DNA of 64,000 nt from Spirochaetia bacterium (GTDB lineage: Bacteria; Spirochaetota; Spirochaetia; SZUA-6; Bin103), in assembly GCA_965208575.1 (NCBI GenBank), contig CBDBOV010000004.1:1248001-1312000 (forward strand), written 5' to 3'. A model generated the notes under the pieces. That model was not told where the DNA came from, ran no database searches, and saw nothing but the letters and a program-made list of their open reading frames with translations. Of the stretch, positions 1 through 64,000 are shown in pieces. Both the position numbers and the translations under genes were made by a program. Position 1 is the first letter of the stretch. Each line of letters opens with the position of its first letter.

Positions 1-320
1 TAGGCGGCCATCAGCTTGACGTTGGCACGTCCGTAGCAGACGTGGGTGCGGATCATCTCCACGGCGCGGGTGGCCAGGAACACGCCGAACGTGTTGACGA
101 ACGGGATCTTGCCGGCCAGCGCCAGGCCCACCGCGCAGTCCACCAGCGACTGCTCGGCGATGCCGGTGTTGATGAACCGGTCCGGGAACTCGTCGGCGAA
201 CATGAAGCTGTGGTCGGAGTTGGACACGTCGGCGGACAGCACCACCACGTCGGGGTTGCGGCGCCCCAGCTCGACCAGCGCCTTACCGTAGGCGACGCGC
301 GTGTTGATCAGTTCAGCCAC
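1..320 (-). CDS. Transketolase C-terminal (pyrimidine-binding) subunit, runs off window
   Basis: Minus strand from GTG at 320 reads VAELINTRVAYGKALVELG...VLSADV...FPDRFINTGIAEQ; overlaps the end of the N-terminal subunit. Confidence 0.9.
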   Translation of the reverse strand, partial: MAELINTRVAYGKALVELGRRNPDVVVLSADVSNSDHSFMFADEFPDRFINTGIAEQSLVDCAVGLALAGKIPFVNTFGVFLATRAVEMIRTHVCYGRANVKLMAA

Positions 321-1204
321 TGGCCCATCCCCGCTTCCAGCTCCGCCTTGGCGGCCGCGTACTCGTCTTCGGTAGGCGGCGTGCCGTGCCAGTTGTGGTC
401 GTATTCCATGAACGAAACCCCGCGCCCCTTGGTGGTGCGGGCGATGATCACGGCGGGCCGGGCGTGCACCTGGTCGGCGCGGTCGAGCGCCGCCAGCACC
501 TCGCGCACGTTGTGGCCGCCGACCTCCTGCACGTGCCAGCCGAACGCCTCCCACTTGGCCGCGATCGGCTCGTGCGGCATCACGTCGGCGGTGGCGCCGG
601 TCTGCTGGGTGCCGTTGTAGTCCAGGATCGCCACCAGGTTGCCGAGCCGGTACTTGGCCGCCAGCATGGCGCCCTCCCAGATCACCCCGGCGTCGATCTC
701 GCCGTCGCCCAGCACCACGTACACGCTCGCCGGCGAGGCGGCCCCGGACGGCGCCGTCTGCGCCGACGGCTTGGCGTCGCGCTCGCGCAGGGCGAGCGCC
801 ATGCCGCAGCCGACCGCAACCCCGTGCCCGAGCGGCCCGGCCGGGATCTCGATGCCCGGCGTCTTGCGGTCCGGGTGCCCTTGCAGGCGGCTGTCCACCT
901 TGCGAAAGCTCAGCAACTCGGCGGGCGGGAAGAACCCGCGGTGGGCGAGCGCCGAGTACAGGGCGGCGCAGGCGTGCCCCTTGGAGAACAGCAGCCGGTC
1001 GCGGTCCGGCCAGTCGGGGCGCTCGGGATCGATGCGCAGGTGGTGGAAGTAGAGCGCGGCCAGGATCTCGGCGCAGGAGAACGCGCCGCCCAAGTGGCCG
1101 CTGTTGCTGTCGTGCACCATCTCCAACACGTCCAGCCGAAACTGCTGGGCGCGCCGGTGCAGCTCGTGCACCAGCTCCGGGGGATGGTCATGGGTATGCC
1201 GCAT
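308..1204 (-). CDS. Transketolase N-terminal (ThDP-binding) subunit
   Basis: SGHLGG, DRLLFSKGHA, LQGHP, GPLGHG and GDGE...N motifs. Confidence 0.93.
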   Translation of the reverse strand: MRHTHDHPPELVHELHRRAQQFRLDVLEMVHDSNSGHLGGAFSCAEILAALYFHHLRIDPERPDWPDRDRLLFSKGHACAALYSALAHRGFFPPAELLSFRKVDSRLQGHPDRKTPGIEIPAGPLGHGVAVGCGMALALRERDAKPSAQTAPSGAASPASVYVVLGDGEIDAGVIWEGAMLAAKYRLGNLVAILDYNGTQQTGATADVMPHEPIAAKWEAFGWHVQEVGGHNVREVLAALDRADQVHARPAVIIARTTKGRGVSFMEYDHNWHGTPPTEDEYAAAKAELEAGMGQWLN

Positions 1205-1210
1205 GGCCCG

Positions 1211-1239
1211 AACCTAAGCGGCACCCTTCCCATGGTCAA
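1211..1239 (-). promoter_or_regulatory. Sigma70-like promoter of the transketolase genes (leaderless type)
   Basis: TTGACC-N17-TAGGTT, 6 nt before ATG at 1204. Confidence 0.6.
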
Positions 1240-1293
1240 GGCTCCCCGGTCAAGGTACCCTGATCGTGCGACCTGTGGCCTGGACATATTCGG

Positions 1294-1851
1294 ATGAACT
1301 TTGAGCGTGTGCTCCGTGATCTGACTTCCGACTTTGACGAGCGTGACGTCCCCTACGCCCTGATTGGCGGATTCGCCGTGGGAGCATTGGGGATATCACG
1401 CGCGACCATGGACCTCGACTTCCTGGTGGCCCGGGAGGCTCTCCCTCAAGTCGATGACATTATGCAACGTCGCGGCTATCGTCTTCGGTTGCGGACCGAC
1501 AACGTGTCCCAGTTCGTTTCGGATCTGGCACCCATCGGGCAGGTCGACTTCCTGCACGCGTTCCGCGCGGTCTCCTCCAGCATGTTGAAGCGGGCTTCCG
1601 AAGTGCCCACGTTTGGTGGGCGCCTCCGTGTGCGCACGCTGCGACCCGACGATATCATCGGCTTGAAGGTGCAAGCACTATCGAACGACCCGCGGCGGGA
1701 ACACCGTGATCTGACTGACATCGAGTCGCTTGCTGAACGCTACGCCGATGAGATCGACTGGGAACGAATGCGCGAATACTTCACCCTGTTCGACAGATTG
1801 GAGCTGTATGAGGAAGTCCGAACGAACTACGGTCCCGCTGACCGCGGCTGA
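1294..1851 (+). CDS. Nucleotidyltransferase-fold protein (DUF6036/AbiEii-like)
   Basis: ALIGGFAV...RATMDLDFLV motif; C-terminal K...R..D..D motif. Confidence 0.75.
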   Translation: MNFERVLRDLTSDFDERDVPYALIGGFAVGALGISRATMDLDFLVAREALPQVDDIMQRRGYRLRLRTDNVSQFVSDLAPIGQVDFLHAFRAVSSSMLKRASEVPTFGGRLRVRTLRPDDIIGLKVQALSNDPRREHRDLTDIESLAERYADEIDWERMREYFTLFDRLELYEEVRTNYGPADRG

Positions 1852-2032
1852 AAGGGCCGAGTTGCTCGCGCTGGGAGGTTCGGCCGAGTTGCGCCGAGAC
1901 ATGCGTGCCGCCGCACAGAACACGGAGCTCAGCTTCGACGACTACATCGCATTCGCTACGTGCTTCGCCCGGTTTGCAAACCATCCCCGGCGTCCGTCCC
2001 GTCCCGTGAACGATAGCGGGTTCAAGCTATAG
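1808..2032 (+). CDS. Small hypothetical protein, possible partner of the nucleotidyltransferase
   Basis: 74-aa ORF from ATG 1808 overlapping the NTase 3' end and filling the gap to the aminopeptidase stop. Confidence 0.45.
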   Translation: MRKSERTTVPLTAAERAELLALGGSAELRRDMRAAAQNTELSFDDYIAFATCFARFANHPRRPSRPVNDSGFKL

Positions 2033-3251
2033 CCCACTCGCCGGCGCGCATGACCGGTTCGGTGGAGCCGTCGGCGCGCACGCCGTCGATGTCCATTTGC
2101 CCGGAGCCGATCATGAAGTCCACGTGGGTGACGCTGGCGTTGGCGCCGGCGGCGGCCAGTTCCTGCTCCGACATCGCTTCCGCGCCGGTGAGGCACACCG
2201 TGTACGCCTGGCCGAGCGCGGCGTGGCTGGCGGCGTTCTCGTCGAACAGCGTGTTGTAGAACAGCCGGCCGAGCTGCGAGATGGGCGAGCGGTGCGGCAC
2301 CAGTGCGATCTCGCCCAGGCGGGCGGCGCCCTCGTCGGTGGCGATCAGCTTCTCCAGCACCTCGGCGCCCGACTCCGCCTCCACGGCGACGACGCGGCCC
2401 TGCTCGAAAGTCAGACTGAAGTTCTCGATCAACCGGCCGCCGTAGTTCAGCGGCTTGCTGGCCGCCACCCTGCCGTCGACCCGCCGGCTGTGCGGCAGCG
2501 TGAACACCTCCTCGGTCGGAATGTTGGGTACGAACCGCGTGCCCTCGGCGTTGTAGTCGATGCCGCCCTTCCAGATGTGGCCGTCCGGCAGGCCGACGGT
2601 GAGGTCGGTGCCGGGCGCGGTGTAGCGCAGCGCCGTGTACGCCCGCTCGTTCAGGAACTCGCGGCGCGATTCGAGCGCATCGATGTGGCCCTGCCACGCG
2701 GCCGCCGGGTCGGCCTGGTCCACCCGGCAGGCGCGGAAAATCGCCTCCCACAGCCGGTCCACCCGCTCCCGCTCCGGGGCCTCCGGGAACACCCGCTGCG
2801 CCCACGGCGCCACCGCCGCCGAGATCACGCACCAGCTCACTTTCATGTTGGTGATATAGCCGCGGCTGAACGGTTTCGACTGCTCGGAGGCCGCCCGCAT
2901 GGTGGTGGCCACGCGCTCGGGATCCTGCCCCTTGAGCAGGTCGGGGTTGCCGCCGGCGACGGTCAGGAACGCCGCCCCCTGCTCGGCGCGCTCGATCATG
3001 CCCTTGACGCGCCAGGTGGGGAATTCCTCGAACGAGTCGGCCGGCGCATGCCGGAAGCGCACCAACTGCAACTCGTCGTCGCTGTAGGATACGTCCACGT
3101 AGGGGCAGCCGGCCTGGTAGGCGCTCGCGGCCAGCGCGCGGGTCAACTCGACCGCTTCAATCGGCGCGCGGATCACCAGGTGCTGCCCCTTCTGCAGATT
3201 CAGCCCTACCCTGATCGCCAGGTCCGCGTACCGTTCCATTATCTCTTGCAT
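2022..3251 (-). CDS. Aminopeptidase, M29 (AmpS/AmpT) family
   Basis: NIPTEEVFTLP, LGEIALVP, YNTLFDENAASHAALG, HVDFMIG; start MQEIMERYADL at 3251. Confidence 0.93.
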   Translation of the reverse strand: MQEIMERYADLAIRVGLNLQKGQHLVIRAPIEAVELTRALAASAYQAGCPYVDVSYSDDELQLVRFRHAPADSFEEFPTWRVKGMIERAEQGAAFLTVAGGNPDLLKGQDPERVATTMRAASEQSKPFSRGYITNMKVSWCVISAAVAPWAQRVFPEAPERERVDRLWEAIFRACRVDQADPAAAWQGHIDALESRREFLNERAYTALRYTAPGTDLTVGLPDGHIWKGGIDYNAEGTRFVPNIPTEEVFTLPHSRRVDGRVAASKPLNYGGRLIENFSLTFEQGRVVAVEAESGAEVLEKLIATDEGAARLGEIALVPHRSPISQLGRLFYNTLFDENAASHAALGQAYTVCLTGAEAMSEQELAAAGANASVTHVDFMIGSGQMDIDGVRADGSTEPVMRAGEWAIA

Positions 3252-3320
3252 GCGGTGAGTGTAACGTATCGGCGCACCGCCCTTGCCCGGCCTATACTCG
3301 GCGCGGGAACTCCGCAGAAG

Positions 3321-4040
3321 ATGGCACACAACGAATCGGACCTTGACGACAGAGGCATAGTCGACGCCCTCTCCGGCGTCACGACCGCAACTTTGACCAC
3401 GCTGCTGCTCAAGAAGGGCCTTCGCAACGTGTGGATGCGCGGCACCGGGCCGCTGCAGCCGGGCCAGCCGCGCGTGGTGGGGCGCGCCTTCACGCTGCGC
3501 TTCGTTCCGGCCCGCGAAGACCTGGCCACCCCGGAGTCGTGGAGTTCGCCGATCTCCACCCGGGCAGCGATCGAGGCGATGCCGGCGGGCTGCGTGGCGG
3601 TGGCCGGTGCCGCGGGCTGCACCGACGCCGGCATCTTCGGCGACATCCTGTGCGCGCGAATCGGCAAGCGCGGCGTGGCCGGGCTGGTGACCGACGGCGT
3701 GGTGCGCGACGGCGCCGGCGTGCAGGCGACCGGGCTGCCGGTGTGGTGTCAGGGAATCGCGGCGCCGCCGTCGGTGGCCGGCCTGACCTTCGTCGGCTGG
3801 CAGGAACCGATCGGCTGCGGCGGCGTGGCGGTGTTTCCGGACGACCTGGTGGTGGCCGACGGCGACGGCGCGGTGGTGATCCCTGCCGCGCTGGTCGACG
3901 AGATGGCAGCCGCCGGGCCGGAGCAGGAGCACCTCGAAGAGTGGATCATGGCAGAGGTGGACGCCGGCGCCGCGCTGCCCGGCCTGTATCCCCCGAACGA
4001 CGCCAACCGCGCCCGCTACGAAGCGTCACGCCGCGGGTAG
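3321..4040 (+). CDS. RraA-family / HMG-aldolase-like protein
   Basis: GRAFTLRFVPARED, GIFGDIL, VTDGVVRD, DLVVADGDG. Confidence 0.88.
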   Translation: MAHNESDLDDRGIVDALSGVTTATLTTLLLKKGLRNVWMRGTGPLQPGQPRVVGRAFTLRFVPAREDLATPESWSSPISTRAAIEAMPAGCVAVAGAAGCTDAGIFGDILCARIGKRGVAGLVTDGVVRDGAGVQATGLPVWCQGIAAPPSVAGLTFVGWQEPIGCGGVAVFPDDLVVADGDGAVVIPAALVDEMAAAGPEQEHLEEWIMAEVDAGAALPGLYPPNDANRARYEASRRG

Positions 4041-4091
4041 CCGATACGTTGCTACTTGACCGCAACCGGTAAACTAAGCCAGACTAAGGGT

Positions 4092-4325
4092 ATGTTGGTG
4101 GTGAATACTCATGAGGCGAAGACGCGGCTCTCGGAGCTGCTTCGGCTGGTCGAGGAGCGCAGTGAACGGATCCGGGTGTGCCGGAACGGCAAGCCGGTCG
4201 CCGAGATCGGGCCGATTGCAGGAGCGGAGCGCGATCCCCTGGTACCGAATCCGCGCCTCTCCGGGGTGGTGTTCCACGAGGATCCCGTCGCGCCACTTGA
4301 CGATGACGACTGGCCGGACGCTTAG
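4092..4325 (+). CDS. Phd/YefM-family antitoxin
   Basis: VNTHEAKTRLSELL...RNGKPVAEI; directly upstream of a PIN toxin. Confidence 0.88.
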   Translation: MLVVNTHEAKTRLSELLRLVEERSERIRVCRNGKPVAEIGPIAGAERDPLVPNPRLSGVVFHEDPVAPLDDDDWPDA

Positions 4326-4327
4326 TC

Positions 4328-4732
4328 TTGCTGCTCGACACCTGTACTCTGCTGTGGCTCGCGTCGTCTTCGAACAAGCTGCCGGCGAACGTGCGCCGGG
4401 TGATTGCGAGCAACGCCGGCAACCTGTTCATCTCCGCGATCACGGCGTTCGAGATCGGCATCAAATACCGGCGCGGCAAGCTGGAGCTACCACTTGCCCC
4501 GGCTGACTGGATTGCCGAGGCGCTCGATCACCATAACGTTCAAGAAATAGCGATCGACTGGCGGATCGCGGAGCGATCCACGTCCTTGCCGCGGCTGCAC
4601 AAGGATCCGGCGGACCGCATCATCGTCGCCACTTCCCTCACCTCCGGCGCGCCGATCCTCACTCCGGACGGCGACATCGCGCAGTACCCCGGCGTCACGG
4701 TAATCTGGGACGGTCCCCGGCCATCTCGCTGA
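4328..4732 (+). CDS. vapC: VapC-family PIN toxin
   Basis: LLDTC, SAITAFEI, HKDPADRIIVA, ILTPD. Confidence 0.9.
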   Translation: MLLDTCTLLWLASSSNKLPANVRRVIASNAGNLFISAITAFEIGIKYRRGKLELPLAPADWIAEALDHHNVQEIAIDWRIAERSTSLPRLHKDPADRIIVATSLTSGAPILTPDGDIAQYPGVTVIWDGPRPSR

Positions 4733-4877
4733 GCCGTCCGCTCGACTCCGGTCCGCTCGCCCAACCATGCCGCCGAACCTGAGCCGCATCGCACCCGCGG
4801 ACAAGTCGGGTGCACGGGCATTTTCTGGTTGACCGGAATTATCTCATGAGTATATTCGGTCGCACCGGAAAACACTC

Positions 4878-6035
4878 ATGGCCTTGAACCAGCCGACGAC
4901 AGCCCGGTACCTGGCCTCATCGGTAACCGGAGATCTGGCCGACCGCATGGTGTTCGTGGGTGGCCCCCGCCAGGTGGGCAAGACGACGTTCGCTCTGTCG
5001 CTGCTTGGCTCCCGGGCCGACGAGTCCTCGCCCGCCTACCTGAACTGGGACTATCCGCTCGACCGGGAAGCGATCCTGGCCGCGCGATTGCCCGCGCGTC
5101 AGCGGCTCGTGATCTTCGACGAGATCCACAAGTACGCCGGCTGGCGCGGACTGATCAAGGGGCTCTTCGACAAGCACCGGTCATCGATCTCCTTTCTGGT
5201 AACCGGCTCGGCCCGCCTCGACTACTACCGCAAGGGCGGCGACTCCCTGCAGGGCCGCTACCACTACTACCGCCTGCACCCGTTCACGCTGTTGGAGAGC
5301 CCCGCCGCGGCGGACGCCGGCACGGTTGCTCATCTGCTCCGGTTCGGCGGCTTTCCCGAGCCGTTCCTGCGCGGCGAGGAGCGGTTCCACCGCCGCTGGT
5401 TGCACGAGCACTCGGCGCGCGTCATCCACGAGGATCTGCGTGACCTGGAACAGGTGCGCGAGGTGTCGCGGCTCGACCTGCTGCTCGCCCACCTGCCCGC
5501 GTGCGTGGGCTCGCCGCTGTCGGTGAACCGCCTGCGCAAGCTGCTGCAGGCTTCGCACGAGACTGTCGAGCGGTGGATCTCCGCGTTTGAGCGCCTCTAC
5601 CTGTGCTACCGGCTGGCGCCGTACGGGAGCGCGCCGATCAGGGCGGTGCGCAAGGAACGCAAGCTCTACTTCTGGGACTGGTCGCGGGTGGAGGAGCCCG
5701 GCGCCCGCTTCGAGAACATGGTGGCGGGACACCTGTTGAAATACTGCCACCTGGTCGAAGACACGCAGGGCCACGCGATGGAGCTGCGTTTTCTTCGCGA
5801 CACCGACGGGCGCGAAATCGACTTCGTGGTGCTGCGCGACGGCCGCCCCGAGTTCGCCGTTGAATGCAAGAGCGGCGACCGCCGCGCATCGCCGGCGTGC
5901 CGCTACATGCGGGAACGCAGCAGCATTCCGCGCTGGTACCAGGTACACCTCGGCACGGCCGACTTCGGCGACGAGCACGCCGCCACCCGCGTGCTCCCGT
6001 TTGCCACCTGGTGCCGCGAACTGTCGCTGCCGTAG
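4878..6035 (+). CDS. AAA_14 ATPase with DUF4143/nuclease-like C-terminus
   Basis: GPRQVGKT, FDEIHK, VTGSA, DSLQGR, KLYFWD, FENMV, EIDF...ECK. Confidence 0.88.
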   Translation: MALNQPTTARYLASSVTGDLADRMVFVGGPRQVGKTTFALSLLGSRADESSPAYLNWDYPLDREAILAARLPARQRLVIFDEIHKYAGWRGLIKGLFDKHRSSISFLVTGSARLDYYRKGGDSLQGRYHYYRLHPFTLLESPAAADAGTVAHLLRFGGFPEPFLRGEERFHRRWLHEHSARVIHEDLRDLEQVREVSRLDLLLAHLPACVGSPLSVNRLRKLLQASHETVERWISAFERLYLCYRLAPYGSAPIRAVRKERKLYFWDWSRVEEPGARFENMVAGHLLKYCHLVEDTQGHAMELRFLRDTDGREIDFVVLRDGRPEFAVECKSGDRRASPACRYMRERSSIPRWYQVHLGTADFGDEHAATRVLPFATWCRELSLP

Positions 6036-6155
6036 CCCGATAGCTGTCGTCAGAGAGGACGCGCACGCCGGGGCCGCTGACTGGCACCACGACAGTGCCG
6101 ACCTGATCGCCACCCTCAAGGAACCCCGGCCGGCGGCAACCTCGTAGTCCCGTTT

Positions 6156-6632
6156 CTACGACTTCGCCGGTCCGCCGACGGCGGACCGGCGACCGGCACC
6201 GCTCGAGGTCGACGCGGACTCGACCACCAGTTCGTGTCCGAGTACGCGCAACGCTTCGTCGATGCGGTTGACGGACGTCCCGTGACGCGGGTCGAGCATA
6301 CGTCGCACTACCTTCTCATCGACGCCGAGCCGGCGAGCGAGTGCCATGCGCGACAATCCGCTATCCCGAAACGCGAGAGCAAGAGCGGCCTTTGCAGCCG
6401 TAACGGGTGGGACAGCGACGCCGAACTCCCCGGGACGGCAGGCGCTCGGCAGCGGAATGGGTTCGTAGTCGTCAATGCGCCCCGCGACCGCTTCGTCGAG
6501 CGCGTCGGCCGCCTCGGCGAGTGCGTCCGCTTCGTCGACGCCACTGGTCAGACACTCGGGTAGATCCCGAAACGAAACGACAATCTCATCGGCACCCGTC
6601 CGGCGCAACTCGGCAGGATAAACGAAACGCAT
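6156..6632 (-). CDS. hicB: HicB-family antitoxin with C-terminal HTH
   Basis: MRFVYPA...VVSFRDLPECLTSG...A.EAL; HTH LARRLGVDEKVVRRMLDPRH. Confidence 0.85.
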   Translation of the reverse strand: MRFVYPAELRRTGADEIVVSFRDLPECLTSGVDEADALAEAADALDEAVAGRIDDYEPIPLPSACRPGEFGVAVPPVTAAKAALALAFRDSGLSRMALARRLGVDEKVVRRMLDPRHGTSVNRIDEALRVLGHELVVESASTSSGAGRRSAVGGPAKS

Positions 6633-6642
6633 GAGTTCCCCC

Positions 6643-6891
6643 CTAATCGTCCTGTCGCTTGCCGGTCTTCCGCGGCTGAACCAAGTCAAGCCGACTGAGG
6701 CCCAACTGACGAACCATGGCGGAAAGGAGCCCGGCAGTAATCTCCTTCTTGCGGTCTTTGACCGTGGTCTTGCGCGACCCATAGTACAGCGTGACATGAC
6801 TGCCCTTGCCACGCTTGGAGTCGACACGAACAGAGACCCCGCGGGTCCGCGCAACCTCAGAGACTCGTTCGATGAACTCCCTCCCGGTCAC
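6643..6891 (-). CDS. hicA: HicA-family toxin
   Basis: From GTG 6891: REFIERV...RGKGSHVTLYYG...MVRQLGL; upstream of hicB. Confidence 0.82.
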   Translation of the reverse strand: MTGREFIERVSEVARTRGVSVRVDSKRGKGSHVTLYYGSRKTTVKDRKKEITAGLLSAMVRQLGLSRLDLVQPRKTGKRQDD

Positions 6892-6897
6892 CGTTCC

Positions 6898-6927
6898 AAT
6901 ATCGGACGTTAGTGTCCGACACGTCAA
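6898..6927 (-). promoter_or_regulatory. hicAB promoter with palindromic operator
   Basis: TTGACG-N18-GATATT; TCGGAC-N6-GTCCGA inverted repeat at 6902-6919. Confidence 0.6.
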
Positions 6928-7168
6928 TCCGATCCATACGCGTCGCGCTCCGCGGCAGCGGCGGCATTGACCCGGCGAAACCTGCGAGCGAGAATCCACT
7001 ACGCGGATGATGAGGAACCTTGGCGACCGCGGCTTGACGTTGCAGCTTGACGAGCGGCGGGACGTGGAGACTCCGGACGGCACCGGTGCCGCGGGTGGCG
7101 CGCGACGGTTGGCCGTTCGGCGATGGCATGCGTGCAGCCGTGTTGCCGCCCGGTAGCCGCGACTCCTG

Positions 7169-8647
7169 ATGGCGAAGGGCAGGCCCAACTTCCTGTTTCT
7201 GATCGCGCACGACATCTCGTTGCGGTTTGGCTGTTACGGCGATGCGCGCGCGATGACTCCCAACATCGACGCGCTCGCTGCCGGCGGCACCGTGTTCGAA
7301 AATGCCTTCTGCCAATTCCCGCTGTGTGCACCGGCGCGCACCTGTCTGATGACCGGCTGCCGGCCCGGCACCGTGCAGCGCTACGGAATCGGCGGCGCCG
7401 ATTTCTACGCCGGCCTGCGCCGCCGGCTGCCCTGGATCCGCACCCTTCCCGAGTTGCTGCGCGCGGCCGGCTACCGGACGGCGAACCTGCACAAGGTGCT
7501 GCACGAGTACGAGGCCGATCCGCCGAGTTGGAGCGAGCCGCCCTGGTACGCGGCCACCGGGGAGGTGCCGGCCTGGTGCCCGGACGACTTCGAGTGCCGG
7601 GAGCGGGCGCGGCGCTACCGCTCGACCGCCAACCGCAGCCTGATGGAAGCGCGCTTCCGCCTGTTGCATGCCGCCGAACCGGACGCCGCCGCCGAGTTCA
7701 AACGCTGGCGCGGGGGCCCGGTGGAACGCGCCGCGGTGGGAGATGACGCCTACTACGCCGGCGAGACCGCCGACCGCGCGATCGCCCTGCTGCACGCCCA
7801 CGCCGCCGACCGCGCCGCCGGGCCGCTGTTTCTCGGCGTGGGGTTCTGCAATACCCACTTGCCGTGGCTGGCGCCGGAGCGCTATTGGAAACCGCACGAC
7901 GCCACCGACTTCGGCGCCGAGGCCGGCTACGAGACGCCCCGCCCCACCCCGTTTGCGGGCAAGCTGGCGGCGGCCGGCAACGAGCCGTACCAGTATTTCC
8001 GGCAAGACGATCACCTCCCCGGAGCCCGTGCCGCCTGGCAGCCCACGGCACTGCAGGCCCAGGAGCTACGCCGCGGCCACTACGCTGCCGTCAGCTACCT
8101 GGACGCCCAGGTCGGGCGCATCCTCGCCGCCCTCGACGACACCGGCCTGGCCGGCGACACCGTGGTCGTGTTCACCGCCGACCACGGCTTCGCGCTCGGC
8201 GAGCACCGCCACTGGGGCAAGGGCATGCCGTGGGATCCCGAGCTGCGCGTCCCGCTTCTGCTGCGCACCCCGGACGGCGGGTCAGGCCAACGCGTCGCCG
8301 CGCTTGCCGAGCACGTCGACCTGCTGCCTACCCTCCTGGAGCAGGCCGGCCTGGAACCGCCCGCCTGGGCCGCGGGCAGCAGCCTCACGCCGCTGCTGCA
8401 CCACCCGGCCGCCCCCGGCAAGCAGGCGGCGTTCGCGCAGGCGGTCCGCGGCGCGCTCACCGCCCACTCCACCCGCACCCCCCGCTACCGCCACACCCGC
8501 TGGCTCGACCGCACCGGCCACCCGCACGCCGAGGAACTCTACGACCACCGCGCCGACCCTGCGGAAACGATCAATCTCGCCGCGGACGCCGACCCGTCCC
8601 TCCTCGCCCACCTGCGCTCCCTCTCCCCAAGCACCACCCAAAGCTGA
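7169..8647 (+). CDS. Sulfatase (Cys-type, iduronate-sulfatase-like)
   Basis: RPNFLF, LCAPAR (CxPxR), FTADHG, ELYDH..DP.E..NLA. Confidence 0.9.
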   Translation: MAKGRPNFLFLIAHDISLRFGCYGDARAMTPNIDALAAGGTVFENAFCQFPLCAPARTCLMTGCRPGTVQRYGIGGADFYAGLRRRLPWIRTLPELLRAAGYRTANLHKVLHEYEADPPSWSEPPWYAATGEVPAWCPDDFECRERARRYRSTANRSLMEARFRLLHAAEPDAAAEFKRWRGGPVERAAVGDDAYYAGETADRAIALLHAHAADRAAGPLFLGVGFCNTHLPWLAPERYWKPHDATDFGAEAGYETPRPTPFAGKLAAAGNEPYQYFRQDDHLPGARAAWQPTALQAQELRRGHYAAVSYLDAQVGRILAALDDTGLAGDTVVVFTADHGFALGEHRHWGKGMPWDPELRVPLLLRTPDGGSGQRVAALAEHVDLLPTLLEQAGLEPPAWAAGSSLTPLLHHPAAPGKQAAFAQAVRGALTAHSTRTPRYRHTRWLDRTGHPHAEELYDHRADPAETINLAADADPSLLAHLRSLSPSTTQS

Positions 8648-8742
8648 GCGCTGCACCACAATGCACCGGTTCCGACACGGCGGCCCGCGGGTCGTCAAGT
8701 TGACATCATGCCACTATCTATTATTAACAATGCGTCCATTAC

Positions 8743-9438
8743 ATGGTGTCTCGAATCGGCGTGCACGTACTTCGATCGGCCATCCTTGCCATGGTGTTCG
8801 GTCTCCTGGCGTCGGTCGCCTCTGCGCATCCGGGCGGGAGGGCGAGCGACGGATGCCACTACTGCCGCTCGAACTGCGACAAGTGGAACCTCGAGAAGGA
8901 CGAGCGCCACTGCCACAACGGCGATTCCGAGTCGTCCGCACCCGACGCCCCGGCCCCGCAACCCAAGGCTTGCAAGAGAGGCAGCGGCGAGACGTGGCGC
9001 GGGCTGGTGGTGGCGCCGGAGTGCCGCTGCACCCCGTATGATCGCGGCGACTACCCCTATCCGCAGAGTGTCGAGCCGCTGATTGCACAGCGAGACGGAA
9101 TGACTTCCAAGTACAGTGGGACGAGATTCCTCAGCCTGAAGGAGTCGGACATCGAACACGTGGTGTCGCTGTCCGAGGCGCACGACAGCGGACTGTGCGC
9201 CGCCAGCGCCGCCGTGCGGCGCGCGTTCGCCCGCGACCTCGACAACCTGGCGCTGGCGACGCCGCGCTTGAACCGCCACCAGAAGCGCGGCCACGACGCC
9301 GCCGAGTGGCTGCCGCCACGGAACCGGTGCTGGTACGCGCTCACCATCATTGCCGTCCGCCAGGAATACCGGCTGACCATCGATCGGCGCGAGGCTGAGG
9401 CCCTGGAACGCGTGCTGGCCGATTGCCGCTCGAGTTGA
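8743..9438 (+). CDS. Secreted protein with YHYH-like motif and HNH/DUF1524-like nuclease domain
   Basis: Signal peptide; HPGG...GCH.C...HCH; DIEHVVSL.EAHDSG, DLDNL...N..K...DAAEWLP. Confidence 0.75.
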   Translation: MVSRIGVHVLRSAILAMVFGLLASVASAHPGGRASDGCHYCRSNCDKWNLEKDERHCHNGDSESSAPDAPAPQPKACKRGSGETWRGLVVAPECRCTPYDRGDYPYPQSVEPLIAQRDGMTSKYSGTRFLSLKESDIEHVVSLSEAHDSGLCAASAAVRRAFARDLDNLALATPRLNRHQKRGHDAAEWLPPRNRCWYALTIIAVRQEYRLTIDRREAEALERVLADCRSS

Positions 9439-9449
9439 GGCCGTCCGAG

Positions 9450-10844
9450 CTACGGCTGCGGAGGCAGCGTGTTGCGCAGCGCCATCACTTCGCCGCGCAC
9501 CCCGGCGTAGGCCAGCAGGTCGAGGTGCAGAGCGTGCAGCCGCTGCGCCTGCTCGCCCGCTGAGCGCGCGAGGTCGCGCTCCTGGGCCGGGTCGTCCGGC
9601 AGGTGGAACAGCTCGAACGGGTCGCGGTTGCCGCGGTAATGCAGGGTCCAGGCGCCGTCGGTGACGCTGGCGGTTTGGCGGGCGGTGCGCCCGGTTGCGG
9701 CGTCCATGGCCGCCGTGGTCACCACCACGGGCCGCTCCGGCATCGCCTCGCCGCGCACCGCCGGCAGCAGGCTGGCGCCCTTCACGCCGGCGGGCAGCGG
9801 CAGCCCCGCCAGCTCCAGCATGGTCGGCATCAGGTCCACCGACTGCGCCAGGAACTGCGAACGCCGGCCCGCTACGGACGCGCCGGCCTCGCCGGGAAGC
9901 CGGATCATCAGCGCCGCGTGGCTCACCTCGTCGTAGTAGGGCCAGTCGAGCCGGTCGCCGCCGTCCTGGTTGCTCTTCCCGAAACGGCCGTGGTCGCCGA
10001 CGTTGAAGCCGTGATCGGAGTGGAAGATCACCGCCGTGTCGTCGGGGCAGCAGTAGTCGATCTTCTCCAGCAGGCGGCCCACCCAGGTATCCACCAGCGT
10101 CACCTCGCCGGCGTACAGCGCGCGGGCGTGGCGGATCTCCGCCTCGGTGGCGCCGATCTCCTCGCAGCGGGCGTATGGCGGATGGTCGAGCAACTCGCCC
10201 GAGTAGCCGGGGTCGTACAGGTCGACGTAGTGCTGCGGCGGATCCCACGGCTCGTGCGGATCGAAGCAGTCCACCCACAGAAAGAACTTGTCGTGCGCGT
10301 GGTTGAGTTCGATCCAATCGGCGGCGTCCTGGAACGTGCGTGCGGCGAAGGTGTCGCGCTCGGTCTGCCAGTGGCGCTGCCGCCAGCGGTAGTGGTTGGC
10401 GCGCATCCGCTCCGGCGCGCGGATCTTCTCCGGTGCGCTCGGCAGCCGCACGTCGAGGGCGTCGGTGACGGCGCGGTCTCCCTCCTGGCCGCGGTTCCAC
10501 TTCCACCCCGTCAGCCCGCGGTCGAAGCGATGGCCGTCGCGCACGAGGTGCGGGGTGTCGGCGATCAGCATGGTGACGTAGCCCGCCGCGGTGAGCAGCT
10601 CGCCGACAATCGTCTCGTCCTCCGGCAGCGGCGTCCAGGAGCGGTAGGGGTACACCCACTTGCCGGTGATCATGTCGGTACGGTGCGGGATGGTGGGGAA
10701 GGAGCCGGTGTAGACACGCTCGAACGCCACGCTCTGCGCAGCCAGACGGTCCAGGTTGGGAGTGCGAATCCAGGGGTTGCCGCTGGCGCCAATGTGGTCC
10801 CAGCGCAAGGTGTCGCTGACGATAAGTACGATATTCACAGGCAT
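9450..10844 (-). CDS. Sulfatase-family hydrolase (Thr at nucleophile position)
   Basis: NIVLIVSDTLRWDH, FPTIPHR, FDPHEPWDPP, HSDHG. Confidence 0.88.
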   Translation of the reverse strand: MPVNIVLIVSDTLRWDHIGASGNPWIRTPNLDRLAAQSVAFERVYTGSFPTIPHRTDMITGKWVYPYRSWTPLPEDETIVGELLTAAGYVTMLIADTPHLVRDGHRFDRGLTGWKWNRGQEGDRAVTDALDVRLPSAPEKIRAPERMRANHYRWRQRHWQTERDTFAARTFQDAADWIELNHAHDKFFLWVDCFDPHEPWDPPQHYVDLYDPGYSGELLDHPPYARCEEIGATEAEIRHARALYAGEVTLVDTWVGRLLEKIDYCCPDDTAVIFHSDHGFNVGDHGRFGKSNQDGGDRLDWPYYDEVSHAALMIRLPGEAGASVAGRRSQFLAQSVDLMPTMLELAGLPLPAGVKGASLLPAVRGEAMPERPVVVTTAAMDAATGRTARQTASVTDGAWTLHYRGNRDPFELFHLPDDPAQERDLARSAGEQAQRLHALHLDLLAYAGVRGEVMALRNTLPPQP

Positions 10845-10857
10845 CTCCCGAGCAATC

Positions 10858-11691
10858 TTACACGCAGCCGGGGAACTCGCGGCCGCGGATGGACAGGAAC
10901 GGCAGCAGGTCGGGGCGCTCGCGCAACTCGGGCAGGTACCAGGTGCGGGCGCGCATGTAGTGGGTGGCGTAGCCGCGCCGCCGGTGCGGACTGCGGTTGG
11001 CGCCGCTGCGGTGATAGGTCAGGCTGTGATGGAAGCTGACGCTGCCGGGGCGCAGCTCGATGGGGGCGGTCGGCCAGTCGCCGTCCAGCAGCGACTCCAC
11101 CCGTTCCCTCGCCGCGTCCGGGATCATCCCCCAGCGGTGGCTGCCGACCGCCATCCACAGGCAGCCGTTGACCACCGTGGCCTCGTCGATCGCCGTCCAG
11201 GCGGTGACCATATCCATCGGGAACATGTTCATCCACGCCTGCGAATCCTGGTGCCACGCCTGCTCGCCGCCGTGGTACGCGGGCTTCATGAACAGTTGGT
11301 CGTTGTACAGCTTGAGGTCGTCCGTGGCGAGCAGATCGGCGATCACGTCGACCAGCCGGTCGCCGAACGCATGCCCGCGCAGCACCTCGTCATGGCGCGC
11401 GAGCTGGTACATCTTGCGCACCGCCGTGGTGCCGCCGCGGTTCCTGGCGCCGGCGTCCAGGAGAGCCTGCTCCAGCGTGACGTACTGATCGTGCGGACGG
11501 GTGACCATGTCCGCGGCGAGAAGGTCGGTACGCTCGGCAAGGCGGCCTATCGCCTTCGGATCGATCAAGTTGTGCACGATCAGGAAGCCGTCACGCCAGA
11601 ATCCCGCGCGCTGGCCCTCGGTCAGGACGCGCGGATTCCGCTCCAGCGGTGATCGACCTGCAAGTTGCCGGCTTCGGTTGGCGGGTTTCAC
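10858..11691 (-). CDS. Phytanoyl-CoA dioxygenase (PhyH) family protein
   Basis: FWRDGF, LFMKP, WHQD, TAWTAIDEATVVNGCL, HRSGANRS..RR; start uncertain. Confidence 0.88.
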   Translation of the reverse strand: MKPANRSRQLAGRSPLERNPRVLTEGQRAGFWRDGFLIVHNLIDPKAIGRLAERTDLLAADMVTRPHDQYVTLEQALLDAGARNRGGTTAVRKMYQLARHDEVLRGHAFGDRLVDVIADLLATDDLKLYNDQLFMKPAYHGGEQAWHQDSQAWMNMFPMDMVTAWTAIDEATVVNGCLWMAVGSHRWGMIPDAARERVESLLDGDWPTAPIELRPGSVSFHHSLTYHRSGANRSPHRRRGYATHYMRARTWYLPELRERPDLLPFLSIRGREFPGCV

Positions 11692-11819
11692 CTCGCCTGA
11701 TTCTACCGCACCGGCGAGCCGGTTGCGCGCAGCGGGAGCTCGGTAGCCCGGCAGCGGCCCGATGCCGCCCGTGGGCGTTCGCTTGCATCCGGTATCCGTG
11801 CCCACCTATACTTGTCCAC

Positions 11820-12041
11820 ATGGCACAAGTGACCGTCTACCTTCCAGCCGACGTGCTGGAGTCGGCGCGGCGGCGAGCCCGGGAACAACACCGCAGCTTG
11901 TCGGCGTGGGTGAGCGAGCTGATCCGCCGGGAGAGCGTAACCGAGTGGCCCGACAGCCTTGAGCAACTGCTCCGCCACGGCGACGCGGACTTGGTAGAAC
12001 CGCACGATCCTCCGCCCGAGGATGTCGAGGCGCTCCGTTAG
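11820..12041 (+). CDS. RHH/CopG-like antitoxin (VapB-like)
   Basis: MAQVTVYLP...SLSAWV; coupled to a downstream PIN gene. Confidence 0.75.
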   Translation: MAQVTVYLPADVLESARRRAREQHRSLSAWVSELIRRESVTEWPDSLEQLLRHGDADLVEPHDPPPEDVEALR

Positions 12042-12433
12042 TGTGGCTGCTCGACACCAGCGTGTGCATCCCGCTGATCAATCGTACGGACCAGGCACTG
12101 GCCGATCGTTTGCTTGCCCACGCTCCGGAAACGATCTGTCTGTGCAGTGTCGTGAAGGCGGAACTCTCCTTCGGCGCCCACAACTCCGAGCGGGTTGCCG
12201 AGAACCTGCAGCGGGTGGACCGATTCTGCTCCGCGTTCCCGTCGCTCCCGTTCGATGACGACGCGGCGTCTCACTATGGGTTGATCCGGACGCTGCTGCG
12301 CCGCGAAGGCCGGCCGATCGGAGCAAACGACCTGATGATCGCGTCGATCGCGCTGGCCGGTTCGGTGAGGCTCGTTACCCGCAACTGGGACGAATTCTCC
12401 CGCGTCCCCGGACTCGAAGTGGATCTCTGGTAA
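12041..12433 (+). CDS. vapC: VapC-family PIN toxin
   Basis: WLLDTSVCI, AELSFGA, PIGANDLMIASIAL, LVTRN..EF.RVPGL. Confidence 0.92.
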   Translation: MWLLDTSVCIPLINRTDQALADRLLAHAPETICLCSVVKAELSFGAHNSERVAENLQRVDRFCSAFPSLPFDDDAASHYGLIRTLLRREGRPIGANDLMIASIALAGSVRLVTRNWDEFSRVPGLEVDLW

Positions 12434-12477
12434 CGGGCCCGGGCAACAAGTCGCCCTCCCCTTCCGTAAGCCGGCCA

Positions 12478-13704
12478 GTGCGACCGCCGAGGTTCACCAC
12501 AGCAACCGGAGCGTTTCGGTACCCAGCTTTTCGGCGCGTGTGGGTGACCGGGGTGCTGATCGCGCTGGCTGCCTGGACGGAGCGGCTGGCAGCGGGCTGG
12601 CTGATCCTCACCGAGACCGACTCGGTATTTCTGACCGCGGTTTCGTTCGCCGTGCGGCAGGCGCCGGGGCTGATCGCGGCGCCGATAGCCGGAGCGATCA
12701 GCGACCGCGTGCCGCGCAACCGGCTGCTCGCGGTCGCGGCCGCGTTCCGGGCGGTGCTGCTGGCGCTGCTGGCGATGTTCGCCCTCTCCGGCCTGGAACC
12801 GCTGTGGGTCGCCTTCGTGCTGATCGCGCTGGCCGGCGTCGCCCACTCGTTCGAGACGCCGTCCACGCAGGCGCTGGTGACCGACTCCGTGCCGCGCCGC
12901 GCCGCCATGAACGCGGTCGCGCTGCAATCGGTCGGCGCGCGCGGCGTGGGCGCCCTGGGCGGGCTGCTCGGCGGCGTCGTGATTGCCGGCTACGGCATCC
13001 CGGCCGCCATGTTCGCCGGTGCGGTGGTCTCGCTGGCCGGGGCTCTGGTGGTCGGAACCATGCGACCGCTGGCGCGACGCGGCGCCGGTACCGGCCGCCG
13101 CGACACCTCGGTGCTGCACGACGTGGCCGACGGGCTGCGCGTCATGTTCGCGGTCCCGCTGGTGCGCACGCTGCTGGCGCTGGCGGTGCTGGTGGAGATG
13201 TTCGGGTTCGCCTACCACTCGGTGCTGCCCGCCGTGGCGCGCAACGTGCTGGCGGTGGGCGAGGTGGGCCTGGGCATGCTCACCATGATGGCCGGCTTCG
13301 GTTCGCTGGCCGGCGTGCTCGCGCTCACCGCGATCGGCAGCGTACGCCGCCGGGGCCTGCTGCTGATCGGCATCACGCTCGGCTACGGCGCGTTCCTGCT
13401 GTCGTTCGGCGCCTCCGGCGTGTTCCCCCTGTCGCTGGTCCTGATCGCCGGCGTCGGGGCGATGGCAGCCGCCTTCGACGCGATGCAATGGACCCTGCTG
13501 CAGCAGTACGTGCCCGACCACATGCGCGGCCGCGCCATCGGCGGCTGGGTGTTCGCGATCGGCTTCGGATGGGTAGGCTACCTGGCCCTCGGCGCCGTCG
13601 CGCAGACCGTCGGCGAACAGTGGGCGCTGGCCGCCACCGGAGCGCTGGTCGTGCTCACCGGACTCGCCGCCGCCACACTCGCCCCCAAGCTGCGCTCAGC
13701 GTAG
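12478..13704 (+). CDS. MFS transporter (MFS_3-like)
   Basis: About 12 hydrophobic segments; GAISDRVPR and VPDHMRGR motifs. Confidence 0.88.
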   Translation: MRPPRFTTATGAFRYPAFRRVWVTGVLIALAAWTERLAAGWLILTETDSVFLTAVSFAVRQAPGLIAAPIAGAISDRVPRNRLLAVAAAFRAVLLALLAMFALSGLEPLWVAFVLIALAGVAHSFETPSTQALVTDSVPRRAAMNAVALQSVGARGVGALGGLLGGVVIAGYGIPAAMFAGAVVSLAGALVVGTMRPLARRGAGTGRRDTSVLHDVADGLRVMFAVPLVRTLLALAVLVEMFGFAYHSVLPAVARNVLAVGEVGLGMLTMMAGFGSLAGVLALTAIGSVRRRGLLLIGITLGYGAFLLSFGASGVFPLSLVLIAGVGAMAAAFDAMQWTLLQQYVPDHMRGRAIGGWVFAIGFGWVGYLALGAVAQTVGEQWALAATGALVVLTGLAAATLAPKLRSA

Positions 13705-13845
13705 GCGAATGACGTATACACTCGGACGGACTGGTGGGGCGCAACCGGCGGCATCATAGCGCTTCACAACTCGGCATCCGTGGGCACCGTGATGACCCAA
13801 CAACTCGGCCGGCCGCCGGTGATCCGGTCAAGCCAACCCCGCCCA

Positions 13846-13876
13846 TGTCCGGGCCTGTTCGGGCATGTTCGGGCCT
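13846..13876 (+). repeat. Three tandem 10-bp repeats TGT(C/T)CGGGC(C/A)
   Basis: tgtccgggcc tgttcgggca tgttcgggcc just past the Gfo stop. Confidence 0.6.
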
Positions 13877-13880
13877 CTCC

Positions 13881-15149
13881 TCACACGCCGCGCAGTCCGG
13901 CGGCGTCGTCGATCGGCTCCTGGTAGGCGCGCACCGCGCCGGTCATGACCTCGTCGACGGTGACCGGCTTGCCGCACGCGGCCGACTCCAGCATGGCGTA
14001 CGACACGGCGACCGCGCGCATGCCCTTCTCCACGTCCACCTCCACGGCTGCGCCGTCCGCGACCGCGCGTCCCAGTTCGGCGTATTCCACGGCGATCAGC
14101 TTGCGGTCGATCGCCGGGAACTCCAGCTCGTAGCCGGCCAGCATCTCGCCCCCGAACAGCCGCGCGGTCACCTCCTCCAGGCGGAACTCCGGCACCCACT
14201 CCAACAGATCGGCGCCGCCGTGGCGCTCGCCATCCCGGTCGAGCATAAAGGGGTGCCCGCTGCGGTCCGGCGGCAGCTCCATGGCCCCTTCGGAACCGTA
14301 CAGGGCGCGCCGCCACTGGCGCAGCCCGCGTGCCGCGTGGTCCGACACGTACTGGCCGGCGGCGCCGCTGGCGAAGCGCAGCGTGGCATACACTGCATCC
14401 TCGGCGTCGACCGTGAACCGCTCCGGCATGTGCCGCTGCCAGCGCTCGTAGACGCCGGCGGGATTGACCGCACCGCCGCCGGGCGCGGCCGCCGGGTTGG
14501 CGCGCTCCGGCTCGTGCAGCCGCGCCTGCGCGTACACCTCCGTCACCGGCCCGCACAGGTACTCCATCATGTCGGCGTCGTGCACGCCGGCGTCCACCAG
14601 CAGCCCGCCCTGTTCCTTGCGGTGCCGCCACACGGTGATGAACATCACGTCGCCGCCGCCGAGGCTGTTGTGCTGGTAGAAACGCGGCGCACCGATGGCG
14701 CCGGCGTCGATCAGCGCGCGCGCCAGCCGGTTCAACGGGTCGCGGCGGTAGTTCTCCGCCACGCTCACCACCAGTCCCGAGCGGTCCGCGCACTGCCGGA
14801 TGAAGCGGCACGCCGCCACCGACACACCCAGCGGCTTCTCCACCATCACGTGCCAGCCCCGCTCCAGCGCGACGGCCACGACGGTGTGGTGCCCCACCGT
14901 GCTGGTGGTAACGTCCACCGCCTGCACGCCGAGCGGCGCCAGTTCATCCAGGCTCGCCACGGTCGCCGGGCGCACGCCGAAGTGGCGCTCCGCAGCGGCG
15001 GCAAGAGAGCCCGCGTTGGCGGCCACCGGATCGCACGCGCCGACCAGCCGGAACGGGCTCAGACCCGCCCGGTGCAACTCCGCCAACCCCTCCAGGTGGC
15101 GGTGTCCCATGCCCCCGCAGCCGACAATGGCCAGCGCAATCTGCTCCAT
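13881..15149 (-). CDS. Gfo/Idh/MocA oxidoreductase
   Basis: IVGCGGMG, HVMVEKP, AENYR, DAGVH. Confidence 0.9.
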   Translation of the reverse strand: MEQIALAIVGCGGMGHRHLEGLAELHRAGLSPFRLVGACDPVAANAGSLAAAAERHFGVRPATVASLDELAPLGVQAVDVTTSTVGHHTVVAVALERGWHVMVEKPLGVSVAACRFIRQCADRSGLVVSVAENYRRDPLNRLARALIDAGAIGAPRFYQHNSLGGGDVMFITVWRHRKEQGGLLVDAGVHDADMMEYLCGPVTEVYAQARLHEPERANPAAAPGGGAVNPAGVYERWQRHMPERFTVDAEDAVYATLRFASGAAGQYVSDHAARGLRQWRRALYGSEGAMELPPDRSGHPFMLDRDGERHGGADLLEWVPEFRLEEVTARLFGGEMLAGYELEFPAIDRKLIAVEYAELGRAVADGAAVEVDVEKGMRAVAVSYAMLESAACGKPVTVDEVMTGAVRAYQEPIDDAAGLRGV

Positions 15150-15213
15150 CCTTGTCCTCCCGGCCGCATCGTACCGACTGGCGCCGATGGCGTCAGTGCG
15201 CTACGGTCTGGCC

Positions 15214-16110
15214 ATGAACCAGATACCGATTGTCGACACCCACCAGCACCTCTGGGACCTCGACCTGCTCCACCTGCCGTGGCTCGACGAGGCGCCGCAG
15301 CTCGCCCGCCACCACCGCATCGACGACTACCTGCGCGAGGTGGAGGGTCACGGGGTGGCCAGGGCGGTGTACATGGAAGTCGACGTGGCGCCCTCCGAAC
15401 GCCCGCGCGAACGCGAGCTGATCAGCGCGCTGTGCCGCGACCCGGAGGCGCCCACCTGCGGCGCGGTGTTCGGCGCCACCCCCGGCAGCGTCGAGTTCCC
15501 GGCGGTCTGCGACGCCCTGGCCGCCAACCCCTACGCCAAGGGCGCGCGCCTGGTGCTGCACCCGCCCAACCTGCCGGGCGACCACTGCTTGCGGGACGCC
15601 TTCGTCGACGACGTGCGCCTGCTCGGCGCCAACGGCCTGATGTTCGACATCTGCATCCGCCCGACCGCCCTGGCCTCAGCCGCCGAGCTGGCGCGCCGCT
15701 GCCCCGACATGACCTTCATCCTGGACCACTGCGGCAACGCCGACCCGCACATCGTGGCCGGCAACGGCGGCAATCCCGACGACCCGACCTACGGCCACAC
15801 GCGCGAGCAGTGGCTGGAAGGGATGCAGACCGTGGCGGCGCAACCCAACACGGTGTGCAAGATCTCCGGCATCGTCGCGCGCGCCGCCCCCGGCTGGTCC
15901 GCCGCCGACCTGGCCCCGGCGGTCAATCACTGCATCGACAGCTTCGGCGAAGACCGCATCGTGTTCGGCAGCGACTGGCCGGTATGCACCTTCGGCGCCC
16001 CCCTTGGCGAGTGGATCACCGCCCTGCGCGAGATCATCAGCTCCCGCCCCGAACCCCTTCAGCACAAGCTCCTGCACGAAAACGCCACCCGCATCTACCA
16101 GCTCGCGTAG
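15214..16110 (+). CDS. Amidohydrolase_2 family protein (L-fuconolactonase-like)
   Basis: DTHQHLWD, LDHCG, CKISG, FGSDWPV. Confidence 0.9.
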   Translation: MNQIPIVDTHQHLWDLDLLHLPWLDEAPQLARHHRIDDYLREVEGHGVARAVYMEVDVAPSERPRERELISALCRDPEAPTCGAVFGATPGSVEFPAVCDALAANPYAKGARLVLHPPNLPGDHCLRDAFVDDVRLLGANGLMFDICIRPTALASAAELARRCPDMTFILDHCGNADPHIVAGNGGNPDDPTYGHTREQWLEGMQTVAAQPNTVCKISGIVARAAPGWSAADLAPAVNHCIDSFGEDRIVFGSDWPVCTFGAPLGEWITALREIISSRPEPLQHKLLHENATRIYQLA

Positions 16111-16339
16111 CCGCCCGCTGATGCCTGCTTCGCCGCGTACGTGTTGCATGGACAGAGGTTCGCCGCGTATCTTTACACCACGGTAGAGAATGCCACGATT
16201 CGCCATACTTCCCATCAAGCAGCCAAAGAGCCCGGCACCCGCATCTACCGATTGAGGTAGCCCTCGCCGGAACCGTCACACGGCGAAGCTGTCGTTTGGG
16301 ATGGACGTATAAGCACACAAACGCTTATATAGTGGCTAC

Positions 16340-16564
16340 ATGAATTCGACTCGATGGTCGCTGGTGGTCTCCGAGGGCACCGATCGCGCACTCCGCACCT
16401 TTCTTGCCAGCCGCGGCTTGAAGAAAGGCCATCTCTCACAGTTCGTCGAGGAAGCCGTGAGAGAAAAGTTGTTCGATCTCACCGTCTCAGACGTCAAGGA
16501 GCGCAACGTCGGACAGACCGACGCGGTCATGCAAGCCGTTGATGAGGCCCTCGACCGAGCGTGA
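16340..16564 (+). CDS. Ribbon-helix-helix antitoxin
   Basis: TRWSLVVS..TD.ALR.FLA..G.KKG.LS.FVEEAV; upstream of a PIN gene. Confidence 0.75.
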   Translation: MNSTRWSLVVSEGTDRALRTFLASRGLKKGHLSQFVEEAVREKLFDLTVSDVKERNVGQTDAVMQAVDEALDRA

Positions 16565-16567
16565 GCC

Positions 16568-16979
16568 GTGCGTGTCGTGCTCGACACCGGGATACTCATC
16601 GCCGCCCTGATTACCCGCAACACGCCCCCGGACCCAACTGTACCAGTTGTGGCGGAAGCGACGGTTCACGCTGATCACTTCGGAGTCGCAACTTGATGAG
16701 TTCCGGCGCGTTACCCGATACGCGAAGCTGCGCCGATTCCTGAAGCCTCACGAAGCAGGGTCGCTCGTACGCGGTGTACGAGCCCGAGCAGTGCTTGTAT
16801 CAGAGCTGCCAAACATCGATCTGGTGGATGACCCCGGCGACAATCTCGTGCTCGCTACTGCACTTGCCGGCGACGCCGATTACCTGGTCACGGGCGACCG
16901 GCGCCACCTGCTGCATCTGAAGAAGGTTCGCAGGACCAGGATACTGACGGCACGTGAACTCGCGTGTCGGCTCGACTGA
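16568..16979 (+). pseudogene. PIN-family toxin with +1 frameshift
   Basis: GTG 16568 gives MRVVLDTGILIAALI...TPPD; extra C in ccc at 16633-16635; continues QLYQLWRKRRF...DPGDNLVLATALAG.ADYLVTGD. Confidence 0.8.
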
Positions 16980-17057
16980 GGGACCGGTTGCGGTCGCTGG
17001 GACGGCACTACGGCCTACCCGGTGGTGCCGCCCACCGCCAGGGCCTGGATCAAACCG

Positions 17058-17516
17058 TCACGGACCGTCTGATCCGATCTTCCGGATGAGGAAGTCCCCC
17101 TCACTCGATCCCTCGGAGGTAAACGTGACGAACGCGAAAGTCGCACTATGCACGTGTTCGCACTCGTGGGTTCCGGCCCGCCGGTCGTCGAACGTCAGGT
17201 CGCAGGTGACCCTTGAAGCCGCTGAGCCGGAATCCCCGAAGACTATCGAAACGGTGGCGGTGTCGCGGCCATCGCGAGAGTAGGTCCAGTTCCGCGCTCT
17301 GTCGAGGACCGAATTAAGTGCTCTCTCCTTGGACTTGAAGTGGAATTCATCCGAGTGAGCAAGCAAGACGCCCTCCCGTCGATCGTGCGTGAACTCCAGG
17401 GTGTACCCTACGATTGAATCGGGAGCTACCGGCCCGGTGGTAGTTACGGTTACCGAGCAACCGGAGATTAGGACGGCCATTGCGATGTGAGCCAGCCAGA
17501 CGAATCGCTTGTTCAT
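17058..17516 (-). CDS. Hypothetical lipoprotein
   Basis: RBS GGAGGAG; MNKR plus hydrophobic stretch plus lipobox ISGC. Confidence 0.7.
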   Translation of the reverse strand: MNKRFVWLAHIAMAVLISGCSVTVTTTGPVAPDSIVGYTLEFTHDRREGVLLAHSDEFHFKSKERALNSVLDRARNWTYSRDGRDTATVSIVFGDSGSAASRVTCDLTFDDRRAGTHECEHVHSATFAFVTFTSEGSSEGDFLIRKIGSDGP

Positions 17517-17915
17517 GATTCTCCTCCGCAGTCTACGTTCCGCGCGGTGTGAGGCGCGGTCACGAGCATGAACGATCCGCGGCCCACGCTCCATAACGAC
17601 ATGATAGCGGGTTCCACGCAGAATGTCCCGGCGCCGCGGGCCGCTACGCCTCAACTTTCAGCCGGGGGCCAACTGATGCCGTCGCGGCCGGCGAGGTGCC
17701 GTACTTCGCTGGCGACAGGGCGACATGCAAGCGGTGGGTCAGATGGGCGCGGCGGTCGCGTGGCGGGTCGCCCACAGGCGAGTCGAGGTGGATCTGCGGT
17801 TCGAGGCACCACTCGAAGCGCTCGAAGCCACCACGCCGATGGCGGCGCTCCGCCACGGACACACGTACCGCCACGTCCAGCTTGCCCACCAGCGCGGTCT
17901 CCTGAGAAACAACAA

Positions 17916-19304
17916 TCAGGCGGCCTCCGGGACAAGCTCATAACCGAGTGCGTGTGCCTGCCTTCGGAGCCGGCGTTCAAAGCGGCGCCGGTCCTGGCGC
18001 TCCTCGGCGGCGAGGATGCTGTCATCGTAGGCCACGCGATGCGTGATCAGATGGTAGATGATCCGAGCCAGTTTATGCGCGACTGCAGTGGTCGCTTCGG
18101 GAGTACCCAGACGCGCCCGCATGCGGCGGAAGTGCTGGCCCAGGGCCGATGGGCTGCGGTACAACGACTGGGTCGCCCAGTGCAGCGCCTGGGCGGCCCG
18201 ATTGGTGCCCCGACCGGTGTGCGAGCTGATGATCTTGCCGCCGGTGATCTGGTTGTGGGGGCACAGGTGCAGCCAGGAGGCGAATTGCGGTGCGGTCGGA
18301 AAGCGGGACAGTTCCGGGCCGAGTTCGGTGAACAGAACCAGCGCCGTACTTTCGCCGATGCCGGGAATCAGCGTCAGGTCAGTGCCGAACAGGTGCGTAA
18401 GGTGGCCGCGCAGGTCGAACCGCTTGGCCGGTGACTCGGTTGGCGCCTCGGGCTCCGCATCGATTCCCTCATCCGGTGGGTCGTCGCCCACCGCGCCGGG
18501 TGGCTCGCTGCTGGCTTCGAACGCGCGGATGCCGGCTTCGATTTCCTGATCGCACTCCGTGATGAGTTGTTGGTAGTGGGCATAGGTCGCTCGCGCGTGC
18601 CGCAACGCCAACAGGTGCTCGGCGCGCCAGTCGCCCTGCAGCGCCTTGATCAAGGTCTCGCGGCTGGCTTTGATCCGCCGGTCGGCCAGAGCGGCCAACC
18701 GCGCCGGATCCCGCTCACCCGCCAGGATAGCGTCCGTAATGGCCAGACCGGTCGTCCCCGTCAGGTCAGAGATGGCATGGTGCAGATGCACGTTCATCTG
18801 GCTGTACGCCTTCTGCATGTGCAACACGCTGCGCGACGCCATCTTGATCAAGGTGTCGCGATGGCGCAGCACCGAGCGCAGTGCACACACCTCGTCGGCA
18901 GGGCGGAATGAGCCGCGCAGCAATCCCACCGAGTGCAGGTAGCGCAACCACTCGCAGTCGGCCACGTCGGACTTCCGACCGGGTACCGAGTGCACGTGAC
19001 GCGCATTCACCAGCACCACGTCGAAGCCGTGTGCCTCCAGGATCTGATACACCGGAATCCAGTACACACCGGTGGACTCCATCGCCACCGTGGTGACCTC
19101 GCATTCCTTGAGCCAGTCGGCCAAGGCGTGCAGGTCCGCGGTGAACGTAGCAAAGTTCCGGATCGGGTCCGGGTCGCGCTCCGGGCGCACAGCCGCGTAC
19201 ACCTCGGTAGCGCCTATGTCCAAGCCGGCAGCGTCCGGGTGCATCACCTTTGGTTGCGCTGTGCGACTGCCCTTGCCCTTGCGTCTGTGTCTGCGTCGTG
19301 CCAT
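17916..19304 (-). CDS. IS110 DEDD recombinase/transposase
   Basis: GLDIG, AMESTGVYW, RKSDVAD, IPGIG, LCP...TGGK, AVAHKLARIIY; ATG 19304 with RBS GGAGG. Confidence 0.95.
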   Translation of the reverse strand: MARRRHRRKGKGSRTAQPKVMHPDAAGLDIGATEVYAAVRPERDPDPIRNFATFTADLHALADWLKECEVTTVAMESTGVYWIPVYQILEAHGFDVVLVNARHVHSVPGRKSDVADCEWLRYLHSVGLLRGSFRPADEVCALRSVLRHRDTLIKMASRSVLHMQKAYSQMNVHLHHAISDLTGTTGLAITDAILAGERDPARLAALADRRIKASRETLIKALQGDWRAEHLLALRHARATYAHYQQLITECDQEIEAGIRAFEASSEPPGAVGDDPPDEGIDAEPEAPTESPAKRFDLRGHLTHLFGTDLTLIPGIGESTALVLFTELGPELSRFPTAPQFASWLHLCPHNQITGGKIISSHTGRGTNRAAQALHWATQSLYRSPSALGQHFRRMRARLGTPEATTAVAHKLARIIYHLITHRVAYDDSILAAEERQDRRRFERRLRRQAHALGYELVPEAA

Positions 19305-19324
19305 GAAACCTCCGCTACGACTGA

Positions 19325-19508
19325 GTGGTGCGGCCAAGGCGTGTGTAGCAGGTATTCTCCTGAACGGGATGATCGCCACCCGGCCGCGCCGGCTGACAAC
19401 CTCACCAATGACTACGCCACCCGCCCCGGGGCCAAGCTCTTGAACGGGTTCGCAGAACGTAACGCCAGTGACGCGCCGGCCTACTTTCGCGCTCCACCCA
19501 GAACTCTG
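19325..19508 (-). ncRNA. Predicted bridge RNA of IS110 copy 1
   Basis: Two stem-internal-loop units with CCCGT-TCAAGAG (target match) and CCCGT-TCAGGAG (donor match); TATAGT at 19514-19519; ends approximate. Confidence 0.7.
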
Positions 19509-19588
19509 CCCACACTATAGCTCACCCTTGTTTCTTTCATGACTGCGCCGGCCCAGGGGCCGGTGGGATAGCTCCTGAGAAACAACAA

Positions 19589-20977
19589 TCAGGCGGCCTC
19601 CGGGACAAGCTCATAACCGAGTGCGTGTGCCTGCCTTCGGAGCCGGCGTTCAAAGCGGCGCCGGTCCTGGCGCTCCTCGGCGGCGAGGATGCTGTCATCG
19701 TAGGCCACGCGATGCGTGATCAGATGGTAGATGATCCGAGCCAGTTTATGCGCGACTGCAGTGGTCGCTTCGGGAGTACCCAGACGCGCCCGCATGCGGC
19801 GGAAGTGCTGGCCCAGGGCCGATGGGCTGCGGTACAACGACTGGGTCGCCCAGTGCAGCGCCTGGGCGGCCCGATTGGTGCCCCGACCGGTGTGCGAGCT
19901 GATGATCTTGCCGCCGGTGATCTGGTTGTGGGGGCACAGGTGCAGCCAGGAGGCGAATTGCGGTGCGGTCGGAAAGCGGGACAGTTCCGGGCCGAGTTCG
20001 GTGAACAGAACCAGCGCCGTACTTTCGCCGATGCCGGGAATCAGCGTCAGGTCAGTGCCGAACAGGTGCGTAAGGTGGCCGCGCAGGTCGAACCGCTTGG
20101 CCGGTGACTCGGTTGGCGCCTCGGGCTCCGCATCGATTCCCTCATCCGGTGGGTCGTCGCCCACCGCGCCGGGTGGCTCGCTGCTGGCTTCGAACGCGCG
20201 GATGCCGGCTTCGATTTCCTGATCGCACTCCGTGATGAGTTGTTGGTAGTGGGCATAGGTCGCTCGCGCGTGCCGCAACGCCAACAGGTGCTCGGCGCGC
20301 CAGTCGCCCTGCAGCGCCTTGATCAAGGTCTCGCGGCTGGCTTTGATCCGCCGGTCGGCCAGAGCGGCCAACCGCGCCGGATCCCGCTCACCCGCCAGGA
20401 TAGCGTCCGTAATGGCCAGACCGGTCGTCCCCGTCAGGTCAGAGATGGCATGGTGCAGATGCACGTTCATCTGGCTGTACGCCTTCTGCATGTGCAACAC
20501 GCTGCGCGACGCCATCTTGATCAAGGTGTCGCGATGGCGCAGCACCGAGCGCAGTGCACACACCTCGTCGGCAGGGCGGAATGAGCCGCGCAGCAATCCC
20601 ACCGAGTGCAGGTAGCGCAACCACTCGCAGTCGGCCACGTCGGACTTCCGACCGGGTACCGAGTGCACGTGACGCGCATTCACCAGCACCACGTCGAAGC
20701 CGTGTGCCTCCAGGATCTGATACACCGGAATCCAGTACACACCGGTGGACTCCATCGCCACCGTGGTGACCTCGCATTCCTTGAGCCAGTCGGCCAAGGC
20801 GTGCAGGTCCGCGGTGAACGTAGCAAAGTTCCGGATCGGGTCCGGGTCGCGCTCCGGGCGCACAGCCGCGTACACCTCGGTAGCGCCTATGTCCAAGCCG
20901 GCAGCGTCCGGGTGCATCACCTTTGGTTGCGCTGTGCGACTGCCCTTGCCCTTGCGTCTGTGTCTGCGTCGTGCCAT
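19589..20977 (-). CDS. IS110 DEDD recombinase/transposase, copy 2
   Basis: Translation identical to copy 1. Confidence 0.95.
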   Translation of the reverse strand: MARRRHRRKGKGSRTAQPKVMHPDAAGLDIGATEVYAAVRPERDPDPIRNFATFTADLHALADWLKECEVTTVAMESTGVYWIPVYQILEAHGFDVVLVNARHVHSVPGRKSDVADCEWLRYLHSVGLLRGSFRPADEVCALRSVLRHRDTLIKMASRSVLHMQKAYSQMNVHLHHAISDLTGTTGLAITDAILAGERDPARLAALADRRIKASRETLIKALQGDWRAEHLLALRHARATYAHYQQLITECDQEIEAGIRAFEASSEPPGAVGDDPPDEGIDAEPEAPTESPAKRFDLRGHLTHLFGTDLTLIPGIGESTALVLFTELGPELSRFPTAPQFASWLHLCPHNQITGGKIISSHTGRGTNRAAQALHWATQSLYRSPSALGQHFRRMRARLGTPEATTAVAHKLARIIYHLITHRVAYDDSILAAEERQDRRRFERRLRRQAHALGYELVPEAA

Positions 20978-20997
20978 GAAACCTCCGCTACGACTGA

Positions 20998-21181
20998 GTG
21001 GTGCGGCCAAGGCGTGTGTAGCAGGTATTCTCCTGAACGGGATGATCGCCACCCGGCCGCGCCGGCTGACAACCTCACCAATGACTACGCCACCCGCCCC
21101 GGGGCCAAGCTCTTGAACGGGTTCGCAGAACGTAACGCCAGTGACGCGCCGGCCTACTTTCGCGCTCCACCCAGAACTCTG
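20998..21181 (-). ncRNA. Predicted bridge RNA of IS110 copy 2
   Basis: Same sequence as copy 1; guides at 21110-21121 and 21030-21041. Confidence 0.7.
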
Positions 21182-21659
21182 CCCACACTATAGCTCACCC
21201 TTGTTTCTTTCATGACTGCGCCGGCCCAGGGGCCGGTGGGATAGCTCTTGACCGAGTCGGGCCAAGTGCGCCGGCAGCATCACCCGGTCGGCGGGCAGCG
21301 TTTCGTGCCGCCGGTACACGCCGTGCCCGGGCGGCAGCTTGCCGGTCAGCATGCGGGTCACTGTACTAGATCGTCGACCCGCGCGACCACACGATCCGGG
21401 TGCTCACGCTGCAAGGCACCGCATACGTGGAGCATGGCGTCTACATACGGGGCGAAACCGCGACGTCGCCGCTGTTGGCAGGTTTCACGGCCGAGGTGAG
21501 CAGCGTGTTCGACGCACCGACTGTCGGCGCGTAAGGTTCGACAGGCTAACGCGATAGAACCAAGGGCTCGGAGTGCTTGGCAACGGGACGCGCCAAGCTG
21601 GCGAGTGTCCGTGCTCGGTTGACCGTGCGGGGTGGGTTCCATAGGATTGCCGGCATTCC

Positions 21660-22613
21660 ATGGCAGACTCTCCGGCAGCACAGCGCCTGGCCCCGGCGCG
21701 GCAGTCCACGTGGCAGCGCGCCGTGCGCACGCTGCGCAAGGACCGCTACCTCTACCTGATCTTCCTGCTGCCGTTCCTGTACTTCCTCGTGTTCCACTAC
21801 CTGCCGATCTACGGCGTCATCATCGCGTTCAAGAACTACAAGGTGGCGTTCGGCATCTGGGGCTCCAAGTGGGTCGGGCTGCAGTACTTCATCGAGTTCC
21901 TGACCGATCCCTACGCCTGGAAGCTGATCCGCAACACCATGCTGCTGTCGTTCTACAGCATCGTGTTCGGCTTCCCGATACCGATCATCCTGGCGCTGCT
22001 GCTCAACGAGCTGCAGATCTCCTGGTTCAAGCGGGTGGTGCAGACGGTCAGCTACCTGCCGCACTTCATCTCGGTGGTGGTGGTGGCCGGCATGGTGGTG
22101 AACTTCCTGTCCAGCGACGGCCTGGTGAACCGCATCATCGTGGCGCTCGGCGGCGAGTCGTTCCCGTGGCTCATGCAGCCGCGCTGGTTTCCCGGCATCT
22201 ACGTCATCTCCGGCATCTGGCAACACGCCGGCTGGAGTTCGATCATCTACCTGGCCGCCCTGTCGGCGATCGACCCGGAACTGTACGAGGCGGCCACCAT
22301 CGACGGCGCCGGCCGCTTTCAGCAGATGCGCCACATCACCCTGCCCGGCATCGCCCCCACCATCACCATCCTGCTGATCCTGGACCTGGGCCGCATCATG
22401 GCGGTGGGCTGGGAGAAGATCCTGCTGCTGTACACCGGCGCCACCTACGAAACCGCCGACGTGCTGCAGACCTACATCTACCGCCGCGGCCTGGAGGGCG
22501 CCGACTTCAGCTACGCCACCGCGGTGGGCGTGTTCCAGGGGCTGGTGGGCCTGGCGTTCGTGATCGGGGCCAACTACCTGTCGCGCAAGTTCTCGGATAC
22601 CAGCCTGTGGTAA
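21660..22613 (+). CDS. Carbohydrate ABC transporter permease (LplB-like)
   Basis: SYLPHFIS, ELYEAATIDGAGRFQQMRHITLP (EAA loop). Confidence 0.93.
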   Translation: MADSPAAQRLAPARQSTWQRAVRTLRKDRYLYLIFLLPFLYFLVFHYLPIYGVIIAFKNYKVAFGIWGSKWVGLQYFIEFLTDPYAWKLIRNTMLLSFYSIVFGFPIPIILALLLNELQISWFKRVVQTVSYLPHFISVVVVAGMVVNFLSSDGLVNRIIVALGGESFPWLMQPRWFPGIYVISGIWQHAGWSSIIYLAALSAIDPELYEAATIDGAGRFQQMRHITLPGIAPTITILLILDLGRIMAVGWEKILLLYTGATYETADVLQTYIYRRGLEGADFSYATAVGVFQGLVGLAFVIGANYLSRKFSDTSLW

Positions 22614-23509
22614 CCGCCCGCCTGCGCACCGCGTTCAGCGACCGCTCGCTCGGCTCGTACTCGTTCGACGTCGTCAACGTGGTGCTGCTGCTCGGGGTGG
22701 TGTTCGTCACCCTCTACCCGATGTACTACATCCTCATCGTGTCGTTCTCCGACGGCAAGGAGGTGCTGCTCGGGCGGGTGCGCTTCTGGCCGCGCGGCAT
22801 CAACCTGCAGTCGTACCAGATGGTGCTGCGCGACGACACCGTGATCCGCTCGCTGTTCAACTCGATCCTGTACACGTCGGTCGGCACCGCCATCAACCTG
22901 GTGCTGTCCACCCTGTGCGCCTACCCACTGGCGCGGCGCGATTTCTCGGGGCGCAAGCTGCTGACCCTGTACGTGGCGATCACGATGTTCTTCCAGGGCG
23001 GGCTGATCCCGCTCTACCTGGTGGTGCTGCAGCTCGGGCTGCTCGACACCATGTGGGCGATCGTGCTGGTGCCGGGCATCAACGCCTTCTACATGTTCAT
23101 CATGCGCACCTACTTCCAGGGCCAGCCGACGGCCCTGCACGAGGCGGCGATCATCGACGGCGCCAACGATCTGCAGATCCTGGCGCGCATCGTGGTGCCG
23201 CTGGCCAAGCCGATCATGGCCACCATGCTGCTGTTCTACGCCGTCCAACACTGGAACAGCTTCTTCCACGCGCTGATATTCCTGACCGAGAAGCGTCTCT
23301 ACCCGCTGCAACTGATTCTGCGCAGCGTGGTGGTCGAGGCCACATTCGAGCAGATGAACGACATCGGCGCGGCCACCGACTTCATGGTGCTGGAGAAGAC
23401 GATCCGGTTCTCGGTGATCATGGTATCGACACTACCGATTCTGCTGGTGTATCCCTTCCTGCAGAAATATTTCGTGAAGGGCGTCATGATCGGCGCCCTG
23501 AAGGGATAA
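22607..23509 (+). CDS. Carbohydrate ABC transporter permease (LplC-like)
   Basis: GGLIPLYL, LHEAAIIDGAN, PFLQKYFVKGVMIGALKG. Confidence 0.92.
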   Translation: MVTARLRTAFSDRSLGSYSFDVVNVVLLLGVVFVTLYPMYYILIVSFSDGKEVLLGRVRFWPRGINLQSYQMVLRDDTVIRSLFNSILYTSVGTAINLVLSTLCAYPLARRDFSGRKLLTLYVAITMFFQGGLIPLYLVVLQLGLLDTMWAIVLVPGINAFYMFIMRTYFQGQPTALHEAAIIDGANDLQILARIVVPLAKPIMATMLLFYAVQHWNSFFHALIFLTEKRLYPLQLILRSVVVEATFEQMNDIGAATDFMVLEKTIRFSVIMVSTLPILLVYPFLQKYFVKGVMIGALKG

Positions 23510-23554
23510 CAACCCCAATCGACGCGCCTCACAGAGCGCGACAAAGGAGATTCA

Positions 23555-25069
23555 ATGAGGTTTTCGTTCATTGCGGCGGGGCTGGCCCTGCTGCTCGTTT
23601 CCGGCATGGCATGGGCCGCCGGCGAGGAAGAGGCTGCCGCGTCCGAGCGGGTGACCATCACCTACATGCGGCCCGAGCATCCGTCGTCGCCGATCCACAC
23701 CGACGCACCGGTGTACGAGGCGATCCGCGAGGCGCTCAACATCGACCTGCAGATCGAGGCGATCCCCAGCGGCGACTTCAACGCCAAGGTGCAGTTGCTG
23801 CTCGGCACCGCCCAGTTGCCCGACATCGCGCGGCTGCGGCAGCGGCAGGTGAACGACTTCGCCGACTCCGGCGTGTTCCTGCCGCTCAACGAGCCGCTGA
23901 AGAACCAGGCGCCGGACCTGTGGGCGTACATCGACGCCATTCCCGACTCCAAGAAGACGTTCATCGACGGCACCATGTACTACGTGCCGCAGATGGACTC
24001 CTTCCAGAAGCTGCTCGCCCCGATCCCGATGATCCGGCGCGACCTGCTCGACGACACCGGACAGGAGATGCCGGACAGCTTCGACGAACTGTACGACACG
24101 CTGGCCACCTTCAAGCGCGAGTTCCCCGACTCACAGCCGTGGACCGTGCGCGGCGGCACCCGCAACCTGCTCAACCGCGCCGCGTTCCCGATGGGCATGG
24201 GCTGGGGCATTCACTGGCAGCCCGGTGAGCAGCGCTGGGTGTACGGCACCGTCAAGCCGGAGTTCAAGGCGATCCTGGAATACTTCCGCAACGCGTACGT
24301 CGACGGCGTGCTCGACCCCGACTTCGCCATCAACTCGTCCAGCCAGTGGCACGAGAAGCTGGGCTCCGGCAAGTCGCTGTTCTACTACGACAACATGACC
24401 TTCGGGCTGAACTACACGCTCAGCCTGCGCCAGGTAAAGCCGGACGCGCTGTTCTGGCCGGTCCCGGTGATGGAGAACTCGTTCGGATCGCGGCAGAACT
24501 TCTCCTATCCGCGCCACTGGCTGTCCAGCGGCTTCACGGTGGCCGCCAAGAGCAAGCACCACGACCGCATCATGGAGCTGTTCAACTGGATGGCCCACGG
24601 CGACGGCCTGCTCATTACCAACTGGGGCCTCGAGGGCGAGCACTGGCACCGCGTCAACGGCGAGATCGAAGCGCTGCCGGCGGTGCTCGACACCTACCGC
24701 GGCGCCTCCGACCCGCAGCGCGCGATGCGCTCGTCGATCGGCACGGGACTGCTGCAGTTCTGCCTGATCGTGGACCAGAAGCCGATTTACTACTACGATC
24801 CGCCGGAGGTGTCGGACTGGTACGCCCAGGTGCAGGCCGATCCCAACATGCACCTGCCGGTGCTGCCGCCGCCTTTCAACGAGGAAGAGCGCGAGCGGCT
24901 CAAGCGCCTGATCACCGACGTCGACAACATCCTCAACCCGGCGCTCGACGGTTTCATCGTCGGCACCGTGTCGCTGGACGAGTTCGACAACGTGATGAAC
25001 CAGGCCATCGCCGCCGGCGCCGAGGAGATCGAAGAGATCTACAACGCCGCCGAAGCGCGCCTGCGCTAA
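23555..25069 (+). CDS. Extracellular solute-binding protein (carbohydrate ABC)
   Basis: RBS AAGGAG, signal peptide AWA, IRRDLL, GVLDPDF, NWGLEGEHW. Confidence 0.9.
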   Translation: MRFSFIAAGLALLLVSGMAWAAGEEEAAASERVTITYMRPEHPSSPIHTDAPVYEAIREALNIDLQIEAIPSGDFNAKVQLLLGTAQLPDIARLRQRQVNDFADSGVFLPLNEPLKNQAPDLWAYIDAIPDSKKTFIDGTMYYVPQMDSFQKLLAPIPMIRRDLLDDTGQEMPDSFDELYDTLATFKREFPDSQPWTVRGGTRNLLNRAAFPMGMGWGIHWQPGEQRWVYGTVKPEFKAILEYFRNAYVDGVLDPDFAINSSSQWHEKLGSGKSLFYYDNMTFGLNYTLSLRQVKPDALFWPVPVMENSFGSRQNFSYPRHWLSSGFTVAAKSKHHDRIMELFNWMAHGDGLLITNWGLEGEHWHRVNGEIEALPAVLDTYRGASDPQRAMRSSIGTGLLQFCLIVDQKPIYYYDPPEVSDWYAQVQADPNMHLPVLPPPFNEEERERLKRLITDVDNILNPALDGFIVGTVSLDEFDNVMNQAIAAGAEEIEEIYNAAEARLR

Positions 25070-25086
25070 GGGCCGCTTGCAGGACG

Positions 25087-25121
25087 CAGCACGCGCCGGG
25101 CCAGAAACCGGGCGCGTGCTG
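25087..25121. terminator. GC-rich hairpin after the SBP gene
   Basis: CAGCACGCGCC...GGCGCGTGCTG 11-bp stem; no U-tract. Confidence 0.5.
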
Positions 25122-25125
25122 TGCC

Positions 25126-25320
25126 TCAGGACCGCTCCACGACCAGCGGGCGTATGCTCTCCACTTCGGGTCCGAGAGTCTGTGCCGCGTCCCGCAGGTC
25201 CACCGCGCGCTGCGCCACGGCCACGCCTCCGCCGCCCAGTCTTGACGATCTGGCCGTAGTCGCGGCCGACCGCCTGGCAGTGGCCGCGCCGCGCCGCCAG
25301 CTTGTGGGCCGGGCAGAACG
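25126..25320 (-). pseudogene. Remnant of an LLM-class flavin-dependent oxidoreductase C-terminus
   Basis: One minus frame reads HKLAARRGHCQAVGRDYGQIVKT. Confidence 0.45.
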
Positions 25321-25739
25321 AGCTACACCAACCCCTTCGCCTCGCGGGGCATGCGGCGGCGCTTCTTCATCTGCGCCAGCCCCTCGGCAGTGCCGTCGTG
25401 GAGGGTGTTGAGCCAACGGTCGAGGGGCAGCAGGTTGTTCCCATAGTTGCACTCGAAGTAGCGGTGATGCAGCCAGTGGTAGTAGGAATCGATCGACATG
25501 CGCGTGTCGGTGCTGGTGTGCACCACGAGCTCATCGAAGCCGGCGTGCCCCAACGCCGGATTCAACGCCGCACGATTCATGATGAAGAGCAGATAAATCG
25601 GGTGCCCCGGCACTACCAGCAAGATGAGCCAACGAGTGAAGTAGAGCAGGTGCTCGATCGGGTGCATCGCCATGAGCTGGTCCCGGAAAAACGGACGGTA
25701 TGGTAGAGTGTATCCAAGGCCACGAGGAGGGCCAGCAAG

Positions 25740-26024
25740 ATGGCGACGAAGAGGCGTCGGTTCACAGCGGAGTTCAAGGCGAAGGTAGTGATTGAGGCGC
25801 TGCGGGGAGACCGTACGATCCAGGCGATCGCGGCCAAGCACGAAATACATCCGAACCAGATCAGCAGTTGGAAGCGGCAGGCTCAGACCGGTCTGCGGGA
25901 CCTGTTCGCCGACGGCCGGAGCCGGCGGCAGAAGGAGCACGATGAGACCATTCACGACCTGCATGCCAAGATCGGGGAGTTGACCGTGGAGCGCGATTTT
26001 TTAGCACGCGGGCTCGGGCGCTGA
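25740..26024 (+). CDS. IS3-A OrfA
   Basis: RRRFTAEFKAKV HTH; slippery TTTTTTA at 25997-26003. Confidence 0.9.
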   Translation: MATKRRRFTAEFKAKVVIEALRGDRTIQAIAAKHEIHPNQISSWKRQAQTGLRDLFADGRSRRQKEHDETIHDLHAKIGELTVERDFLARGLGR

Positions 26025-26044
26025 GCCGGGCCGAGCGACGAGAG

Positions 26045-26881
26045 ATGATCGACCGCGAGCACGAGGGTCTGAGCATCAGCCGGCAGTGCCGCCTGATCGG
26101 GCTGAACCGGTCGACGCTGTACTACCGAGCGGTGGGCGAGAGCGCTGACACGCTCGCGTTGATGCGCCGCATCGACGAACTTTATCTGGAATGTCCGTTC
26201 TACGGCAGCCGGCAGATGATGCGCCATCTGGCACGCGAGGGAAAGCGGGTCGGTCGGCACCGGGTGCGGCGGCTGATGCGGCTGTTGGGGCTGGAGGCGA
26301 TCTACCGCAAGCCACGCACCAGCGTCGCGCACCCGGACCATCGGGTGTATCCGTATCTGCTGCGAGGGCTTACGATTGAGCGCCCGAACCAGGTGTGGTG
26401 CGCGGACCTGACCTACATCCCGGTGCAGGGAGGATTTCTGTACCTGGTGGCGATCATGGACTGGGCGAGCCGGCGGGTGTTGGCCTGGCGGCTGTCCAAC
26501 ACGATGGACACCTCCTTCTGCCTGGAGGCGTTGGCGGACGCTCTGGAAGACTTCGGCATTCCCGAGATCTTCAACACCGATCAGGGCAGCCAGTTCACCA
26601 GCATCGCGTTCACCGGCCAGTTGGAGGCGACCGGGATACGGTGCTCGATGGACGGGCGCGGTCGTTGTCTGGATAACGTATTCATCGAACGGTTGTGGCG
26701 CTCGCTGAAGTACGAGTCGGTATACCTGCACGATTTGGAGGATGGCTTCGAGGCGCAGCGGGTGATCGACGGGTGGATGGCATTCTACAACGAGACCCGA
26801 CCACACTCGGCGCTCGGCGGGCGTACGCCCGCGGAAGCGTACCGCGACGGGGTGGCGGAACAACAGCAGGAGGTGGCGTAG
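26045..26881 (+). CDS. IS3-A OrfB (DDE)
   Basis: WCADLTY, NTDQGSQF, DNVFIERLWRSLKYE. Confidence 0.93.
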   Translation: MIDREHEGLSISRQCRLIGLNRSTLYYRAVGESADTLALMRRIDELYLECPFYGSRQMMRHLAREGKRVGRHRVRRLMRLLGLEAIYRKPRTSVAHPDHRVYPYLLRGLTIERPNQVWCADLTYIPVQGGFLYLVAIMDWASRRVLAWRLSNTMDTSFCLEALADALEDFGIPEIFNTDQGSQFTSIAFTGQLEATGIRCSMDGRGRCLDNVFIERLWRSLKYESVYLHDLEDGFEAQRVIDGWMAFYNETRPHSALGGRTPAEAYRDGVAEQQQEVA

Positions 26882-27046
26882 CGAACAGGAACGGCAGGCG
26901 GTTGGCATGGGGTGCAAGGGCATCCGAGGACCAACGGGAGCGCGAGCAGTGGGGACGAAGTATCCACATATCCACAGGCTCGCTCACCCCCTCCCCGGAC
27001 CCCACCCCCATTACCGCCGCCTGATCATCTCGACCAGGAGGGTGGG

Positions 27047-27075
27047 TTGACAACGAACGAGATGCACTCTACAAT
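27047..27075 (+). promoter_or_regulatory. Outward-facing sigma70 promoter in IS3-A right end (also 33374-33402)
   Basis: TTGACA-N17-TACAAT. Confidence 0.7.
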
Positions 27076-28193
27076 ATCCCATCCACTGTCCAACCTATCG
27101 GGTCCACGTCACCAACCCCGACCAGGGGCCGACGTTGACGTTGCGGTGATGCTTTCAGCGAACCCAGCAAAGGCCCGCGAGAAGGTCGCTTCGCTGGGAA
27201 TCGCCCCGATACTCTCCCGGCCACACAGGCGGCGCAGCGCCCGGTCGTTGGCCAGCCGCTCGCGCAGCGCTCTGGTGGTGTCGATTTGGAACACCGCCTT
27301 GGCGATGAAGGCGCGCGCCAACGCCGCCCGATCCTGTTGCGGACGACCGCGCAGGCTGCGCCCACAGGGCAGCTGTTGTTCCACCCGGACGAACTCGAGC
27401 ACGGTAATGAACAACTGGTAGCGTTCTCCCAGAGGACCGAGTGAGGGTGCCCCATTTTGGTGGACAGGTAACTACTGAGGTGGCGGGGTAGTGCATGGCA
27501 GGTTGAGGTGTATTCGGTTGGTTGTCAACCCGCGCCTCCACGACGCCTCCCAGGATTCCACGGCAAATAAATGGTGGCGGTAAAGGGGTGGGGGTCCGGG
27601 GGAGGGGTTGAGGGTGCCCCGTTTCGGTGGACAGGTAACTTCTGAGGTGGCGGGGTAGTGCATGGTAGGTTGAGGTGTATTCGGTTGGTTGTCAACCCGC
27701 GCCTCCACGACCCCCACGACACGACGCCTCCCGAGATTCCACGGCAAATAAACGGTGGCGGTAAAGGGGGTGGGGATCCGGGGGAGGGGTGGGATTTGCC
27801 TGTGGATATGTGGACAAGTCCGCATCAAGCTGGGGGTGGTGGCGGTGTGGATGGCCGTGAGCGGCGCCGGTGTGCGCGGTCAGGAGATCGCACGACCGTG
27901 ATCAGTGCTGGCGGCATGGACAGCGGGTGCCGGGAGTCGAAACGGAGCGCCTGAGGGACGATTCGGGGTTCAGCAAGGGTATCCGGGACCACCTGCTCGC
28001 GAGGAGCGGCCTTACAGGGCCGCTGAGAGCGCCAGTTCGCGCCGCACCGGCAAGATGTCGGCCCGGGTGGGGCTGCAGCCGCCGGGAGCGGCGCGGTCGA
28101 GCCGGTCCGGGGCGCCCGTGTGGGGACGGACCCGCGAGCGGTGCGCCGCTTGGAAACTATGCAGCCGTCGCAACGGGTCGGCAGCAGGTTGCC

Positions 28194-28487
28194 TCAGTCG
28201 CGCCCATACCCGCGTGGCGGCTCGACGCTCTCCAGAGCGCCAAGATCAAGCGCGCAAATCGCCTCCAGCTTGTCGCCGAGCGCGGTCTCCTGGAGCGCCT
28301 CGGGCAGGTTGTCGAGCCACGCTTGATACTCTCCCTGGAGGTCGAGCAGGGTGCGCACCGCATCCTGCCAGCGCTGCGGTCGGGAGCGCCGGTCGTGCGG
28401 TCGGCGGTACTGCGCTCGCGGCTGCTGCGCCTTGCGCCGCGCTCGATAGCGCCGTTGGCGTTGCGCATTGGTCAACGCCATGGGCAC
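28194..28487 (-). CDS. IS3-B passenger protein, unknown function
   Basis: MALTNAQRQRRYRAR...PPRGYGRD; identical protein in both copies despite nucleotide differences. Confidence 0.75.
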   Translation of the reverse strand: MPMALTNAQRQRRYRARRKAQQPRAQYRRPHDRRSRPQRWQDAVRTLLDLQGEYQAWLDNLPEALQETALGDKLEAICALDLGALESVEPPRGYGRD

Positions 28488-28677
28488 TGATCACCGTTAC
28501 GTAACGGCTCCTGGTCCAGCACCTCAGACGCTGCATCCCCGCTGCGCTGCGTGCTCACCGCGACGCCGGTCGGCGCGCGCAGCCGACTCGGACGCCAAGC
28601 GGTCCGGAGAGGGCCAATTGCCGACGAATATTGTCCCTGGAGGGGGCCGAGCGCCAGCATCGGCACCACGACGATGC

Positions 28678-29529
28678 TCATGCTGCCGCTCCTGTCCGAG
28701 TGGCCTCGAACGCGACCGGCGACTGGTAGCCCAGCGCCGAGTGACGCCGGCGACGGTTGTAGAACCCCTCGATGAACTCGAATATTGCCAAGCGCGCCTC
28801 GGCACGGCTGCGAAATCGGCTCCGATCAAGCAACTCGCACTCCAGGGTCGCGAAGAAACTTTCGCACATCGCGTTGTCGTATGCATCGCCCACCGAGCCC
28901 ATCGAGGGACGCACGCCGGCCTCTTTGCAGCGCATCCCGAACGCAATCGAGGTGTACTGAGAGCCCTGGTCGCTGTGGTGGATCACCTGCTCGGGTCGCC
29001 GCTGCCAGAGCGCCATGTCCAGCGCCTCCAGCACCAGTTCCGTGCGCAGATGACCGGCCATCGACCAGCCCACTACCCGGCGGCTCCAGGTATCCAGCAC
29101 CACCGCCAAGTACAGAAACCCCGCCCACGTCGGCACGTACGTAATGTCGGCCACCCACAATTGGTCGGCCCCGGCCGCGGTGAAGTTCCGATCCACCAAG
29201 TCTGGCGCCGGTCGGGTCGCCGCGCCACGCGTTGTGGTCCTGGGCCCGCGGCGGCGACTGGCCCCTTCGATGCCGGCCTGCTTCATCAGCCGCGCCACCC
29301 GCTTGTGCCCGACTCGTTCGTTCTCACCCTGCAACTCGGCGTGGATGCGCGGCCGACCATACACCTCGCGGTTGGCTCTCCATATCGCCGTGATACGCTC
29401 CCGCAACTGTCCATCGCGCCGCTCTCGCGCCGACGGCTCGCGGCGCACCCACGCATAGTAGCCGCTGGCGGAGAGACCCAGCACTCGACATATCGTGCGT
29501 ACCGGCCAGCGCGCCTGGTTGGCTTTCAC
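28678..29529 (-). CDS. IS3-B OrfB (DDE), inner copy
   Basis: WVADITY, HHSDQGSQY, DNAMCESFFATLECE. Confidence 0.93.
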   Translation of the reverse strand: MKANQARWPVRTICRVLGLSASGYYAWVRREPSARERRDGQLRERITAIWRANREVYGRPRIHAELQGENERVGHKRVARLMKQAGIEGASRRRGPRTTTRGAATRPAPDLVDRNFTAAGADQLWVADITYVPTWAGFLYLAVVLDTWSRRVVGWSMAGHLRTELVLEALDMALWQRRPEQVIHHSDQGSQYTSIAFGMRCKEAGVRPSMGSVGDAYDNAMCESFFATLECELLDRSRFRSRAEARLAIFEFIEGFYNRRRRHSALGYQSPVAFEATRTGAAA

Positions 29530-29840
29530 GAACTCGAACCCCGCTCGGGGATCGAGTCGCTCTCCCGTGCGAACCAGGCCGCTGCTTTTTTTAGGATGTC
29601 ACGCTCGATCCGCAGTTGCTTGTTCTCTCGCCGCAGTCGGCGCAGCTCCTGGCGTTCATCGCTGCTCAACCCGTCCTCGCGGCGTCCAGCGTCCCGCTCC
29701 TGCTGCGCCACCCAGTTGCGGATCGCGCCCGCAGACGGCTCGTACTCCAGCGCCAACTCCTCGGGCGTGCGCCCAGACTGCACCAGCTCGACCATCTGCT
29801 GGCGAAACTCAGGCGCGTATGGTCGATGTGTCTTCGGCAT
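29526..29840 (-). CDS. IS3-B OrfA, inner copy
   Basis: MPKTHRPYAPEFR...ERDILKKAAAWFA; A7G slippery site at 29585-29592. Confidence 0.9.
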   Translation of the reverse strand: MPKTHRPYAPEFRQQMVELVQSGRTPEELALEYEPSAGAIRNWVAQQERDAGRREDGLSSDERQELRRLRRENKQLRIERDILKKAAAWFARESDSIPERGSSS

Positions 29841-30260
29841 CGTTGCCTCCTCATTCCGCCTCACTCCTAATGTGTCCACGAAACTGGGGCAACTCCAGGG
29901 TGGGATTTGCCTGTGGATATGTGGACAAGTCCGCATCAAGCTGGGGGTGGCGGCGTGGATGGCCGTGATCAGTGCTGGCGGCATGGACGTAGCGGGTGCC
30001 GGGAGTCGAAACGGAGCGCCTGAGAGACGATTCGGGGTTCAGCAAGGGGTATCCGGAGACCACCTGCTCCCGTGGAGCGGCCTTACAGGGCCGCTGAGAG
30101 CGCCAGTTCCGCGCCGCACCGGCAAGATGTCGGCCCGGGTGGTGCTGCAGCCGCCGAGCGCGGTGCGGTCGAGCCGGTCTGGGGCGTCCGTGGGGGGCGG
30201 ACCCGCGAGCGGTGCGCCGCTTGGAATTGTGCAGCCGTCGCGGGTCGGCAGCAGGTTGCC

Positions 30261-30554
30261 TCAGTCGCGCCCATACCCGCGTGGCGGCTCGACGCTCTCC
30301 AGTGCGCCAAGATCAAGCGCGCAAATCGCCTCCAGCTTGTCGCCGAGCGCGGTCTCCTGGAGCGCCTCGGGCAGGTTGTCGAGCCACGCTTGATACTCGC
30401 CCTGGAGGTCGAGCAGGGTGCGCACCGCATCCTGCCAGCGCTGCGGTCGGGAGCGCCGGTCGTGCGGTCGGCGGTACTGCGCTCGCGGCTGCTGCGCCTT
30501 GCGCCGCGCTCGATAGCGCCGTTGGCGTTGCGCGTTGGTCAACGCCATGGGCAC
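30261..30554 (-). CDS. IS3-B passenger protein, outer copy
   Basis: Identical translation to 28194-28487. Confidence 0.75.
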   Translation of the reverse strand: MPMALTNAQRQRRYRARRKAQQPRAQYRRPHDRRSRPQRWQDAVRTLLDLQGEYQAWLDNLPEALQETALGDKLEAICALDLGALESVEPPRGYGRD

Positions 30555-30744
30555 TGATCACCGTTACGTAACGGCTCCTGGTCCAGCACCTCAGACGCTG
30601 CATCCCCGCTGCGCTGCGTGCTCACCGCGACGCCGGTCGGCGCGTGCAGCCGACTCGGACGCCAAGCGGTCCGGAGAGGGCCAATTGCCGACGAATATTG
30701 TCCCTGGAGGGGGCCGAGCGCCAGCATCGGCACCACGACGATGC

Positions 30745-31596
30745 TCATGCTGCCGCTCCTGTCCGAGTGGCCTCGAACGCGACCGGCGACTGGTAGCCCA
30801 GCGCCGAGTGACGCCGGCGACGGTTGTAGAACCCCTCGATGAACTCGAATATTGCCAAGCGCGCCTCGGCACGGCTGCGAAATCGGCTCCGATCGAGCAA
30901 CTCGCACTCCAGGGTCGCGAAGAAACTTTCGCACATCGCGTTGTCGTATGCATCGCCCACCGAGCCCATCGAGGGACGCACGCCGGCCTCTTTGCAGCGC
31001 ATCCCGAACGCAATCGAGGTGTACTGCGAGCCCTGGTCGCTGTGGTGGATCACCTGCTCGGGTCGCCGCTGCCAGAGCGCCATGTCCAGCGCCTCCAGCA
31101 CCAGTTCCGTGCGCAGATGACCGGCCATCGACCAGCCCACTACCCGGCGGCTCCAGGTATCCAGCACCACCGCCAAGTACAGAAACCCCGCCCACGTCGG
31201 CACGTACGTAATGTCGGCCACCCACAATTGGTCGGCCCCGGCCGCGGTGAAGTTCCGATCCACCAAGTCTGGCGCCGGTCGGGTCGCCGCGCCACGCGTT
31301 GTGGTCCTGGGCCCGCGGCGGCGACTGGCCCCTGCGATGCCGGCCTGCTTCATCAGCCGCGCCACCCGCTTGTGCCCGACTCGCTCGTTCTCAGCCTGCA
31401 ACTCGGCGTGGATGCGCGGCCGACCATACACCTCGCGGTTGGCTCTCCATATCGTCGTGATACGTTCCCGCAACTGTTTGTCGCGCCGCTCTCGCGCCGA
31501 CGGCTCGCGGCGCACCCACGCATAGTAGCCGCTGGCGGAGAGACCCAGCACTCGACATATCGTGCGTACCGGCCAGCGCGCCTGGTTGGCTTTCAC
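30745..31596 (-). CDS. IS3-B OrfB (DDE), outer copy
   Basis: Near-identical to inner copy. Confidence 0.93.
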   Translation of the reverse strand: MKANQARWPVRTICRVLGLSASGYYAWVRREPSARERRDKQLRERITTIWRANREVYGRPRIHAELQAENERVGHKRVARLMKQAGIAGASRRRGPRTTTRGAATRPAPDLVDRNFTAAGADQLWVADITYVPTWAGFLYLAVVLDTWSRRVVGWSMAGHLRTELVLEALDMALWQRRPEQVIHHSDQGSQYTSIAFGMRCKEAGVRPSMGSVGDAYDNAMCESFFATLECELLDRSRFRSRAEARLAIFEFIEGFYNRRRRHSALGYQSPVAFEATRTGAAA

Positions 31597-31907
31597 GAAC
31601 TCGAACCCCGCTCGGGGATCGAGTCGCTCTCCCGTGCGAACCAGGCCGCTGCTTTTTTTAGGATGTCACGCTCGATCCGCAGTTGCTTGTTCTCTCGCCG
31701 CAGTCGGCGCAGCTCCTGGCGTTCATCGCTGCTCAACCCGTCCTCGCGGCGTCCAGCGTCCCGCTCCTGCTGCGCCACCCAGTTGCGGATCGCGCCCGCA
31801 GACGGCTCGTACTCCAGCGCCAACTCCTCGGGCGTGCGCCCAGACTGCACCAGCTCGACCATCTGCTGGCGAAACTCAGGCGCGTATGGTCGATGTGTCT
31901 TCGGCAT
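31593..31907 (-). CDS. IS3-B OrfA, outer copy
   Basis: Same translation as inner OrfA. Confidence 0.9.
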   Translation of the reverse strand: MPKTHRPYAPEFRQQMVELVQSGRTPEELALEYEPSAGAIRNWVAQQERDAGRREDGLSSDERQELRRLRRENKQLRIERDILKKAAAWFARESDSIPERGSSS

Positions 31908-31999
31908 CGTTGCCTCCTCATTCCGCCTCACTCCTAATGTGTCCACGAAACTGGGGCAACTCCACGAGGTCTTCTGCGATGGTCGGGAACAGGTGCTGT

Positions 32000-33438
32000 T
32001 GAGCTGGTCCCGGAAAAACGGACGGTATGGTAGAGTGTATCCAAGGCCACGAGGAGGGCCAGCAAGATGGCGACGAAGAGGCGTCGGTTCACAGCGGAGT
32101 TCAAGGCGAAGGTAGTGATTGAGGCGCTGCGGGGAGACCGTACGATCCAGGCGATCGCGGCCAAGCACGAAATACATCCGAACCAGATCAGCAGTTGGAA
32201 GCGGCAGGCTCAGACCGGTCTGCGGGACCTGTTCGCCGACGGCCGGAGCCGGCGGCAGAAGGAGCACGATGAGACCATTCACGACCTGCATGCCAAGATC
32301 GGGGAGTTGACCGTGGAGCGCGATTTTTTAGCACGCGGGCTCGGGCGCTGAGCCGGGCCGAGCGACGAGAGATGATCGACCGCGAGCACGAGGGTCTGAG
32401 CATCAGCCGGCAGTGCCGCCTGATCGGGCTGAACCGGTCGACGCTGTACTACCGAGCGGTGGGCGAGAGCGCTGACACGCTCGCGTTGATGCGCCGCATC
32501 GACGAACTTTATCTGGAATGTCCGTTCTACGGCAGCCGGCAGATGATGCGCCATCTGGCACGCGAGGGAAAGCGGGTCGGTCGGCACCGGGTGCGGCGGC
32601 TGATGCGGCTGTTGGGGCTGGAGGCGATCTACCGCAAGCCACGCACCAGCGTCGCGCACCCGGACCATCGGGTGTATCCGTATCTGCTGCGAGGGCTTAC
32701 GATTGAGCGCCCGAACCAGGTGTGGTGCGCGGACCTGACCTACATCCCGGTGCAGGGAGGATTTCTGTACCTGGTGGCGATCATGGACTGGGCGAGCCGG
32801 CGGGTGTTGGCCTGGCGGCTGTCCAACACGATGGACACCTCCTTCTGCCTGGAGGCGTTGGCGGACGCTCTGGAAGACTTCGGCATTCCCGAGATCTTCA
32901 ACACCGATCAGGGCAGCCAGTTCACCAGCATCGCGTTCACCGGCCAGTTGGAGGCGACCGGGATACGGTGCTCGATGGACGGGCGCGGTCGTTGTCTGGA
33001 TAACGTATTCATCGAACGGTTGTGGCGCTCGCTGAAGTACGAGTCGGTATACCTGCACGATTTGGAGGATGGCTTCGAGGCGCAGCGGGTGATCGACGGG
33101 TGGATGGCATTCTACAACGAGACCCGACCACACTCGGCGCTCGGCGGGCGTACGCCCGCGGAAGCGTACCGCGACGGGGTGGCGGAACAACAGCAGGAGG
33201 TGGCGTAGCGAACAGGAACGGCAGGCGCTTGGCATGGGGTGCAAGGGCATCCGAGGACCAACGGGAGCGCGAGCAGTGTGGACGAAGTATCCACATATCC
33301 ACAGGCTCGCTCACCCCCTCCCCGGACCCCACCCCCATTACCGCCGCCTGATCATCTCGACCAGGAGGGTGGGTTGACAACGAACGAGATGCACTCTACA
33401 ATATCCCATCCACTGTCCAACCTATCGGGTCCACGTCA
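32000..33438 (+). mobile_element. IS3-A copy 2 (OrfA 32067-32351, OrfB 32372-33208)
   Basis: Near-identical to copy 1; 4-bp TSD CTGT. Confidence 0.93.
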
Positions 33439-34274
33439 CTGTTGAAAGGCGCACCAGTAACTCGATAGTCTTACCAACAGGGACATGGCCGCTTCCTCCG
33501 ATCATGTGGGTTGTGGTTACACACATGGTACTACGGAGGGAGCCGGTCTGAGTACCGATCATATCAGCCCCTGACTGCCTCTCTCATCTCTAATTCTCGC
33601 TACCTCGGGCTTTTGCAAAAGGCTCCCTGTGTTGAAAATCTCAATGAGATCTCCTTTACAACAATTTCGAGAGCACTGTTGCCACTGCCGGCCCCTCGCC
33701 TGCTCCCATAGTCGAGCGAGGGCGACACCATTTCGCGGCCGCGGCCGCCGGTCTCTGCGTTAATCATCTAGGCCCGTACCTGTTTTGACGCTTGCGCGCC
33801 GCGCCGAAATCGCACGCCACGCGTGGTGGCGGCCGGCAAGCGTCGCTACGCATGTTGGTCTGGACTGGTGGAAGTGGCGGGCGACGGGATCGGCTGCTGG
33901 ACGCACCGATGCGTGGCGACTGTGTGCCACACGCATCAATGGTGCAGCGGTCAGCACCGGCGCAGCGAGGTCGGCTTCTACGCGGTAGTCGGTAGTCGGT
34001 CTGAATGCTGTCAGTGCCCATTCGCGGACGAGTGTAGAGGACGGCCCAAATCCGTGTCAGACGCGATCCACCGCATTGTGTCACTGCCAACCCGTCAATG
34101 CGCAAACTGGCATCGTCCTACGCCATCCTGGTGCGTCATCTTCGATCCGTCGAACCCCATCCAGAGCGAGCGAACCTTACTATGGGGGCGACCACCCTGT
34201 CAACGACTCGCAGGTGATCGCTGGTCCGCTCTGGCGTTTGCCGAGTAAGCTTCTCTGCACGGTAGGCTGGCGCG

Positions 34275-35954
34275 GTGAGTGAGCGGCCCAACATCCTGGT
34301 GCTGATGACCGATCAGCAGCGCGCCGACGCGATGGGGTGCGCCGGCAACCCGGTGCTGCGCACGCCCGCCATGGACGCCATCGCGGACGCCGGGGTGCGC
34401 TTTAGCGATGCGTGCGCGTCCACGCCGGTGTGCGTGGCCTCGCGCATGAGCTTCATCACCGGCCAGCGGGCGTCGTGCACCCACTGGGTCGACAACAGCG
34501 CCCTGCCCGGCCCGCCGCCGGAGCTGCCGACCATGATGAGCCTGCTGCTCCGCGCCGGCTACTGGACCCACGGCGTGGGCAAGATGCACTTCGGCGGGCG
34601 CTCCTACGGCTTCCGCAACCTGTTCACCATGGAGGAGGGCGTCGAGCACCGCGTTGACGACGACTACCTGCGCTACCTGCGCGACGCCGGCGTGCACGCC
34701 CGCTTTCCCAAGGGGATGCGCGATCTGCTCTACTTCCAGCCGCAGACCAGCGGCGTGCCGGTCGAGCACAGCGCCAGCAACTGGGTTGCCGACCGCTCCA
34801 TCGAGTTCCTGCACGAGCACGCCCGCTACCGCAGCGGGCAGCCGTTCTTCCTGTGGTCCTCCTGGATCGCCCCGCACCCACCGTTCGCGCCCAGCGAGCC
34901 GTACGACGAGCTGTACGATCCGGCCGCCATGCCGCTGCCGGTGTACGCCGACCGGCCGGTGCGCGACCTGCCGTCGGCGCTGTGGCCGCACCGCGCCCGG
35001 CTGGACGGCGCCCACCGCGACCCGAACCGCATGCGCCGCATCCGCGCGCTCTACTACGGCCTGATCGGCCAGGTCGACGACGGCATCGCACGCATCATGG
35101 CCACGCTGCGCGAGCTGCGGATGGAGCAGAACACGGTGGTGCTGTTCACGGCGGACCACGGCGAGATGCTCGGCGACCACGGCCTGGCGCAGAAGAACTG
35201 CCCCTACGAGCCGTCGGTGCGCGTGCCCCTGCTGCTGCGCTGGCCGGGGCGCACGCGCGCCGGAAGCACCTGCGACGACCCGGTCGGCCTGACCGACGTG
35301 CTGCCCACCCTGGTGGATGAGCTGGGCCTCGACTACCCCGCCGGCCACGGCCCGCTGCCCGGCGAGAGCCTGCTCGGCAAGGCCGGCGGCGGCCTCGCCT
35401 CCGGGCGAGACGACTATGTGATCGACTACGGCCAGCGTACGCGGCGCTGGATCGCGGTGCGCACCCGCCGCCACAAGTACGCGCTGTTCGCCTGCGACGG
35501 CGGCCGCGAGGAACTGTACGACTTGCACGCCGACCCGCACGAGCGCCACAACCTGGCCGCCGCACAACCGGCGCTCACCGCCGAGTTCCGCGAACGCGCC
35601 CTGGACTGGGAGCGCACGTCGGGCCTGGCCCGCGCACCGGGAGACGCCGCCTCATTTCGCGGAGAGCGCTTCCGCACCTGGCCGGCGCCGGCGGCCATCC
35701 CCACCGAAGGCGAACTGCGCGATGTAACGGTCAACGAAGGAGCGTGGCCAAAGCGCGTCCCCGATGACGAGGCTGCCACCCTGGAGACTTTCGCGGACGC
35801 CTTCACGCGCGCGATCAGCAAGGAAACGACCCTCAGCCCCGAAAAGCTCTCTCTGGCTGCCTACAAGCACAAGATCAGCAGCCTCGGCCGCCGCGACCCG
35901 GGCGGCGAATCCCTTGTCGGCACCCCATGGGAGCAAGCATGGCACGACGCTTGA
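34275..35954 (+). CDS. Sulfatase (Cys-type)
   Basis: RPNILVLMTDQQR, VCVASR, GKMHF, PHPP, FTADHGEMLGDHG. Confidence 0.92.
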   Translation: MSERPNILVLMTDQQRADAMGCAGNPVLRTPAMDAIADAGVRFSDACASTPVCVASRMSFITGQRASCTHWVDNSALPGPPPELPTMMSLLLRAGYWTHGVGKMHFGGRSYGFRNLFTMEEGVEHRVDDDYLRYLRDAGVHARFPKGMRDLLYFQPQTSGVPVEHSASNWVADRSIEFLHEHARYRSGQPFFLWSSWIAPHPPFAPSEPYDELYDPAAMPLPVYADRPVRDLPSALWPHRARLDGAHRDPNRMRRIRALYYGLIGQVDDGIARIMATLRELRMEQNTVVLFTADHGEMLGDHGLAQKNCPYEPSVRVPLLLRWPGRTRAGSTCDDPVGLTDVLPTLVDELGLDYPAGHGPLPGESLLGKAGGGLASGRDDYVIDYGQRTRRWIAVRTRRHKYALFACDGGREELYDLHADPHERHNLAAAQPALTAEFRERALDWERTSGLARAPGDAASFRGERFRTWPAPAAIPTEGELRDVTVNEGAWPKRVPDDEAATLETFADAFTRAISKETTLSPEKLSLAAYKHKISSLGRRDPGGESLVGTPWEQAWHDA

Positions 35955-35969
35955 GAGATCGAGCATGAA

Positions 35970-37106
35970 CTACTTGTAGGGGTCGGCGGCGTCGCGCAGG
36001 CCGTCGCCGACGGCGTTGTAGCACAGCACCGTCACCACCACGAAGATACCCGGGATCAGCAGCCACGGGTTCAGCGCGATCACGCTCACATTGGAGGCCT
36101 GCTGGAGTTGGACCCCCCAGCTCACCGTCGGCGAGGTCAAGCCGAGGCCCAGGAAGCTGAGGCCGGTCTCGCCGATGATCATCCCCGGTATCGACAGGGT
36201 GAGGTGGACGATCAGGTAGCCGACGAAGTTGGGCAGCATGTGCCCGGTGATGACCTTGTAGTTGGTGGTGCCGGCCACCTTCGCGGCCGTGACGAAGTCC
36301 TCTTCGCGCAGTTGCAGGATCTTGCCGCGCACCGTACGCGCCAGCCCGGTCCAGCCGAGAATCGACAGGATCACGGACATCAGGAAGTACTTGGTCACGG
36401 GAGGCCACTCCAGTGGTATTGCCGCGGCCAGCGCCATCCACAGCGGCAGGCCTGGCATCGCCTCGATGAACTCCACGATACGCTGGATGATCAAGTCCAC
36501 ACCGCCGCCGAGCAGGCCGGAGGCGCCGCCGAGCAGGGCGCCGAGCACGAAGCTGACCGCGATGCCGACCAGGCCGATAGACAGCGAGACCTGCGCGCCG
36601 TGGATGATGCGGGTCAACACGTCACGGCCCAGGTCGTCGGCGCCGAACAGGTAGACCACGCCCGGATCGTCGACGCCGTACAGGCGGAGTCTGCTGTCGA
36701 GCAGGCCCCAGAACTTGTAAGGGTCGCCCTTGACGAACAACTTGATCGGATAGCGCGTCTCCCGGTCTTCCGAGAACACCAGCAGGAACGTCGCCGGGTC
36801 GCGTTCCTGCGCCAGACCGTACACGAACGGCCGCTGCAGTTGCCCGTCATGGAACACGTGGATCCGCGTCGGCGGCAGGAACGCCAGTTCCGTCCGGCTC
36901 TGAATCTTGTCGTAGGGAGAGAAGAAATCCGCAAAGACAGCCGTGAAGTACAACACGCCCAGGATTGCCGCCGAAACCACCGCCAGCTTGTGGCGCGCGA
37001 ACTTGCGCCGCATCAGCACCCAGTGGGACGCGACGAAATACTGTTCCCGTTCCTCCTCGGCCCGCGAGGCCGCGGCGGATGGCATCGGCTCCCGCACGGT
37101 GCTCAT
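35970..37106 (-). CDS. Peptide/nickel ABC transporter permease (OppC/DppC-like)
   Basis: FGADDLGRD, REEDFVTAA, LSFLGLG, GDGLRDAADP. Confidence 0.92.
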   Translation of the reverse strand: MSTVREPMPSAAASRAEEEREQYFVASHWVLMRRKFARHKLAVVSAAILGVLYFTAVFADFFSPYDKIQSRTELAFLPPTRIHVFHDGQLQRPFVYGLAQERDPATFLLVFSEDRETRYPIKLFVKGDPYKFWGLLDSRLRLYGVDDPGVVYLFGADDLGRDVLTRIIHGAQVSLSIGLVGIAVSFVLGALLGGASGLLGGGVDLIIQRIVEFIEAMPGLPLWMALAAAIPLEWPPVTKYFLMSVILSILGWTGLARTVRGKILQLREEDFVTAAKVAGTTNYKVITGHMLPNFVGYLIVHLTLSIPGMIIGETGLSFLGLGLTSPTVSWGVQLQQASNVSVIALNPWLLIPGIFVVVTVLCYNAVGDGLRDAADPYK

Positions 37107-38105
37107 CACATCTGCTTCTCGAACCGGATGCGCGGATCCACCACTACCAGCAGGAGATCCGATATCAACGTACCGAACAGCCCCAGCGACCCCAGGAACA
37201 GTATCAGGCTCGCGGCAATCTGCAGGTCCTGCTCCAGGAGCGCGGTCAGTAACAGCGGTCCCACCGTGGGCAGGCTGAGCACGATCGACACCAGCGCCTC
37301 GCCGGACACGACCCCGGCCAGCAGACCCGCCAGTCCGGACACCATCGGATTGATCGCCAGCCGGATCGGGTACTTGAACAGCAGACGCCGCTCGTGGACT
37401 CCCTTCGCACGTGCGGTTACCACGTACTGCCTGCCGAGTTCGTCCATGAGCGTGGTACGCAGCACGCGGATCATGCCGGCCGTGCCGGCGGTGCCGATCA
37501 CGAGCAGCGGCACCGGCAAGTGCTTCATCAGGTCGACCACCTTGGCGAAGCTCCACGGCGCGATCAGGTACTCGGGCGAGAACAGGCCGCCGGGGCTCCA
37601 GCCGAAGTGACGCTGGAACAGGAACATCAGGATGAGCGCGAGCAGGAAAGTTGGGCGTGGCCAGGCCCATGAATCCAAATACGGCGCCCGTGTAGTCGCC
37701 CACCGAGTAGGGATGGGTGGCCGAGTAGATTCCGATCGGAATCGCGATGATGTAGGTGACCACCATGGTGGACATCGACAGGACGATCGACAGCATGATG
37801 CGCTCGCCGATCAGGTCGGCGACCGGCCTGTTGTGGGTGGCCGACTCACCGAAGTCGCCGCGAAAGATGATGTTGGAGATCCACTTCCAGTACTGGACGT
37901 AGAACGGATCCCGGAAGCCCCAGCGCTTGTTGAGGGCTTCGATTGCCGACTCGTCCAGCTCCACCCCGAACCGCTCCATGTAGTAGAGGAAGTTGTCGAT
38001 CCAGTCACCCGGCGGAAGCTGGATCACGGCGAAGGCAACGAAGGACAGCATAATCAGCATCAGGACCATGTAGAACAGCCGCCGCCCGATGTAGCCCGCC
38101 ATCAT
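37106..38105 (-). pseudogene. OppB/DppB-like permease with +1 frameshift
   Basis: YIGRRL...GLATPNF; extra base in aaa at 37647-37649; then LLALILM...YVVTARAKG...DPRIR. Confidence 0.85.
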
Positions 38106-38108
38106 GCG

Positions 38109-38137
38109 AGCCTAAGGCCGCCAATGACCGCTGTCAA
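38109..38137 (-). promoter_or_regulatory. Promoter of the permease genes (leaderless type)
   Basis: TTGACA-N17-TAGGCT, 6 nt before ATG 38102. Confidence 0.65.
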
Positions 38138-38231
38138 GGAAGCCGTCGCGTGCGACGGCTTCCTTGACATAGGCGGGTTGGGCCGGAAGCGGCGCCGCAG
38201 GCGGCGGTTGCGGGGCGCAAGGAAGCGCGCA

Positions 38232-38272
38232 CCAAGAAAAGACGGCCGCCCCGCGAAGGGCGGCCGCCTTGG
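38232..38272 (-). terminator. Intrinsic terminator, probably of the SBP gene before IS1634 insertion
   Basis: GGCGGCCGCCC-loop-GGGCGGCCGTC followed by TTTTCTT on the minus strand. Confidence 0.75.
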
Positions 38273-38293
38273 TTGCATACTAGAGAACGCTAG

Positions 38294-40367
38294 CCTGACC
38301 TTCCTACTTATCCCGTTGATTTGACCGCGGGATTCTCTGGTTCATCCAGATAAGTTGTTACCATGAAACAAGATAGGTTCACGGAAGTGGACTCTCCTCT
38401 TGAGAGGATCAGTGTATACACTGAATATATCGAGCGCCGTGCCGGACAGCTTCCTCAATACTACTCGAAGTATCCCCTCTTCGATCCTTCCGACCCACTC
38501 ATGCCGGTTCTCCTTGACTGTCTCCGTACTAAGTGTATACACTGATTGCAGTGGCCACCCTCCAGAAAAAGGTCTCCCGCGGGCACACCTACTGGCAGAT
38601 CGTCGAGTCCAGACGCGTCAACGGCAAACCACGTCCCATCGTCCTCGAACATCTCGGCAGCGCAGAGAAGTTGCTCCAGCGCCTCCGTGAGGCTCCCACC
38701 CGACCGGCAAAGGCGAAGGTCATTCAGTTCGGTGCGTTGGCCGCGCTCTGGCAGATCGCCCAAGAGTTGGATGTGGTGGGCCTTATCGATACCCAGGTCC
38801 CCAAGCGAGACCAAGGACTGTCCTGCGGACAGTATCTGCTGGTGGCGGCGCTGAACCGTTGTGTGGCCGCCTCCAGCAAGGCTTCTCTGTACCAGTGGTA
38901 TCGACGCACGGTGTTGAATCGGCTGCTCCCCGCTGCACAGCGCTCGCTCGCCAGTCAGCGATTCTGGGATCACATGAACATGCTCGACAGCGCTGCCATC
39001 GGCGCGATTGAGCAACAACTGGCGCAGCGGGTGATCGACCACTACCGGATCGATCTGCGACCGCTCATCTTCGATGCGACCAACTTCGATACGTTCATCG
39101 ACAGTCGCACCGTCAGTGCACTGGCACAACGTGGCCACGCGAAAAGCAAACGCGCCGATCTGCGGATCCTGGGCTTGGCACTCCTGGTAAGCTGCGACTA
39201 CCACATTCCGCTGCTCTCACACCCGTATCCGGGAAATCAGAATGACGCCGCGATGTTCTCGAGCTTGATCGAGACGCTGATCAGCCGCTGCAAGCAGTTG
39301 GCCCAGGACTGCGAAGATGTCACGCTGGTGTTCGATGGCGGCAACACCTCGAGAGCGAATATCGAGGCGCTGCAAGCCGGCCCATACCATTTCGTCACCT
39401 CCTTGACCGTGACTCAGCACGAGGATCTGCTGGCGGTTCCCGCCGGCAGGTTTCACTCCTTCACTGACCCACGGCTGGCCGGGGTGACCGCTTACCGCAG
39501 CGACAAGGTGATCTGGGGTGAGCGCCGCACCGTGGTGGTCACCAACAGTCGCCGGTTGCTGGACGGGCAGCTGGCTGGGATCAACCACGCGTTGCGCAAG
39601 AAGCGCGCTGCGTTGCGCGCCTTGCGCAGCAAGCTGGCGCGCAGCCAGCTACCGGGAGCAAAGGGCAAAGGCTACAGCAGAGCATCCTTGCAGAAGCATT
39701 TCGACACGATCACCTCGGGTCAGTACGTAAAGCAGATTCTCAAGGTTCAGATCAGCGAATCCGACGGCGTGCTCAGTTTTCGATTTCGCACCGATTGGGC
39801 AGCGTACCAGCGCTTGCAACGCCGGCGCTTGGGCAAACGCATCCTGTGCACCGACAACGAGTCGTGGAGCGACCAGGAGATCATCTTGGCCAGCCGCGCT
39901 CAACATCACGTGGAGCGGGCGTTCAAGCAGATGAAGAATCCCCACTGGGTGAGCTTCTCGCCGACCTTCCACTGGACCGATCAGAAGCTGCGCGTACACG
40001 TGTTCTATTGTGTGTTGGCACTGCTGCTGAGTTCGCTGCTGCAACGCAAGGCGGCCGACGGCGGACAACTCCTTACCATCGAGCAACTACTGACGGAACT
40101 CAGCGGCGTGACCGAAGTGGTCAACCTCTACGCCGCGCCTGAGCCGGCCACCAGAGGGCGCTACCGGGCTCAATACGTGCTCTCTGAACGGTCGTCCCTG
40201 CAAGACAAACTGTGCCGCCTACTTGACGTATACCGACACGCCCATCCCTGACAGCACCACGGTCAGTGTATACAAGCCCCGTCCGACAGGATAGCGAGTA
40301 ACTTGCTATCCTAAAATGACTTATCCACTCAAACTACCAGCCACCCGAAATAACTAGGAAACTCACG
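38294..40367 (+). mobile_element. IS1634-family element
   Basis: IRs CCTGACCTTCCTACTTAT / CGTGAGTTTCCTAGTTAT; TSD CTAG. Confidence 0.88.
38551..40251 (+). CDS. IS1634 transposase
   Basis: YWQIVESRRVNGKPR, FDATN, GHAKSKR.DL, VFDGG, VERAFKQMK, RVHVFYCVLA. Confidence 0.92.
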   Translation: MATLQKKVSRGHTYWQIVESRRVNGKPRPIVLEHLGSAEKLLQRLREAPTRPAKAKVIQFGALAALWQIAQELDVVGLIDTQVPKRDQGLSCGQYLLVAALNRCVAASSKASLYQWYRRTVLNRLLPAAQRSLASQRFWDHMNMLDSAAIGAIEQQLAQRVIDHYRIDLRPLIFDATNFDTFIDSRTVSALAQRGHAKSKRADLRILGLALLVSCDYHIPLLSHPYPGNQNDAAMFSSLIETLISRCKQLAQDCEDVTLVFDGGNTSRANIEALQAGPYHFVTSLTVTQHEDLLAVPAGRFHSFTDPRLAGVTAYRSDKVIWGERRTVVVTNSRRLLDGQLAGINHALRKKRAALRALRSKLARSQLPGAKGKGYSRASLQKHFDTITSGQYVKQILKVQISESDGVLSFRFRTDWAAYQRLQRRRLGKRILCTDNESWSDQEIILASRAQHHVERAFKQMKNPHWVSFSPTFHWTDQKLRVHVFYCVLALLLSSLLQRKAADGGQLLTIEQLLTELSGVTEVVNLYAAPEPATRGRYRAQYVLSERSSLQDKLCRLLDVYRHAHP

Positions 40368-42272
40368 CTAGTTCTTGAAAAACATCTGGTCGGCGTAGTA
40401 GTTGAAGCCGATGTCGCCCTCGAAGAACGGCGGCACCTTGTTCGGCACGTTGGTCAGGTTCGAGCGGTACACCATCACCACCGGTGCGGCCTGCGAGATG
40501 CCGATGTTCCACAGCCACTCGGCCTGCAGCTCCCACGCCATGGAACTGAGCCGTTTCTGTTCCGCACTGCCGAACGGGTGCTTCTTGCTCTGCACGATCT
40601 GCACCTCGAAGTACTCCATCAGCTCCGGCGGCGGCTCCTCGCCCGGCAGGTCACCGGTCTCATCGGATACCCCGGTTCGCCGCTTGTTCATCTCCTGCCA
40701 CCAGATCCAGTACTGGTTCGCCATGTGGGACAGCGACTGCGTGTGGCCGCCGCCACTGCTCAGGTAGTCCTGCATCTCGCCGATGGTCTCGTTCCACTGG
40801 ACGAAGTCGATCGTGCCGCCCGACATGCCCTGGTCGATCACGCTGATGTCCGCCGGGCGCAGCTCCAGGTCGATACCGACCGCTGCGAAGTCTTCCTTGA
40901 CCAATTCGTAGGCGCGCGACGGCGTCTTGCCGCTGAACGCGTTGATCACGACGAACGGCTCGCCGTTGGGCAGGAGCCGGATGCCGTCGGCGTTGCGCTT
41001 GTCCAGGCCGAGCGCATCGAGCATGCGGTTGGCCTCATCCGGATCATGGCGAGCGTAAGGGTGGTCCTCGCCTCACTCCGGCCGGTAGATGCTGGCCAGC
41101 TTGGTGATGGTCATTTGCGATGGCGTGCCCTGGCCCAGGAACTGCGCCTCGTTGATCCGGTCGCGGTCGAACGCCAGCGAGATCGCGCGCCGGAATTCGA
41201 CGTTCTCGAACAACGGCCGCTTCGCCTCATCCTTGATGTTGAGATTGAACGCGAACGCCATGCCGACGCCCTCGAACCACGACTCGATCAGGTTGAGCTT
41301 GTAGTTGCCGGCCTGCTGCCCCTGCACCAGCAGCGGGTAGTTGACCAGACCCATCATCGCGTAGTCCGCCTCGCCGCCGATTATCTTCAGGTTCATCGCC
41401 TCGCGGTCGGACACGATCTGGATCAGTCCCGAGTCGATGTAGGGAAGCTGCTGGCCCGCGCTGTCGACCGCGAAGTAGTACGGGTTGCGCTCCTTGAGGC
41501 GGAAGGTGGGCTGCACGTCGGCGAGCATGAACGGGGCCATGGTGGGCCGCTCGATGTCGCGCTGCGGGCAGCAGAAGGTGGAGTGATCGGCGAACGCGTC
41601 CTGCCAGTTGTCGAATCCCTCTTCCTTGGCCTTCGCGTTGGCATCTTCGTTGTACTCGGCGTGCCACTGCTTCAACCAGGTGCTCGGCTGGTAGAGCGTC
41701 CAGTCGGTGCCCTTGTAGGTGACCAGGTCGTTCATCACCTTGGGATACGGTTCCTTGTACTCGATCACCACCGTTACGTCGTCGACGGCAGTGACGGTAG
41801 TGACCTGCGAGGGATAGCCCCACACGTAGCCCAGTTCCGCCTTCTGCATGTCGTTGTAGTGGAACGAAAAATCCTCGGCCGTGAAGGGATCTCCATTGGA
41901 CCACTTCGCCCCTTCGCGCAGGGTCAGGGTGAAGGTCCGGTAGTCGTCGGATATCTCGAAGTCCAGCGCCATGTCCGGCTCCAGCGATCCGTCGTAGTCC
42001 ATCCGGATCGGGGTCGGCGTTCCCTCGGGATTCTCACCCACCAGCGGCGCCCACGGATTCGGGCCGTTGCCGAACACGATGACCTGCCCGCCGTAGGTGC
42101 CTATCTCGTCGAACACCGCGCGCACCTTGGGCTCCAGCGGCAGCCGTTCCTCCACCGGCGGCAACTCGCCGGCTGCCACCCGTGCCGCAAGCATGGGCGC
42201 TTCCTTGTAATCCGCCCAGGCCGAAGCGACAATCAGCGGCACAACCGCTGCCATCAGCAGGACTCGTCTCAT
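40368..42272 (-). pseudogene. Family-5 ABC solute-binding protein with in-frame TGA
   Basis: YKEAPMLA...LPPVEERLP, KWSNGDPFTAED, QQLPYID; TGA at 41073-41075, same frame continues to MFFKN. Confidence 0.88.
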
Positions 42273-42358
42273 ATCTGTCCTTTCCTCCTGTAACGAGCCA
42301 CGCTAAGCCATGGCCGGGCCGCTGTCAAACACGCACGGGCGGGTGGTAGGGTGGAGGC

Positions 42359-43552
42359 ATGGACGATAGACGGTATCGAGCGGCGCTCATCGGGCTGGGC
42401 CGGATCGCGGACACGATCGACGACGAGGTCGTGGGCAGCGGCTGGCTGGAGCCGTTCAGCCACATGGGCAGCTACATGGACGTGCCACAGGTGGTGGTGG
42501 CCGGCGCCGCCGACAAGTACCGCGAGCAACGGGAGGCGTTCGGACGGCGCTGGGGCGTTCCCGAGGACAAGCTGTACGAGGACTACCGGGAGATGCTGGA
42601 GCGCGAGCGACCCGACATCGTGAGCGTGTGCACCCACGTCGCGCCGCGCGCGGAGATCACGCAGGAGATCGCCCGCATGGTGCGCGAGGGACGCACCGGC
42701 GTGAAGTGCATCTGGGTCGAGAAGCCGATGGCGACCTCGCTGCAGGAGGCCGACGCCATGGTCGAGGCGTGCCGGGAGGCGGGCGTCATCCTGATGTTGA
42801 ATGCCATGCGCGCCTCCGACGTGTACTACCGCCGGGCGCGCGCGCTGATCGACGAAGGGGCGCTGGGCAGGATGCTGCAGGTCACCGCACACGGCTCCGG
42901 GCCGCTGGCGCACATGGGCGTCCACTGGATCGGCGCCATGTGCGTGCTGGCCGGCGGCAGCGAGCGGGTGTCGTGGCTGGTGGGCGAGGCGGAGAGCGAC
43001 GAGAAGGCGCACAACGGCGGCGACCTTGCCGGCAACGCCTACCTGGCGTTCGAAAGCGGCGCCCGGGGATTCTGCCGGATGATGCCGAGCGGCGCGTCCA
43101 CCTGGACGCTGGACGCCATCGGCGAGCAGGGTACGATTTCCATTCGCAACGGCAACGAGGGCTACGAGTTCGAGCTGTGGCGGATGGGGGAGGTGGTCAA
43201 TGGCGCCCGGCCGACCCCGGTGCGGTACGTGTTCCCGCGCCCGCAGCGCATCTGGAGCGCCGGGGTCGGGCAGGTCAAGGACGCCATCGCCTGCATCGAG
43301 ACCGGCAAGACGCCCAACTGCTCCGGCGACATGGGCCGCCACCTGCTGGAAATCGCCATCGCGATTCGCGAGTCGCACCTCGGCGGCAACGTCCGCGTCG
43401 ACCTGCCGCTCGCCGACCGCAGCCTCGCGCTACGCAGAGAGTCGGACGACACCCCCGCCGCGCTCGCCAACCGCGGCCGCCCCGACCCCACGCACCTGCT
43501 CGCCACCATCGCCCGCCGCGAAGGCGTCGACAAGCGGCGCTCGCTCTCATAG
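42359..43552 (+). CDS. Gfo/Idh/MocA oxidoreductase
   Basis: LIGLGRIA, PDIVSVCT, WVEKPMA, HMGVH. Confidence 0.9.
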   Translation: MDDRRYRAALIGLGRIADTIDDEVVGSGWLEPFSHMGSYMDVPQVVVAGAADKYREQREAFGRRWGVPEDKLYEDYREMLERERPDIVSVCTHVAPRAEITQEIARMVREGRTGVKCIWVEKPMATSLQEADAMVEACREAGVILMLNAMRASDVYYRRARALIDEGALGRMLQVTAHGSGPLAHMGVHWIGAMCVLAGGSERVSWLVGEAESDEKAHNGGDLAGNAYLAFESGARGFCRMMPSGASTWTLDAIGEQGTISIRNGNEGYEFELWRMGEVVNGARPTPVRYVFPRPQRIWSAGVGQVKDAIACIETGKTPNCSGDMGRHLLEIAIAIRESHLGGNVRVDLPLADRSLALRRESDDTPAALANRGRPDPTHLLATIARREGVDKRRSLS

Positions 43553-43782
43553 CACCCGGGTGGACCGGGGCGCCACACCGTGAGATGCGCGGCGCCCGGC
43601 CGGCGGCGACGCCAACGAGGATGGCGACCCGGGCCGTCCTCGCATTCGAAGCAGGCGGGGTCGCGCCACGGGCTGTCAGAGTTCCGGGCGTCGGGCCCAA
43701 CGCGAAGTGCGCGTCGCGGAAGAGGCACATCTTGCATTGCCCAGACGCCGCATCCCCCGTAGGAAACCGGTGCCTGCGCGGC

Positions 43783-45269
43783 TCAGAACGGCGGCCTTGC
43801 GCCTGACGTGGCTGCCGCCGCCCGAACCAGTTGGCGGCGGCGCTGGCTGGCGCGCACTTCGCGGTCGATGCGGCGCCAGTCCCAACGGCGCAGCAGGGCG
43901 GCGGTCATGTGTTGCTGCACGCCGGCGGCGGCGGGGTCGCCGGCCAGGTTGGTGAACTCGCCGGGATCGCTCACCACGTCGTACAGTTCCGGCTCCAGGT
44001 CCTCGGCGCCGGACAGGCACAACTTCCAGCGCCCCCGCCGCAGCATCGCACGCGCCCGGTCGGTGCCGTGCGCGGTGTGCTCGGCGAACGCTTCGTCGCG
44101 CCACTCGGGGTCGGGGCCGGCCAGCAGGCCGGCCAGGCTGCGGCCATCCATCGGCGCCGCCGGGGAAGCCGCGCCGGCTGCCGCGGCGATGGTCGCGGAC
44201 ACGTCCACCAGCGATACGCACTCACCCACCCGGCGCCCGGCCGCCGCGCGGCCCGGCCAGCGAATCTGCAGCGGGACGCGCGCGGACTGCTCGTAGAAGC
44301 TCATCTTGCGCCACAGGCCGTGCTCGCCGAGCATCTCGCCGTGGTCGCTGGTGTGGATCACCACGGTGTCATCGGCCAGTCCCAGCTCGTCGAGTGCCTC
44401 CAGGAGCTGGCGCAGCTTGTCGTCGGCGTAGCTTACCAGCCCGTAGTAGGCGGCCCGCGCCCGGCGCACCTCCGCGTCGCTGTGGCCGTGGAAGCCGCGC
44501 GGCGCAGCCGGCGCGCCGCCGCCGGCAGCACATCCAGGTGTCCTTCCGGCAGGTCAGGCAGGTCGGCGTGGTGCGGGAAGTACTGCGAGAAGAACGGCTC
44601 CGGCACCACGAACGGGAAGTGCGGCGCGATCAGGCCCACGCACAGCGCGAATGGCCGCGCCCCGGTGCCGTGCGCCCGCGCACGCAGGTACGCAAGCGCC
44701 GCATCGACCGCCTCGTCGTCGGCATCGATCTCCGGGGTGCGCCCCGGCCCGGTCGGCGGGGTGGCCGCATCCTCGCCCGCGGACGCCGGTTCCTCTCCAT
44801 CCGGACCCGGAGGCACACGCGAATCCGTGCGCACCACGCCCGGCCATGGCTCGCGCGCCTCCGGCACGCCGTCGTCCCAGGAAAAGATCGGGTGCTGCAG
44901 TTCGATGTGCAGGTCGCGCGCCAACTGCTCGTCGAAACCGTGCAGGGGATCGTCGCCGACCAGGTGCATCTTGCCCGCCAGCGCCACGTCGTAGCCGGCG
45001 GCGCCGAGCAGGTGCGGCCAGGTTACCGCGTCGGCCGCCAGCGGGGTGGCGTTGTCCCAGCCGCGGCAGCGGTGAGTGTACTGCCCGGTCAGAAACGAGA
45101 GCCGCGACGGCACGCACAACGGGTTGTTGCAGTACGCGGCGTCGAAGGTCACGCCCTCCACCGCCAGCCGGTCCATGGCCGGCGTCGCGACTGACGGGTG
45201 GCCGTACGTGTCGCTGAACTGCGCACCGTGCTCGTCGGTCATCAGCACCAGGATGTTCGGCCGGCTCAC
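43783..45269 (-). pseudogene. Choline-sulfatase-like sulfatase with frameshift near 44495
   Basis: RPNILVLMTDEH, LCVPSR, GKMH; second frame RRARAAYYGLVSY..D, SDHGEMLGEHGLWRKMSFYE. Confidence 0.85.
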
Positions 45270-45290
45270 GAGCCCGGTGTTACCACGCTC

Positions 45291-45668
45291 TTATGCACTA
45301 CTTGCCGCCAACTCCTGGGGCGCTTTGCTGACCCACTCCGGTGCATACAGCAATACCGGCGCGACATCGTCATCGTCCCACAGCGGCGAGTCCTGGCACC
45401 AGTAGAAGAAGTGAGCGATACGGTCGTCGCTAATCGGCTTTTGTTTGGATCCACCGGTCTTGCTATAGACGACGACGATGTCGCCGGCAGAGGCGGCCTT
45501 GTAAGGGAACCAGAAGGTGTTCAGGATCTCAGTGGTGACCTGATCATCCTCGAATCCTGTCCGAACAAGCATGAAGTCACCCAGATCCACGTCTCCGAGA
45601 ACCCGAAACACAAGCCGCTCATGATCCAAGTCACCCTTGTCTACCACGAATTGAATCCGAATTTTCAC
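45291..45668 (-). CDS. Hypothetical protein in lower-GC insert
   Basis: From GTG 45668: KIRIQFVVDKGDLDHERLV...TFWFP...GDIVVVYSK...HFFYW; start uncertain. Confidence 0.65.
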   Translation of the reverse strand: MKIRIQFVVDKGDLDHERLVFRVLGDVDLGDFMLVRTGFEDDQVTTEILNTFWFPYKAASAGDIVVVYSKTGGSKQKPISDDRIAHFFYWCQDSPLWDDDDVAPVLLYAPEWVSKAPQELAASSA

Positions 45669-45904
45669 CTCAAGCCGATCCTCTTGAACAGGCGGCCGCC
45701 ATACGGCCGCCCTTCTTGCTATCGGATGAACTGTGATCTCGATCGGAGGGCTCACGGTCCTCCCGACGTGCGCGGCTCGGGCGCCGCTCCCCTCTGTCAC
45801 GCGGAGCCAAGCGAGTAGCTGTCCCTCATCTTCCGTTGGCATCATATTAGCGCACCCGGCCCGGCGGTCAAGGTGGGTACTCAGACCTTATCTGACGATG
45901 TGCT

Positions 45905-46005
45905 ACATCGCTGCCGCTGAACTGGGCGCCGTGCTCGTCGGTCATCAGCAGCAGGAAGTTGGGTGGGCGGGCGGTTGCAGCGGCGGCAGGACGCGGGCCG
46001 CTCAC
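45905..46005 (-). pseudogene. Orphan duplicate of the sulfatase 5' end
   Basis: PNFLLLMTDEHGAQFS; 42/46 nt match (45915-45960 vs 45212-45257). Confidence 0.75.
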
Positions 46006-46727
46006 GGCCCTTGCCGCACCACTCCGTCGAGGAGGCCGGCTTCCTCCATCTGGCGCCACTCGCCGGCGAAGGTGTCGTTCCAGGTGGCGGTGAGGGAGTG
46101 TTCCAGCATGGCCTGGAAGATCGGCCAGAACACGATGATGCCGTCGGCGCCGGCGGCCAGCGCCGCGGTCGCCGTCTCCACCGAGCGCACCAGGGCGGCA
46201 GTCACGAACGGGCGCTGCTGCCACGGTGCGAACATGGCAGCGCACTCGCGCACCAGCTTGCCCGGGTCGCCGCCCATCTCCCGAACCGGCTCGCAGAACG
46301 GCAGTACGTGGGTGGCGCCCGCCCGCGCCGCGGCCGCGGCCTGGCCGAGCGAGAACACGGTGGTGCAGAAGGTGGTTACCCCCTCCTCCGCCAACGGCCC
46401 GAAGGCGCCGAGGCCGTGCGCCGTGCACGGGATCTTGATCGCGATCTGCGGCGACAGGGCGGTGAACACGCGGCTCACCTCCAGCAGTTCCTCGGTGGTG
46501 TGGCCCTCCACCTCGATCACCACCAGCTTGTCGGTAATGTCCAGGTAGCGGCGCGTCACTTCCAGCAGGCCGCCGTACTTGGCCGCCAGCTCGCGCTGCA
46601 CCACCGTGTTGGTCACGATGCCCGCCGCGCCGCGGGCCAGCCACTCGCCAAGATCCGCGGGATCGCCGGCCAGCCAGACGCCGGGGCCGGGGCGGCTGCT
46701 CAGTACTTCACTTACCGTCAAACTCAT
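46002..46727 (-). CDS. Transaldolase / fructose-6-phosphate aldolase family protein
   Basis: GIVTN, IAIKIP.T..GL, CTTVFSLGQA..AA.AGA, AALVRS. Confidence 0.8.
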   Translation of the reverse strand: MSLTVSEVLSSRPGPGVWLAGDPADLGEWLARGAAGIVTNTVVQRELAAKYGGLLEVTRRYLDITDKLVVIEVEGHTTEELLEVSRVFTALSPQIAIKIPCTAHGLGAFGPLAEEGVTTFCTTVFSLGQAAAAARAGATHVLPFCEPVREMGGDPGKLVRECAAMFAPWQQRPFVTAALVRSVETATAALAAGADGIIVFWPIFQAMLEHSLTATWNDTFAGEWRQMEEAGLLDGVVRQGP

Positions 46728-46750
46728 CTCGTCTTCACCTCTCTCCGGGA

Positions 46751-48664
46751 TCAGTAGTGAAACCGCTGCAGGTCGGCTCGGTCGCGCTCGTACTCGGAGC
46801 GCAACGTCTGCGTCACCTCGCTGCGGCTCACCTCGGCCGGGGCGACGTCCCACCAGGTATCCGCGCCCGGCACGTAGCGGTGCTTCTCCACCTCGCACAC
46901 GATCACGCAGGAACCGGTCTCGGCACGCGCCTCGCGCAGCGCGCCGCGCACCTGCTCCGGTGTGGCCGCGTTCCAAGCGCGCGCCCCCATGCCGCGGGCG
47001 ATCGCGGCAATGTCGACCGGCAGATAGCCGCCCTCCAGGCGCGGCCCGCCGTCCGCGGACGCAGCGCCGTTCTCCTCGCCGCCGCGGGCGCGGAACTCGT
47101 TGCCGAACGCGTGCCCGGTGCGCCACATCTGCAGGCGCCGGATCACCTGGAAACCGTGGTTGTCGATCACCACCACCGTCACCTTGAGCTGCTCCTGCAG
47201 CGCCGTGATCAGCTCCATCGGGTTGAGCAGGAAAGTGCCGTCGCCGATGTACACGAACACCTCGCCGGCGCTGCCGGTACCGCCGGCCGCCATGCGCACG
47301 CCGAGGCCGGCGGGCAACTCGTAGCCCATGCAGGAGAAGCCGAACTCGATGTGGCAGCGGCTGCCGTTGCTGCCGTCCCACAGCTTGAGGATGTTGCCGG
47401 GCGGCGCCCCGGCGGCTGCCACCACGACGTCGTCGCCCTGCGACTCCGCGTTCAGCACCTCGATCACCTGTCCCTCGCTCATCACCTCGCCCGCGTGATC
47501 GCCGTAGGCGTCGCTGCGCACGACCTTGTCCCAGTCCTGCTGCGCCTCGGCGACCCGTTCGCCGTAGCCGGGAAATGCCACCGCGGCGCTCTGCCCGGCG
47601 GCCAGCAGCGCCTCCAGCGCCAGGCGCGCGTCCGCCACCACCGGCAGCGCGCCCTGCTTGAAGGCGTCCAGCGCGCACACGTTGACGGCGATGAAGCGCA
47701 CCTCGGGGTCGTGGAACAGGCTCTGCGACGCGGTGGCGAAGTCGCTCATGCGGGTGCCCACCGCAATCACCAGGTCCGCCTCCTCGGCGATGCGCGCCGC
47801 CGCGCTGGTGCCCTCCACCCCATGGCCGCCGAGCGACCACTCCGGCGCGCCGCGCAATGCCCCCTTGCCGGCATGGGTCTCGCTCACCGGGATGCCGAAC
47901 CCGGTGGCCACCGCACGCAGCGCATCCCACGCCGCCGAATAGTGCACGCCGCCGCCGGCGATGATCACCGGGCGCCTGGCGGCGCGCAGCATGGCGACCG
48001 CCTCCTCGATGCGCTCCGCGGCCGGCGGCCGGCGCTCGATGCGCCACGTGCGCGGAGCGAAGAAGTGGCTCGGATAGTCCCAGGCGTGCGCCTGCACGTC
48101 CTGCGGCAGCGACAGCGTCACCGCGCCGGTCTCGGCCGGGTCGGTGAGCACCCGCATCGCCTGCGGCAGCGCGGTAAGGAGCTGCTCGGGCCGGGTGATG
48201 CGGTCGAAGAACCGGCTCACCGGACGGAAGCAATCGTTCACGCTCACGTCCGCCGCGGAGGGATGCTCCAACTGCTGCAGCACCGGCCCCTGGTGGCGGG
48301 TGGCGTAGTAGTCGGAGGCGAGCAGCAGCACCGGCATGCGGTTGATGGTAGCGGTGGCCGCGCCGGTCACCATGTTGGTGGCGCCGGGCCCGATCGAGCT
48401 GGTGCACGCCAGCGTCTGGGTGCGCAGCGTGGCGCGCGCAAAGCCGGCCGCGGTGTGCACCATCGACTGCTCGTTGCGGGTCTGGTGGTAAGGCAGCTCT
48501 GCCCCGCCCTGCTCCAGCGCCTGCCCGAGGCCGCACACGTTGCCATGCCCGAAGATGCCGAAGATGGCCGGGATCAGCCGCCGCCGCTCACCGTCGAATT
48601 CGCTGTACTGAGCCGCCAGGTACTTCACAAGAGCCTGCCCCATGGTCAGGCGTTCGGTCCCCAT
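46751..48664 (-). CDS. iolD: 3D-(3,5/4)-trihydroxycyclohexane-1,2-dione acylhydrolase
   Basis: IFGHGNV.GLG, RNEQ.MVH, TSSIGPGATN, LQQLE, EFGFSCMGYE, GDG. Confidence 0.93.
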   Translation of the reverse strand: MGTERLTMGQALVKYLAAQYSEFDGERRRLIPAIFGIFGHGNVCGLGQALEQGGAELPYHQTRNEQSMVHTAAGFARATLRTQTLACTSSIGPGATNMVTGAATATINRMPVLLLASDYYATRHQGPVLQQLEHPSAADVSVNDCFRPVSRFFDRITRPEQLLTALPQAMRVLTDPAETGAVTLSLPQDVQAHAWDYPSHFFAPRTWRIERRPPAAERIEEAVAMLRAARRPVIIAGGGVHYSAAWDALRAVATGFGIPVSETHAGKGALRGAPEWSLGGHGVEGTSAAARIAEEADLVIAVGTRMSDFATASQSLFHDPEVRFIAVNVCALDAFKQGALPVVADARLALEALLAAGQSAAVAFPGYGERVAEAQQDWDKVVRSDAYGDHAGEVMSEGQVIEVLNAESQGDDVVVAAAGAPPGNILKLWDGSNGSRCHIEFGFSCMGYELPAGLGVRMAAGGTGSAGEVFVYIGDGTFLLNPMELITALQEQLKVTVVVIDNHGFQVIRRLQMWRTGHAFGNEFRARGGEENGAASADGGPRLEGGYLPVDIAAIARGMGARAWNAATPEQVRGALREARAETGSCVIVCEVEKHRYVPGADTWWDVAPAEVSRSEVTQTLRSEYERDRADLQRFHY

Positions 48665-48769
48665 GGGCGCTACCTTACGGCCCCGCTCGGCGCAGCGTCA
48701 AACGATCAGCGCAGGCCGCGGCGCCGGCAGATCATGTCAGCAGCTTTCTCCCCGGTCGCAGTGGGGTCA

Positions 48770-48835
48770 TCACACTCACGAGCCGGAAGCCACGCTCCTC
48801 GAAGTGCGGATCGAAAGCGAATGCCAGATCCTCCT
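48770..48835 (-). pseudogene. C-terminal remnant of a PIN/VapC toxin
   Basis: Reads EDLAFAFDPHFEERGFRLV, like the AFxFDxHFxxxGF VapC tail. Confidence 0.45.
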
Positions 48836-48839
48836 TGGA

Positions 48840-48912
48840 TGGGCGATGACGGGCTCGAACCGCCGACCGCCTGGGTGTAAACCAGGTGCTCTACCATCTG
48901 AGCTAACCGCCC
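48840..48912 (-). tRNA. tRNA-Val(TAC), CCA not encoded
   Basis: GGGCGGT acceptor stem, TAGCTCAG D-arm, CCTGG-TTTACAC-CCAGG anticodon arm, GGTTCGAGCC T-arm. Confidence 0.95.
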
Positions 48913-48938
48913 GCACGCGCTTTCGCAGCGCCCGCAGC

Positions 48939-48968
48939 AAGCTATCCATCGCGCGTGCGTCCTGTCAA
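48939..48968 (-). promoter_or_regulatory. tRNA-Val promoter
   Basis: TTGACA-N18-TAGCTT. Confidence 0.55.
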
Positions 48969-49088
48969 ACCGGCGCGCGTCCGTCGCACCCTCGCGGGGG
49001 CGAGCGGCGGATTCGACACCGTGTCCGATATTTCCCGGAGCCGGTGAACCCGTCCGCCTCCGGTGCCGAGCATAAGGATAGAACCTCC

Positions 49089-50264
49089 ATGGACTCCATA
49101 CTCGCGCGGCTGTTCGATACGCCCTTCAGCTTCGAGGCGTTCGACTCAGTCTTCACACCGCTCGCCCTGCTGTTGAGACTGATCCTGCCGCTCGGCGGCG
49201 CCTTCCTGTTGTACCGGCTGCTGCTGACCCTGCTGCGGCGCAAGATCGGGCACCTGCGCGCGCAGTTCGACACCGCGCAGCGCCTGTACCGCTACGTGCG
49301 CGCCGTGCTGCGCATCCTGCTGATCGCGCTCGCCCTGCTGCTGGTCTACGGCCTGTTCGGCACCGACGCCAGCCGCGGCGCGGTGGTCTTGTGGAACATC
49401 CTGTCGACGCCGATCATCGAGACCGCCGGCAGTTCGATCTCGCTGGTCACGGTGATCTTCGCCATCCCCATCGGTTACGTGGCGGTGTGGACCGCGCGCA
49501 CCGGTTCCGGGTTCCTGAAGACGCGCGCCCTGTCGCGCCTGCCGCTGACCGATGCCACCCGGTTCTCGATCGGCGGCATCACTCACTACCTGATCCTGAG
49601 CGTCACCCTGGTGATCGGGCTGTCGTTTCTGGGCGTGAACCTGTCCACCTTCTCGGTGCTGATCGGCACCCTCGGCATCGGCATCGGCTTCGGCCTGCAA
49701 AACGTGGTCGCGAGTTTCGTGTCCGGGCTGGTGATCATCTTCGAACGCCCCATCAAGGAGGGCGACCGGGTCGTGGTGGAAGGCACCGAGGGCGACGTGG
49801 CACACATTCGCCTGCGTTCCACCATCATCACCACGCTCACCGACGAGACCATCATCGTGCCCAACCACCAGCTCGTGGGCAACAAGATCTACAACAACTC
49901 GCACGAGGTGCGGCGCATCACGGTGATCAACCACGTGAGCGTGGCGTACGGCACGGATCTCGACTTCGCAGCCGAGGTGCTCAAGGGAGTGGCGCTGGCC
50001 AGTCCGTACGCGCGCGCGTCTGCGGAACCGGACGTCCGGGTGCGCGAGTTCGCGGACTCCGGCATCCTGATGGAGTTGTGGACCGGCATCGAGGATGCCG
50101 GCACCAAGTGGCCGGCGCACTCCTGGGCCAACTTCGAGATCGCCCGCGCGTTCCGCCGCGCCGGCATCACCATCCCCTTCCCGCAACGCGATCTCCATGT
50201 CAAGGAGTTGCCGGCCGGCGCGACCGGCGTGGATCTGAAGCCGGTCCCCTCCGCCGCCGAGTAG
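49089..50264 (+). CDS. MscS-family mechanosensitive channel
   Basis: GIGIGFGLQNVV.SFVSG.VI.FERP.K.GD, IIVPN, IPFPQRDLH. Confidence 0.92.
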   Translation: MDSILARLFDTPFSFEAFDSVFTPLALLLRLILPLGGAFLLYRLLLTLLRRKIGHLRAQFDTAQRLYRYVRAVLRILLIALALLLVYGLFGTDASRGAVVLWNILSTPIIETAGSSISLVTVIFAIPIGYVAVWTARTGSGFLKTRALSRLPLTDATRFSIGGITHYLILSVTLVIGLSFLGVNLSTFSVLIGTLGIGIGFGLQNVVASFVSGLVIIFERPIKEGDRVVVEGTEGDVAHIRLRSTIITTLTDETIIVPNHQLVGNKIYNNSHEVRRITVINHVSVAYGTDLDFAAEVLKGVALASPYARASAEPDVRVREFADSGILMELWTGIEDAGTKWPAHSWANFEIARAFRRAGITIPFPQRDLHVKELPAGATGVDLKPVPSAAE

Positions 50265-50312
50265 CCCGCCGGCAGCATTTGTGCAAGGGGTCGCCTATCC
50301 GTATATTGCCGG

Positions 50313-51686
50313 ATGATGGATAAGCTGAAGGTCTGCCGGAAGGCTGGTTTCGGTGCCCGCGTGGGCGTCGTCGGAATCGTGTTGGGAGTGCTGGCCGGCA
50401 CGCCGGTATACGCGCAGGATGCATCGGTAGCGACGCAGATCGCCGACCTCGTCACCGGCATCAACACGGTGTGGGTGCTGATGGCGGCCTTCCTGGTGTT
50501 CCTGATGCAGGCCGGCTTCGGCATGCTGGAGGCGGGCCTGATCCGCGCCAAGAACACCGCCAACATCCTGATGAAGAACCTGATGGACTTCTGCATGGCG
50601 TCGCTCGGCTTCTTCATCTTCGGCTACGCGATCATGTTCGGCTCCGGCAACCCGCTGTTCGGCACCACCGGCTGGTTCCTGATCGGCGCCGAGTCGGCCC
50701 CCGGCGTGCCGCTGTACGCGTTCTGGCTGTTCCAGGCGGTGTTCGTCGGCGCCGCCGCCACCATCGTGGCCGGCGGCATGGCCGAGCGCATGAAATTTCC
50801 GGCCTACGTGATCTACTCGTTCCTGATCTCGGCGTTCGTCTACCCGATCGTCGGCCACTGGATCTGGGGCGGCGGCTGGCTGGCCAGCATGGGCTTCGCC
50901 GACTTCGCCGGCTCCACGGTGGTGCACGCGGTCGGCGGCTGGGCGGCGTTCATCGGCACCCGCGCGCTCGGTCCGCGGATCGGCAAGTTCGGTCCCGACG
51001 GCAAGCCCAACGTGATCAGCGCCCACTCGCTGCCGCTGGCGTCGCTGGGCATGTTCCTGCTGTGGTTCGGCTGGTTCGGCTTCAATCCCGGCTCCACCCT
51101 CGGCGTCGGAGACGGCTCGCTGATCGCACGCGTGGCGATCAACACCAACCTGGCCGCCGCGGCGGGCGCCATTGCCGCTACCGCGACGGTATGGATCGTG
51201 GCCGGCAAGCCCGACCTCACCATGGGCATGAACGGCGCGCTCGCCGGACTGGTGGCGATTACCGCGCCGTGTGCGTTCGTGGAGCCGGGGCACGCCATCA
51301 TCATCGGTCTGATCGGCGGGGTCATCGTCGTGTTCGGCGTGCTGTTCCTGGACCGCCGCCGCGTCGACGACCCGGTCGGGGCGATCGCCGTGCATGGCAT
51401 GAACGGCATCTGGGGCACGGTCGCCGTGGGCATCTTCGGCCAGGCCGCCCTCGGCGTGGCCAACGACGGCCTGTGGTTCGGCGGCGGCTTTACCCAGGTG
51501 GGCATCCAACTGCTCGGCACGGTGACCGTGAGCGTGTTCATCATCGTGGTGATGGGGCTGATCTTCAAGCTGATCGACGCCGTCGTCGGGCTGCGCGTGC
51601 CGCGCAACGAGGAACTCAAGGGCCTCGACGTGGCCGAGCACGGCACCGAGGCGTACGGCGGCTTCCAGGTGTTCACTACCGAGTAG
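50313..51686 (+). CDS. amtB: Ammonium transporter
   Basis: MQAGF.MLEAG, DFAGSTVVH, LWFGWFGFN, DDPVGA.AVHG. Confidence 0.95.
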   Translation: MMDKLKVCRKAGFGARVGVVGIVLGVLAGTPVYAQDASVATQIADLVTGINTVWVLMAAFLVFLMQAGFGMLEAGLIRAKNTANILMKNLMDFCMASLGFFIFGYAIMFGSGNPLFGTTGWFLIGAESAPGVPLYAFWLFQAVFVGAAATIVAGGMAERMKFPAYVIYSFLISAFVYPIVGHWIWGGGWLASMGFADFAGSTVVHAVGGWAAFIGTRALGPRIGKFGPDGKPNVISAHSLPLASLGMFLLWFGWFGFNPGSTLGVGDGSLIARVAINTNLAAAAGAIAATATVWIVAGKPDLTMGMNGALAGLVAITAPCAFVEPGHAIIIGLIGGVIVVFGVLFLDRRRVDDPVGAIAVHGMNGIWGTVAVGIFGQAALGVANDGLWFGGGFTQVGIQLLGTVTVSVFIIVVMGLIFKLIDAVVGLRVPRNEELKGLDVAEHGTEAYGGFQVFTTE

Positions 51687-51785
51687 AACTCGGTTTCGAG
51701 TAGAACTCGGTTTCGAGCGACTTCAGTTTCCGGGTAGAACTCGGTTTCGAGCAGGGCTGGTTTCGAGTGACCCGCTCGTCCGAGT
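51680..51785 (+). repeat. About six 17-bp tandem repeats (CGAGTAGAACTCGGTTT)
   Basis: Units start at 51680, 51697, 51714, 51731, 51748, 51764. Confidence 0.85.
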
Positions 51786-51802
51786 AAGCAGGAAGCTGCG
51801 GT

Positions 51803-51827
51803 GGGGTCTGTCGCCTCGGCAGACTCC
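51803..51827. terminator. Hairpin between convergent amtB and phoU
   Basis: GGGGTCTGTCG-CCT-CGGCAGACTCC. Confidence 0.5.
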
Positions 51828-51835
51828 GGTCCGCT

Positions 51836-52516
51836 TCAGACGCGGTTCAGGTCGACGTGCTTGCCGGTGGTCACGAAGATCACCGACTCGCAGATGTTGG
51901 TGGAATGGTCGCCGACCCGTTCCAGTTGCTTGGCCACGAACAGCAGCGACGACGCCTGCGCAACGTTGCGGGTGTTCTCCATCATGTACGACAGCAGGTC
52001 TCGGAATATGTTCGCGTACACCTCGTCGACCTTGCGGTCGCGTGCGCTCACCTGCTCGGCCATCGCCGCGTCCTGCGACACGAATGCCTGCAGCGAGTCG
52101 CCTACCATGGCGCACACGTCCTCCGCCATCTGCATGATGGCGCCCACGCCGCGCGAGAACTGCTCCGGGGCAAGCCGCTGCGCCACGCTCGCCACGTGTA
52201 CGGCCAGGTCGCCGATGCGTTCGAGTTGCCCGATGACGTTGAGGGTGCCGACGATCTGACGCAGGTCGGTGGCCACCGGCTGCTCGGTCGCCAGCAGCCG
52301 CAGACAGTAGTCGTCGATGTCGTGATGCATCCGGTTAACCTCGGCCTCGTCCCGCAACACCACAACGGCGGCGTTCACGTCATGCCGGCCGAGCGCGTTC
52401 ACTGAGCCGCGGATGGAGCGCTCGACCTGCTGCCCCATGACCAGCAGCGCCCCCCGGAGCTGCTCCATGGAGAGATCGAACTGGCCGCGCAGCGGGGAAG
52501 ACTCGCCGTTAACCAC
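51836..52516 (-). CDS. phoU: Phosphate signalling protein PhoU
   Basis: QPVATDLR, LERIGDLA, LERVGDHSTNICE. Confidence 0.95.
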   Translation of the reverse strand: MVNGESSPLRGQFDLSMEQLRGALLVMGQQVERSIRGSVNALGRHDVNAAVVVLRDEAEVNRMHHDIDDYCLRLLATEQPVATDLRQIVGTLNVIGQLERIGDLAVHVASVAQRLAPEQFSRGVGAIMQMAEDVCAMVGDSLQAFVSQDAAMAEQVSARDRKVDEVYANIFRDLLSYMMENTRNVAQASSLLFVAKQLERVGDHSTNICESVIFVTTGKHVDLNRV

Positions 52517-52522
52517 TCACGG

Positions 52523-53338
52523 TCAACCGAAGCGCCCTGAGATGTAGTCCTCGGTGCGCTTCTCGTCAGGATTGGTAAAGATCCTGCCGGTGGGCCCGTA
52601 CTCGACCAAGTATCCGGCACGGTCCTCGTCCATCATGAAAAACGCAGTATAGTCGGAAACCCGCGCCGCCTGCTGCATGTTGTGGGTCACGATGATAATC
52701 GTATAGTGCGCCGCCAATTCCCGCATCAGGTCCTCGATGCGCAGGGTGGCGATCGGATCCAGCGCCGAGCACGGCTCATCCATCAGGATGATCTCGGGAT
52801 GCACCGCAATCGCCCGCGCAATGCACAGGCGCTGCTGCTGGCCGCCGGACAGGCCGAGCCCGCTGTCGGCCAGTTTGTCCTTCACCTCATCCCACAGCGC
52901 CGCCTTCCGCAGAGCTTTCTCCACCAGCTCATCGATGTTGCCGGTAAGGCCGTTGATGCGTGCGCCCCAGGCGATGTTGTCGTAGATCGACTTCGGGAAC
53001 GGGTTGGGTTTCTGGAACACCATGCCGATGCGGCGCCGCACCTCCACCGGGTCGACGTCCGCATCGTAGATGTTGCGGCCCTGGAAGGTCACCACGCCCT
53101 CGGTGCGCGCGGTCGGCACCAGCTCGTTCATGCGGTTCATCGAACGCAGCACGGTCGACTTGCCGCAGCCGGAAGGCCCGATCAGGGCCGTGATGCGCCG
53201 TGTTCCGAAGTTCATCGAAATGTCGCGCACCGCCTGGAACGCACCGTAGTAGACGTTCAGCCCGGTCACCGAAACGGCACTGGAATCGGCAACCGGCACC
53301 GGAAGATCCGCCGCATGCGTGTTCATTTGCGTCGCCAC
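52523..53338 (-). CDS. pstB: Phosphate ABC transporter ATPase
   Basis: [42 protein letters not shown]. Confidence 0.96.
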
Positions 53339-53423
53339 GGCCTACTCCCCGCCCGCATGGGCACCCCCGCCGGCAACGGTACCGGAAGATCCGCCGCATG
53401 CGTGTTCATTTGCGTCGCCACGG
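53298..53423 (-). repeat. 43-bp direct repeat duplicating the pstB 5' end
   Basis: 53298-53340 identical to 53381-53423. Confidence 0.9.
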
Positions 53424-53458
53424 TGCGGTTCACTCCTCGTGCGCCCGGTACCGCCGGC

Positions 53459-54688
53459 TCATGCGGTTACCTGCTTCTTGGCGTGGTAGTTGCGCAACAG
53501 GATCGCGGTCGCGTTCAGCGTCAGCAGCAGCACCAGCAGCACCAGGATCGCCGCCGCCGCGGCGTTGCGGAACTCCGCCTGCGGGCGCGCCGTCCACTGA
53601 TATATCTGGATCGGCAGGGTGGTGAACTTGGAGAACGGTCCGCTCGGATCGAGGGTCACCAGCGTGGACGCACCCACCACCACCATCGGCGCCGTTTCGC
53701 CGATGGCGCGCGAGGTGGCCAGGATCGTCCCGGTCAGGATGCGGTCGAATGAACTGGGCAGCACGTGGTGGCGGATGGTCTGCCACTTGGTGGCGCCGAG
53801 CCCGTAGCTCGACTGGCGCAGACTGTCGGGAACCGCCTTGATCGCCTCCTGGGCGTTGATGATGATCACCGGCAGGATCAGCAGGCCGAGGGTGAGCCCG
53901 GCGGACAGAATCGTCCGGCCGTTAGCGGAACCGTCACCGAGGCCGAGCAGCGCACCGCTGGTGACCGGTTCCATGGCGCGCACGAACACCGTCAGCCCGA
54001 GCATCCCGTAGATGATCGACGGCACCCCCGACAGGTTGTTGATGTTGGTCTGGATGATCCGGTTGAGCCGGTTGTCATGGGCGTACTCCTCCAGGTAGAT
54101 GGCGGCTCCGACGCCGACCGGGAAGGCGAACAGGATGGTGATGAAGATGGTGCCGAGCGACCCCTTGATGGCCGCGCGCACGCCCGCGTCCTCGGGAATG
54201 CTCGACTGCGCGTCGGCGATGAACGATCCGGTGAGCCAGGAGCGGAACACCAGCCGCGCGTTCGGAAACCGCCGCATCGCCTCCTCGACCACCGCCCGGC
54301 GGCGCAACAGCGAGTCCCACAGCGACCACGCCTGCACCACGGACGGGTCCACCACCCGCTCCACCACCAGCCCGTAGATCTCGTCCCGGCTGCGCTCGGC
54401 CATCGGCTGCTCGCGCTCGAAGCGGCGCATCAGGCCGCGCGACACGTGGTCGGCGAGCACGGCGGTCAACGCCGCCCCGTCCATCCGCTCCAGCGGCACG
54501 CCGTCGCGCGCCAGCTCCGCCGGGTCTATGGCGTTCTCGATCGCCACCAGGCCGAACGCGCGGTTGACGATGGTCAGCAGCAGCGCCGTCAGCATCACGA
54601 TTGCCACGGCGGTGGCCAGGTGGAACACCAGGCGCCACACCAGGCCGGCGCGGTGGCGCGCCGGCAGGTTGGCCGACATGCTGTTCAA
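53459..54688 (-). CDS. pstA: Phosphate ABC transporter permease
   Basis: AIYLEEYA, GVPSIIYG, RAIGETAP. Confidence 0.93.
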   Translation of the reverse strand: MNSMSANLPARHRAGLVWRLVFHLATAVAIVMLTALLLTIVNRAFGLVAIENAIDPAELARDGVPLERMDGAALTAVLADHVSRGLMRRFEREQPMAERSRDEIYGLVVERVVDPSVVQAWSLWDSLLRRRAVVEEAMRRFPNARLVFRSWLTGSFIADAQSSIPEDAGVRAAIKGSLGTIFITILFAFPVGVGAAIYLEEYAHDNRLNRIIQTNINNLSGVPSIIYGMLGLTVFVRAMEPVTSGALLGLGDGSANGRTILSAGLTLGLLILPVIIINAQEAIKAVPDSLRQSSYGLGATKWQTIRHHVLPSSFDRILTGTILATSRAIGETAPMVVVGASTLVTLDPSGPFSKFTTLPIQIYQWTARPQAEFRNAAAAAILVLLVLLLTLNATAILLRNYHAKKQVTA

Positions 54689-55695
54689 TCGTATACCTCG
54701 CGGAAGCGCACCACGATGCGCCGGCTCAGCATGTTCAGCGCGAGGGTGATGAAGAACAGCATCATGCCAATTGCATAGATGCTGTTGTAGTCGATCGACT
54801 GGTAGCTCAGGTCGCCGCCGCTGATGCGCACGATGTGGCCGGTCATGGTCTCGGCGGCGTGGAACGGGTTGAACGTGAACGCGGAACCGGCGCCGGCGGC
54901 GAGGGCAACCACCATCGTCTCGCCGACGGCGCGCGACAGGCCGATGATGAACGCCGCGGCGATGCCGGAGAATGCCGCCGGCACCACGATCCGTACCGAG
55001 GTTTCCAGCCGCGTGGCGCCCAGGCCCAGCGCCGCCTGGCGCAACGAGTCGGGCACCGCCGACAGCGCGTCCTCTGCCATCGAGGAGATCAGCGGCAGAA
55101 TCAGAATGCCGATCACGATGCCCGCCGAAGCGGTGTTGTAGATCTGCACCACGTTGTCCCCGAATACGCCGCGCAGCAACGGGGTCATGAAGGTGAGGGC
55201 AAAGTAGCCGTACACCACGGTCGGAATCCCGGCCAGCACCTCCAGGATCGGCTTGAGGAGCGCGCGCGTGCGCGGCGCGGCGTACTCACTGAGGTAAATC
55301 GCCACGCTCATACCGATCGGCACCGCCACCAGCATCGCCGTCAAGCTGGTCATCAAGGTGGCGTTGACGAGCGGCAGAATCCCGAACTTGCCGATCGCCG
55401 GCTGCCACTCGGTGGTGGTGAAGAACATCCACAGGTTGACCGCGTCGTTGCGGAAGAACAGGATCGACTCGCGCCCGAGCACCACCACGATGCCGACGGT
55501 CACCAGGATCGACACCGCTCCGCACACGAACAACAGCCCCTGAATCACGCTCTCGCCGGGCCGCGGGCGGCGGGTCAGGGCGCGGTTTTCCTGGCGAGCG
55601 TACGAACCGGCGGCCGCCACGTCGGAGGCTGGCAGGTCGGAGGCGGGCGTTACGCTTCCGACGGTCGACAAGCGTTCATCCTTCTTGATGGGCAC
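54685..55695 (-). CDS. pstC: Phosphate ABC transporter permease
   Basis: LAGIPTVVYG, EDALSAVP, RAVGETM. Confidence 0.93.
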   Translation of the reverse strand: MPIKKDERLSTVGSVTPASDLPASDVAAAGSYARQENRALTRRPRPGESVIQGLLFVCGAVSILVTVGIVVVLGRESILFFRNDAVNLWMFFTTTEWQPAIGKFGILPLVNATLMTSLTAMLVAVPIGMSVAIYLSEYAAPRTRALLKPILEVLAGIPTVVYGYFALTFMTPLLRGVFGDNVVQIYNTASAGIVIGILILPLISSMAEDALSAVPDSLRQAALGLGATRLETSVRIVVPAAFSGIAAAFIIGLSRAVGETMVVALAAGAGSAFTFNPFHAAETMTGHIVRISGGDLSYQSIDYNSIYAIGMMLFFITLALNMLSRRIVVRFREVYD

Positions 55696-55768
55696 AATGC
55701 CGCGGGATTGTTAGCGTCGTGTGAGCAGGGGGCCAGGAAAATATGAATGCCGGCCGGCGGCGTGCCGG

Positions 55769-56536
55769 TCAGGCGCCGCGCAGGGCTTCGCGGTACAGTG
55801 CCTCGCGCCGCTTGAGGAAATCGAACGGGATGTCGTACGCGCGCTCGAGCTGCTCGCGATTGTGCAGTTCCCCGGTGGGTCCGATCAGCGGCGGCTGACC
55901 CTGGCGGAACAGCGCCACGTAGTCGGAGAATTGCGCCGACAGCTCCAGCTCGTGCACCGAGTAGTACCAGCTCAGCCGCTCCCGGTGGGCGTACTCGTAG
56001 AGATACCCCATCACCCTGCGCTTCTGCTGTTCTTCCAGGGCGAACACCGGCTCGTCCATCATCAACACGCGGGAGCCGTACAGCAGGCAGAATGCCAGCA
56101 GGGTGCGCTGCAGCTCGCCCTTGCTCACCTCCTGAGTACGCTTGTGGAGCACGTCGCGCAACTCGAACGCGTCCACCAACTCGCGCACGAACTCTTCGCT
56201 GTGCTGCTCGTGGTACCCGGTACGGTACACGTACATGATCAGGTTGCCGATCGACTCCTCGGTTTCGAACTCCATGTTCTGGTGGATCAACGACACGTGG
56301 CGCTGCCGCGTGTGCGCGTCGCGCAACTGGCGCGTGTCCACGCCGCGCAGCAGCACGGTGCCGGCGCTCGGCACCGCAATGCCGCTGGCCAGCAGCATGA
56401 AGGTGGACTTGCCGGTGCCGTTCTGCCCCACCAGGGCGGTCACGCCCGCCGGCAGCCGCGCCGACAGGTCGTGGAACACCAGCTCGGTGCCCTCCGGGTA
56501 CGCGTAGCTGACGCCGCACAGTTCGACCGCATGCAT
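55769..56536 (-). CDS. ABC transporter ATP-binding protein
   Basis: GQNGTGKST, VSKGELQR, MMDEP, SVHE. Confidence 0.85.
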   Translation of the reverse strand: MHAVELCGVSYAYPEGTELVFHDLSARLPAGVTALVGQNGTGKSTFMLLASGIAVPSAGTVLLRGVDTRQLRDAHTRQRHVSLIHQNMEFETEESIGNLIMYVYRTGYHEQHSEEFVRELVDAFELRDVLHKRTQEVSKGELQRTLLAFCLLYGSRVLMMDEPVFALEEQQKRRVMGYLYEYAHRERLSWYYSVHELELSAQFSDYVALFRQGQPPLIGPTGELHNREQLERAYDIPFDFLKRREALYREALRGA

Positions 56537-56705
56537 CGCGCCGCCATTCTGACCGGCCCGGCGGGCCTTGGCCAGTGGGCGCATTGACTCATCGAAAATC
56601 TAACCGTAGCGAAAGCATGCCTCATCTAAAAATCTAACCGAACGGGCTGGACCTTCCGGGTCCGGTTGGAGCCTCTCCGAGGGACGTGAGGAGGTTCCGG
56701 AGGAG

Positions 56706-57980
56706 ATGGGGTTGAAGATGAGTTCAAGGCGAGAGCTCACCGAGCAGCACGCGCAGCGGTATCGTCGGGCGGGCAAGAAGGAGAAGGGGCGCATACTCGA
56801 CGAGTTCGTCGAGTCGACCGGGTACCAGCGCAAGTACGCGATCCATCTGTTGACCTGGTGGGGACGGACCCGCATGGTGCGAGTCGACGGCACACTGGTG
56901 AAGCTGGTGGTCGGGCGTCCGCGGCCTGCCCAGCGCCGCGTGCGACCGCGGCGCTACGACCAGGAGGTGCTGGTCGCTCTGAAGCTGATCTGGTACGTGT
57001 TCGACTGCATGTGCGGCAAGCGCCTGGTGGTCGTGCTGCGCACCATGCTGCCGACGCTGGAGTCGTTCGGCGAGATCGAGCTGACCGCAGCGGTGCGCGG
57101 CAAGCTGCAGACCATCAGCGCCGCGACCATCGACCGGCTGCTGCAGCAGGAGCGCGCACGGCTGCGCCTGAAGGGTCGCACGCACACCAAGCCGGGCACC
57201 CTCCTGAAGGATCAGATCGCGATCCGAACCTTCGCTGACTGGGACGAGCAGGAGCCGGGCTTCTTCGAGATCGACTTGGTGGGCCATGAAGGCGGCAACG
57301 CGTCAGGCGACTTCTGCCACACGCTCACCATCACCGACGTTGACACCGGCTGGGTCGACCTGTACGGCGTGCAGAACAAGGCGCAGCGCTGGACCCACGA
57401 GGCGATCGACGCTGCCCGGCAGAGCCTGCCGATCGTGATGCGGGGGATCGACACCGACAACGGCAGCGAGTTCATCAATCATCATTTGCTGCGCTATTGC
57501 GAAGCGCACGGCATCACGTTCACTCGGGGTCGCCCGCATCGCAAGAACGACACCTGCTACGTCGAGCAGAAGAATGGCCACGTGGTGCGACGGGCGGTCG
57601 GCCACCTGCGTTACGACACCGACCGGGAACTGGCTGCCCTCAACGCGATATACCGCCCGCTGTGCCTGCTGGTGAACTTCTTCTATCCCTCGGTGAAGCT
57701 GGTGAAGAAAACCCGCACCGGCAGCAAGGTGCGCCGCATCTATGACGACCCGCAGACGCCGTATCACCGCATGCTGGCCTCCGAGTCGGTGAGCGAGAAG
57801 GTGAAGAACCGCCTCAAGCAGCAGTACGCGACGTTGAATCCGGTCGCCCTCAAGCGCGAGCTGACCAGGTTGACCGAGGATCTGCTGCAGCTGAACGTCA
57901 GCAAGACCGCCAAGGCCGCACCAAGCACGGTGCAAACACCGAGCGAGGAGCGTGGTGGCAGCGGTCGCACGGCAAAATGA
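56706..57980 (+). CDS. Integrase-core (rve) transposase
   Basis: RYRRAGKKEKGRILDEF, EIDLVGH, DTDNGSEF, KNDTCYVEQKN. Confidence 0.9.
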   Translation: MGLKMSSRRELTEQHAQRYRRAGKKEKGRILDEFVESTGYQRKYAIHLLTWWGRTRMVRVDGTLVKLVVGRPRPAQRRVRPRRYDQEVLVALKLIWYVFDCMCGKRLVVVLRTMLPTLESFGEIELTAAVRGKLQTISAATIDRLLQQERARLRLKGRTHTKPGTLLKDQIAIRTFADWDEQEPGFFEIDLVGHEGGNASGDFCHTLTITDVDTGWVDLYGVQNKAQRWTHEAIDAARQSLPIVMRGIDTDNGSEFINHHLLRYCEAHGITFTRGRPHRKNDTCYVEQKNGHVVRRAVGHLRYDTDRELAALNAIYRPLCLLVNFFYPSVKLVKKTRTGSKVRRIYDDPQTPYHRMLASESVSEKVKNRLKQQYATLNPVALKRELTRLTEDLLQLNVSKTAKAAPSTVQTPSEERGGSGRTAK

Positions 57981-58149
57981 CCCTCTCAGGCGGGTCTGAC
58001 GGTCGATAATCGGAGAATGGGCGGTCAGCGATGAGAAAACGTCGCCTCAGCCGCGCTGTAAGGCCCCTCCACGACACGAGGTGGTGTCTGGATACCCCCG
58101 TGTCTATGCATAACCATGCAATTCAGTGCAACTTTATCCGCGACCGTAA

Positions 58150-59700
58150 GCCGGGTGGCGGAGTCCCGGTGCCGTCCCTGCAGTGCCTCGGCGAGGCGAT
58201 TGCGGACCGCTGCCAGCCGGCTGCGTACCCGCCTGATGCTCTTTTCCAGGGCCCGGCGCACCGGTTCACGACCCGTGCGTCGGGCTCCGGCGGCGCAAGG
58301 TCATGGCTCGGCAGCGCGTCAAGGTTGAACTGCTCGCGCAGGTACTTGAAGAAGTTCTCCTGCGACCAGCGCGAGAACATGGCGCCGGCGACCTGCGCCA
58401 ACGGCATCTGCGGGTGCGTGGTGATCACCGCCACCTGACGACCGTTGGCCAGACGCCGCCGGATCTGGCGCACCACCAGCCCGTTGCGCAGCATGATCGG
58501 CTGCTCGGCCAGATCAACCGCAGTCGTGCTGGTGCCGGCGGGACCATGGATCGGTACCTCGAAGGTGTGGAAGTCTTCCGGCAGCCAGTCCGCGCCGTTG
58601 AAGTTCTTGTGCCAGGTGATGCAGGCGATGCCACGCCGGGCCAGGCGCTTGAACAGGTCCGGGCTCCAGCCCTCGCGGTCGAACACCAGGGTCAGCTGCG
58701 GGGTACCGGCCGGTGCTCCGGTCAGGTCGGGGGCCGCTTCGGTCACCACCCCCAGGTGCTGCAACTGCGGCACCACGTCGTGCTTGATCGCATTCACCGG
58801 CTTCGGGTCCAGCGCCTTGTGCAGGCACAGCAGCGGTGCGCCGCCGAGGGCGTTGATCCAGTAGCTCACCGACGCCGGCAGACACAGCTTCTGGCGTGCG
58901 ACGAAGTGTTTCGGCAACCGCCCGTTGCGCCCGGTGTACACCTTCACGTGGCCATCCACGGCCAGCGTCGTCCAGTCGTCGTCGTGCTCGCTGGCCCAGG
59001 TACGCGCCAGTACCGATTGCCAATCGCGCACGGTGTGCTCGGCGCTGGCCAGCAGCCTGATCTTGCGGCGCAGCGTCTTGGTCTCCGGACAGCGGTCGAG
59101 GCCGAGGATGGCGCCCCACTCGCCGGGTGCCTGGTAGCGCAGGCTCTCGGGGTTGCGCACCCGGGCCAGGGTCATGCAGGCGACGAACAGGAGGATGGTG
59201 GTCAGGCCGTAGAATCCGGCCGGCAGGCGGAACAGGCGGTTGGCGGCGGTGAGCAGGCCCTCGCGCAGCAGCATCGCCAGTGCGGCCAGCACGCCGCCGC
59301 CAGCGACCGCGTGGGCGGGCTCGACGAACGCTGGTGTGGCCTCGGTCAGCAGGCCGGCTCTGGCGAGCGTGCGGCGTTCCACGTCGCGCGCCGCGCGGCC
59401 CATGGGCGCGTGCTTGTCGCGGGCGTCGCGGCTGGCGCGCTCAGTGGCGACCGCCGGGTCGCTGACCGCGGCGGCGGTGCTGACCGGGTGATCAGTGGTG
59501 GTGGCCGCCGGCGCAACCTCGGCGCTGGCGGCGGGCTCCCGGGTGGGATCTGTGATGACGCCGGCGCGGCGGTTCTCGTTGAAGGTGCTCACCGGGATGC
59601 CGAGTTCGCGAGCGCAGGCTGAGCCGCTCATCCCGGAAGCGAGCAGCTTGGCTGCCTGGTCCGCCATCTCGGCGTCGTCCACGGTGGCCTCCACGGCACC
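58150..59700 (-). pseudogene. Truncated, frameshifted putative transposase inside the rve element
   Basis: HTH ARELGIP, GFYGL, GLDRCPETKTLRRK, VDGHVKVY, VFDREGWS, MFSRWSQENFFKY; frameshift near 58262; both ends missing. Confidence 0.75.
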
Positions 59701-60564
59701 GCGCCGGCTGACTCCGGTCGGGCTACGCCCTCCGTCCGTCAGCGGGGTACAGCATCTCCTCCGCCCCGTTCGATCCCGACGGCTCCGGTGTCGCAACCTC
59801 GTCGCCTACCCCGTCCCGGCGGTGGGGAATTGTCATGACCCTGCCCCGGGCAACGCACCTCGGTGCAGTTGTCCGGGGCGCCTCGCTCCGTGCGCTCCGC
59901 AGCAACCTGCGCGCCGCTCGCGGCGTGGGCGGCATCACCCGGCTCGGCAAATGACTTCTGAGCGTCTCTGACGCCCGTATATCCGTGAGCCAGACGGTCG
60001 GCGTCAAGAAATGTCGCCTCAGCCGCGCTGTAAGGCCTCTCCGCGACACGAGGTGGTGTCTGGACATCCCCGTGTCACCAGCACCGAAGTCGCCTCCAGA
60101 CCCGTCCGCCCCCTCTTCGGTCAGCGACACGACACGGCACCGACCACCTCCCTGCCGTTGACGCCTCCTCATCCGCGCCGACCAACCAGATACGCCCCCG
60201 GTCGCGTTGGTGTGCTTGAATCAACCCGGCCGGTCGCCCAGCAGCCTATCCACTTATCCACAATTTATGAGTCTCCCCCCTCGCGCTCCCCCCTCGTTCT
60301 CCGCCTCCCTTTCGGTTAGATTCTTACGTGAGGCACGCTCACCGTAAGGTTAGATTTTTACGTGAGGCAATAGGGTGGGCACGGCCCGGCAGGCCCGGCA
60401 GCGCCTGGTCAGCAGCCCGGCAGCCAGGTTCGCCTGCGAACCACGAACGCGGTGTCCTTTGACGGCCCGGCCCAGGGAAGTGGGGGGCCCGAGACGCGAC
60501 CCGGACCCGGCGAGCGCGGTGCGGGCGTTTGACCAGCGCCCGGCGGCACCGGTATCGTGCGCGC

Positions 60565-62628
60565 GTGTCGGGCACTGGCGTCGCCCTCAATCCCCAACAG
60601 GAGCGGGCGGCAGCCGCCATCGACGGCCCGGTCATGGTGCTTGCCGGCGCCGGCTCCGGCAAGACGCGGGTCATCACCGCACGGCTGGCGCGCATGCTGA
60701 GCGCCGGTATCGATCCGCGCTCCATCGTCGCCCTCACCTTCACCAACAAGGCCGCCGCCGAGATGCGCGAGCGCGCCGGCACTTCCCGGCGCGGCCGGCG
60801 GGCCGCCCCCACGGTAAGCACGTTCCACGCCCTGGGCCTGCAACTGGTGCGCCGCTACAGTGCCGAGCTGGGATTCCGCACCGGTGCCGCCGCGCCGGTC
60901 ACGGTGTACGACCAGCAGGACAGCGCCGCGCTCCTGCGCGAGGTGGCGCGCGACCTGCGCGTCGACGCCGACCTGGCGGAGGCCGACCCGGCCGTGCTGC
61001 AACGCCTGGTGTCCGCCATGCGCATGGGCGGCGCGGGCGTCCCGGACGTGGAGAGCGCAAGCGAGCAGTTGCGCGGACTGGTGTCCGCCTACCGGCGCCG
61101 GCTGCGCCTCTACCACGCGGTCGACTTCGACGACCTGATCCTGCTGCCGCTGGAGCTGCTGCGCGGCGAGTCGGGCAACGACCTCCGGACGCGCTTCAGC
61201 CACGTGATGGTGGACGAGTTCCAGGACACCTCGCGGCGCCAGTATCAGCTCCTGCACGGTCTCGGCGGGGCCTCTCGCAACGTGTGCGTGGTGGGCGACG
61301 ACGACCAGTCGATCTACTCCTGGCGCGGTGCCGAGGCGGCCAACTTCGACCACTTCAGCCGCGATTTCCCGGAACGGCTGGAGATCAAGCTGGAACAGAA
61401 CTACCGCTCCACCGGCTCCATCCTGGCGTTCGCCAACGCGGTCATCGGCGGCAACAGCGGGCGGCGCCCGAAGAAGCTGTGGAGCAGCGGAGGCGCCGGC
61501 GAGCACGTGATGGCCACCTATCCGGACAGCGACGCCGACGAAGCGGAGTGGATCGTGCGCCGGATCCGCAGTCTGGCACTGGCCAGCGGCCTGCGCTACG
61601 CCGACTGCGCCGTGCTGGTACGCGCCAACAACCTTACCCGCGCCGTGGAGGAAGTGCTGCTGCGCGAGGGCATCGCCTACCAGGTGTCGGGCGGCATGAG
61701 CTTCTTCAGCCGGCGCGAGGTGCGCGACCTGATCGCCTACCTGCGCGTGCTGGCCAACCCGGACGACGACGTGAGCATGCGGCGCATCGTCAACACCCCG
61801 CGCCGCGGCCTGGGCGCCGCCGCCCTGGAGCGCATCACCGCCACCGCCGAGGCGCACCGCTGCTCGCTGTACTCGGCCATGGTCCTGATCGGCAGCGGCA
61901 AGGAGGCCGCATCACCTCCGCCCGAGCACGCCCGCCTGCGCGCGCCGGCCGGCGAGTTCGTGGAGTTGCTGGAGCGCTTCGCGGCGCGCGTCCGCGGCGG
62001 CGAACGGAGCCGTACCATGGCGCCGGTGCTCGCCGACCTGGTCGACGAACTGCAGTACCGCAACCACTTGCTGGACGGCGTCCGGCTCGATGCCGCACGC
62101 TGGAAGCTGGCCAACGTCGACGCCGTCATCGACTCGCTGGCATCCTTCGAGCAGCACCCGGACCGCATCACGCCCACCCTGGCCGACTACCTAGCGCGCA
62201 CCGCCCTGGTAAGCCGCGACGACGACTCCCCGGACCGCGGCGGCGATCCGCGCGGGCGCGTGCAGCTCATGACCATCCACGCCGCCAAGGGGCTGGAGTT
62301 CGACACCGTGTTCATCGCCGGCGCCGACGACGGCTCCATCCCGCACGCGCGTTCGCTCGCCGACAGCGAGGCCAACCTCGCCGAGGAGCGGCGCCTGTTC
62401 TACGTCGCCGCCACCCGCGCCCGCCGCCGCCTGTTCATCACCTGCCCGGCGGTGCGCAGGCGGCGCGGCCCCGGCGGCCGTCCCGAGCAGCACCCCGCCG
62501 AGCCGTCCCGCTTCCTGGCCGAGATACCGCCCCACCTGGTCGACGGCGCCCCGGACGAACAGGAGCTGGCCCCCGAGCAGGCCTCCGCGCTGTTCGCCGA
62601 CCTCAAGCGCCGCCTCGCCTCGCGCTAG
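60565..62628 (+). CDS. UvrD/Rep/PcrA SF1 DNA helicase
   Basis: AGAGSGKT, TFTNKAA.EM, VDEFQD, VGDDDQSIY.WRGA, QNYRS, TIHAAKGLEF, EERRLFYVA.TRA. Confidence 0.95.
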   Translation: MSGTGVALNPQQERAAAAIDGPVMVLAGAGSGKTRVITARLARMLSAGIDPRSIVALTFTNKAAAEMRERAGTSRRGRRAAPTVSTFHALGLQLVRRYSAELGFRTGAAAPVTVYDQQDSAALLREVARDLRVDADLAEADPAVLQRLVSAMRMGGAGVPDVESASEQLRGLVSAYRRRLRLYHAVDFDDLILLPLELLRGESGNDLRTRFSHVMVDEFQDTSRRQYQLLHGLGGASRNVCVVGDDDQSIYSWRGAEAANFDHFSRDFPERLEIKLEQNYRSTGSILAFANAVIGGNSGRRPKKLWSSGGAGEHVMATYPDSDADEAEWIVRRIRSLALASGLRYADCAVLVRANNLTRAVEEVLLREGIAYQVSGGMSFFSRREVRDLIAYLRVLANPDDDVSMRRIVNTPRRGLGAAALERITATAEAHRCSLYSAMVLIGSGKEAASPPPEHARLRAPAGEFVELLERFAARVRGGERSRTMAPVLADLVDELQYRNHLLDGVRLDAARWKLANVDAVIDSLASFEQHPDRITPTLADYLARTALVSRDDDSPDRGGDPRGRVQLMTIHAAKGLEFDTVFIAGADDGSIPHARSLADSEANLAEERRLFYVAATRARRRLFITCPAVRRRRGPGGRPEQHPAEPSRFLAEIPPHLVDGAPDEQELAPEQASALFADLKRRLASR

Positions 62629-62679
62629 GAACGGAGGGGCATTTGCGCACGGGCGACGGGGCCGAACGGGCAGTCGCAT

Positions 62680-62708
62680 TTGACATGGCGCGGCGGTTTT
62701 CTTAGGTT
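62680..62708 (+). promoter_or_regulatory. ppdK promoter
   Basis: TTGACA-N17-TAGGTT. Confidence 0.65.
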
Positions 62709-62794
62709 GCGTGCGACGGGACAGGCCGGAAACGGCCGTACTTCCTCACCTCCCGGAAACCGCAACCCGATCTGATCAGAACGAGGTAAATCCC

Positions 62795-64000
62795 ATGCCC
62801 GAAAACAATAATTCGACCAAGAACGTGTACTTCTTCGGCGCCGGCAGCGCCGAGGGCAAGGCCGAGATGAAGGAACTGCTCGGCGGCAAGGGCGCCAACC
62901 TGGCCGAGATGACCAACCTCGGCATCCCGGTGCCGCCCGGGTTCACCATCTCCACCGAGGTGTGCGCGGCGTTCTACGACAATGAGCGCACCTACCCCGC
63001 CGGCCTCCGCGAGGAGGTGGCCGAGCACCTGGAACGGCTGGAGACGATGATGGGCAAGAAGCTCGGCGACGCCGGCGACCCGCTGCTGGTCAGCGTGCGC
63101 TCCGGCGCCGCCCAGTCGATGCCGGGCATGATGGACACGGTGCTCAACCTCGGCCTCAACGACGCCGCGGTGCAGGGCCTGGCCGAGCAGTCGGGCAACG
63201 CGCGCTTCGCCAAGGACGCCTACCGGCGCTTCATCCAGATGTACGGCGACGTGGTGATGGGCGTGGAACATGAGAACTTCGAGCACGCCCTCGACGCCGC
63301 CAAGAAGCGCAAGGGGGTAACCGAGGACACCGGCCTGGATGCCGACGACCTGGACGGCGTCATCGCCGCCTACAAGGAGATCTACGCCAGCCACACCGGC
63401 AGCCCGTTTCCGCAGGCGCCGCTCGATCAGCTCTGGGGCGCCATCGACGCCGTGTTCGGCTCCTGGAACAGCACGCGGGCGATCCGCTACCGGCAGATTG
63501 AAGGCATCAAGGGACTGCTCGGTACCGCCGTCAACGTACAGTCGATGGTGTTCGGCAACTTCGGCGACGACTCCGGCACCGGCGTCTGCTTCACCCGCGA
63601 CCCGTCCACCGGCGAGAACACCTTCTACGGCGAATACCTGATCAACGCCCAGGGCGAGGACGTGGTGGCCGGCATCCGCACGCCGCTGCCGCTCAGCCGG
63701 TTGCGCGACACCGCCCCCGAGATGATGACCCAGTTGGAAGGGGTGCGCGAGCGGCTGGAGCAGCACTACCGCGACATGCAGGACATGGAGTTCACCATCC
63801 AGCAGGGCCGGCTGTTCCTGCTGCAGACCCGCAACGGCAAGCGCACCGGTCCGGCCGCGGTCAAGCTGGCCATCGACATGGTGAACGAGGGGCTGGTCTC
63901 GCGGCGGGAGGCGATCGGTCGCGTAACGGCCGACCTGCTCGACCAGTGCCTGCATCCGATGATCCGGGCGGAGGCGCGGCAGTCGGCCACGGTGCTCGCC
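62795..64000 (+). CDS. ppdK: Pyruvate, phosphate dikinase (runs off window)
   Basis: [57 protein letters not shown]. Confidence 0.96.

Follow-up and report, generated by a model that had tools for sequence, protein, structure and literature searches.

In an insertion sequence of the IS110 family from a Spirochaetia bacterium, the left, non-coding end very probably encodes a two-loop bridge RNA (seekRNA) that guides the recombinase encoded beside it. The element lies in a 64,000-nucleotide stretch of DNA, the whole of which was analysed and is called the window here; positions are counted from its first letter. A two-loop guide had been proposed from the sequence of the window, and the proposal is supported by loops that covary with the flanking DNA in relatives as a bridge RNA predicts, by the IS110-type domains of the transposase, and by the alignment of this protein to that of IS621. 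The system is an RNA-guided recombinase of a known kind, some details of whose layout are unusual.

On the minus strand, positions 17899-21244 consist of two 1673-bp IS110-family units arranged head-to-tail and 100% identical to each other, so that the tandem dimer described in the original prediction is present in the assembly; the prediction had also placed TCAAGAG, TCAGGAG, TATAGT, AGAAACAA and TTGTTTCT on this strand, and all of them were verified at their coordinates. Copy A occupies 19572-21244 (1673 bp including one copy of the core, 100% identity), with ends set by 14 flanks and by empty sites, and copy B occupies 17899-19571 (100% identity to the 1673-bp unit, again with 14 flanks). 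The genome as a whole holds 15 identical copies of the element spread over 14 insertion sites, and judging by these the element looks recently active. Each unit begins with 267 bp of non-coding DNA before the transposase ATG and ends 17 bp after the transposase stop codon; the right-end terminus is TCAGGAG, found at 17899-17905 in copy B and at 19572-19578 in copy A, where it forms the left donor plus core at the dimer junction (all minus strand). Subterminal inverted repeats of 8 bp, TTGTTTCT/AGAAACAA, are represented around the junction by the right-end arm TTGTTTCT (19578-19585, minus strand) and the left-end arm AGAAACAA (19528-19535, minus strand), and the two arms covary in relatives, with 8/8 matches in 14 of 33 own pairs versus 16 of 974 foreign pairs.

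The dimer carries the same RE-LE junction that a circular form of the element would have. Head-to-tail neighbours also occur in the relatives L071, L079 and L118, with a derived form in G020, and the second copy in L071 differs by one base at its start; these observations speak against an assembly artefact, in which the assembler would have collapsed or expanded one copy of the element, with or without additional circles. We consider such an artefact unlikely, even though it would fit both the complete identity of the two units and the behaviour of contigs from the DNA run, which stop at the element ends, none of their pieces spanning the junction and reaching far enough into unique sequence to either side; it would leave the RNA finding unaffected. 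The X12 contigs are no proof of the junction either, because the crossing pieces are short and reach only 1-2 nt into the next copy, and these are common to several ordinary flanks.

The sole protein of the element is a recombinase with a DEDD (RuvC-like) and a Tnp (PF02371) domain, encoded on the minus strand at 17916-19304 in copy B (462 aa counting the stop codon, with GGAGG 5 nt upstream of the ATG) and at 19589-20977 in copy A. Its Pfam matches are DEDD_Tnp_IS110 (6.4e-20) and Transposase_20 (1.5e-11). Its C-terminal domain can be aligned to 8wt6, the transposase of IS621 (E 1.3e-7), Thr354 then facing the Ser of the latter's ESG motif, and in a phmmer comparison with IS621 the significant alignment is restricted to the Tnp domain. 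A protein homology search returned at least 7993 relatives with uninformative names. A longer reading of the gene, a 487-aa ORF from a GTG at 19379, was rejected because this ORF crosses the RNA and because relatives keep the MARR start at the ATG at 19304.

The predicted bridge RNA gene extends over 19306-19516 in copy B and 20979-21189 in copy A (minus strand, covariance-model matches), and comprises a closing stem, a target-loop arm and a donor-loop arm. The covariance model was built on the RNAalifold structure from 7 close relatives and searched in 80 loci whose proteins are 44-58% identical; it matches an RNA in 69 of these distant loci, which come from Acidobacteriota, Cyanobacteria, Proteobacteria and other groups, and 63 of the matches end 0-120 nt ahead of the transposase match. 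Over 75 distinct sequences, 88.5% of the pairing cells are filled by pairs, versus 67.5% for shuffled sequences and 33-42% for slid partners, and 55 of 61 base pairs change on both sides, numbers which overstate independence, as the sequences are related and were aligned by fitting them to the model. A fold had been suggested as a check, and a single-sequence fold of 276 nt (19300-19575) gave a z-score of -0.43, no better than shuffles, and an Rfam scan of 17000-22000 with E up to 1 returned one match only, an unrelated one of 21 nt outside the element.

The relatives also sort the stems and motifs that had been read from the one sequence. The first proposed closing stem, GGCCGG/TTGGCC, belongs to a conserved, covarying helix; the second, GCGGGT/ACCTGC, is possible in this copy but not retained in the relatives, and the conserved closure of unit 2 is instead CCGGGGC/GCCUUGG together with GUG/CAC. 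The repeated GTCAYTGG and CCCG motifs to which the original prediction drew attention are indeed present, but they mostly make up the inner helices, in which UGG.G(U/C) faces (A/G)C.CCG, and are not guides. Outermost in the structure is a covarying helix in which UUCUG near the 5' end pairs with CGGAG, overlapping the GGAGG that precedes the ATG.

Nearly invariant G-U pairs occur at three positions (74 of 75 sequences), and the structure is therefore fixed to the sense strand. In the IS200/IS605 family it is subterminal DNA that pairs with the cleavage sites, and a guide of that type, with the element end acting as single-stranded DNA and not as RNA, would produce the same loop/flank and helix covariation, which alone cannot separate RNA from sense-strand DNA. 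We hold such a DNA guide to be extremely improbable. A -10-like hexamer, TATAGT (19514-19519, minus strand), lies just upstream of the RNA at a position conserved in relatives, TANNNT being found at the -10-like place in 36 of 75 relatives versus 5 of 75 in a control window; the hexamer had been taken for a -10 element, and its conservation in relatives is what supports this, but a full promoter is absent from the consensus scan, in which 0 sigma-70-type promoters and 0 terminators pass, a result that a DNA guide would accommodate. RNA-library contigs from two metatranscriptomes, one in each and both from relatives 90-95% identical, cover the region and end close to the predicted start of the RNA; as contigs they cannot prove transcription. 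In the family of this recombinase, moreover, an RNA was co-purified and found to be required (PMC11187229; PMC11208160). Transcription of an RNA, its binding by the recombinase and the chemistry of strand exchange are what we infer for the present element.

All 14 independent insertion sites have TCAAGAG immediately to the left of the element, set against 317 TCAAGAG sites without an element in the 6.5 Mb of the genome, and the match between loop and target that the original prediction had noticed at a single site is thus beyond chance. At the dimer site, the left target half-site plus core (TCAAG-AG) lies at 21245-21251, the 7-mer being identical at all 14 sites, and the right flank ACCGCG lies at 17893-17898 (both minus strand). 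The reconstructed empty target ctcggTCAAGAG/accgcg is confirmed by flanks that abut exactly, without gain or loss of a base, in each of four related genomes as well as at one paralogous site for the dimer flanks within the same genome, and is backed further by coordinates in a fifth genome (G009). Insertion occurs without duplication.

The matched part of the insertion sites in this genome comprises the left half-site and core only, (C)TCAAGAG. The dimer flank begins with AC, and a 5'-side guide in the target loop predicts ACG; the dimer site is the only one of the 14 whose right flank begins with AC, 13 of the 14 sites mismatch the predicted ACG, and none matches it beyond 2 nt. No preference at +1/+2 of the right flank (C, CG, CT, A or AC) was significant over the 14 sites. 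On the left, C at target position -8 is enriched, with 11 of 14 occupied versus 93 of 317 unoccupied sites (Fisher 2.9e-4), and in relatives no covariation was found between RNA position -8 and target position -8.

The sequences that match these sites lie in the loops of the predicted RNA. The 3' strand of the target loop, UCAAG-AG-CU (19435-19443, minus strand), consists of a 5-nt left-target guide, the AG core, and 2 nt that repeat the element's first two, the 7-mer TCAAGAG of loop 1 itself being at 19437-19443 (minus strand). The 3' strand of the donor loop, UCAGG-AG (19357-19363, minus strand), equals the last 7 nt of the right end. Both relationships hold in relatives, where the left flank varies with loop 1 and the right-end terminus with loop 2, as the covariation check proposed with the original prediction required: in 40 of 62 elements the 3' 7-mer of loop 1 recurs at a distance of 40-130 nt upstream of the RNA (permuted mean 1.55, at most 9 in 2000 permutations; with foreign guides, 14 of 3720), and the 3' 7-mer of loop 2 equals the right-end terminus in 49 of 60 (permuted mean 7.9). 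The same covariation of the loop 7-mers with left flank and right-end terminus is seen among elements with a protein identity of 73-83%.

A core of GAG had been proposed from the two loops of this element, but family-wide only AG is invariant, in both loops and both DNA sites: it ends both 3' guides (subsets of 39 and 46 elements), and left flank and right end both terminate in it. The preceding G belongs to the guide like any other position there, and the two loops of this element happen to share it. [quoted passage not shown] This 5' strand, CGU-C-A (19469-19473, minus strand), starts with the 3-nt guide, complementary to right-flank positions +3 to +1, and continues with a conserved C opposite the core G and then a conserved A. 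Among relatives, the 3 nt immediately 5' of the conserved CA are complementary to the right flank; summed over 6 positions there are 112 matches versus 74.3 +/- 7.2, a sum reached by 0 of 5000 permutations (n=49), and the anti-diagonal z-scores at right-flank +1 to +3 are 2.7, 3.7 and 2.5 (n=48).

The 2 nt that follow the core in the target loop resemble a handshake, the first being equal to base 1 of the element in 39 of 40 cases (expected 0.58) and the second to base 2 in 34 of 40 (expected 0.32). No corresponding second handshake was detected between the donor-loop positions after the core and the right flank (0.35 vs 0.31). Comparison of the 5' side of the donor loop with the first bases of the element gave no diagonal in column-wise z-scores, nor when the conserved CA served as the origin for counting positions, whether or not wobble pairs were allowed; the longest complementary run averaged 3.31 in own versus 3.52 in foreign pairs, and 4.41 versus 4.57 with wobble. 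A donor 5' guide candidate found by eye, in which 9 of 10 positions of GGUGGCGUAG in this copy are able to pair with CTATCCCACC, was dropped because close relatives do not preserve the pairing.

The covariation of loops, flanks and handshake also bears on a different role for the left end, namely that its structure serves chiefly as a leader acting in cis on the transposase mRNA and controlling its translation by sequestration of the Shine-Dalgarno sequence, with the protein picking the sites, for example via the subterminal repeats. The overlap of the outermost covarying helix with GGAGG fits a leader, as do the covariation of the subterminal repeats between both ends and the enrichment of C at target -8, which has no matching change in the RNA. 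A leader would leave unexplained, however, why the loop 7-mers change together with flank and terminus, both in the set with 73-83% protein identity and across the 60-62 elements, and it would also leave the 2-nt handshake-like covariation unexplained; as the main function of the left end we therefore regard it as very improbable. Leader and guide roles of the structure are not mutually exclusive.

For the bridge RNA, we propose the following course of events. The 267-bp left end would be transcribed into a structured RNA of about 200 nt, with a closing stem and two arms, each with an internal loop. The 3' strand of the target loop reproduces the 5 nt of the left target, AG and the first two nt of the element, and can therefore pair with the bottom strand. 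By homology with IS621, recombinase bound to both loops would bring the RE-LE junction of a circle or a tandem to the target, and strand exchange at the AG/CT core would yield insertion without duplication. The homologous IS621 and ISEc21 suggest that the recombinase may be programmable.

Mechanisms have been published for IS621 and for ISEc21/ISEc11 (PMC11208160, PMC11208158, PMC11187229). The bridge RNA and recombinase of IS621 belong to the IS110 group (Durrant et al. 2024, PMC11208160; Hiraizumi et al. 2024, PMC11208158). As in IS621, the RNA here is encoded upstream of a DEDD/Tnp recombinase, within the left end, and has internal loops for target and donor; the guides on both strands of the loop overlap at a 2-nt core, which in the present element applies to the target loop; 2 nt beside one guide pair with the other DNA as a handshake; insertion makes no duplication; and the core is CT when read opposite to the transposase-gene strand. 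Unlike in IS621, it is the 3' side that carries the bottom-strand guide (5+2 nt), with the top-strand guide (about 3 nt) opposite it on the 5' side; the guide sides being swapped, the recombination site has the reverse orientation relative to the genes. In addition, the protein is longer (462 aa versus 326-328 aa), with a Thr in place of the catalytic Ser of IS621, the subterminal repeats are of 8 bp rather than 2-3 bp, and no junction promoter is evident. The guide order of the IS110 group, with the bottom-strand guide 5' and the top-strand guide 3' as in IS621 and ISEc21, is thus not followed. With ISEc21, an IS110-family element, ours has in common an RNA encoded upstream, a linear target and the lack of a duplication, whereas the top-strand match of ISEc21 is 3' of its bottom-strand match, the reverse of the order found here (PMC11187229).

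Several of the departures from IS621 are features of the IS1111 group with seekRNA, which includes ISEc11, ISPa11 and ISKpn4 (Siddiquee et al. 2024, PMC11187229). As in that group, a segment complementary to the top strand is 5' of one complementary to the bottom strand, the subterminal inverted repeats are at least 7 bp long (group range 7-17 bp; 8 bp here), and TG stands in the C-terminal motif where others have SG. Unlike that group, whose RNA is downstream and whose transposases have 330-350 aa, the present element has its RNA upstream and a protein of 462 aa; rare IS1111-type exceptions that carry an upstream region, such as ISMtsp17, are mentioned in the same paper (PMC11187229).

It is possible, and we put it forward tentatively, that these features amount to a layout of bridge recombinases that is widespread and has not been described before, with a left-end RNA, a site reversed with respect to IS621, IS1111-type repeats, and natural targeting by a half-site of 7-8 nt. 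So read, the layout has its CT core on the non-coding strand, a 5+2-nt guide and a 2-nt handshake on the 3' side, and about 3 nt on the 5' side. For IS621, one arm and the core were enough for recombination in vitro and in E. coli, and an assembly survey found complete IS110 modules duplicated in tandem (preprints 10.64898/2026.08.31.748434 and 10.64898/2026.08.14.744561). By comparison, ours is a natural element, with its left half-site matched at 14 of 14 genomic sites and its right flank never matched at more than 2 nt.

Bridge RNAs are in active development as programmable recombinases, and IS621 underlies most of the mechanistic work. An element whose guides, core, handshake positions and natural target set are readable from one genome, and whose guide polarity and lengths are unlike those of IS621, offers a second architecture for testing which features of the mechanism are general. 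For annotation, the 267-bp "non-coding" end is very probably a gene, and the 7-mer of loop 1 predicts possible landing sites. Further questions that the element could address are what minimum of paired bases is enough in nature and by what route tandem copies originate; half-site targeting, if true, would account for the numerous scattered insertions, for the tandem dimers and for the element's recombination with its own guide DNA.

The element at window positions 21244-17899 (- strand) comprises two 1673-bp units arranged head-to-tail and 100% identical, each made up of a 267-bp non-coding left end, a 462-aa transposase ORF with GGAGG in front and the Pfam domains DEDD_Tnp_IS110 and Transposase_20, 17 bp from stop codon to terminus, and the terminus itself, ...TTGTTTCTCAGGAG. 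The original prediction that the left end encodes a two-loop guide RNA is right in substance: the 3'-side loop guides covary with target and donor, and the left end is thus predicted to encode an IS110-family bridge RNA whose target and donor guides would lie at the 3' sides of loops 1 and 2, respectively. The C-terminal domain of the transposase aligns with the IS621 transposase (PDB 8wt6; E 1.3e-7), with Thr354 placed on the Ser of the ESG motif in 8wt6, which would be catalytic S241 by the numbering in the text of PMC11208158. A rough count at this position in 120 transposase relatives (P0001-P0120) gave Thr in 55/120, Ser in 39/120 and other residues in 4, the pattern being unmatched in 22; Thr and Ser are therefore both present within the element's own branch. 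A 487-aa ORF from a GTG at 19379 was rejected as the gene: it crosses the RNA, and relatives keep the start MARR instead.

Every motif named in the original prediction lies where it had been placed. Folding the single sequence, proposed as a check on the RNA, was uninformative (z -0.43) and Rfam gave no match to the RNA region; relatives were therefore collected, both close (proteins 73-83% identical, five genomes of the same genus and family) and distant (80 loci at 44-58% identity from a species-level genome collection, by title Acidobacteriota, Cyanobacteria, Proteobacteria and others). A covariance model built on 7 close relatives matches 69 of the 80 distant loci, with 63 matches ending 0-120 nt before the transposase match; some of the 11 loci left over have scant sequence upstream, or none. 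Across 75 distinct aligned sequences, standard pairs fill 88.5% of cells versus 67.5% when shuffled and 33-42% with slid partners, and two-sided changes occur at 55 of 61 pairs, figures tilted towards the structure by the kinship of the sequences and by the fitting of the alignment to the model. In the consensus RNA a closing stem bears two arms, each with a basal stem, internal loop, inner stem and apical hairpin; the inner stem pairs UGG.G(U/C) with (A/G)C.CCG in arm 1 and UGG.GA with AUCCCG in arm 2. The repeated GTCAYTGG and CCCG units described earlier are present and correspond, for the most part, to the two sides of these inner stems. Of the two closing stems proposed, the first is conserved as the basal stem of arm 1, the second (GCGGGT/ACCTGC) lacks conservation, and arm 2 is closed by CCGGGGC/GCCUUGG plus GUG/CAC. 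The outermost helix, which joins UUCUG (19493-19497) to CGGAG (19309-19313; - strand, positions approximate) and overlaps the transposase Shine-Dalgarno GGAGG, shows compensatory changes at 5/5 pairs among relatives; RNA folding and transposase translation may be coupled through it.

A promoter and terminator scan of the RNA region returned no full promoter and no terminator; a TANNNT hexamer stands at the RNA start in 36/75 relatives versus 5/75 in a control window. Two metatranscriptome runs (RNA libraries X1 and X2) each hold one contig covering the RNA, from a 90-95% identical relative and with ends at 19525 and 19507, although such contigs cannot prove transcription. The X1 contig (90-95% identical) differs at 19440 and 19442 within the loop-1 guide, reading TTAGGAG for TCAAGAG; the X2 contig retains the window's guide.

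When aligned, loop 1 has on its 3' strand CCCG, 6 variable nt and an invariant AG, and loop 2 has CCCG-UU, 4 variable nt and AG. Guide-target covariation is evident among the close relatives, in which the variable bases of loop 1 change together with the left flank and those of loop 2 with the right end. The window's element combines loop-1 guide UCAAGAG and left flank TCAAGAG with loop-2 guide UCAGGAG and right end CTCAGGAG; in the related genomes G020 and G003 the corresponding sequences are UGUCAAG and TGTCAAG, UAAGGAG and CTAAGGAG; in G014 they are AGUAAAG with left flanks AGTAAAG, GCAAAG and GTAAAG, and UAAGGAG with CTAAGGAG; and in G005 they are UCAGGAG with TCAGAAG (1 mismatch), and UUAGGAG with CTTAGGAG. 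Of the 62 elements for which sufficient sequence is available, 40 carry their own loop-1 7-mer at 40-130 nt upstream of the RNA (2000 permutations: mean 1.55, maximum 9); foreign loop-1 guides occur at the same place in 14 of 3720 pairings. No covariation of the RNA with the target is seen at -8, and each 3' guide therefore consists of 5 nt plus AG. The CTC/GAG core put forward earlier stands in its AG part; the shared G at -3 of this element belongs to the guide, so that the core is AG and not GAG.

In the organism's own genome (6.5 Mb, 67% G+C, 6 contigs), 15 identical copies occupy 14 sites: TCAAGAG lies immediately left of the element at 14/14 sites and CTCAAGAG at 11/14, and the right flanks vary between sites. 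The genome's 346 TCAAGAG sites divide into 14 that are occupied, 15 that are guide-encoding DNA within copies, and 317 that are free, and C at target position -8 is enriched in the occupied ones (11/14 versus 93/317 free; Fisher 2.9e-4). The counterpart of -8 in the RNA is U, C likewise stands at -8 in the element's own right end, and targets of several relatives resemble the right ends of sister elements (TTTCT + NNNN + AG). The enrichment and the right-end-like targets suggest that part of the site is read by the protein.

On its 5' strand, loop 1 has 6 variable nt followed by conserved C and A, and the 3 nt adjoining CA show complementarity to positions +3 to +1 of the right flank (z = 2.5, 3.7 and 2.7 along one anti-diagonal, n=48). 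Taken over 6 positions, this strand and the right flank gave 112 summed matches versus 74.3 +/- 7.2, reached in 0/5000 permutations (n=49), in a register picked after examples had been seen and with offsets 1-3 scoring lower. No complementarity was found between the loop 2 5' strand and the element start. For the window's element the predicted right flank is ACG; among the 14 sites only the dimer's starts with AC, ACG follows none of the free TCAAGAG sites in the genome, and the right flanks there show no significant preference, so that only the left half-site and core are matched in this genome. The first and second nt after AG on the loop 1 3' strand equal element bases 1 and 2 in 39/40 (expected 0.58) and 34/40 (expected 0.32) cases. 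Here UCAAGAG-CU matches the left junction TCAAGAG|CT, and CT, which also stands at the dimer junction, opens only 2/14 right flanks in the genome; these two bases are the element's, not the target's. The text of PMC11208158 places the IS621 handshake guides just 3' of the 3'-side guide, where, once strands have been exchanged, they pair with the other DNA, and the loop-1 CU has the same placement.

The empty target of the dimer had been reconstructed correctly: its flanks are joined in 4 related genomes and at one paralogous site in the own genome, ...ggctac(c/g)ag|accgcgctggt..., with zero bases gained or lost, and by coordinates they are contiguous in a fifth genome (G009) too; insertion therefore makes no duplication. 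The interrupted sequence lies at 17893-17940 and 21245-21290, with the intact paralog at G000:C1:381229-381308 in the window's own genome. The occupied site reads TCAAGAG and its unoccupied counterparts CTACCAG or CTACGAG, so the target was created by local change. The reading frame that spans the site (..LGYQ|TALVGKLHV..) resembles a multi-copy gene family, and a nearby stretch of ~170 nt (21350-21540), with many matches at 70-79% identity in the own genome and relatives, is a dispersed repeat.

The junction of the two units, TCAGGAG|CTATCC, is the one expected of a circle. It is possible that the dimer is an assembly artefact, since the public sequencing run does not prove the junction. Its two copies being identical, a genuine tandem dimer may have formed in either of two ways: by re-use of the left half-site, or at the right end through a half-match with the donor arm. 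Preprints of 2026 (10.64898/2026.08.31.748434, 10.64898/2026.08.14.744561) describe half-site recombination and entire IS110 modules duplicated in tandem. Among the distant loci, a second RNA gene directly follows the transposase gene in L071 (3427-3611), L079 (1860-2053) and L118 (1390-1578), which indicates head-to-tail neighbours; L023 (3258-3468) has, upstream of the element, an additional RNA gene that no transposase gene accompanies. A left-end-deleted copy comes after an intact one in G020 (L132, G020:C3:2561200-2563500, ~1930-2160; L034 as well). Missing from it is precisely the DNA that runs from the first base of the element through the loop-1 guide, and ..TAAGGAG, the right-end terminus, continues directly into CTTGGTCCC.., which comes next after the guide. 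This derived form would have arisen by recombination of a dimer junction with the element's own guide-encoding DNA as target.

Comparison was with the published text on known systems, and the layout may already be in print. Going by the text of PMC11187229, ISEc21 has the same guide order as IS621, opposite to that of this element; IS1111-group seekRNAs, in that text and in a review table (PMC13604230), have the guide order found here. The asymmetric subterminal repeats of the original prediction are present as 8-bp inverted repeats, one arm lying ~35 nt in from the left end and the other 6 nt in from the right, and the arms covary in relatives (8/8 matches in 14/33 own versus 16/974 foreign pairs); the texts of PMC11187229 and PMC11208160 make such repeats an IS1111-group hallmark. 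With the IS110 group, as described in the text of PMC11187229, the element shares the upstream RNA and the 462-aa protein. On the complement of the transposase strand the site reads 3 nt, CT, 5 nt, and relative to the site so read the RNA has the IS621 arrangement, CT core included; a recombination site turned round relative to the genes would be the simplest description. Rare IS1111-type elements with an upstream region are mentioned by Siddiquee et al. (text of PMC11187229), and diverse structures are reported in the text of Durrant et al. (PMC11208160). The element belongs to a known type of system, its layout is a mix of traits from both known groups, IS110 and IS1111, and its natural targeting is by half-site only.
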